Source: Tolypothrix carrinoi HA7290-LM1 (lineage in GTDB: Bacteria > Cyanobacteriota > Cyanobacteriia > Cyanobacteriales > Nostocaceae). From it: a DNA stretch of 22,040 bases. Numbering within the stretch: the stretch's first letter is position 1; the number at the start of each line of letters is the position of its first letter. This document shows, piece by piece, positions 1-22,040 of this stretch. A model generated the notes under the pieces. It saw nothing but the letters and a program-made list of their open reading frames with translations, searched no databases and had not been told where the DNA came from. The DNA lies in the NCBI GenBank assembly GCA_019358935.1, contig JAHHIK010000127.1, positions 1 through 22,040 of the forward strand. Reading direction: 5' to 3'. The translations under genes and the position numbers were made by a program.

Positions 1-92
1 AAGACAAATTGAAAGCCGTTCCTAACTGGCAAAAACGGCTTAGAGAATACGTTGAACGGTTGATAGCTGGACAAACGGGAAATGATGGGTAG
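1..92 (+). CDS. 3' end of a small hypothetical protein (...DKLKAVPNWQKRLREYVERLIAGQTGNDG*), partial at window edge
   Basis: Manual translation from base 3 is open to TAG at 90-92. It resembles, from memory, the small cyanobacterial KLKxVPDWQERLR proteins often found beside IS200/IS605 tnpB. Confidence 0.6.
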   Translation, partial: DKLKAVPNWQKRLREYVERLIAGQTGNDG

Positions 93-105
93 GCTTGTCC
101 AGATA

Positions 106-900
106 TTAGCGAACAGCAACTAACCCCACCATAGCACTTGGTTCTGGTACAGGCTTAGACTGTTCTTTAAGCAAAGTCTTGAGTATGGGAGAGAGGATAT
201 CGCTTGTGGGCTGCTGGTTTTGCAAATCCACATAGGTAATACCCAAGTCGGGAAAGTACCACCATTGAGAGCCATATCCAGTCACATCGCCATTGTGTCC
301 CCACGCCCTACCGATGCCTTCAAACTCGCTACTAACCAAGCCTAACCGGTACTTCAAGCTATCCCCAACTCCTATATCCTGAAAATCAAGCATTTGCTTG
401 AGACTGTCATCTGACAGCAACTCACCCCCGAATAAAGCGCCCGCAAATCGTGTTAAATCTTGCGTGTTGGAAACTATACCGCCAGTAGTCGAGGCAAACG
501 AAAGATTCACACCAGTAACATTATCTAGGGTGCCATTGTTGTCATAATCCAGGTAGCCGTTAACATACCCACCGGGAATTTGCTCTTGTGGAGCAAAAAA
601 GGTATTATTCATTCCCAAAGGATTAAGAATTCGACTGCGAAGGACATCGGCATATGTTGAGCCTGTGGCTTTTTCGATAATCATCCCGGCTAAAATCATA
701 CCCGTGTTGGGATAACAATATTTCGGCGTACAAGTAATTCCTTGTAGTTCTTCTGCAAAGCGCGGTTTACCGTAAGCATAGGCAACAAGTTCTTCTGGAG
801 TCCACTGTTTGGTAGGATTTTTGGCAATTTCCTGCTCAAGCGGAGAGTCGTCCCCATATGCAATATCGTAGATGCCGCAATATCCATTCTGGTAGTTGCA
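106..900 (-). pseudogene. C-terminal half of a beta-lactamase-family serine hydrolase with a truncated PEP-CTERM tag
   Basis: The frame stays open upstream of the ORF-track Met (GIYD...WTPEELV...YCYPNTGMILAG) to a stop at 901-903. YxN and HNG motifs are present but the SxxK nucleophile region is absent. It ends VPEPSAMVGLVAVR* without a full TM helix or basic tail. Confidence 0.8.
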
Positions 901-2062
901 TCATCGAGTTAATTGACGACATGACTCGGTAATCGCATCCAGAAACACCATATTGTCGTTTTCCGACTGTAAAATAAGCTTGTTTTAACAAAGGTGTTTC
1001 CGCAGCTGTACAAAAATATTCCCAAAAATCTGGATGTGCGATCGCTTCTCGTGTGATATCGTGAGGAAAAATCCCGGCGATCGCTGATTCAATAAAAGAT
1101 AGTCCGCGCAGCCAATTAAACAATTCATAACCATCTTCTAAACCCAAAACTTCCGCTAGCAGTGTTTCCGTAGTTAGACGCACTAACGCACAAACTTCTA
1201 ACGCTGCACGATGCAAAGCGCTTGGTACTTCTTGCACAAATTGTGATAATAATGTTTTAACTACATCGGTGGCGGCTAGAGATTGCAAATCAAATTTATA
1301 GTCTTGGGTATCATGTTGGGCAAATACATCTGCAACTAAAGACAGTGCCAAAGGATGTCCGTGAGTAAAGTTTAAAATGCTGTCATGATGCAAAGAAGCA
1401 ATTTGGCGTAAGGTGAGATAATTGCCAGTTTCTAATTCAGTAAAATTACGTAACTTTCTAGTGCGACTTAAAGCTTGCCAACCAGGGTCAATTCGCCAAG
1501 CTTTATTCTGCGCTATCCTGCCAGCAAGCACGATGAGAGCATTTTCTGGCAACTGGGGCAAGAACATTTGCAGTAGCCAATCTTCTAAGGGTTGTAGCGT
1601 TTCGTATGTATCAATGAGAATTACATAATGACTGTTGCACTGAGCGATTGTATCGAGTAAATTGTCTCTTGGTGAGTCCAGCGCCGTGCGCGGGTTCCCC
1701 GCGTTGAGGAGCCAGTGCGTTGCGGGGGTTCCCCCCGTTGTAGCACCTGGCGTGCGACTGGCGAACCCGAAGGGTGAGAGGTTGGCGTTAATCTTGATAG
1801 CATTTAAGAATGAGTCGGGTGTGCATTCAATGTTACGCGCATCAATATAAATAACGGGCGTGTTCTCTTGAGTGCAAATGTGAGAAAATTCTTGTAATAA
1901 CGTAGTTTTGCCGACACCACCAGCGCCATAGATATATAAAATCTGAATTTGTAGGAATTTTTCTGATAATATCGATTTAAATAGCGAAATTTCATCGCTA
2001 CGTCCGACAAAACGCTGACGCCGCAACGAACTTAAACGATGCCATACACGTTTGTTTGACAT
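836..2062 (-). pseudogene. AAA_16/STAND-like P-loop ATPase, internally deleted and C-terminally fused to the hydrolase relic
   Basis: FVGR motif, Walker A GAGGVGKT, Walker B VILIDTYE and GHPLAL are present. The sequence jumps abruptly at a HIP1 site (1038-1045), and the last codons overlap hydrolase-derived DNA. Confidence 0.7.
1671..1778. repeat. Nested short dispersed repeats (57-bp outer plus 45-bp inner) inserted in frame, flanked by GGTGAG direct repeats
   Basis: GGTGAG at 1671-1676 and 1773-1778 (102 bp apart). GC-rich hairpins CGCGGG-ttc-CCCGCG and CGGGGG-ttc-CCCCCG. Inner unit spans 1709-1753. Confidence 0.85.
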
Positions 2063-2192
2063 GAGTTATACAAGAAAAGAAAATTACCCATATGTCAGTT
2101 TCTCTTAATTTAGAGTAATATTGCAAACTGCTTCACGTTTTGCTTCTGGTATTAATGAAAATAAGCTAGATTGTTCCATGAATTAATATCTT

Positions 2193-3104
2193 TTATTGAT
2201 AATCGCGCAAGTCATCGAGCATCGCCTGAGCAAATTCGAGCCAATTTGGAAATTCTGGTAGCAGCGCATATACCCAGACAATCCCATGAAGTTGTCGCAG
2301 TCTCCGGTATGGTTCTAGGATTGCAGATTCGGGGGCATTTGGATAAGCTGCTCTTCCCTCTTCGTCAAGGTTAATCAAGTCCCAAGCAATAGAACCATTA
2401 CAAGTATCCTCAAAATCGTTCCACAGCAATCCTTTTGCTGTCGGAATTAAATTATGAGTATGTCCGTCACCATGTAGTGGTTGCAAGGAATTGACTGAAT
2501 TATTTTTTACTTGAGACAGCAACTTCTCGTAAGTCGATCGCAATAATACGAGGTCGCTTTTACTTAAGATATTACCAATGCGATCGAGTCGTTCGAGTCC
2601 TCGTGGAATATCGTTGAGTGGTGGTGCTAAAAATGGCAACTCCTCAGGATAATCCCGTAGAACACTATGCAACTCCGCTAGCATTTCTCCAACCACCGCA
2701 GATTTTGGTACTGCATCAGGTAGGGGTTGAACGTAACGCCAAAAGCTGATAAATAGACCATCGTGTTCATGGGGTAATGGCGGTAACATATCGCTGGGTG
2801 GAACCACTGGGACGCCTTGTGAGAAAAGAAATTCAGCAACAGATATTTCCCTTGCTAGCCAAGAATCTATAGGCGATCGCAACACACAAGTAATAGTACT
2901 CACACGGGCAACGATTGGCGCCGGTCGTAGATGAATCCTTACGGAGTAAGCATCGGCTAATACATAAGGGTCGTCAATATTAATGCCATAGCTGGACGCA
3001 ACAGACACCGACGCATCGATCGCACGTTTTGTTAGGATAGAACGATTTGGTTTGTCATCCGGTGATTTGCTCGAAACTTTTTGGTTTGGAGAATCTTGAG
3101 ACAT
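2193..3104 (-). CDS. Aminoglycoside phosphotransferase (APH)/kinase-like family protein
   Basis: HGDGHTHN Brenner motif, WNDFED metal-binding motif and WDL; 303 aa intact. Confidence 0.85.
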   Translation of the reverse strand: MSQDSPNQKVSSKSPDDKPNRSILTKRAIDASVSVASSYGINIDDPYVLADAYSVRIHLRPAPIVARVSTITCVLRSPIDSWLAREISVAEFLFSQGVPVVPPSDMLPPLPHEHDGLFISFWRYVQPLPDAVPKSAVVGEMLAELHSVLRDYPEELPFLAPPLNDIPRGLERLDRIGNILSKSDLVLLRSTYEKLLSQVKNNSVNSLQPLHGDGHTHNLIPTAKGLLWNDFEDTCNGSIAWDLINLDEEGRAAYPNAPESAILEPYRRLRQLHGIVWVYALLPEFPNWLEFAQAMLDDLRDYQ

Positions 3105-3234
3105 AGGGAAGAGAAAAAATGTGCTGGCTCCATACTACAATATAATACAACATGTTTAACTGCAAGTTTCTTACCTTGCCACCAATTGATATCATGTTCA
3201 GTTAAAAACTTATTATTTTAATTTTTTATTGCTC

Positions 3235-3672
3235 ATGCTCACGTTTACCCAACGTCAACCGCCAAATATTGCTACAGAAGTTACTTTAACTCTTGCACTC
3301 ACAGCAGAAGAACGCACTCGCAGTCGTCATCGCTTTGAAACGAAAGATGGAGAAGTTGTATTTTTGCGTTTACCGAGAGGAACGGTGTTACATGATGGCG
3401 ATATTCTTCAAGATGAAACAAATAGCAATTTCATTAGAATTGCTGCCAAACCAGAACCTGTTTTAACTGCACTTGCGGAAACACCGTTATTATTATTACG
3501 GGCGGCATATCATTTGGGAAATCGTCATGTACCATGTGAAATTACTGCAAGTTATTTACGCTTTTTGCCCGATTCTGTTTTACGCTCAATGTTGGAACAA
3601 TTGGGGCTAAAAATTCAAGAAGAAATTTTACCTTTTCAGCCAGAAATGGGCGCTTATGGACACACTCACTGA
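3235..3672 (+). CDS. ureE: Urease accessory protein UreE
   Basis: [19 protein letters not shown] and PFQPEMGAY motifs. ATG at 3235 (alternative TTG at 3229). Confidence 0.95.
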
Positions 3673-4336
3673 GAGCAATCTTTTATGTCTTTTACAGTTA
3701 GCGAGTCCGGCTTTACCTGTGGGAGCATATAGTTATTCTGAAGGATTGGAAACGCTGGTAGAAAATAACGTTATTAATAATCAAGAAAGTTTACAGCATT
3801 GGTTGAAAGCCGAATTGCGTTATGGGGCGATTCGGTTAGAAGCGGCGGTGATGGTAAGAGCTTATAATTGTGTGATTAGGAATGATTTAGAAGCGCTATC
3901 TCGTTGGAATATGTGGTTAACTGCGGCAAGGGAAACTGAAGAATTACGCAACTCTAGTTTACAAATGGGGCGATCGCTTATCCAATTATTTGCTAAACTA
4001 CAACCACAAATCATGCCTATTGTCAATGCTGTGGGTAATTGCAATTATGCGATCGCTTTCGGCATTGCGGCTGCTTACTGGGATATCAATATTCAAGCCG
4101 CAATCTTAGGATATCTGCATAGCTGGGTAAGTAATTTAATCACTGCTGGCGTGAAACTTATACCTTTAGGACAAACAGCAGGACAGTTGTTATTGCTGAA
4201 TTTACAACCACTAATTAACGATGCAACAGCGTCCATTCTCGCCTTAGAAGATGATAACCTTAGTTGTTGTAGTTGGGGTCTATCTTTAGCAAGCATGGCG
4301 CATGAAACCCAGTATACAAGATTATTTCGCAGTTAG
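3656..4336 (+). CDS. ureF: Urease accessory protein UreF
   Basis: [27 protein letters not shown] and C-terminal [11 protein letters not shown]. Confidence 0.97.
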
Positions 4337-4337
4337 G

Positions 4338-4555
4338 ATTGGGGAATGGAAAATGGGGAATGGAAAATGGGGAATAGGGAATGGGGAATGGAAAATGGGG
4401 AATGGGGAATCGGGCAGGGGGGCAGGGGGGCAGTTCTTGGCAGGAGGAGAAATATTTCTTCTTTCTTACCGATGCCCAATGCCCTATGCCCTATGCCCTA
4501 TGCCCTATGCCCAATGCCCAATGCCCAATGCCCAATTACCAATTACCAATTACCA
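4338..4555. repeat. STRR heptamer arrays (GGGAATG/GGAAAAT, then TGCCCTA, TGCCCAA, TTACCAA)
   Basis: Tandem 7-mers fill the ureF-ureG gap, with a G-rich block facing a C-rich block; typical of heterocystous cyanobacteria. Confidence 0.93.
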
Positions 4556-5152
4556 ATGAACCCATTTCGAGTAGGTGTAGCAGGTCCGGTAGGATCGGGA
4601 AAGACGGCTTTGGTGGATGCTTTGTGTAAGGCGATGCGTGAAAAATATAATATTGCCGTCGTGACAAATGATATCTATACTCAGGAGGATGCACAATTTT
4701 TGGTGCGTTCTCAAGCTTTGAGTGGCGATCGCATTTTGGGTGTAGAAACTGGTGGTTGTCCCCACACAGCTATTCGCGAAGATGCTTCGATGAATTTAGC
4801 AGCAATTGAACAGTTAGAAGTGCGTTTTCCTGATTTAGATTTAGTCTTTTTAGAAAGTGGTGGCGATAATTTGGCAGCTACCTTTAGTCCGGAATTAGTT
4901 GATTTAACTATTTACGTTATTGATGTTGCTGCTGGCGATAAAATTCCTCGCAAAGGTGGTCCCGGCATTACTAAATCTGATTTATTAGTGATAAATAAAA
5001 TCGATTTGGCTTTCTATGTAGGTGCAGATTTAAATGTCATGGAACGCGATGCTAAAAAAATGCGCGGTGAGAAACCTTTTATTTTCACTAATTTGAAAAC
5101 GCAATCGGGATTAGCAGATATAATTAAGTTTGTATCTACTAATATTTGTTAA
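4556..5152 (+). CDS. ureG: Urease accessory GTPase UreG (198 aa)
   Basis: GPVGSGKT P-loop, ETGGCPH, ESGGDNL and NKID. True start ATG 4556; the upstream 70 codons are STRR repeats. Confidence 0.97.
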
Positions 5153-5177
5153 TAAGTCAATGCGCTACATGCAATAT

Positions 5178-5227
5178 AAGGGCAAAAAGGGTAAGGCTAA
5201 GTAAGTTTTACCCTTTACCCTTTAACC
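5178..5227. terminator. Probable hairpin/terminator between convergent ureG and PEP-CTERM gene
   Basis: AAAGGGTAA...TTACCCTTT inverted arms built from heptamer-like units. Confidence 0.5.
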
Positions 5228-5237
5228 TGACAAATTG

Positions 5238-5852
5238 TTAATTATATTGCCGCTTCCGCTTCAAGAGTGAAATTGTGCCTACAGACAACGTTAAAATGCC
5301 TAACATAGAAGCGGGTTCAGGGACAGGCGTAATTTTTGTGAAGGCATTTATCGAAGATAAGGTAGCCCCTGTGGGAGTATTGATAAGCGCGAGTGCGGAA
5401 GACGGGAGCGCAGTGGATAGATCGGATAAAGCATCCGAGCGCAGCGAATTCGCACTGTAAGCGAACGTAGCCAAAAATTGAGGATTGCTAGGATTGAAAT
5501 TTTGAAAATTATCAAAGCCGATTACGTCTGCACGCAAGCCACTATTATCCGGTCTGAAGAAATCACGTCCCACTACAATTGAGTTGGAAGAACCTGTAAA
5601 GACATCTTTTCCTACATTGATAGTATATTTTGAACTCGCGTTTCCATAAAAAGTGCCGCCATCGGGTGTCACACCCGGTTTGATTGAGTCATCAAAGACA
5701 AAGTTACCGTTAACGTTTTCACCGGTTTCTTGAGCGTTGAACTTAAATTCAAAGTTGAAAACAGAGGCTTGAGCAGGAGCAGTACTTAAAGTTCCCAGCA
5801 ATGTAAACGTTGCTCCGACAATAGCCATTAATAACTTTTTTTGGGCATTCAT
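5238..5852 (-). CDS. PEP-CTERM sorting domain exported protein
   Basis: Signal peptide MNAQKKLL...APAQA and C-terminal VPEPASMLGILTLSVGTISLLKRKR; start set at ATG 5852. Confidence 0.92.
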   Translation of the reverse strand: MNAQKKLLMAIVGATFTLLGTLSTAPAQASVFNFEFKFNAQETGENVNGNFVFDDSIKPGVTPDGGTFYGNASSKYTINVGKDVFTGSSNSIVVGRDFFRPDNSGLRADVIGFDNFQNFNPSNPQFLATFAYSANSLRSDALSDLSTALPSSALALINTPTGATLSSINAFTKITPVPEPASMLGILTLSVGTISLLKRKRQYN

Positions 5853-6121
5853 AGAAATTAATACTTCAAAAGGTAGATGTTGGCAATGAATAAACTTCAA
5901 ACTGCTTGGTGTGGCAATTGCATATCTTCGTGTTTCGATTCAATTAGTCTCGCCAGCCAGTGAAAACTGATATTGATAACTGTCAGTATCCTATTTAACA
6001 ATATGTTTTAAAATCCCATCAAAATTGAATTATATTTAGATAAAATTGATATATTTTTCGTTATTTATGATATTACTGAATAATATTTAATTTATTCAAA
6101 TTTAAGTAAGCACATTTTTTC

Positions 6122-6143
6122 TGGCGGGCATTGCCCACCCTAC
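6122..6143. repeat. Short dispersed palindromic repeat GGYRGGCATTGCCCACC
   Basis: TGGCGGGCATTGCCCACCCTAC; a related copy lies at 9268-9288. Confidence 0.75.
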
Positions 6144-6179
6144 TCTTAAAATGCACGCATCCAAAATCCTGTTAGGCTA

Positions 6180-6545
6180 TTAGTCTGTCCCAGCCTAACT
6201 CCAAGTGGGATTTTCAGCATTGACAGCTTTTTTTGTAATTACAAACAAGAAATTGTTAGCATCTTTCAAGCCAGTCATATCTAAAATCAAAAATACCTTA
6301 CCTTAAGTAAATCACACGGGCAGGTAAGAAGTGGAATTATCCGATTTGCCATCTTGTTTGACGATACCATCGGTTGCTACGCATTTACGAAATGCAGATT
6401 TTCGGGTTGCTACCCAGGTAACGCTGAAAGGATTGGTAGAAACTCGCGCATTTCTTAGGCATTTGTGGAAGATAGGGTAGCTCAAATTGCAGGCTATGCT
6501 CCTTCTTCATGAGAAACTTTAGCGGGAAAGAGCGATTCCACGGTC
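6180..6545 (-). pseudogene. Degenerate paralogue of the exported protein at 9405-9971
   Basis: Ends NPTWS*AGTD* versus NPTWSWGGTD* in the intact copy; shares LILDMTGLKDANNF; contains stops and indels. The 5' limit is approximate. Confidence 0.85.
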
Positions 6546-6730
6546 ATGTAAATCCGTATTTTGCGGAATCGCTCCTTTTATTAACAACGATTAATGGATA
6601 AGTGCAAGTGCTTCTGTGCATCAAAAACACACTTCAGACGCAATGCACCCAGTCTACCTTCATACAATACTTGCCCGATCCATGATATGTTGCTTTTTTC
6701 ATCAATGCGGCAGCGTTCTTAACGAGGAAT

Positions 6731-8227
6731 TCAATACTCGTAGGCACCTATATCAAAGCCAGCACCTTGGTTTCGTGGCTTGCCATCCTTATCGATCTGT
6801 GCATACTGACCAATTTCTAGAGAGCCAATATCAATTGCTTTAGAACCAGATGTGAGATGGAAATTATTGCCATCTAAACTGACAAACCCAACCGACCCAA
6901 TCTTAGTGTTGTCACTAGCTTTCAGGTTTCCAAGTCCACTCCCACCATCGTAGAGTTTCTCAAACTTATCCGAGAATAAGTTGTGATCGATGGTCAGGTT
7001 GTCCACATCTTCGATAGACCCATTCCGGTATTTGCTATCGGTAAAGATATTGTTGCGAACCAGAATGTCACGAGTTTTATAACCGCCAAGGTTATCCGTA
7101 CCATCAATGACAATGGCTTGGACATTCTTGGCAACGGTATTGTTGACAATCTCAACGTCACTAACATTACTGCCAACGGCAATTCCTTGACCACCATTCA
7201 CTCCCTGTATTCCATTGCCATAGACAACGTTGTTGTAGACTCGGATATCAGATACATCCCCTTCACTCCGAACTTCATCTGCAATCACAATTCCATCAGC
7301 AGTGTTATTGAAGACAACATTGTCATAGACATCAATGTTAAACATATCAGCACGGTTGCCATCAAGGTAGATGGCAGGACCACCGTTGTAGCCCCCAGGT
7401 TTCCCAGAGACCAGTGCTTGACCAGTTACAGTGTTGCCGTGAATCGAGCCATTGCGGGAACCAGTTTTGGCATCGATGCCTTCGCGTTTACCCTCTTTGA
7501 GCGTATTATTGGCTACCTCAAAACCATCGACACCCCAGATGCTCAGTGCCTCCTGCGTTCCATTTTCGTCACCGTTGCCCTGCCATCTCCAGTTGGCTCG
7601 TTCAACGGTATTGTTGAGCACCTTGATATTTTTACTGGTAATCTCGGCTTCCCCACCACCATAGTAGGTTTCAGGCATCACGATGATACCTGAGGCACCC
7701 GTCTGGTAGGTATGGTTGTTTTGGACAATCATGTTGTTGGCATCACGCAGAGAAATTCCAGCCCAGGAAGTGTTCTCAATGCGGAAGCCTTCGATGTCCC
7801 AATAGCCCTTGCCAGCTGACTGGATAACTCCTTCCCGGAAGCCACCGTTGATAGGGTCAGGGTCGCGCAATGTAACGTTACCATTGGCTTTGAGTGTGAT
7901 ATGACCCGACTCACTATTACCAGATTTACCAAGGGTGATTAGCTCAGTGTAAGTACCAGGCTGAACCAGGATAGTATCACCTGCCTTGACGATATCTTCA
8001 TTAACCGCATGGTTAATAGTTTTCCAGGGCTGATCGCTTGTACCTGGATTGTCATCACTACCGTTTGTTGAAACATAGTAGGCAGACCCATTATTGGCTG
8101 GAGAAGCTATGGATGCACTGCTTGCTCCATTCATAGTTTGAATGGGGTCTACTAGAGGGTGAAAAGAATTGCTGATAGCATCCACCAAGACATTTGCTTG
8201 AAGCTCACGAGATTCTCTAAAGTTCAA
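6731..8227 (-). CDS. Right-handed parallel beta-helix (pectin-lyase-like, DUF1565-type N-terminus) protein
   Basis: YYVSTNGSDDNPGT..PWKTI, PGTY, repeated Asn-ladder strands and C-terminal DIGAYEY. GGAGG RBS lies 7 nt before TTG 8227. Confidence 0.9.
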   Translation of the reverse strand: MNFRESRELQANVLVDAISNSFHPLVDPIQTMNGASSASIASPANNGSAYYVSTNGSDDNPGTSDQPWKTINHAVNEDIVKAGDTILVQPGTYTELITLGKSGNSESGHITLKANGNVTLRDPDPINGGFREGVIQSAGKGYWDIEGFRIENTSWAGISLRDANNMIVQNNHTYQTGASGIIVMPETYYGGGEAEITSKNIKVLNNTVERANWRWQGNGDENGTQEALSIWGVDGFEVANNTLKEGKREGIDAKTGSRNGSIHGNTVTGQALVSGKPGGYNGGPAIYLDGNRADMFNIDVYDNVVFNNTADGIVIADEVRSEGDVSDIRVYNNVVYGNGIQGVNGGQGIAVGSNVSDVEIVNNTVAKNVQAIVIDGTDNLGGYKTRDILVRNNIFTDSKYRNGSIEDVDNLTIDHNLFSDKFEKLYDGGSGLGNLKASDNTKIGSVGFVSLDGNNFHLTSGSKAIDIGSLEIGQYAQIDKDGKPRNQGAGFDIGAYEY

Positions 8228-8372
8228 TGTTTTGCCTCCATCAAGTTCTTCGTTAACGTCGTAACTGGAAATGACGCAATCAAAGGCAGGACCCTGTTTA
8301 GAGCAATCAAAAAAGCCCTAAAAGCTCTATGAGCTTTGGTTATTATTGGAGCAGAGCATTTTTTCCCTTAAC

Positions 8373-8407
8373 TTTTATGACCACAAAAAATGCTTCTGGT
8401 CATAAAA
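8373..8407. other. Perfect 11-bp inverted repeat in the leader of the beta-helix gene
   Basis: TTTTATGACCA-N13-TGGTCATAAAA. Confidence 0.6.
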
Positions 8408-8765
8408 TTCAAAGGAAGAGAAACTCAAATCACTCTGCGGTAAGAATTAAGTAAATGCTTGATTAGTTCTGGGCTTAACCATTGCTTTTGAATCTATAGA
8501 CATACTTTGGCTGAAGCACCCTAGAAATTAAGAGGAATTTCCTTCCCCTGTAGATTGTATGAGAACTTACGCAAAACGTCACTAGTAAGTCAGGATTTTT
8601 TAGTTGCTCCCATCTGGAAATCCGCTTGTAGACTATGTTTACGCATTGGCAGAAAATTTATGCATTTTGTAAAGCCTAAGTACAAGGTTGTCTCTTTTAC
8701 GAATATTTTTTATTGTATACAGGCATTCTTATAAAGACTGCTGCTGTCGTTGGGTCGTGCATGGG

Positions 8766-9235
8766 GATGCGTGAAAAATATAATATTGCTGTTGTGACGA
8801 ATGATATCTAGAAGGAAGGAGGATGCACAATATTTGGTGCATCCTCAAGCCTTGAGTGGCGATCGCATTTTGGGTGTAGAAACTGGTGGTTGTCCCCACA
8901 CAGCTATTCGCGAAGATGCTTCGATGAATTTAGCCGCAATTGAACAATTAGAAGTACGTTTTCCTGATTTAGATTTAGTCTTTTTAGAAAGTGGTGGCGA
9001 TAATTTGGCAGCTACCTTTAGTCCGGAATTAGTTGCTGCTGGCGATAAAATTCCTCGCAAAGGTAGTCCCGGCATTACTAAATCTGATTTATTAGTGATA
9101 AATAAAGCAGATTTAAATGTAATGGAACGGGATGCTAAAAAAATGCGTGGTGATAAACCGTTTATTTTTACTAACTTAAAAATTAAACAAGGATTAAAAG
9201 AGGTAATTGAGTTTGTTTTTCAAAATATTTGTTAA
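8766..9235 (+). pseudogene. ureG: Second, broken ureG copy
   Basis: Near-identical to 4633-5152 in the middle. It lacks the P-loop, has a frameshift near 8810, and has in-frame deletions of DLTIYVIDV (27 bp) and IDLAFYVG (24 bp). Confidence 0.93.
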
Positions 9236-9323
9236 TTTATAATTATTAATAGCATTAATAGATAAAATGGTAGGCATTGCCCACCATATATTAATCATAT
9301 CATGTCGGGTGTTGGAACACCTA

Positions 9324-9392
9324 TTGTAGAGACGTTCCAGTGGAACGTCTCTACAACGTTTGCGGCGGAACGTCTCTACGACGTTTGCGGCG
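9324..9392. repeat. Palindromic dispersed repeat with 25-bp tandem duplication
   Basis: TTGTAGAGACGTTCCA-G-TGGAACGTCTCTACAA at 9324-9356; 9342-9366 is repeated at 9367-9391 with one mismatch. Confidence 0.88.
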
Positions 9393-9404
9393 TTTTTGTG
9401 AAAA

Positions 9405-9971
9405 TCAGTCAGTTCCACCCCAACTCCAAGTAGGATTTCCAGCAGTGACACCTTTTTTTGTAATTACAGGAAAGAAGTTATTAGCATCTTTTAAACCCGT
9501 CATATCCAAAATTAAAAATACTTTACCACCAGTAAACCGCACGCGCAGATGGAAGTCAGAATTTTTATCTTCACTACCAGATTTTACGATACTACCAGCA
9601 GCGATACATTTACTAAATGCAGGCTTGAGATTTGCTACCCAAGTTACGCTAAAAGGGTCAGTATTAGAGATAGTGAAAGGTTCAGCGAAAGAACTTAATT
9701 TTGCTGAACCGTTAATAGTGTACCCTCCTTCGTAGTAAGGTGCGTTTTGTTCTGTCACAATCACCTTTTGCGGACAGTTTGCTGCTGGTGTATTTGATGA
9801 TTTGTAAACGCTAAGTTCAACTTGGGCTGCGTTAGCTGATAATGCTGGGAAAAGAGCAATACCTGCGACACACGAGTAGGCGATACTCCTTTGGAGTCGC
9901 TTTGCGATGGGCAAAGCCCCGCCTTTGGCGATCGCACTTCTTAAACAAAGGAGAAAATACTTATTTGTCAT
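9405..9971 (-). CDS. Exported hypothetical protein
   Basis: Signal-like segment ending ANAA, two Cys in the mature part, and a paralogous relic at 6180-6545 supporting coding status. Confidence 0.8.
   Translation of the reverse strand: MTNKYFLLCLRSAIAKGGALPIAKRLQRSIAYSCVAGIALFPALSANAAQVELSVYKSSNTPAANCPQKVIVTEQNAPYYEGGYTINGSAKLSSFAEPFTISNTDPFSVTWVANLKPAFSKCIAAGSIVKSGSEDKNSDFHLRVRFTGGKVFLILDMTGLKDANNFFPVITKKGVTAGNPTWSWGGTD
9880..9935. repeat. Two tandem 24-bp hairpin elements inserted at a HIP1 site
   Basis: GCGAT at 9880, 9904 and 9928, the last a full GCGATCGC. Hairpins are ACTCC-TTT-GGAGT and GGGC-AAA-GCCC. Confidence 0.85.
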
Positions 9972-10005
9972 TTTTGTTGTTTTTTAATTCCTTTTCATTC
10001 TTCAA

Positions 10006-10410
10006 TTAACCAAAGGCAAAATTATACAGAACTACAAAGTTAAGTATCGGAATAATCATTAACAAAATTAGCCAAGGATTCTTACCAAGCTTTTTCACAA
10101 TATTCACAAAGGCGATGATGAGGAAAATCAAAGCAACAAAATTCACCAAAGGAATGAAAATTGCAATAGTCCACCAAGGTGACTGACCTCCTGCTTTGTA
10201 CATAATCCAGTTATTTAAAATCGGAATCCAAGCAAACCAAGCGTTTGGTTCTCCTAGTTTCTGATAGATTTTGTAGAAGCAGTAAGAACCGAAAATATAA
10301 GCAGCAAGCCCAAAAATAAAGCTAAAGAAACTTCCACCAGCGCTACCAGAACTTTGGTTACTCTGAGCAAGAAGATAGACGAAACTCCAATCAGAAGTTA
10401 GAAAAGCCAT
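10006..10410 (-). CDS. DUF5684-like membrane protein
   Basis: KIYQKLGEPNAWFAWIPILN and repeated IPxxN hydrophobic segments. Confidence 0.8.
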   Translation of the reverse strand: MAFLTSDWSFVYLLAQSNQSSGSAGGSFFSFIFGLAAYIFGSYCFYKIYQKLGEPNAWFAWIPILNNWIMYKAGGQSPWWTIAIFIPLVNFVALIFLIIAFVNIVKKLGKNPWLILLMIIPILNFVVLYNFAFG

Positions 10411-10527
10411 TTTTATCCTCGCAAAAATTCAAATCAATAATTTGTATCTTTCTAACTTTAGATTGACTGTTCATGTGTTAATTTAAACAAAAATTAGCTT
10501 TTGTGTAACTAAAATGATACATTTCTG

Positions 10528-10541
10528 GTAGTTTGAGCTAC
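10528..10541 (+). promoter_or_regulatory. Putative NtcA box upstream of the acetamidase gene
   Basis: GTA-GTTTGAGC-TAC matches GTA-N8-TAC about 90 bp before a nitrogen-scavenging gene. No perfect TAN3T at the canonical distance. Confidence 0.5.
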
Positions 10542-10629
10542 AAATTAACCAAATTGGATAAAAAATGAGTTGGTAGACATCAAACCCGCTATCTTAAGCA
10601 ATAATACTGAGCAAGTACGAAGCGCGGCG

Positions 10630-11595
10630 ATGACTCACCACATTTTAAAAGCCACCAAGAAAACCGTTCATTTAGGTGGTTTCTCCCAACAGCTAGAACC
10701 AGCACTGACTGTAGATTCTGGGGATACGGTTGATGTGGAAACTTACACTGGTTACTACATTTACGACAAAGCACCATCGGAATTTCTGACGCCAGAATTT
10801 ATTGACATTTGCGAAAATCTTGCCCCAGAACGCAAAGTTGGTGTGGGACCGCATTTACTCACCGGACCAATTTATGTGCGGGGTGCGGAACCTGGGGATG
10901 TTTTGGAAGTAAAATTAAAGGCAATTAAACCGAGTTTACCTGTTGGTTTTAATGCGATTCGTACAGGTTGGGGAGTTTTACCACACCAGTTTACTCAACC
11001 TGCCCTGAGATTCATTCCTCTCGATTTAGAAAATAATATCACTGAATTTCCTCCAGGTAGTAACATTAAAATTCCCCTCAAACCCTTTTTTGGTATTCTT
11101 GGTGTCGCTACTCCCGAAACATCCCGAAATTCGATTCCTCCTGGTTGTTATGGGGGTAATATCGATAACCGCGAATTGCAAATTGATTCTAGAGTATTTT
11201 TGCCTATTTTTGTGACTGGTGGATTATTTTCTATTGGTGATGGACATTCCGCACAAGGAGACGGTGAAGTTAATGTTACCGCAATTGAAACTTCGATGAA
11301 CGCTACAATAGAACTGAAACTTCGCAAAGATTTGCAATTAACAACACCCATCGCCGAAACTCCTACCGATATCATTACAATGGGGTTTGGTCAAACTTTA
11401 GATGAAGCTTTAGAATTTGCTGTAAAAAATATGATTAATTTTCTGGAACGCTTTGCAAATTTGTCGCCAGAAGATGCTTATGTATTGTGTAGTATATCTG
11501 TGAATTTCCGGATTACTCAAGTTGTGAACAGTCCCCAGAAAGGCGTTCACGGAATGCTACCAAAGTCAATATTTACAAAGCAAATTAGTTTATAA
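10630..11595 (+). CDS. Acetamidase/formamidase family protein
   Basis: HLLTGPIYVRGAEPGD, GGNID and GDGHSAQGDGE motifs; ATG 10630 preferred over TTG 10570. Confidence 0.93.
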   Translation: MTHHILKATKKTVHLGGFSQQLEPALTVDSGDTVDVETYTGYYIYDKAPSEFLTPEFIDICENLAPERKVGVGPHLLTGPIYVRGAEPGDVLEVKLKAIKPSLPVGFNAIRTGWGVLPHQFTQPALRFIPLDLENNITEFPPGSNIKIPLKPFFGILGVATPETSRNSIPPGCYGGNIDNRELQIDSRVFLPIFVTGGLFSIGDGHSAQGDGEVNVTAIETSMNATIELKLRKDLQLTTPIAETPTDIITMGFGQTLDEALEFAVKNMINFLERFANLSPEDAYVLCSISVNFRITQVVNSPQKGVHGMLPKSIFTKQISL

Positions 11596-11618
11596 TTAAC
11601 AATTTACCAACGTTTTTT

Positions 11619-11990
11619 ATGTCTAACATAATCATTCAAATGCTGCTGATTGGTTTAGTCGCTGGCGTTGCTGGCGGTATGTTTGGTATCGGTGGCGGTG
11701 CAATTATGGTGCCTGCAATGGTCTTACTAATTGGTATGGATCAGAAGTTTGCCACTGGCACTTCAGTTGCTGCTCAAATATTGCCAATCGGCATTTTAGC
11801 AGCAATTGTTTATTATCGCAACGGTAACGTCAATATTAAGTATGCTGTATTTATTGCAGCTGGTCTAATAGTTGGTAATTTATTTGGAGCGCTATTTGCC
11901 AATCAGCCGTTTATTAGCAGTGAATTGATGAAGAAGCTATACGGTATCTTTTTATTAGCGATTGGTTGTAGATATTTGTTTTTCCGATAA
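11619..11990 (+). CDS. TSUP (TauE/SafE sulfite exporter) family, half-size protein
   Basis: GMFGIGGGAIMVP and ATGTS motifs with four hydrophobic segments. Confidence 0.88.
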   Translation: MSNIIIQMLLIGLVAGVAGGMFGIGGGAIMVPAMVLLIGMDQKFATGTSVAAQILPIGILAAIVYYRNGNVNIKYAVFIAAGLIVGNLFGALFANQPFISSELMKKLYGIFLLAIGCRYLFFR

Positions 11991-12254
11991 GTGGTATTAT
12001 TACCACTTTTTTTGTAGGTAAGGTTATTTACTTTACCTACATTTTTTGAGTTGTTAGCTAGGCGATCGCTTATTTTGTAGTATAAATGTAATTTGCAAAA
12101 CTTCGTATCGCAATATAACCAAAATTTAGTATAATCGAAATCATTATTCTTCCTTCTTTTTAAGTAAGTTGCCGATCGCAGCAAACAAGCAAAATCAGGC
12201 AAATAGATGATTGTATATTTCTGTTGCTACTACCAATAAAAAATCTTTTTCAAT

Positions 12255-13394
12255 ATGGATCGTCGTAACTTTCTCAAGTATGCCACTTTATCAGGGGCTG
12301 GCTTTACCTTTGCTGGCTGTACCGCGAGAAAATCCAATCAACAAAGTGAAGTGTCTGCTACAGCCTCGCCTTTAGCAGCAAATGAACCTCTCAAGGTAGG
12401 ATTTATATATGTTGGACCTGTAAACGATTTTGGCTGGACTTATGCCCATGATTTAGGTCGTAGAGAATTGCAGGCTAATTTACAGGAGAAAGTGAAAACT
12501 ACCTTTGTAGAAAATGTCAGCGAAGGTGCTGATGCTGAAAGGGTAATTCGTCAACTAGCTTTAGACGGCAACAAGTTGATTTTTACAACTTCTTTTGGCT
12601 TCATGAACCCGACAATCAAAGTCGCAAAAGACTTTCCGAAAGTTTTCTTTGAACATTGTACTGGATACAAACGCGCTGTTAATGTCGGCACTTATTTAGG
12701 ACGTTTTGAAGAACCACGATATTTAACTGGAATGATTGCCGGCAAGATGACAAAATCTAATATCATCGGTTTTGTCGGTGCATATCCAATTCCCGAAGTA
12801 ATTCGTGGGATTGGTGCTTTCACTCAGGGAGTGCGGGCAACAAATCCCAAAGCACAAGTTAGAGTAATTTGGGTACAAAGTTGGTTTGAACCGACGAAAG
12901 AAAGAGAAGCAGCGCAAGCTTTGGTAAATTTGGGTGCGGATGTTTTGTCACAGCATACTGACTCGGCTGCTGCAATTCAATTAGCAGAAGAAAAGGGTAT
13001 TTTTGCTTTTGGTTACAATACTGATATGAGTAAGTTTGGAACTAAAGCGCATTTAACGTCAGCAATTAATAAGTGGGGCAAGTTTTATACTGATAAAGCT
13101 TTGTCTGTGATTAATGGAACTTGGAAATCTCAAGATGTTTGGGATGGTATTAGTCAAGAAATGGTAGATATTTCGCCGATGAATCAAGTGATTCCTTTCG
13201 ATGTTCAGCAATTGGTGAATGCAAAGCGCGATGAGTTTATTAAAGGTGCGGCACATCCTTTTGATGGTCCGGTGAAAGACCAACAAGGTGTGGTGCGAGT
13301 TCCACAGGGTAAGGTGTTGGATGATAAGGGACAATTGGCTATGGATTGGTATGTTGAAGGTGTTGAGGGGACGCTGACGAAGCAGAAGTCTTAA
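12255..13394 (+). CDS. BMP-family ABC substrate-binding lipoprotein (purine/nucleoside-like), Tat signal
   Basis: DRRNFLK twin-arginine, FAGC lipobox, DFGWTYAH, TTSFGF and QHTDS. Confidence 0.93.
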   Translation: MDRRNFLKYATLSGAGFTFAGCTARKSNQQSEVSATASPLAANEPLKVGFIYVGPVNDFGWTYAHDLGRRELQANLQEKVKTTFVENVSEGADAERVIRQLALDGNKLIFTTSFGFMNPTIKVAKDFPKVFFEHCTGYKRAVNVGTYLGRFEEPRYLTGMIAGKMTKSNIIGFVGAYPIPEVIRGIGAFTQGVRATNPKAQVRVIWVQSWFEPTKEREAAQALVNLGADVLSQHTDSAAAIQLAEEKGIFAFGYNTDMSKFGTKAHLTSAINKWGKFYTDKALSVINGTWKSQDVWDGISQEMVDISPMNQVIPFDVQQLVNAKRDEFIKGAAHPFDGPVKDQQGVVRVPQGKVLDDKGQLAMDWYVEGVEGTLTKQKS

Positions 13395-13462
13395 TATCAT
13401 TTTGGATGCTCTTAACCAATAATTAAAATGATAGTCTCAAATTACGAGAATATTTTTGTTGT

Positions 13463-13780
13463 GTGGAAGAACAAATACGATGCTTTGTAATTAGCCGCAA
13501 AATTCTGCGGCAATTTTGTGAAGCACACGCAGATGCTTGTGATGCGCTTTACGATTGGTATAAAGTCGCTACTAAAGCAGAATGGAAAAATCTTGTTGAT
13601 CAACTAGCAATTTACATAAAAGCTGAAGCGGTTGGCAACTTCACTGTTTTTAATATAAAAGGAAACCACTACCGTTTAATTGTCGATATTGTTTACTCAA
13701 GCCAGAGAATCTATATCAAATACGTTCTGACTCATGCTGAATACGATAAGGATAAATGGAAAGATGACCCGTACTTTTAA
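13463..13780 (+). CDS. higB: HigB-family toxin (start region irregular)
   Basis: VISRKILRQF, VFNIKGNHYRLI and THAEYDK motifs. Confidence 0.85.
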   Translation: MEEQIRCFVISRKILRQFCEAHADACDALYDWYKVATKAEWKNLVDQLAIYIKAEAVGNFTVFNIKGNHYRLIVDIVYSSQRIYIKYVLTHAEYDKDKWKDDPYF

Positions 13781-14162
13781 TCCTGAATTTTATGGTCAAT
13801 TACTAGCCAAGTATCAGCCCAAAACAATTACCACAGAAGAAGAGAACGAGCAAGCGATCGCTCTCGCTCAAGATTTAGAACATCGTCCTAATCGAACCCC
13901 GGAAGAGGAAACGCTTTTAGAACTTTTGGTAACACTAATCGAAAAGTTTGAAGAAACTCATTACCCAATCCCTCAAGGTACACCCCATTCGATGCTACTA
14001 CACTTGATGGAAGCGCGGGATATTGATCCAAAAGCATTAGTTGGGGTAATTGGCTCATTGGAAACTGTTTTTGAAATCATTAATGGCGAAAAAAATATTA
14101 GTAAATCTCAAGCAAAAGCGCTTGCTGAATTATTTAAAGTCAATGAAAATTTGTTTATATAG
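13764..14162 (+). CDS. higA: HigA-family antitoxin (HTH)
   Basis: LELLVTLIEKFE and LLHLMEAR...EIINGEKNISKSQAKALAELF; overlaps the higB stop. Confidence 0.88.
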   Translation: MTRTFNPEFYGQLLAKYQPKTITTEEENEQAIALAQDLEHRPNRTPEEETLLELLVTLIEKFEETHYPIPQGTPHSMLLHLMEARDIDPKALVGVIGSLETVFEIINGEKNISKSQAKALAELFKVNENLFI

Positions 14163-14241
14163 CTAAATAAAACTACCCAAATGTCCAAACAGTCAAGATA
14201 CGCACAATTTTGTGCTTATGTATTATTTTTTGAAAAAATAA

Positions 14242-14713
14242 ATGAATGAGTTGGTTCCTAAGTTACAAGTAATAAATGTTAGTAAGTCCTATGCTAATTA
14301 TTTGGCAAATAATCGAGTAAAAATGACGATTCAGCGGGGTGAAATTCATGCTTTGTTGGGACAAAATGGAGCGGGTAAAAGTACTTTGATGAAGATGATT
14401 TACGGGTTGGTGCGTCCGGATGCTGGAGAGATTTTTTGGGAGGGGGAAAAAGTTAATTTTAATAGTCCAGCACAGGCAAGAATGCTTGGTGTGGGTATGG
14501 TGTTTCAGCACTTTTCTTTGTTTGAAAGTTTGACTGTTACGGAAAATATTGCTTTGGCACTTCCGAAGGGTGATTTCTGAAGATTTGGATGAGTTGTTTG
14601 TTTTATGCGATCGCCTGGGTGTAATCTACAAAGGACAGCTTTCTCCCCTAAAGTCCATACAAGAGACTAACCGAGATGAAATCGGGCAATTAATGGGGGG
14701 AATTGGCGCATGA
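14242..14713 (+). pseudogene. Nucleoside/sugar ABC ATPase with large internal deletion
   Basis: N-terminus GQNGAGKST and VFQHF. From about 14570, in another frame, comes the family C-terminus VISEDLDELFVLCDRLGVIYKG...EIGQLMGGIGA* ending at 14713. Confidence 0.9.
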
Positions 14714-14748
14714 TACCTTGAGAAAGTAATTCCCATAAAGATGATATT

Positions 14749-15045
14749 TTATCCTTCAGGTGTCCATTTTCGACTACATTTTAATAAATCGCCTTCGACT
14801 TTGTAATCACATTTTTCCAAAAAGGTTTGTCCTAAAAGACCTGTTGTTCTTTCTGGTGCGATCGCTACCAATACATTATCCACTTTTGCCCCACCAACTT
14901 CTACCGAATTAACAAAACCGACACCCCATTCTACTGTTTGGTTATTTGCCACTGTGAATGGTATTTTATCTATTACTTGCACTTTCAATGCATTTGCCAT
15001 CTTTTGGGTAATAACGGTAGCGCCAGCGCCGGTATCCAAAATCAT
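14749..15045 (-). pseudogene. Retropepsin-like aspartyl protease C-terminal fragment
   Basis: ILDTGA catalytic motif and GLLGQTFL. The 5' side abuts permease sequence on the opposite strand with no promoter or N-terminus. Confidence 0.75.
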
Positions 15046-15676
15046 CGGTGCGAATCAAGTCGCTACCGGTTTAGCCCTGACTATTTTTGCTTCGGGACTC
15101 AGTGCTTTTGTCGGTGCTGACTATGTAGGCAAAACAATCACCGGACTGCAACAAATGAACAAATCAATACCTCTATTGAACCAGGATATTGTAGTATATT
15201 TATCAATCATCTTGGTGATTTTAGTATCATGGTTTTTGCGAAAAACACGGTCAGGGTTGGTGCTGCGAAGTGTGGGTGAATCTCCAGAAGCAGCGGATGC
15301 TTTGGGTTTGCCTGTTGTCAGAGTGCGCTATTTTGCGGTAATGTTTGGTGGAGCGATGGCTTTCTTTAGCGCATTTGTTATCTCTCGCTTGCGTATACGC
15401 CGCTGTGGGCGGAAAATATGACAGCAGGACGAGGATGGATTGCGATCGCTCTCGTAGTTTTTGCCACCTGGAAACCGATTAAAATTCTCTTGGGTGCTTA
15501 CTTATTTGGCGGCGTAAGTGCGATACAGTTGATTGTGCAAGGACTGGGATTTGATATTTCTCCTTATCTTTTATCTGCGTTGCCCTACTTAGCTACTATC
15601 GTGGTATTGGTGATTATCTCACGCGATGCCACGCGCATTCAACTAGTAGCACCCGCATCTTTGGGTGAACCTTTTC
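15046..15676 (+). pseudogene. ABC nucleoside permease, 5'-truncated, frameshifted near 15380 and interrupted at its 3' end by the element
   Basis: ANQVATGLAL, GLVLRSVGESPEAADALG, AYTPLWAENMTAGRGWIAIALV and APASLGEPF. Confidence 0.9.
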
Positions 15677-16878
15677 ACTCTAGATAAATCGTTTTGACTA
15701 ACTCTTTAAATAGTAGCTTTGCAGCTTTGGCGCTAATACGCGATCGCACTAATCGAATCGGACGCCCCGCCGCTTTTTCAGCATCCAACTGAGAACCCAG
15801 CGCTGCACCAATCTCATTATCAAGACGGCAGCGCTTAACCTCGATGCGGGTGAAAACCCATTGCCAGAAAGCAATACGGCACAAATCAGAACCACCGACA
15901 ATTTTAATTTTACTTTTGTCACCGCTTGCTTCTAGGGACGGTGCAAGCCCTAGAGACTTCTGAAATCGGCGTAACGAAAGGTAGCGTTTAGTTGGCTTTC
16001 CAGACTTTCGACCCTTGCTAATTCTTACCTCTGGCTTACCGTCAGCACCAAAGTAATTTTCCAAGGGGTAAATTTGACTGAGGATAATTGCCTCTAATCG
16101 CAACCCGAAACCAAAGGTTTTAAATACCTGGCGATAAGCCGTAAATTTCGGAGCGGTCAAAAGCTGCTGTAGTTCGACCTCAATACTGTGTTCTTCTCGC
16201 TGTAAGTCACATAAACGTCTTGCGTGATGCCGAACTGTTTCAGTAATGTCCAATCCAGCAGAGCGATCTAATATCGCGTCGTATCGTTTGATGAATGCGT
16301 TCCCCACACAACCACCCCCACAATAAGGGCACGTCACCATCAATTGCCCGTCGAGAATTTACGTGTGCGACTTCTGGGAATTGCCAAGCTAAGTCTTGAC
16401 GCAAACGATTGATAATTGGCGATTGCACCCGGTTGAGGTGAGCAAGTCGCAACACCAATTCTCTAATGCGGGTTGTGGTGAAATCGCGAATTTGTACAAA
16501 GCGCCTGGGGGAATCGAAATAGTCAAAGTAGTAACAGGCGAGTGCTAGTGCGTCGGCATCGTCATCTTTGTCGGGCAGACTTAATTGGTGTTCCCGGTAA
16601 TTTCTCAACTCTTTGTGTCCCACAAGTCTGACCTCGACCCCGGTACGAGCCAAGTGTGTTCCCCAAAGTTTTGAGTAATTTACACCAGTCGGCTCCATGA
16701 GTGCAATATCAGGATGCAGCGCCAGCAGTGCTTTTATTCCCTCGCTGTTGGCGCTAAACGACATGAACGGACATTCATAGTAAAATTGACGAGGATCGCT
16801 TGGCTTGCTTTCGAGCAAGCACGCTCTAACTGAGGACTTGCTAATATCAAGCCCCAAAATTCTTTTATTCTCTTGCAT
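15675..16878 (-). pseudogene. IS110-family DEDD (bridge) recombinase, about 400 aa, split by one frameshift near 16295
   Basis: LGLDISK, MEPTG and KDDDADA in the RuvC-like domain; GLAPSLEASG serine loop in the C-terminal domain. The two ORFs join at WLCGER / KRYD. Confidence 0.88.
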
Positions 16879-16909
16879 TGGGTGTGGTTGTTGGTTATTA
16901 ACCCCGTAT

Positions 16910-17112
16910 AAAAAGCCTGCGAATCACCCAAAAGCACGTAGCCTAACTCACTCTTAAGGCTGCGTCAAAACGGGAACCTTGACGCTACGAGGCAAGCTGT
17001 AGAAAGTGCAGTAACCGAGCTTGTGAAAAGGTAAAAGCAGTAATGCTTGATTCGTCCTGAAAGCCCTAAATTACTGCACTACTTACAGGCGAATGATTTG
17101 GACTCGATCCGC
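16910..17112 (-). ncRNA. Putative IS110 bridge RNA
   Basis: A 10-bp stem AGUGCAGUAA/UUACUGCACU encloses an internal loop with UCAGGACGAA and ACCUUUUCAC, the latter matching junction 15669-15678. A second domain holds AGAGUGA matching the element end. Outer stem GCCUGU/GCAGGC is followed by a U-tract. Confidence 0.8.
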
Positions 17113-17163
17113 GACTCCCAATATGGGAGTTTCGCCAGTTTTTTAGTCCGGCTCGTCAGGCGG
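17109..17163 (-). ncRNA. Type I hammerhead ribozyme
   Basis: CCGC-CUGACGA-GCCGG(ACUAAAAAA)CUGGC-GAAA-CUCCCA(UAU)UGGGAG-UC^GCGG. The full conserved core and three stems are present, with predicted cleavage between 17113 and 17112. Confidence 0.92.
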
Positions 17164-17164
17164 T

Positions 17165-17356
17165 TTACCTAAATTGCTCGTGAAGTATCGCCTCGGCATC
17201 TCTTACAAAGCCTTGCGCTTTTTGATAAAGTTCTGAGTTTGGGAACTCTTCTAAACTTACAATTTCTAAAGCCTTATCAATTAAAGCTTTGGAATGCTGA
17301 CAAGAGTGCCAAATAAGATAAAAATCCCAACGCGGGATCTGAGTGTAGATCGTCAT
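17165..17356 (-). CDS. Hypothetical protein (63 aa)
   Basis: ATG directly follows the upstream stop; last ORF before the ribozyme. Confidence 0.7.
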   Translation of the reverse strand: MTIYTQIPRWDFYLIWHSCQHSKALIDKALEIVSLEEFPNSELYQKAQGFVRDAEAILHEQFR

Positions 17357-17581
17357 TCATAGCTGTTGGCTAATTTGTGCATAGGCGTTAATCATGTCTT
17401 CACGTTGTTTTGGAGTCATTTGTTTAAATTGTTCATCTGCTCTATCAGATAAATACTGCATCCAATAATCTAGAGTTTGACTGCTGTTATGTGCGATTAA
17501 TTGACAGGCAATTCCGGTGAGCAAGGAATTAGTCAGAAACTCTTCCTTGTCCATTACGATTTCATCGTTTTCTATTCGCAT
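17357..17581 (-). CDS. Hypothetical protein (74 aa)
   Basis: TAATG coupling with the upstream ORF. Confidence 0.7.
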   Translation of the reverse strand: MRIENDEIVMDKEEFLTNSLLTGIACQLIAHNSSQTLDYWMQYLSDRADEQFKQMTPKQREDMINAYAQISQQL

Positions 17582-17772
17582 TAAAATCCCTCTGGAACGT
17601 CATCATCTTTGATTACGGGCGGGTAAAGTTGCGCCCAGACAAAGGCTTTCAGTTCCTCTCCAGCCAGGTGAGGGTCTTCCCCTTCGCTAATAATGGCGAT
17701 CGCTTCAAAAGTTTCGCTCTGATAATTCCCCAGGTTTTTTACTCGCTTGTAAGTGATAGTTTCGATTTTCAT
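17581..17772 (-). CDS. Small phage-like hypothetical protein (MKIETITYKRVKNLGNYQSE...)
   Basis: The NLGNYxS motif and acidic DDDVPxxF tail resemble small phage early proteins; start set at ATG 17772. Confidence 0.7.
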   Translation of the reverse strand: MKIETITYKRVKNLGNYQSETFEAIAIISEGEDPHLAGEELKAFVWAQLYPPVIKDDDVPEGF

Positions 17773-17847
17773 GGTGGTGATAAAATACACTTGTCTGAAT
17801 TGTCAAAGGCGATCGCACTCTCACACAAGGGCGCGATCGCACTTAAA

Positions 17848-18384
17848 TTACCATCCCTGTTTTTCTCCTTCCTGCAACAGCTGTTGCAATACCTGTTTAC
17901 CCCTCTCCCAGTTCCTTCCTCCCAGTCCTAAAACCGACTCAATAATGTAAGTCTCGGACTTCCCAACTTCCATCAAACTTTTCACAGCAATATATAGCTG
18001 TTTTTGGGAAGTGTCAGTGGAAGTTTCAACCGGATGCTCGGCTGATGGCTCTTGCACCAAGTGTTCTAGGGATTTTTCTAGTTCCTGCCTAACTTCCGGG
18101 CTGTAAGTGGGCGTAACTAAGTACATTTCTTTTAATGCCTGCTCTTGCGAGTAAGCCTGCAACGACAAATCAACTACCTCCATCTCCTGATTCATTGCAG
18201 CCATTGCACCGCGACGCGCTTCTTGCAACACCAATTGACGACTATAACGCACTGACTCAATTGATGTTGCAATTGCCACAACATGAGCCACACCTTTACC
18301 AAACTTTCCTATTGGGGCAAGTGCAACCAGCCAAGCAACGGCGGCAGTGGCAAGTAAACTATTTGCTCTTATCCAAGTAACCAT
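17848..18384 (-). CDS. Hypothetical membrane-anchored coiled-coil protein
   Basis: N-terminal hydrophobic segments and helical C-terminus; overlaps the upstream gene. Confidence 0.75.
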   Translation of the reverse strand: MVTWIRANSLLATAAVAWLVALAPIGKFGKGVAHVVAIATSIESVRYSRQLVLQEARRGAMAAMNQEMEVVDLSLQAYSQEQALKEMYLVTPTYSPEVRQELEKSLEHLVQEPSAEHPVETSTDTSQKQLYIAVKSLMEVGKSETYIIESVLGLGGRNWERGKQVLQQLLQEGEKQGW

Positions 18385-18638
18385 TGCAATACCCCTCCAG
18401 TTATCAAGGCTATTTTGATGGCGATTAACAATCCGTAATAGTCCTGTTGTTTGAGTTTGAGGTAGCCAGCAATGGCATCGTCAGCTAACCAAGCCATTGC
18501 TGTTAAGGCAAATAAAACAATTTGGATTGCAATTGAGGAATAGCGCAATGCAGGATGCAATGAACCAACCCACACGATCGCGCTCTCAGTGATGCACCCC
18601 AACAAAAACCAGCAAGCCAGATGCATCACCTTGACCAT
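18369..18638 (-). CDS. Small hydrophobic membrane protein (about 3 TM)
   Basis: Three hydrophobic stretches; stop/start coupling at 18638. Confidence 0.72.
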   Translation of the reverse strand: MVKVMHLACWFLLGCITESAIVWVGSLHPALRYSSIAIQIVLFALTAMAWLADDAIAGYLKLKQQDYYGLLIAIKIALITGGVLQWLLG

Positions 18639-19150
18639 TAGTAGCGCTCCTTCGCCTTAGCTTTGAGTTCTTCAATGCGCTGTTGCGCTCCTGCATCAGC
18701 GCGGTCTAGCCCGTTGTTCATGCGAACGTATTCGGGGCGTTGCGCGTGCAACTTCTTACCCAATCGGGTGTTTGAGCGTAGCTTGGTTAATTCGCTCTCT
18801 GCCACGTTGCCCTGATACTTTCGGTGAGCGACATGCACCGTTGCATCGGCTTTTTCAATCTTGCCTAAAGATTTGTAAGCGCGTTGCGATTGCCTTGCAC
18901 CTTCAGTTTTCTCTGTTGCAAGTCTTTTCAGGGCATCGGCTTCAGGTTTATTGAAGTATCTTGGTTTTTCAACAATCGGCGCGGTGCGAATGCTTTCCCA
19001 AGTGCCGGGGTTAGTGGGGTTGATAACTTCGGGGTTGGTTGGTTGTAGCACCACATCTTTATTAATGGCATGACCCCCAGTAGTGAGCGTACTACTGCTA
19101 CTAGATTTATTCCCCTTTATCCGGTCGGTGATTCTTGCTAAAATTCCCAT
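18638..19150 (-). CDS. Basic helical hypothetical protein (170 aa)
   Basis: GGAG RBS upstream; operon position. Confidence 0.75.
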   Translation of the reverse strand: MGILARITDRIKGNKSSSSSTLTTGGHAINKDVVLQPTNPEVINPTNPGTWESIRTAPIVEKPRYFNKPEADALKRLATEKTEGARQSQRAYKSLGKIEKADATVHVAHRKYQGNVAESELTKLRSNTRLGKKLHAQRPEYVRMNNGLDRADAGAQQRIEELKAKAKERY

Positions 19151-19162
19151 AGGTTCCGTCTC

Positions 19163-19414
19163 CTAATTGCACAAGGTTTTTTTGACTTCTGAAAGCTGTT
19201 TGGCTTGGGCTTTGAGATGTTCAATCTGGGTGAATTCTGTTGATTGATGCACGCTGATTCCCCCAATTGCCAAGCCAGCAACGAACAGCAACACCGCTAT
19301 GGTCAGTAGTGGTGTTGTTTGTTTTGGGGGTTCAACTTCAGGTGGTAACTGAGGATGCAAGTACCCAGTAAAGGGAACTACAACCCGCGATTGGTGATCT
19401 TTAGCTTTCTCCAT
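19163..19414 (-). CDS. Single-TM hypothetical protein
   Basis: One TM helix (LLTIAVLLFVAGLAIGGI); overlaps the upstream gene. Confidence 0.7.
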   Translation of the reverse strand: MEKAKDHQSRVVVPFTGYLHPQLPPEVEPPKQTTPLLTIAVLLFVAGLAIGGISVHQSTEFTQIEHLKAQAKQLSEVKKTLCN

Positions 19415-19850
19415 CTGGCAGCCTCATATAGTTTGGGAGTAGCGAGAAAGTACCAATAGATAAGGCGTTTTGAGTGCTTTGCTCAATTAGGGTTTTCTCC
19501 GCTTCAGTCGGATTGGTTCGCATTTGCTGGATGCGTCGAACTACACGAGTTGGTAACTCTTGCCAAAAGCGCTGTGCATAGTAGCTAGCAGCATCGTCGA
19601 GCAAGGTTTCGATTAATGTGTCGGCTTCGGGTGAAGCGTCTTCGGTTGCACTGATTGGGCGGGTTTTTAGAAACTCTACACCAGTAGAAGTCCAGAGCTT
19701 GCGACCGTCTGGTTCGATGACGAAGTGTAGGTTTTCAATAAACTTGCCAGGGTGACGGCTCATCCAGCTACGAATAGTCCCTTCTGGGATGCCTGTAACT
19801 TCAGCCGCTTCTGGGGTGGTGTATTTTTTATCGGGTTGTTTGGCTGGCAT
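19401..19850 (-). CDS. MerR/Xis-like HTH DNA-binding protein
   Basis: YTTPEAAEVTGIPEGTIRSW...GRKLWT winged-HTH pattern. Confidence 0.75.
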   Translation of the reverse strand: MPAKQPDKKYTTPEAAEVTGIPEGTIRSWMSRHPGKFIENLHFVIEPDGRKLWTSTGVEFLKTRPISATEDASPEADTLIETLLDDAASYYAQRFWQELPTRVVRRIQQMRTNPTEAEKTLIEQSTQNALSIGTFSLLPNYMRLPDGES

Positions 19851-19954
19851 TTTCTACGCTGGGGTTGTTTTGATTTATCTCATCTGCCCAAATAATTAGC
19901 CCCCGTCTATCAAGTTCTTTCAAGCTTCTATCGTTAATTTCTTCAACAATAAAA

Positions 19955-20212
19955 TCAGGCAGGATGCGAATAATTAAGCGAGTAAGGTGTTGGAGGATTT
20001 CCATAATTAGTTTTCAACTTTGGCTTACAAGGTTCTCCGTCTTCGTCTACTGCTTCAGCAAAGTAATAAGGGTCTACATCCTCTGAGTGGACTTGACCAA
20101 CCTCGCAGTTATATACAAACTCTCCTGTCGTCAAAGTGTCGTAAACGTTGATAGACTGCTCTGGATGCCACTTTTCCAGAGCATCTTCCAAATATTCGCC
20201 TCTTATTTTCAT
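19955..20212 (-). CDS. Acidic hypothetical protein (85 aa)
   Basis: AAGGAG RBS before ATG 20212. Confidence 0.7.
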   Translation of the reverse strand: MKIRGEYLEDALEKWHPEQSINVYDTLTTGEFVYNCEVGQVHSEDVDPYYFAEAVDEDGEPCKPKLKTNYGNPPTPYSLNYSHPA

Positions 20213-20451
20213 TCGTATATTCTCCTTTTTACGTGTTGGTGAGCAGATTTTGGGCTTGTTCGGGGGCAATTGGAACTAACTGAAAGTGCTTTAAAGCTAA
20301 TTCGAGTTGGACACTTTCGACGCTGGGGCGCAAATCTCACTCGCTTAACTGCTGGCAGGTCTTTAAAAAGCACTACGGGCTAGCAGGCTGCCATCTCTGC
20401 TTGGTTTGCGGTTGGGGAGCAATTTAGTTTTGTCTTTACGAATCTAATGTT

Positions 20452-20479
20452 AGTATAATGCAAAGACATAACCTGTCAA
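20452..20479 (-). promoter_or_regulatory. Sigma70-type promoter for the leftward operon
   Basis: TTGACA-N16-TATACT on the minus strand. Confidence 0.7.
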
Positions 20480-20532
20480 CAGTTTTGTATATACAAAAAA
20501 ATTTTGTAAAGATAAAATGGGGCTATAGTTCA

Positions 20533-20919
20533 GTGAAAACGAAGAATGGCACGACCCAAGACGCTAGCGGACGACGCAAAAACAGTAAACGTAAGAATGA
20601 GCCAGTACGACTGGGAGAATATGGACAAAATAGCCCAAATGAGGGGACTGAGCAGGTCGGAAATGCTGCGCTTGATAGCACAGGAGAAGATACCGCTTGG
20701 TCAGATAGCCACAGAAAAGCTAATCCTGGGAAAATCCTTGAGCGTCTCGAGCTGATAGAAAAAACTTTTTTATCTTATGTGCAGGGACATCAGCAGCGTC
20801 TTGAGACGCGACTAGACGAAAGCAAGACCATAGAAACTATTTTCAAAGACGAAGTCGCGGCGCTCAAACAAGAAATTTATCATTTAACTTCGGACATTCC
20901 CGAAGACCATACAGAATAA
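20533..20919 (+). CDS. Coiled-coil hypothetical protein overlapping the RHH gene in another frame (start uncertain: ATG 20458 or GTG 20533)
   Basis: Protein-like helical C-terminus GKILERLELIEKTFLSYVQGHQQRLETRLDESK, with the stop directly followed by a terminator. Confidence 0.6.
   Translation: MKTKNGTTQDASGRRKNSKRKNEPVRLGEYGQNSPNEGTEQVGNAALDSTGEDTAWSDSHRKANPGKILERLELIEKTFLSYVQGHQQRLETRLDESKTIETIFKDEVAALKQEIYHLTSDIPEDHTE
20546..20755 (+). CDS. Ribbon-helix-helix (CopG-like) regulator
   Basis: MARPK...TVNVRMSQYDWENMDKIAQMRGLSRSEMLR pattern. Confidence 0.8.
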   Translation: MARPKTLADDAKTVNVRMSQYDWENMDKIAQMRGLSRSEMLRLIAQEKIPLGQIATEKLILGKSLSVSS

Positions 20920-20952
20920 AGCCGTCCCCGCCTTGCGGTAGGACGGCTTTTT
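20918..20952 (+). terminator. Rho-independent terminator
   Basis: AAAGCCGTCC...GGACGGCTTTTT. Confidence 0.8.
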
Positions 20953-21019
20953 GATGGGTGCGATCGCCATCGAGGAGTGCGATCGCGTCCAATAACTAAT
21001 ACCCATTTAACCAAAACCT

Positions 21020-21271
21020 ATGAAACAAACCAGAAGAAGCGCACTTCATGAGGCTGCCCGGTTAAGCCCACTTTTCCAAGCAACAGAAATAGCGGGAGTC
21101 GAACTAACTAAACTTATCGACTTTATCGAATATCACAACCCGGACATAGACAGAGCCACTGCCACATTGACCGCCGCATTCGTCTTGTCCGAACTACCCA
21201 CTTTTCTTCTGCACAGCCCAAAAAATATGCAGCGGTTAAGCGCGATCGCACTCTGGTTTTCTCAAAGATAA
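21020..21271 (+). CDS. Hypothetical protein (83 aa)
   Basis: ORF bounded by two hairpins. Confidence 0.6.
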   Translation: MKQTRRSALHEAARLSPLFQATEIAGVELTKLIDFIEYHNPDIDRATATLTAAFVLSELPTFLLHSPKNMQRLSAIALWFSQR

Positions 21272-21278
21272 AAAATTA

Positions 21279-21320
21279 AAAAGCCCCCCAGAACTTTAGC
21301 AAAGACGGGCGGCTTTTATT
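21279..21320 (+). terminator. Possible terminator
   Basis: AAAAGCC...GGCTTTT with an imperfect stem after the stop. Confidence 0.5.
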
Positions 21321-21422
21321 AAGTTGATTGAACTATAGGTACTTACGTATCTGCTTAATCCGCTCACAAACCGCTTTCAATCACGCTCTTAATCGCTTTT
21401 ATAAGAAGAATGCAAACTTCTG

Positions 21423-21500
21423 CAATCACGCACTTACTTTGTACAATCACGCACTTACTTTGTACAATCACGCACTTACTTTGTACAATCATGCACTTAC
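21423..21500 (+). repeat. 21-bp direct repeat array CAATCACGCACTTACTTTGTA (3 perfect plus a partial copy), iteron-like
   Basis: Units start at 21423, 21444, 21465 and 21486; the array ends 4 bp before ATG 21505. Confidence 0.9.
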
Positions 21501-21504
21501 AATT

Positions 21505-22040
21505 ATGCCACAAAATCAATTAGTTTCTTTCCCCAATCGTGAAAATAAAGTTTCAGTAAAGTACAACAAACCTCATTGCATTATCCCCGTATCAGACATT
21601 ACATGGATAACGCAACAAGTAAAAGCAGTTCAGACATTGTGGAATGAATGTTGGGTATCAGACCCATTTGGCAGTCGATGGGAGAAGCTATCAACCAACC
21701 TCACAGAAACAGCATTTAGGTTAGCTAGAAAGATTTTATACGCAGCTGGGCTATTTGAATTTAAGCGCGATACCTGCATACATGACAGTCGAAAAACAGC
21801 GGGCTGGTTGGTAATTAATCTTCATGGCGCTAGAAGAATTAAAGACTTTTGGTGCAGCGAAGAAACTGAAACGACATCCGACATAAACACGGCGACATCC
21901 GACATAAACACGGCGACATCCGACATAAACACGGCGACATCCGACATAAACACGGCGACATCCGACATAAACACGGCGATATCCGACACAAAATCAACGG
22001 TGGAAATTGTTGAAACCCCTGAATTTTCAAGCGTTTCAGA
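21505..22040 (+). CDS. Putative replication initiator (wHTH-like), partial at window end
   Basis: Manual translation MPQNQLVSF...WNECWVSDPFGSRW...AFRLARKILYAAGLFEF...WLVINLHG is open to the edge and has upstream and internal 21-bp arrays. The function is inferred. Confidence 0.65.
   Translation, partial: MPQNQLVSFPNRENKVSVKYNKPHCIIPVSDITWITQQVKAVQTLWNECWVSDPFGSRWEKLSTNLTETAFRLARKILYAAGLFEFKRDTCIHDSRKTAGWLVINLHGARRIKDFWCSEETETTSDINTATSDINTATSDINTATSDINTATSDINTAISDTKSTVEIVETPEFSSVS
21872..21992 (+). repeat. Intragenic 21-bp array CGACATCCGACATAAACACGG (5 perfect plus 1 degenerate)
   Basis: Units start at 21872, 21893, 21914, 21935, 21956 and 21977 and encode TSDINTA repeats. Confidence 0.92.

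Follow-up and report, generated by a model that had tools for sequence, protein, structure and literature searches.

An IS110-family bridge recombinase as the probable integrase of a provirus-like element in the cyanobacterium Tolypothrix carrinoi, with a candidate hammerhead ribozyme before its guide RNA

Introduction

Bridge recombinases are known from insertion sequences of 1–2 kb and are being engineered for the movement of large DNA. The IS621/IS110 group, as described by Durrant et al. 2024 (PMC11208160), combines a DEDD plus serine recombinase with a non-coding guide RNA upstream of the gene. Two loops of this RNA read target and donor around a common two-base core, and a circular intermediate is used with no target duplication beyond the core. 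According to a review (PMC13604230), excision by IS621 is about 2,000-fold less efficient than insertion. IS110-integrated inoviruses are also already known: in Nf/MDA of Neisseria (PMC7058167) and in phiOH16, Zuza8 and Zuza27 of Thermus (PMC11437467, LC210520) an IS110-family gene lies at one end of the provirus and is, or is thought to be, the integrase. These are inoviruses of 6.5–8 kb with a rolling-circle Rep, tiny coat proteins and a morphogenesis ATPase, and Nf1 targets the dRS3 repeat. Guide RNAs or ribozymes are not described for the Nf and phiOH16 phages in the available portions of PMC7058167 and PMC11437467.

The locus described here shares the above features of the IS621/IS110 group. 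It differs in its core, which is GA where IS621 has CT, in a recombinase of about 400 aa that is too distant for a sequence match in the PDB (a search gave zero matches), and in the presence of a hammerhead core before the guide. In contrast to the inoviruses, the elements of this family measure 8–19 kb, carry a winged-helix (wHTH) Rep, an optional endolysin and an unmatched 110-aa protein, and have at least 28 different guides. No earlier report of the element family, or of a pairing of hammerhead with bridge RNA, was found in the openly accessible literature searched; COMPASS clusters may include the motif.

The window is the whole of contig JAHHIK010000127.1 (C127; 22,040 nt, forward strand) of T. 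carrinoi HA7290-LM1, assembly GCA_019358935.1, and its end is an assembly break. A first-pass annotation of the window had proposed that an IS110 bridge recombinase serves as the integrase of a replicon-bearing element larger than 6.3 kb.

Ends of the element

The near junction (15667–15676, minus strand) consists of a GA core at 15676–15675 and the right target flank AAAGGT, which is complementary to the right target guide. One read contig spans it with zero differences. The start at 15675 given by the first-pass annotation is exact, since the recombinase stop codon (15675–15677, minus strand) includes the GA core of the junction. The element end, or left donor, CTAGAGT-GA (15675–15683, minus strand) includes this stop codon and is present at 11 further places in the genome. 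The insertion has replaced the last codons of a host ABC permease gene, whose 3' end lies at 15418–15676 (plus strand); the C-terminus reads GEPFHSR at the insertion and GEPFRPxH in empty relatives.

The far junction, which the first-pass annotation had proposed to look for, was located on contig C59, with its GA core at 51558–51559, 362 bases from the contig end. Over 1,498 bases the C59 flank and the empty site in G001 share 96.7% identity, and the site is empty in three relatives, which have neither cargo nor recombinase there; cargo lacking the recombinase was seen at this locus in none of the relatives searched. G010 retains an 11-base end remnant only, with zero cargo match in the next 13 kb. 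The C127 and C59 parts together give an element of at least 6.7 kb, in keeping with the earlier lower estimate, and the full length of this copy is probably 13–19 kb (about 14 kb), as in relatives. An assembly gap separates the two parts, and the assembly holds no contigs under 10 kb. No continuation of the C127 end was found on the other contigs of the genome, except in paralogues that stop at this point or close to it. The assembly lacks the interior of this copy, and the copy's own structural module is therefore outside view.

Circle-type junctions are present in other assemblies, including the permuted contig L107 and the head-to-tail pair L116/L117, which bears on the circular form that the first-pass annotation had suggested looking for. 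These junctions of relatives carry a bridge-type GA core; none was seen for this copy.

Recombinase and bridge RNA

The IS110-family recombinase gene (15675–16878, minus strand) is split, with the DEDD domain in frame one and the catalytic-serine domain in frame two (16878–16240 and 16343–15675). The split is due to one extra base within 16290–16296, with which a read contig at twice single-copy depth agrees. The DEDD RuvC-like domain matches PF01548 at 33.3 bits (cut-off 29), and the C-terminal Tnp domain matches PF02371 below the cut-off (E 0.0065). The D-E-D-D residues and the SG serine are kept in 79–80 of 80 intact homologues, the serine in all 80. Programmed frameshifting was considered and rejected, as the site has no slippery run and a single frame is found in 80 of 87 homologous loci. 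The reading frame of this copy is not intact, as in the likewise frameshifted copy on C98, and this copy is predicted to be unable to make its own recombinase. The recombinase could come in trans from C12, which has an intact paralogue whose donor guides are the same. The guide of this paralogue fits the far junction on C47, where the end cassette is 95% identical to that of C59 and the flank is different.

Of the phylogeny against IS110 and IS1111 recombinases proposed in the first-pass annotation, the IS110 half was obtained. In a quick tree with a small outgroup, lacking IS621 and IS1111, the recombinase forms its own long branch relative to 13 other IS110 proteins; the unity of the in-group is partly built in, because it was gathered by similarity. 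In the same tree the recombinase lies apart from that of phiOH16, which points to a separate recruitment.

The predicted bridge RNA (16890–17112, minus strand) forms two stem-loops with large internal loops (folding z −2.9); its 5' end is taken from the predicted ribozyme cut and its 3' end is approximate. The target-binding loop (17023–17060, minus strand) contains the left target guide at 17058–17052 (AGGAC-GA) and the right target guide at 17032–17025. The left target half TCGTCCTGA occurs only once in the window, at 17052–17060 inside the guide, just as the first-pass annotation had seen it. The true left flank is TC-GTCCTAC. It matches seven of the nine guide letters, and for this reason the 9-mer would have been missed even on a longer contig; the guide formerly taken as nine bases is thus read over seven.

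Right guides and right flanks agree at 163 of 190 positions in 38 elements (shuffles: mean 82.6, maximum 109). The match is 4–5 of 5 in 31 of these elements, with 28 different guides, and at most 3 of 5 in the other seven; C98, with the same guide as this copy, matches at 2 of 5. Meanwhile, the left end is located by the element's own guide, at a distance of 7.8–18.8 kb, in 26 of 43 loci, against at most five with shuffled guides (mean 0.8); in the remaining 17 it was not located within the DNA compared. The target loop thus covaries with both target flanks, and covarying guides at different targets, which the first-pass annotation had thought worth surveying, are seen on both sides of the target. 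Furthermore, guide and donor change together at a site within the predicted bridge RNA (16921–16954, minus strand) in L057, L062 and L063. A solo insertion sequence, which would consist of just a recombinase gene with a short non-coding end on either side, was rejected on the size of at least 6.7 kb here and of 7.8–18.8 kb in the 26 relatives.

Comparison of sequences establishes the boundaries, the covariation of guide with target and with donor, and the exchange with tyrosine integrases described below; RNA-guided recombination by this system is a prediction. The far junction, the empty sites, the two-sided guide covariation, the circle-type junctions and the occurrence of the same cargo with a tyrosine integrase in L125 support the reading of the IS110 bridge recombinase as both the boundary and the integrase of a large cargo.

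A hammerhead core before the guide

Directly before the bridge RNA lies a type I hammerhead core (17109–17163, minus strand), with a predicted cut after the C at 17113, which the first-pass annotation missed. Of 67 loci, 59 have the core immediately 5' of the bridge RNA, against none of 2,442 control windows, and the pattern is found in nine of the 20 most distant loci. None of 13 sister loci lacking IS110 has it, nor does any of 13 other IS110 genes. Stem III is paired in 95.5% (48% when shuffled) and stem II in 89% (54% when shuffled). With RF00163 the core shares CUGANGA, GAAA, the GUC or GUA triplet and three stems with stem I open. It differs in its longer stems II and III, in its position at the 5' end of a guide RNA, and in its score: the model aligned over all of its positions (1–45 of 45) in a 151-base scan, at 16.6 bits against a gathering score of 34, and an Rfam scan of 15500–22040 gave no match at E 1. 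The core is a candidate self-cutting ribozyme which would free the guide RNA from a long operon. A sub-threshold prokaryotic hammerhead cluster appears in sections 2.4 and 2.5 of a preprint (10.64898/2026.10.21.760802), and a link to bridge RNA is absent from those sections.

Operon, control region and Rep-like gene

Ten minus-strand ORFs of 63, 74, 69, 178, 89, 170, 83, 149, 58 and 104 aa (17165–20269) lie between the guide RNA and the control region, and most of them abut or overlap. The coupled set of small ORFs of the first-pass annotation is thus present, with ten members rather than eight. The 149-aa ORF has a weak HTH/MerR match, and the 149-83-170-89-178 cassette is found again in relatives, whether they carry the IS110 or the tyrosine type of integrase. 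The MerR/Xis-like protein, earlier suggested as a directionality factor, was rejected in this role because it accompanies the recombinase in few loci (2 of 25 and 2 of 28). The best promoter-like site of the region (20452–20479, minus strand; 11 of 12 consensus) points into the leftward operon; the total of such sites in the region is at chance level.

The RHH gene of the control region is present as annotated, at 20546–20755 (RHH_1, E 5.5e-4, 20.2 bits against a cut-off of 20.5). It belongs to a pair of overlapping ORFs of 153 and 69 aa (20458–20919, plus strand) which are conserved together in relatives. An 83-aa ORF follows (21020–21271, plus strand), which is upstream of Rep-like genes in three paralogues. 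The Rep-like gene (21487–22040, plus strand) is truncated by the contig end and encodes a winged-helix domain, a repeat-coded linker and a helical C-terminal domain; homologues are about 300–360 aa long. Its leader contains 3.7 copies of a 21-bp repeat (21423–21500, plus strand), the unit of which also precedes an unrelated Rep-like gene in paralogue C86, and a 21-bp repeat of 5.8 copies (21872–21992) encodes the linker. Both the gene and the arrays earlier read as iterons are thus in place. The architecture fits an initiator of the lambda-O/DnaD type, with wHTH and DnaD-like rows tied at Z 6–6.6, not above unrelated rows; the best Z of the model was 7.2, to a chitosanase, and Foldseek with the model gave no match. 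A replication function of the gene and an iteron role for the repeats are putative. In sister elements the Rep slot is filled by primase-helicases of the DnaB or DUF3854/VapE type.

Tyrosine recombinases in sister and IS110 elements

Five sister elements (L106, L122, L125, L126 and L150) share the distal module with the IS110 lineage and carry, in the same position and orientation, a tyrosine integrase (PF00589, 371–393 aa) in place of the bridge recombinase, which fits the earlier idea that IS110 has replaced a usual integrase. In L125 the 149-83-170-89-178 cassette accompanies the tyrosine integrase. The sisters have primase-helicase replication genes and neither the hammerhead nor the short tyrosine recombinase of the IS110 elements.

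This short internal enzyme is found in 24 of 25 IS110 loci and in none of five tyrosine-integrase loci, with the residues R, K, H, R, H and Y kept in 34–36 of 36. A conserved palindromic site with 13-base arms lies mid-element, between its gene and that of the 110-aa protein. As to a separate integrase bounding the cargo with its own att sites, a possibility which the first-pass annotation had raised, the second recombinase is central and stands beside its own palindromic site.

Virus-like nature of the element

The order of integrase, early operon, repressor, replication, lysis and distal module is of the temperate virus type. Collagen-repeat fibre-like proteins and endolysins (amidase-glucosaminidase) occur in relatives, the amidase in five of 25 recombinase loci and the endolysin in 13 of 80 loci, and a P-loop ATPase is sited in the early operon in nine of 25. 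The 110-aa protein keeps the same length across 511 clusters formed at 50% identity; its fold has no match in the PDB (best Z 2.4) or BFVD, which is no proof of a new fold. Atlas matches are to cyanobacterial clusters only, and spacers of the three CRISPR arrays of the genome match none of the family loci compared. The first-pass annotation had left the choice between an integrative plasmid and a satellite or prophage; the provirus is favoured over the plasmid, as complete relatives look more like proviruses. Virus status of the family is inferred.

A wider proposal is that these elements form an undescribed and widespread cyanobacterial virus family with a new-fold capsid protein, one large lineage of which exchanged its tyrosine integrase for an RNA cassette of three parts, namely hammerhead ribozyme, bridge RNA and recombinase. 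This would have freed guide production from the circle junction, allowed a cargo of 8–19 kb to be carried, and let a handful of guide mutations shift the attachment site, including to the ends of resident sisters. It is held tentatively, at a little under even confidence.

Alternative explanations

A solo IS110 might have come to lie beside unrelated mobile DNA by chance, as a composite or nested insertion, in a genome rich in decayed pieces of family elements, some of them an end fragment only; five of 28 loci selected by recombinase also lack a cargo match. No left end lies near the gene, however, the far ends that match the element's own guide being distant, and 23 of those 28 loci have family cargo; among the remaining five, two still show ends that match the guide, 6.8 and 10.9 kb upstream. 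At this locus the C59 junction and empty sites contradict a chance neighbour, short of misassembly, and such an origin is exceedingly improbable. That the bridge recombinase has integrated a non-viral replicon or satellite, with distal genes for a surface or secreted structure or with a borrowed helper particle, is unlikely, yet it carries some weight. No virion hallmark was recognised among the 39 proteins scanned: there was no portal, terminase, known capsid or Zot, no family match to an HK97 or DJR capsid or a packaging ATPase, and no Pfam or PHROG match to a Zot/pI morphogenesis ATPase, a rolling-circle Rep or coat families of 30–90 aa. IMG/VR pattern scans with the recombinase and the 110-aa alignment, and INPHARED tblastn with three proteins, found nothing; one record holding a module relative (L104) is labelled a plasmid, and endolysins occur in a minority of loci. 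Against this stand the temperate gene order, the constant length of the 110-aa protein and the fibre-like proteins and endolysins of some relatives, and relaxase and type IV secretion families went unmatched in the same protein scans.

Within the provirus-like reading, two further points admit other explanations. The hammerhead-like motif could be a conserved structure that does not cleave, for instance one that binds a protein or stabilises the bridge RNA at its 5' end. Stem I has only four pairs, nearly invariant and with little covariation information, the Rfam score is under threshold, the single-sequence minimum-energy fold lacks the hammerhead fold, and 12 of 56 sequences have an extra base after the CUGANGA box. 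The catalytic core bases and the triplet are nevertheless all kept, whilst stems II and III covary through four pair types, and conservation of unpaired core bases is what is expected of catalysis; a non-cleaving motif is thus quite improbable. The short tyrosine recombinase, in turn, could be a directionality partner, needed for excision or circle maturation after the bridge recombinase has inserted the element. Its near-constant company with IS110 and its intact residues favour this, and a provirus would need help with excision if the figure for IS621 (PMC13604230) applies. Its palindromic site, however, is mid-element with none seen at the ends, and guide pairing accounts for the conservation of these ends; the GA core of circle junctions is of the bridge type, and the co-occurrence may reflect descent shared with the wHTH type of Rep. 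This role appears rather doubtful.

Model and significance

The preferred reading, which we consider probable, is of a provirus-like element reaching from the GA core at 15675–15676 to C59, with a circular form integrated by a bridge-RNA-guided IS110 recombinase, a hammerhead cut, a Rep, a tyrosine recombinase and a particle. For integration of the circle, the bridge RNA would pair with about seven bases to the left and 7–8 to the right of the target GA core, and also with the joined element ends. In solo IS110s the guide is driven from a promoter at the circle junction; here, because 7–18 kb of cargo separate the guide from that junction at the left end, the guide would be unable to use such a promoter. 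The guide would be transcribed at the end of the long leftward operon, and the hammerhead would free its 5' end, together with the recombinase message, in place of the junction promoter of those elements. The circle would replicate from the wHTH initiator, the short tyrosine recombinase may act on its own palindromic site to resolve multimers, and the product of the distal module would be a particle built around the 110-aa protein of unmatched fold.

These findings bring to light an uncharacterised family of virus-like elements, common in filamentous cyanobacteria, and its best-conserved protein is without a solved-fold match. A natural lineage which moves 8–19 kb, with a GA core and dozens of guide–target pairs, is a source of orthologues and pairing rules. 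Since a provirus must excise efficiently and IS621 is poor at excision, the question of directionality can be tested in this family, for which a candidate partner is named. If the predicted cleavage holds true, a self-cleaving ribozyme that matures the guide of a recombinase would be a new route of guide biogenesis and a new job for a bacterial hammerhead.

Gene layout and boundaries of the element

The window is the whole of contig C127, in an assembly of 7.96 Mb and 184 contigs, and almost all named homologues come from filamentous cyanobacteria. The IS110-family gene lies on the minus strand at 16878-15675 (PF01548 at 33.3 bits, PF02371 weakly). Between it and ten small, mostly coupled minus-strand ORFs, which extend up to 20269, is a non-coding stretch of about 290 bases. 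From 20479 on the minus strand, a promoter-like site that fits the consensus at 11 of 12 bases is aimed into this operon; such sites are overall no commoner than in shuffled sequence. The plus strand then carries an RHH gene, an 83-aa gene, two 21-bp arrays and a Rep-like gene that is truncated where the contig stops. Upstream of the target, the host's ABC transporter (14242-15421) is itself decayed: its ATPase is truncated, an aspartyl-protease fragment lies on the opposite strand, and the permease is broken at about 15418. Inside the ABC operon, 13463-14162 holds what we take from its sequence to be a HigB/HigA-like toxin-antitoxin pair; 3229-5152 presumably carries ureE/ureF/ureG-like genes, and 8801-9235 what looks to us like a second, partial ureG.

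The uninterrupted permease end, GAACC(G/T)TT-TC-GTCCTA, was found in 3 of 40 relatives searched, and in a fourth 11 bases of the element end remain at this site. In the relative G001, the DNA past the empty site aligns with contig C59 of the Tolypothrix genome at 96.7% identity over 1,498 bases, the similarity beginning 362 bases from the C59 end. Those terminal 362 bases encode a small membrane protein and finish in GGGGAT-TC, which is the family's right donor in reverse. Together, flank and donor end place the element from 15677 through the end of C127 and an assembly gap to the end of C59. The first-pass annotation had proposed a replicon-bearing element of more than 6.3 kb with the bridge recombinase as its integrase; with the far junction located on C59, its size is at least 6.7 kb. 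The core is GA, contained in the recombinase stop codon, and of the nine bases previously read as the left guide only seven match, core included. Contig C47 carries an end cassette 95% identical to that of C59 beside a different flank, which fits the guide of the paralogue on C12. One genome is seen to hold two copies (window/C59 and C12/C47) with two targets and two predicted guides, and at the level of sequence the element boundaries are established. On C59 (51690) and C47 (58963) a second donor-like joined-end motif (L084, L085) sits 137 bases inside the far end; other copies end where this inner motif sits, perhaps a trace of an earlier tandem insertion.

Programming of the target by the guide

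The non-coding region, including the predicted guide (16890-17112, minus strand), forms two stem-loops whose internal loops are large (folding z -2.9), the variable columns lying in the first loop. Guides covarying with different targets, as envisaged earlier, were found on both sides of the insertion. On the right, 44 elements were examined and 38 parsed, with L037 (no guide), L058 (unparsed) and L045, L061, L067 and L088 (junction not found) dropped. Guide and flank match at 163 of 190 positions, against a mean of 82.6 and a maximum of 109 in 20,000 shuffles; 31 of the 38 elements match at four or five of five, and there are 28 different guides (related elements are not independent, and each different guide is a separate event). 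Among the misfits, the C98 paralogue has the window copy's guide and a foreign flank, for which gene conversion or assembly is offered as an explanation; the flanks of L036 and L042 suit guides carried by other copies of the same genome; L073, L082 and L078/L079 complete the set, the last pair probably misparsed. On the left, 67 of 87 guides were parsed, 43 with at least 8 kb upstream. The sequence given by an element's own left guide, followed by the right-donor motif, was located in 26 of these 43 (2,000 shuffles: mean 0.8, maximum 5), and elements with a guide-matched left end measure 7.8-18.8 kb (median 14.5). Donor guide and donor covary in L057, L062 and L063, and joined-end junctions are seen in other assemblies, including one permuted contig and one head-to-tail pair. 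By sequence comparison, programming of the target by the putative guide is established. The system would work like IS621 (PMC11208160).

Two loci of one genome (L053 and L054 in G165) share a guide at two sites with 5/5 and 4/5 matches, a case of natural mismatch tolerance. In the sub-lineage L101, L107 and L143 the left target guide equals the main lineage's donor end, and L143 is located at such an end; this sub-lineage is apparently aimed at the junctions of sister elements.

A hammerhead core adjoining the guide

Directly 5' of the guide lies a hammerhead core (17163-17109), in the order stem I, CUGACGA, stem II, GAAA, stem III, UC, stem I. The strict pattern occurs in 36 of 67 loci (GUC in 33, GUA in 3) and in none of 2,442 control windows taken from these loci, and anchoring on the core bases alone gives the core in 59 of the 67 (56 distinct). 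Positions 2-5 of stem III are 95.5% paired (shuffles 48%, maximum 66%) and positions 2-4 of stem II 89% (54%, maximum 67%), the pairing running through four pair types. The best Rfam match is Hammerhead_1, over the whole model, at 16.6 bits and so below the threshold of 34. The pattern recurs in 9 of 20 more distant loci, and in none of 13 sister loci without IS110 or of 13 other IS110 genes. In the distant sub-clade L171, L172 and L175 the box CUGAUCC, judged by eye, replaces CUGANGA, as either a variant or a dead ribozyme.

In solo IS110s the guide is driven by a promoter formed at the circle junction (PMC13604230); in the present elements this junction is kilobases from the guide, which sits at the operon tail. 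The predicted cut after 17113 would fix the guide's 5' end at 235 bases ahead of the start codon, and ribozyme cleavage may be what frees that end. A 2026 preprint (10.64898/2026.10.21.760802) presents clusters of bridge RNAs and, apart from them, a hammerhead cluster below threshold, its sections 2.4 and 2.5 drawing no link between the two; PMC4524478 is unrelated work. The literature searched holds no account of this element family or of ribozyme-guide pairing.

The recombinase of the window copy

A single additional base within 16290-16296 breaks the frame of the window's IS110 gene, and the C98 paralogue has the identical lesion. A contig from run X1 shows no difference over 16250-16615 at a depth of 1,029, versus about 510-530 in single-copy parts, and therefore both copies carry the extra base; run X1 may be the source sample and counts as independent support for nothing beyond this two-copy lesion. 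Recoding would also account for a split frame, and is rejected because 80 of 87 homologous loci have a single open frame. The lesion is a true one and the window copy is defective. D-E-D-D and the SG serine are retained in 79-80 of the 80 intact homologues, and the recombinase is present in 57 of 301 genomes of the order (E 1e-30).

The Tolypothrix genome holds a dozen or more family copies or fragments (on C98, C12, C49, C30, C145, C178 and C55, and further on C21, C45, C147, C102, C79, C120 and C119), of which C12 has the only intact recombinase seen. Decayed copies show short replacement tracts of 5-12 bases, some common to several copies. The C98 copy (22714-24403) matches the window exactly over the guide and most of the recombinase and is then C12-like; it adjoins cas7/cas5-like genes, and its flank mismatches its guide.

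Exchange of integrases and partner genes

Family cargo is present in 23 of 28 loci chosen by the recombinase alone with 8 kb upstream. After Rep, complete relatives have a gene for a short tyrosine recombinase, in some cases one for an amidase-glucosaminidase endolysin, and then a distal module of a 110-aa protein, collagen-repeat proteins and several unknowns. With the 110-aa protein as bait 80 loci were gathered (L116 and L117 being one contig in two views), and an IS110 gene is within reach in 25 of them, or in 20 of the 41 with the full 10-kb flank. Five of the remaining full-flank loci have a tyrosine integrase of 371-393 aa in the IS110 slot (four above the Pfam cut-off) and 16 are without an assigned integrase; in L125 the tyrosine integrase accompanies the window's five-gene cassette. 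The proposed replacement of the usual integrase by an RNA-programmable one is thus directly seen, both types occupying the same slot, with no direction implied. The MerR/Xis-like protein does not hold up as the recombinase's partner: its 149-aa gene occurs in only 2 of 25 recombinase loci in one set and 2 of 28 in the other, is present in L125 too, and so belongs to the exchangeable cassette.

The short tyrosine recombinase, found at 24 of 25 IS110 loci versus none of the five tyrosine-integrase loci, retains all catalytic residues, and a conserved palindrome with 13-base arms adjoins its gene in mid-element. The cargo is not bounded by this enzyme, which is most simply read as a multimer resolvase and may also act in excision. 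C79 and C120 carry it, the corresponding part of the window copy falling in the gap. A distal-module remnant lies immediately after nif genes in L108 (6529-10330). One relative of the module accompanies a ParM-like gene (L115, 4882-5901) and another is on a record labelled plasmid (L104); a non-integrating lifestyle may exist.

Replication and the nature of the family

Position is the best argument for the Rep assignment, by which this gene would replicate the element. In the model of a full-length homologue, whose N-terminal domain is 96% identical, a disordered linker encoded by the repeats joins a winged helix to a helical domain. Cdc6/Orc1 wings and a DnaD domain are among the structural matches, but at Z 6-7 they score no better than unrelated rows. 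In sister elements the slot holds DnaB-type or DUF3854/VapE primase-helicases. The position of a repeat array inside the gene recalls lambda O. In C86 the upstream 21-bp array stands before a Rep-like gene that is unrelated, and is thus less likely a Rep-specific iteron than the in-gene array.

By protein and guide the element belongs to the IS110 family, yet it is not an insertion sequence. IS110 genes are known as phage integrases in Neisseria Nf (PMC7058167) and Thermus filamentous phages (PMC11437467), so the idea has precedents. A quick tree, built without IS621 and IS1111, has a long branch with the 79 element recombinases on one side and 12 other cyanobacterial IS110s plus phiOH16 on the other, a unity of the element recombinases that is partly built in by gathering the in-group by similarity. 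The original observation is real, and there is more in it than was first described.

Among the 39 proteins scanned there was no known capsid, portal, terminase or Zot, and the 110-aa protein (model pLDDT 95.5; 511 relatives at 50% clustering) has no match among the PDB or BFVD structures listed. Gene order, the endolysin and the fibre-like proteins suggest a temperate virus. On balance we incline towards regarding the family as viral, and its members would form particles and control their excision.

Follow-up and report, generated by a model that had tools for sequence, protein, structure and literature searches.

A conserved hammerhead at the start of an IS110 bridge RNA suggests that the guide is cut from a long mRNA in cyanobacterial prophage-like elements

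Introduction

The bridge RNA of IS621 is transcribed from a junction promoter, as described by Durrant 2024 (PMC11208160). Bacterial hammerheads have been reported near prophage integrase genes, with cleavage of polycistronic transcripts, by Perreault 2011 (PMC3088659), where their biological role is called unclear. That dataset includes six cyanobacterial type I matches (Cyanothece PCC 8802, Arthrospira, Microcoleus), given as coordinates without gene context; some of these may be unrecognized members of the family described here. Filamentous phages with IS110-family integrases (Thermus Zuza8, Zuza27 and phiOH16, Neisseria Nf) have also been described (PMC11437467). Each component of the system discussed below, whether the hammerhead close to a prophage integrase (PMC3088659), the bridge RNA or the IS110 integrase of a phage (PMC11437467), is therefore already known. 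A preprint on COMPASS (10.64898/2026.10.21.760802) covers both bridge RNAs and a divergent hammerhead, and its accessible text handles the two separately. In the open-licence PMC and bioRxiv literature we found no description of a hammerhead coupled to a bridge RNA; the original prediction likewise knew of none.

We analyzed a stretch of 22,040 nucleotides from Tolypothrix carrinoi HA7290-LM1 (assembly GCA_019358935.1, genome size 7.96 Mb; contig JAHHIK010000127.1, positions 1–22,040, forward strand), which we call the window. The original prediction had placed in it a hammerhead that cuts an IS110 bridge RNA out of a polycistronic transcript, so that self-cleavage takes the place of a dedicated promoter. 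What can be computed from this reading, a covarying hammerhead, a bridge RNA and a distant left end, speaks in its favor. Since the guide RNA begins right where the hammerhead is predicted to cut, it is probably excised from a long mRNA and not transcribed from a promoter of its own.

Results

The hammerhead in the window

The features of the locus are collected in Table 1. The motif quoted in the original prediction is found on the minus strand, beginning one base past the TAA of the ORF at 17356–17165. Three helices of 4, 5 and 6 pairs surround a core that contains every base of the hammerhead definition (C3, U4, G5, A6, N7, G8, A9; G12, A13, A14; A15.1–U16.1; H17; PMC3088659), and stem I is open, which makes it type I. 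A search of the 7.96 Mb genome with a descriptor that checks the stems gives three matches, and IS110 paralogs lie downstream of two of these. At the stem lengths of the window locus the descriptor has no match in any of four shuffles of the genome, and at a looser setting the four shuffles give 0, 1, 3 and 2; the bare core pattern without stems is at chance level (5 matches, 5.4 expected). An Rfam search of the window, which had been suggested as a check, returned no hammerhead match.

Table 1. Features of the locus; coordinates refer to the window.
Feature	Position	Strand	Basis or remarks
Type I hammerhead	17109..17163	-	Sequence, descriptor and shuffles, family covariation, fold of 55–62 nt
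Hammerhead stem I, CCGC (17163-17160)	17163-17160/17112-17109	-
Hammerhead core, CUGACGA	17159-17153	-
Hammerhead stem II, GCCGG/CUGGC	17152-17134	-	5 pairs
Hammerhead GAAA	17133-17130	-
Hammerhead stem III, CUCCCA/UGGGAG and A15.1–U16.1 pair	17129-17115	-
Predicted cut after GUC triplet	17113/17112	-
Bridge RNA 5' hairpin, loop GUCCAAA	17089..17112	-	Starts at base 1 of predicted cleavage product
Loop II pseudoknot partner in family, GAGU	17105-17102	-	Family covariation
Target-binding domain	16997..17088	-	Consensus fold, match to own flanks, family covariation
Left target guide and core, AGGAC-GAA	17058-17051	-	Matches own flank
Right target guide, ACCUU-UUC	17032-17025	-	Matches own flank
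Donor-binding domain	16901..16993	-	Consensus fold; pairing judged by eye
Left donor guide, AGAGU-GAG	16954-16947	-	Pairing judged by eye
Right donor guide, GGGUGAUUC	16929-16921	-	Pairs with left end GAATCCCC, one bulge or mismatch; judged by eye
IS110-family recombinase, frameshift-split	15675..16878	-	ORFs 16878-16240 and 16343-15675
Right end: left donor CTAGAGT, core GAA (15676-15674)	15669..15683	-	Followed by host flank AAGGT (15673-15669)
Nine co-oriented cargo ORFs	17165..20269	-	Gaps -16 to +104 nt; putative polycistronic precursor
Best sigma70-like site, TTGACA-16-TATACT, 11/12	20452..20479	-	Candidate operon promoter; consensus match only
Divergent cargo ORFs	20458..22040	+	20458-20919, 21020-21271, 21328 to contig end

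The predicted position of the cut stands. The accompanying claim that it falls about 20 nt before the bridge-RNA fold does not: the distance is 0 nt, and the base after the cut is base 1 of the bridge RNA's 5' hairpin. Nor is the proposed extension of stem I (AUUUAGG with CCAAAU) conserved, as the mean best duplex over 70 loci is 3.07 compared to 3.00 in shuffled sequences; CCAAAU sits in and beside the loop of the 5' hairpin.

Loop II of the window copy is an A-run that lacks the family's ACUC, leaving only a degenerate 4-nt alternative pseudoknot, and this copy is probably a decaying member of the family. In ViennaRNA folding, which takes no account of pseudoknots, the probability of stem I is 0.85 for a transcript of 62 nt, 0.07 at 70 nt and 0 at 100 nt. 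With the predicted fold gone in transcripts longer than about 62 nt, the RNA would need to cleave itself rapidly, while transcription is still under way.

The bridge RNA and its recombinase

The gene 234 nt downstream of the hammerhead belongs to the IS110 family (Pfam DEDD_Tnp_IS110, PF01548, E 4.9e-08; Transposase_20, PF02371, E 0.0065, is below the cut-off). It contains the motifs GLD, MEPTG, DKDDDADA and EASGD, of the DEDD type with a serine, and the serine is presumed to be catalytic by analogy. A frameshift near 16297–16289 splits the gene in the window and in the copy on contig C98, and the recombinase is intact in 61 of 66 hammerhead loci. Its nearest named homologs are in Tolypothrix, Hassallia, Nostoc, Calothrix and Microcoleus, and the clade comprises 449 representatives at 50% identity; a phmmer search against PDB chains gave no match.

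In the consensus fold of the RNA past the hammerhead, two variable segments lie in a large internal loop, and a second domain contains conserved segments. In 34 of the 57 loci with a right end (66 were parsed), the right guide perfectly predicts the five bases after the right end TAGAGT-GAA, compared to a mean of 0.79 when shuffled. The window's own guides match as well: ACCUU-UUC predicts AAGGT, which is the actual flank, in the 3' end of a plus-strand ABC permease gene, and AGGAC-GAA matches the left end TAGGAC-GAA-TCCCC on contig C59, to which the other half of the permease target site also maps. By its guide–flank covariation, this RNA is a genuine IS110 bridge RNA, as had been proposed. 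The target site is empty in L112 and L114, two of four same-genus loci with the target gene (L115 was not parsed). At the same permease site, L113 (G010:C532) carries another sequence with the same right end and no recombinase in the contig's first 19 kb, possibly a non-autonomous or deleted element.

The donor guides match CTAGAGT-GAA-TCCCC, with one bulge or mismatch, in all 10 of 10 two-ended elements; since donor guides and element ends are both conserved, this is complementarity and not covariation. Within the genome, paralogs on C49 and C12 have matching flanks or left ends (C12 only partially), and the right flank of C98 is mismatched. The C98 copy (G000:C98:22721-24407) combines the window's guides and frameshift with a different right flank and with an upstream gene and right end like those of C12, and would appear to have arisen by recombination or as a chimera of the assembly. 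A second donor-like site, TACAGT GAA TCCCCAG, occurs 138 nt inside the left end (G000:C59:51696 and C47:58969), with similar sequence on several contigs. In L151 and L208 (G084), the RNA after the hammerhead has repeated CACCC-TT-AGAC/AGTC motifs without the usual donor loop letters, which from its sequence looks like a divergent bridge RNA architecture.

Conservation of the hammerhead

Among 89 non-redundant loci chosen by the recombinase alone, 74 have the hammerhead. A separate set, class-wide and from metagenomes, comprised 29 loci that could be assessed and six more without a gene start or upstream DNA; the hammerhead is present in 21 of the 29, down to ~28% identity. Pooling into a curated set, from which loci found through the RNA model were excluded, gives 85 of 96 loci: 74 with a perfect core, 7 with one mismatch (L048 was dropped from this class as spurious) and 4 by eye. 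The other 11 have a long hairpin (7 loci) or neither (4). The descriptor for this set has a false-positive rate of 3 in 1000 random windows. An earlier strict descriptor found 41 of 100 loci, missing variants with a bulged or branched stem II, and a looser one (100 of 110) mislabeled L177 and L103, which are rejected as hammerheads. Because the loci are related, the set is rich in Nostoc, and descriptors were loosened and tuned after the family had been seen, these locus counts describe rather than test.

In agreement with the prediction that homologous recombinases have a covarying hammerhead, stems I–III and the pseudoknot are, in an alignment of 54 sequences with short stems II and III, paired in 89.3% of 1066 cells, with 119 double changes compared to 38 in shuffled alignments; slid controls are 28–42% paired. 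The core bases are invariant or nearly so across the family while the stems covary, and the only cleavage triplets seen are GUC, GUA and AUC, all of which are permitted. Rfam models matched 3 of 10 hammerhead-bearing loci in a search of 17 homolog loci, each below the gathering score (RF00163: L185, 32.5 vs 34 bits, and L196, 29.2 vs 34; RF00008: L179, 27.2 vs 48.5). Although this places the motif outside the curated Rfam hammerhead families, its core and topology are those of a hammerhead.

A pseudoknot between loop II and the tail 8–12 nt past the cut is 85.7% paired in the family alignment. At least four of its pairs can form in 56 of 74 sequences, compared to 31.5 when the tails are swapped, and complementarity is shorter than 4 nt in the other 18; according to Perreault 2011 (PMC3088659), contacts of this type speed hammerhead cleavage. 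This argues against the idea that the motif is kept for a non-catalytic role, as a DNA structure or a protein-binding site, or that the ribozyme is inactive in most members, as do the near-invariant core and the permitted triplets. The equilibrium folding of long transcripts, which disfavors the hammerhead, would fit such a role, as would a core mismatch in 8 of 96 loci and an insertion of 30–60 nt in a Nostoc subgroup, but on balance we consider it very improbable. The insertion lies between the core and stem II and has an extra hairpin containing GCGATCGC (L057, L059, L061–L063, L068–L070, L073, L075–L080, L084 and L097).

With prophage hammerheads that segment polycistronic RNA already known (PMC3088659), a simpler reading is on offer, in which the hammerhead is an ordinary ribozyme of that sort that ends the cargo mRNA or tunes the recombinase, and the bridge RNA is adjacent by accident and works uncut. 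The position of the motif would suit this reading, as in 51 of 70 loci a co-oriented upstream ORF ends no more than 10 nt away, compared to 10 of 252 control positions. In 14 of the 70 (L012, L016, L039, L040, L051, L059, L060, L069, L080, L091, L097, L102, L105 and L109) the UGA of the CUGA core is itself the stop codon of the upstream ORF, so that a terminating ribosome would sit on the ribozyme. Moreover, removing the IS621 bridge RNA's 5' stem loop is reported to lower recombination only slightly (PMC11208158). However, the genes that flank the known prophage hammerheads vary according to PMC3088659, whereas here the partner is constant. A covariance model of the RNA has 18 independent matches in 11 of 150 other genomes of the phylum, and in 16 of these the same recombinase starts 265–470 nt downstream; one of the remaining two is cut by a contig end and the other has no recombinase match. 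In the genome of the window, all four matches of this model precede IS110 paralogs, with no hammerhead found elsewhere in it. Together with the structure of the product end and its preservation by unrelated hairpins (see below), this makes the segmenting reading unlikely. A paralog at G000:C49:56758-57010 has lost the 5' half of the hammerhead and has a broken recombinase, and its guides still match its own flanks.

The 5' end of the predicted cleavage product

If the guide is cut out of a long mRNA, the product would begin with a hairpin. This 5' hairpin is 85% paired in the family, with 24 double changes compared to 13.5. Bases one to three past the cut find their partners in the hairpin's 3' strand in nearly every sequence (54, 51 and 54 of 54), which speaks against the segmenting reading. 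The hairpin is the dominant predicted fold from base 1 in only 38 of 67 products. The hairpin and the hammerhead are mutually exclusive since the hairpin uses the same 5' strand as stem I.

The seven curated loci with a long hairpin have it, with an internal loop, in the hammerhead's slot. In 10 of 10 hammerhead-less loci examined, the hairpin begins 0–4 nt past the stop and carries its internal loop on the 3' arm; the lower stem has 7–11 pairs, and the 5' strand of the bridge RNA's first hairpin is sequestered. A hypothetical cut in the 3'-arm loop would free the same 5' hairpin within 0–4 nt of the new end, so these unrelated replacements preserve the product end, which again argues against an incidental neighbor. 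L086 keeps the hammerhead's loop II letters. Rows with hairpins stand beside rows with hammerheads at several places in a quick recombinase tree, in which the count of changes ignores ungrouped rows, several hairpin rows are on long branches, and the number of replacements is not fixed. Rfam found no ribozyme at the replacement hairpins of seven loci.

The sites in T7 early RNA are examples of nicking by RNase III, and the stem-length geometry of known sites forms part of the background here. By analogy, the replacement hairpins may be RNase III-like processing sites: at internal loops the enzyme is able to nick a single strand (Nicholson 2014, PMC3867540), and the internal loop of the replacement hairpins could likewise restrict cleavage to one strand. 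The host genome has three genes with an RNase III domain. The slot occupied by either hammerhead or hairpin looks like a processing site.

Element ends, promoters and cargo

A left end with a 5/5 match to the left guide was found in 10 of 16 long loci with a parsed guide, 6.6–15.9 kb upstream of the recombinase, for a total element length of 7.8–17.2 kb. Among 47 loci with 1.9–8 kb of upstream DNA there is one perfect left end, at 6.6 kb. The element of the window extends past the contig end, and position 51558 of contig C59 holds its left end (TAGGAC GAA TCCCC); at least 6.37 kb and a further 364 nt on C59 belong to this copy. The far end had been predicted to lie more than 5 kb away behind cargo, and the left end is in fact over 6.3 kb distant. 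The genome has numerous copies or remnants of the element family (G000 contigs C12, C21, C30, C33, C45, C49, C55, C98, C102, C145, C147 and C178), with right ends beside recombinase fragments and several left ends near contig ends.

Because the left end is many kb upstream, a junction promoter of the IS621 type cannot make the bridge RNA. A forward sigma70-like site is present at 1 of 10 rebuilt element junctions, a scan that did not take in the window's correct junction, and in most elements the genes beside the left end point away from the recombinase. The bridge RNA could instead have its own nearby promoter, either non-sigma70 or inside the last ORF, with the hammerhead only trimming a leader or readthrough. 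Cyanobacteria have several sigma factors that fall outside a sigma70-like scan, a 10/12 sigma70-like site is present at 18017–17989, and a terminator-like hairpin, at chance level, lies at 17340–17322 inside the last cargo ORF. Against this, the consensus scan found no minus-strand sigma70-like site between 17165 and 16879 (from the ORF stop to the recombinase start; 9 sites were found in the scan, 8.3 expected by chance), the sequence upstream of stem I is variable coding sequence, and the cargo ORFs are tightly packed. A separate promoter for the bridge RNA therefore seems quite improbable to us.

Eight of the nine cargo ORFs have homologs in related elements, and the one at 19850–19401 has a weak HTH match. 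Across elements the cargo includes a repressor, a short tyrosine recombinase, an ATPase, a tail-like protein and, in some, an amidase endolysin (the amidase family is present in 4 of 27 long loci). Genes of the lysis, repressor and receptor type include an Amidase_3 endolysin in L131, and an HTH_3 repressor and an F5/8-type tail-like protein in L137. The rep-like ORF at 21328–22038 of the window contains in-frame 21-nt tandem repeats (21872–21992 and 21402–21510) whose copy number differs between paralogs. On the other side of the locus, within an ABC transporter cluster, are a HigB-HigA-like toxin–antitoxin pair (13463–14162) and genes that appear fragmented (14242–14580 and 14954–15687).

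A conserved module of uncharacterized proteins recurs in distant families. In L137 it consists of proteins of 273, 191 and 600–1200 aa, the last Pro-rich (L137:14768-15589, L137:15688-16263 and L137:12090-14765), which have many cyanobacterial homologs and no Pfam or PHROG family and are candidate virion proteins. The two module proteins that were folded gave predicted structures with pLDDT of 87 and 90. For these two, Foldseek returned nothing at E 0.001 or better and a VIA search gave best Z scores of 5.9 and 4.6, where lack of a match does not equal a new fold; the ESM Atlas yielded no usable match in capsid identification. With no clear solved-fold match for the two folded proteins, and no recognized capsid or inovirus match for the module, the evidence reaches "prophage-like" only. 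No relative of the element was found in IMG/VR or among GenBank phages, and two plasmid records match the family.

It is tempting to speculate that the elements are proviruses of an undescribed cyanobacterial virus group, with unrecognized virion folds, a reprogrammed RNA-guided integrase, a ribozyme-switched guide and several swaps between ribozyme and RNase III. Under this reading the uncut ribozyme would hold the guide's 5' hairpin open and the cut would release the active guide, and through the maturation slot, integration or excision might be synchronized with expression of the operon upstream. Taken as a whole, we regard it as tentative, with somewhat less than an even chance of being right.

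Discussion

The consensus and covariation of the hammerhead, its fixed place, the covariation of guides with flanks, and the ends and size of the element come directly from the computations. From these we propose the following mechanism for the integration module of an 8–17 kb prophage-like cyanobacterial element in which an IS110 bridge recombinase would act as the integrase. The bridge RNA and recombinase would form the tail of a polycistronic transcript. As the polymerase passes the last cargo stop codon, the hammerhead would fold, helped in most members by the pseudoknot between loop II and the 3' tail, and, judging from its conserved core, would cut after GUC. The freed 5'-OH strand of stem I would then refold into the predicted, covarying 5' hairpin of the bridge RNA, presumably a functional one, giving the guide RNA and recombinase mRNA an exact, structured 5' end. 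The product of the proposed cut would also be the recombinase mRNA, and the proposal covers the 5' end of the guide, not its 3' end. The guides would direct recombination between the donor CTAGAGT-GAA-TCCCC and a genomic target that, given the covariation, could be reprogrammed. In some lineages a hairpin in the same slot could be nicked by host RNase III. For the reading as a whole, in which a polycistronic transcript is cleaved as it is made, the product refolds into the 5' hairpin and recombination benefits, we put the probability at roughly three in four.

A bacterial hammerhead family would here have a fixed partner and a job that can be tested, the making of a guide RNA. If true, an RNA-guided system that matures its guide with a ribozyme of its own would exist in nature; engineers add such ribozymes by hand, with HDV at the 3' end in the work described in PMC11208160. 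The family would also illustrate how a bridge recombinase can move 8–17 kb of natural cargo once it is independent of a junction promoter. It adds a divergent group of recombinases whose guide code is simple and readable, and it indicates an uncharacterized family of cyanobacterial prophage-like elements.

Similar to the filamentous phages described in PMC11437467, the elements are of virus size and carry at one end an IS110 gene thought to serve integration and excision. They differ in having an amidase endolysin, a short tyrosine recombinase and the conserved module without capsid or inovirus match, and the portion of that paper considered here makes no mention of a ribozyme or of bridge RNA processing. 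With the prophage hammerheads of Perreault 2011 (PMC3088659; RF00163, RF03152) the motif shares the full core, type I topology, in the family a pseudoknot in the stem I/II region (degenerate in the window copy), and a prophage-like setting in the vicinity of an integrase. In contrast to those, it is paired in a fixed manner with one recombinase and guide RNA, a strand of its stem I doubles as part of the guide's 5' hairpin, and it scores below the Rfam gathering threshold.

The recombinase and its RNA are closest to IS621 and the IS110 group as described by Durrant 2024 (PMC11208160) and Hiraizumi 2024 (PMC11208158). Shared are a DEDD RuvC-like and a serine-bearing domain, and an upstream RNA with a 5' stem loop, target- and donor-binding loops and guides that match around a short core. 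The core is the 3-nt GAA here and CT in IS621. The RNA is located in the left end in IS621, whereas here it is internal, 6.6–15.9 kb from the left end, and no junction promoter is apparent (a sigma70-like site at 1 of 10 junctions). Finally, unlike IS621, the elements described here have a hammerhead or a long hairpin at the 5' end of the RNA, an extra hairpin in the donor domain and a length of 7.8–17.2 kb.

Follow-up and report, generated by a model that had tools for sequence, protein, structure and literature searches.

In the 22,040-nt stretch of Tolypothrix carrinoi HA7290-LM1 DNA that we analyzed (the window, which is the whole of contig C127 in a 7.96-Mb genome of 184 contigs, G000 in our numbering), we identify a bridge RNA of an IS110 recombinase, whose target-binding loop almost certainly acts as the guide that specifies the insertion site. 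We regard as likely the explanation as a whole, in which target guides and a donor-binding loop place an element of about 15 kb at the sequence GAA, and a hammerhead motif makes the 5′ end of the bridge RNA. The target-binding loop is made up of the following parts:

17005..17080, minus strand: target-binding loop hairpin of the bridge RNA
17080-17071 / 17014-17005, minus strand: outer stem, from sequence and fold
17060-17051, minus strand: left strand of the internal loop, UCAGGACGAA
17048-17035, minus strand: inner hairpin
17032-17023, minus strand: right strand of the internal loop, ACCUUUUCAC
17051..17058, minus strand: left target guide AGGAC plus core GAA, in the top-strand sense of the target; equal to the flank TAGGAC-GAA on contig C59, with covariation in the family
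17025..17032, minus strand: right target guide ACCUU plus UUC, matching 15669-15676; reverse complement of core GAA plus right target AAGGT

Folding of the 86-nt region returned a two-sided 12x12 internal loop with z = -4.27, and equal stability was reached in 0 of 200 shuffles; in the 44 of 46 RNA copies that were parsed, the scaffold of this loop is conserved and the guide positions vary. The stems, loop strands and coordinates are those given in an earlier note on this DNA, which had also reported the right-strand 10-mer to be identical to 15669-15678, as it is. Since about 0.05 matches to a given 10-mer are expected by chance in the window, this match is only suggestive alone, and it becomes decisive because of family-wide covariation and empty alleles. 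Of the 10-mer, only ACCTT belongs to the host; the TTC that follows is the common core, and the element end begins with the final AC. The identification as an IS110 target-binding loop was upheld by guide/flank covariation across the family, by the far junction and by empty alleles, and the same evidence demonstrated that the IS621 guide rules (left guide equal to the top strand, right guide its reverse complement, core covered by both) apply here.

The insertion site itself comprises the following features:

15669..15673, minus strand: right target AAGGT, host DNA, in the last codons of the ABC permease gene (plus strand), with empty alleles in genomes G001, G003 and G005
15674..15676, minus strand: core GAA (TTC on the plus strand), repeated at the far junction, C59:51558-51560
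15677..15683, minus strand: element right end and left donor sequence CTAGAGT, a common end with differing flanks in the own genome, overlapping the recombinase stop codon
14954..15687, plus strand: target gene, a BPD_transp_2 permease, frameshifted near 15360-15380

On the top strand of the element the target reads T-AGGAC-GAA-AAGGT, and the far junction is found on contig C59 of the own genome, where the element end precedes the target flank (...GTCTGGGGA-TTC-GTCCTAC). We read the C127 and C59 ends as one insertion with the core GAA at both junctions, the element extending from 22040 across the assembly gap to C59. Among contigs of at least 10 kb, none bridges C127 and C59 and no end overlap was found, so the link rests on the empty alleles and the guide, not on contiguous sequence. 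The earlier note had predicted a 15-base target, and 13 of these bases hold; the last two differ (at the C59 junction the plus strand reads GTCCTAC, where GTCCTGA was predicted), since the first two bases of the left strand, UC, take no part in specifying the target. The literal far-boundary string CGTCCTGA is absent, with CGTCCTA present, and the exact 15-mer is absent from the own genome, as expected since the site is occupied. All 16 matched left ends have a T immediately ahead of the five guided bases, whereas the RNA has U, G or C at this position.

The insertion replaces the last codons of the permease, R-P-T-D, by H-S-R. The reconstructed native end reads E-P-F-R-P, as the note had foreseen, and then T-D-stop in place of the predicted D/E. 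The permease end was matched in 14 of 41 genomes (own included), and the search of relatives that the note had proposed identified the empty site in three same-genus genomes (G001, G003 and G005), where it reads E-P-F-R-P-T/S-H-stop and lacks the predicted final GA on the plus strand. In empty alleles at three loci the left and right flanks are separated by exactly GAA, a 3-nt gap; other sets of guide, left end and right end in the own genome (C49 with C120, and C12 with C47) each have a one-GAA empty allele. The short core of a bridge system is present twice when the site is occupied and once when it is empty, and this is what we find for GAA. The core is thus not the CT of IS621, as the note had said, but the GA that it proposed is rejected, since GAA is repeated at both junctions and present once in the empty alleles. 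A preference for gene ends is unsupported: 3 of 15 rebuilt sites lie 10 codons or less from the point where a long open reading frame ends.

On the host side of the window, the ABC operon that was the target is decayed (14242-15687), with the ATPase cut at 112 aa and the permease truncated and frameshifted; a fragment of an aspartyl protease lies within it (14749-15045, minus strand). At the same permease site, a fourth same-genus genome (L201:1228, G010:C532) carries an element-end relic of about 15 nt followed by unrelated DNA, the scar of an imprecise loss. Elsewhere, HIP1 sites are present, as are 7-nt STRR-type repeats at 4322-4552; genes that we take to be ureE-, ureF- and ureG-like occupy 3229-5152 and 8733-9236, with a partial ureG duplicate 4.1 kb downstream, and 13463-14162 holds what is presumably a toxin-antitoxin-like gene pair, putatively of the HigB/HigA type.

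As read from sequence, related elements carry other guides, and these match their own sites. The RNA had matches in 44 of the family's 251 genomes, counting the own genome; 40 fetched stretches together with five own contigs gave 46 RNA copies, of which all except C102 and L081 were parsed. Element ends were located by the donor motif only, and the relatives in these counts are non-independent samples. Among 37 distinct right ends, the right guide matched at 5/5 positions in 21 and at 4/5 or more in 27, with a mean of 4.0 against 1.60 on permutation, a mean reached in 0 of 20,000 permutations. Among 28 candidate left ends, 16 matched at 5/5, with a mean of 3.61 (permuted 1.60, permutation maximum 2.54), and a partly overlapping set selected by protein gave 42 perfect guide matches of 62. 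Ten of the 37 right ends matched at 3/5 or less, two of them at tandem junctions; the misfits include the tandem junctions L063, L075 and L076/L077, the reciprocal swap L062/L086, and C98. We observe 38 distinct guide pairs among the 43 copies with both loops parsed, where the donor loop is near-invariant, with GAA present in 43 of 44 left guides and TTC in 42 of 44 right guides.

Several copies bear traces of exchange or sharing. L062 and L086 (G067:C1) have exchanged left flanks, implying inversion or exchange between both elements, and L056 (G006) and L062 (G067), from two genera, have the identical guide pair TTAGAT/ACTCC. In the own genome, the C98 copy (G000:C98:22928-24403, L207) is 98-100% identical to window positions ~17030-16030, including the guides and a recombinase frameshift, and has a right end of the C12 type with a flank that matches the guide at 2/5; this mosaic possibly reflects gene conversion between resident elements, or a collapsed assembly.

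Downstream of the target-binding loop in the RNA lies a second loop, which together with the end of the first would read the donor DNA:

16915..16962, minus strand: donor-binding loop, near-invariant in the family, matching the donor junction AGAGT-GAA-TCCCCA
16954-16947, minus strand: left donor guide, AGAGUGAG
16930-16921, minus strand: right donor guide, UGGGUGAUUC, with one bulged U, then GC
17023..17024, minus strand: putative handshake dinucleotide AC, the complement of the donor G-T that precedes the core on its left side

The donor loop (AGAGUGA / GGGUGAUUC) matches AGAGT-GAA-TCCCC, the joined element ends, and the donor-guide changes AGAAT and AGACT are mirrored in the element ends of L068, L082 and L084. 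The donor junction exists as contiguous DNA between the tandem copies L076/L077 (G062:C10), and also in L075 and L063. All of these are head-to-tail copies or circle-type junctions, and the unit in G062 is ~15.4 kb long. TTCACTCT starts the element end in 9 of 12 end matches in the own genome and is located 200-290 nt further out in C98 and C12. The own genome holds at least 12 right-end remnants and many left ends, and at two places (G000:C59:51696 and C47:58969) a further donor-like end is located 138 nt inward of the outermost left one.

The right strand of the target loop reads across the junction, because the two bases after UUC can pair with the donor, like IS621 handshake guides. We infer, by analogy with IS621 (PMC11208158), that AC is a handshake guide pairing with donor DNA. 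With G-U pairs allowed, 34 of 38 distinct guide sets have a first base able to pair with donor T, and all 38 have a second base able to pair with donor G; the dinucleotide across the family is AU in 17, GU in 11 and GC in 10 of 44 copies. No covariation between the donor-loop handshake and the targets was found in the family RNA set.

The enzyme that would use this RNA is encoded next to it:

15675..16878, minus strand: IS110 DEDD recombinase

In the window this gene scores 33.3 bits with PF01548 (cut-off 29) and exceeds the cut-off of NF051857 in two halves, being broken by a 1-nt insertion near 16295 that it has in common with the C98 copy; an intact relative scores 567 bits with NF051857. 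The Tnp domain PF02371 scores 16.7 bits, under its cut-off of 21.3. An open reading frame of at least 370 aa is present in 33 of 42 copies examined, including the intact C12 copy in the own genome. Because the C12 enzyme is intact and its element has the same donor loop, its predicted bridge-type activity could serve the window copy in trans. D11, E62 and a DKDDDAD motif are invariant in 14 homologues, and the invariant S318 (in APSxxxSG) is likely the candidate equivalent of the IS621 catalytic S241. Across the phylum, 25 of 301 genomes have a match to the recombinase family above its cut-off, against 0 of 14 control genomes; the closest recombinase records come from Scytonema, Tolypothrix, Hassallia and Nostoc, and the recombinase is present in two plasmid records. 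A profile of the recombinase gave no match among solved chains, and no relative was confirmed in the viral contig collection.

Inspection of the RNA alignment revealed the parts of a hammerhead immediately ahead of the target loop, namely CUGANGA, GAAA and GUC in this order, with a hairpin in each of the two intervals:

17109..17163, minus strand: type I hammerhead motif, from descriptor and covariation, with a predicted cut between 17113 and 17112; it consists of stem I CCGC/GCGG, CUGACGA core, stem II (17152-17134), GAAA, stem III and GUC
17100..17105, minus strand: GAGUCC, the 3′ strand of the loop II pseudoknot; in the window copy an A-run weakens the partner strand

RF00163 (Hammerhead_1) is the top Rfam match of the 161-nt stretch holding the motif, and aligns over its full model (1-45) with a window score of 16.6 bits, below the gathering threshold of 34; an Rfam scan of 15000-22040 gave no match at E<=1. 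In the 29 copies with a short stem III, 88.8% of cells are paired, with 87 compensatory cells against 30.8 when shuffled and at most 30 in slid controls; the stems are paired at 90.5, 95.2 and 96.1%, and two-sided changes occur in 5 of 7 stem III pairs. Circularity was avoided by choosing 110 loci by their recombinase protein, of which 96 were kept and 14 dropped (6 as duplicates, 7 for truncation or insufficient upstream DNA, and 1 because it gave no match). A strict descriptor identified the motif within 500 nt upstream of 40 of these 96 recombinases, and in 0 of 288 control windows. In most of the loci missed by the strict descriptor, the CUGANGA box is followed by one additional base or by an insert of 28-61 nt, and a relaxed descriptor, written after inspecting the misses, found the motif at 80 of 96 recombinases and in 3 of 288 control windows. 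The other 16 fail even the relaxed descriptor, and some copies have U4C or core insertions. Within the 80 matches, CUGANGA is present in 70 and GUC in 74, and the predicted cut lies 200-255 nt ahead of the recombinase start in 71. The hammerhead is also retained with 5 of 10 recombinases of less than 45% identity.

In natural hammerheads a pseudoknot of the loop II type is reported to be critical for speed (PMC3088659). The complementarity of the pseudoknot strands has a mean run of 4.41 against 3.40 when permuted (maximum 3.76), and relatives contain compensatory versions, for example GACUC/GAGUC, GACAC/GUGUC, ACCC/GGGU and GGAAUC/GAUUCC; in the window copy about 3 bp of it are left. When folded, the predicted cut product forms a 5′ hairpin, followed by the target loop and, after one additional hairpin, the donor loop (z = -2.96). 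Taken from these sequence patterns, cleavage by the hammerhead is very likely in typical members of the family, and it probably matters for bridge function. The 28-61-nt insert of the Nostoc-type copies (L116, L117, L124-L128, L130-L132, L135 and L171) lies between the CUGAUGA box and stem II, and with its HIP1 site and hairpin is possibly a four-way hammerhead variant.

The bridge RNA and recombinase form one end of a much larger element. The 15 elements with both ends are 7.8-17.1 kb long, and 13 of them fall between 14.2 and 17.1 kb. In all 16 matched elements the RNA lies 6.4-15.4 kb downstream of the left end. The hammerhead, the donor loop and this element size (8-17 kb) all go beyond the loop that the earlier note had described. 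The element genes present in the window are:

17848..19850, minus strand: five-gene module, co-oriented with the bridge RNA and recombinase and present in 4 of 16 complete relatives; an HTH/excisionase-like gene (19401-19850), then 19163-19414, 18638-19150, 18369-18638 and 17848-18384
20458..22040, plus strand: further element genes, encoding a 153-aa protein and a protein of >237 aa with 21-nt repeats, ended by the contig end (families F9 and F24 in relatives)

The HTH protein has a relative that weakly matches MerR/HTH and phrog_66. The open reading frame at 21328 contains two in-frame 21-nt repeat arrays (21352-21500 and 21851-22013), which vary among copies. Gene order is conserved across genera, one family being common to all 16 complete elements and others to 10-14 of them, and 41 of 46 further loci selected by protein (with at least 6 kb upstream) share the element genes, the five exceptions being Microcoleus records. 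A 193-aa tyrosine recombinase lies mid-element in 16 of 16 complete elements and is present in 35 of the 46 further loci; an 850-aa coiled-coil protein occurs in 14 of 16, with collagen repeats in one case, which explain its tail-fibre PHROG matches. In addition, a P-loop protein or its C-terminal part is found in 11 of 16 and in both own-genome copies, an amidase in 3 of 16, together with several families without an assigned function and small, holin-sized membrane proteins. Profile and structure comparisons recognised no capsid, terminase or relaxase among the element genes. Two conserved cargo proteins were modelled with mean pLDDT of 85 and 89, and gave no match to viral structures at E<=0.001; their best Z scores were 5.5 (2H-phosphoesterase-like, rmsd 4.0, 116 aligned) and 2.9, atlas searches scored under 0.9 throughout, and the phage collection held no relative of the 280-aa cargo protein. 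That the element is a provirus is plausible from its gene content. We put forward only tentatively, as less probable than not, the fuller picture of ~15-kb proviruses or virus-like elements with RNA-guided IS110 integration, whose hammerhead-released guide is rewritten at nearly every site and whose ribozyme gates integration and excision.

Put together, these features suggest the following course of events. As read from the sequence, the target guides AGGAC-GAA and ACCUU-UUC specify T-AGGAC-GAA-AAGGT, the donor loop specifies AGAGT-GAA-TCCCCA, and recombination at the common GAA put the element into the last codons of the permease; a recombinase tetramer on both loops would, as in IS621, nick and exchange strands at the core. 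The AC dinucleotide would pair with donor DNA after the exchange, again as inferred from IS621, favouring insertion. The type I hammerhead would cut a longer element transcript after GUC (17113), and the released bridge RNA would consist of a 5′ stem-loop followed by the target and donor loops. IS621 transcribes its bridge RNA from a promoter that arises at the circle junction (PMC13626964). Such a promoter would be unable to set the 5′ end in our elements, where 6-15 kb separate the RNA from the left end; since the RNA is kilobases from the junction, behind co-oriented genes, a cis-cleaving ribozyme is a direct way to make this end. Promoter and terminator scans gave chance-level results. Read-through IS621 bridge RNAs have about twofold lower activity (PMC13626964), and as the loss is only this large, 5′ trimming may not be essential.

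This last point bears on a different reading of the hammerhead, in which the bridge RNA is real and the ribozyme is an ordinary one of prophages, acting on the upstream or recombinase mRNA and dispensable for the bridge RNA. In bacteria, hammerheads are often neighbours of integrase genes and flank genes of prophages (PMC3088659), 5′-extended IS621 bridge RNAs still function (PMC13626964), and the C49 copy has lost most of its hammerhead and kept both loops, its recombinase also being broken. We nevertheless consider this reading quite unlikely, in that the 3′ strand of the pseudoknot and stem I fall inside the future 5′ hairpin of the bridge RNA, the spacing from hammerhead to loop is fixed while the upstream gene varies, and the motif persists in the Microcoleus records without the common cargo. 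The core is more finely balanced. A dinucleotide core AA, corresponding to positions 8-9 of IS621 and preceded by an invariant G (position 7), with chemistry as in IS621, falls a little short of even in our estimation: T-N5-G-AA-N5 gives 14 nt, the 14-position geometry of IS621 with cleavage after 9 and the handshake at 6-7 (PMC11208158), but the G is present in the donor, in the targets and, at the frequencies given above, in both guides, and the two bases after UUC behave as a donor-pairing handshake.

With regard to the element, one alternative is an expanded IS110 that picked up unrelated DNA as it grew (as described by Hu et al. 2026), rather than a coherent virus- or plasmid-like element. 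Large cargo-bearing IS110s have been published (10.64898/2026.08.14.744561), the element genes include no identified capsid, terminase or relaxase, and C59 carries the second donor-like end 138 nt inside the first; the clustering of lengths, the synteny across genera and the retention of both canonical ends argue the other way, and we find capture somewhat unlikely. It is highly improbable that the tyrosine recombinase, for all its presence in every complete element, does the integrating with the IS110 module as a passenger. It lies mid-element and matches only parts of models of the catalytic domain, the attachment overlap is 3 bp, and the sites differ from element to element and track the RNA guides; because of this guide-flank covariation, that reading is already largely refuted.

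By those defining features that can be read from sequence, the system is an IS110 bridge system, but with a core and layout that are not those of IS621. Bridge RNAs and their guide rules have been published (PMC11208160), and the likeness to IS621 comprises a DEDD recombinase; an RNA upstream of the gene with a 5′ hairpin, a variable target loop and a conserved donor loop; a top-strand left guide, a complementary right guide, a 14-nt site and a bulged right donor guide; a handshake dinucleotide (AU in IS621); and no target duplication beyond the core (PMC11208160, PMC11208158, PMC13626964). In contrast, the core is GAA (or AA) rather than CT, the recombinase has about 400 aa rather than 326, and the RNA is remote from the left end, whereas that of IS621 adjoins the junction promoter in a short left end; the 5′ hammerhead motif, the length of the element and an own target for nearly every copy also set it apart. 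In the IS1111 group the RNA is in the right end, downstream of the gene, whereas here it is upstream and the right end is 7 nt overlapping the stop codon. Expanded IS110s resemble our elements in ends and guides that bound multi-gene elements, in tandem duplication and in inversions between copies, but have heterogeneous, plasmid-derived, resistance-rich cargo, often one canonical end, and occur mainly in enterobacteria (10.64898/2026.08.14.744561), unlike the conserved syntenic genes, tight size class and both canonical ends found here; the available text of that preprint contains no match to "cyanobacter" or "Nostoc". Filamentous phages (Neisseria Nf, and Thermus Zuza8, Zuza27 and phiOH16) have an IS110 gene at the provirus end that is thought to integrate and excise them (PMC11437467, the available part of which mentions neither guide RNA nor ribozyme); our element is larger, with no recognised inovirus hallmark genes.

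Bacterial and prophage type I hammerheads (RF00163; PMC3088659, PMC6155905) have in common with ours the CUGANGA/GAAA/NUH core, three stems, a pseudoknot and integrase-like neighbours. Here, however, the motif is fixed directly 5′ of a bridge RNA, has a short stem I and scores below the Rfam threshold, and many Nostoc copies have the 28-61-nt insert after the CUGANGA box. The supplement of PMC3088659 lists three cyanobacteria with hammerheads, and its available text gives no match to "IS110" or "transposase"; a 2026 preprint, in the part available, handles bridge RNAs and a divergent hammerhead cluster separately. Our literature search, in which subscription journals were thinly covered, found no paper linking a natural hammerhead to a bridge RNA; the loci described here may already stand in earlier surveys of hammerheads, with no such link drawn.

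The roles of bacterial hammerheads are still largely open (PMC6155905), and a link between hammerhead and bridge RNA would give them a specific job, that of making the 5′ end of a guide RNA. It would also be a second answer to how a bridge RNA is produced when the junction promoter is out of reach. The family would add to the bridge recombinases a clade with a non-CT core, natural 15-kb payloads and a self-trimming guide, which may be useful for engineering and for cyanobacterial genetics, and its ~40 natural pairs of guide and target, all built on one scaffold, bring within reach the question of how the guides of IS110 elements are rewritten.
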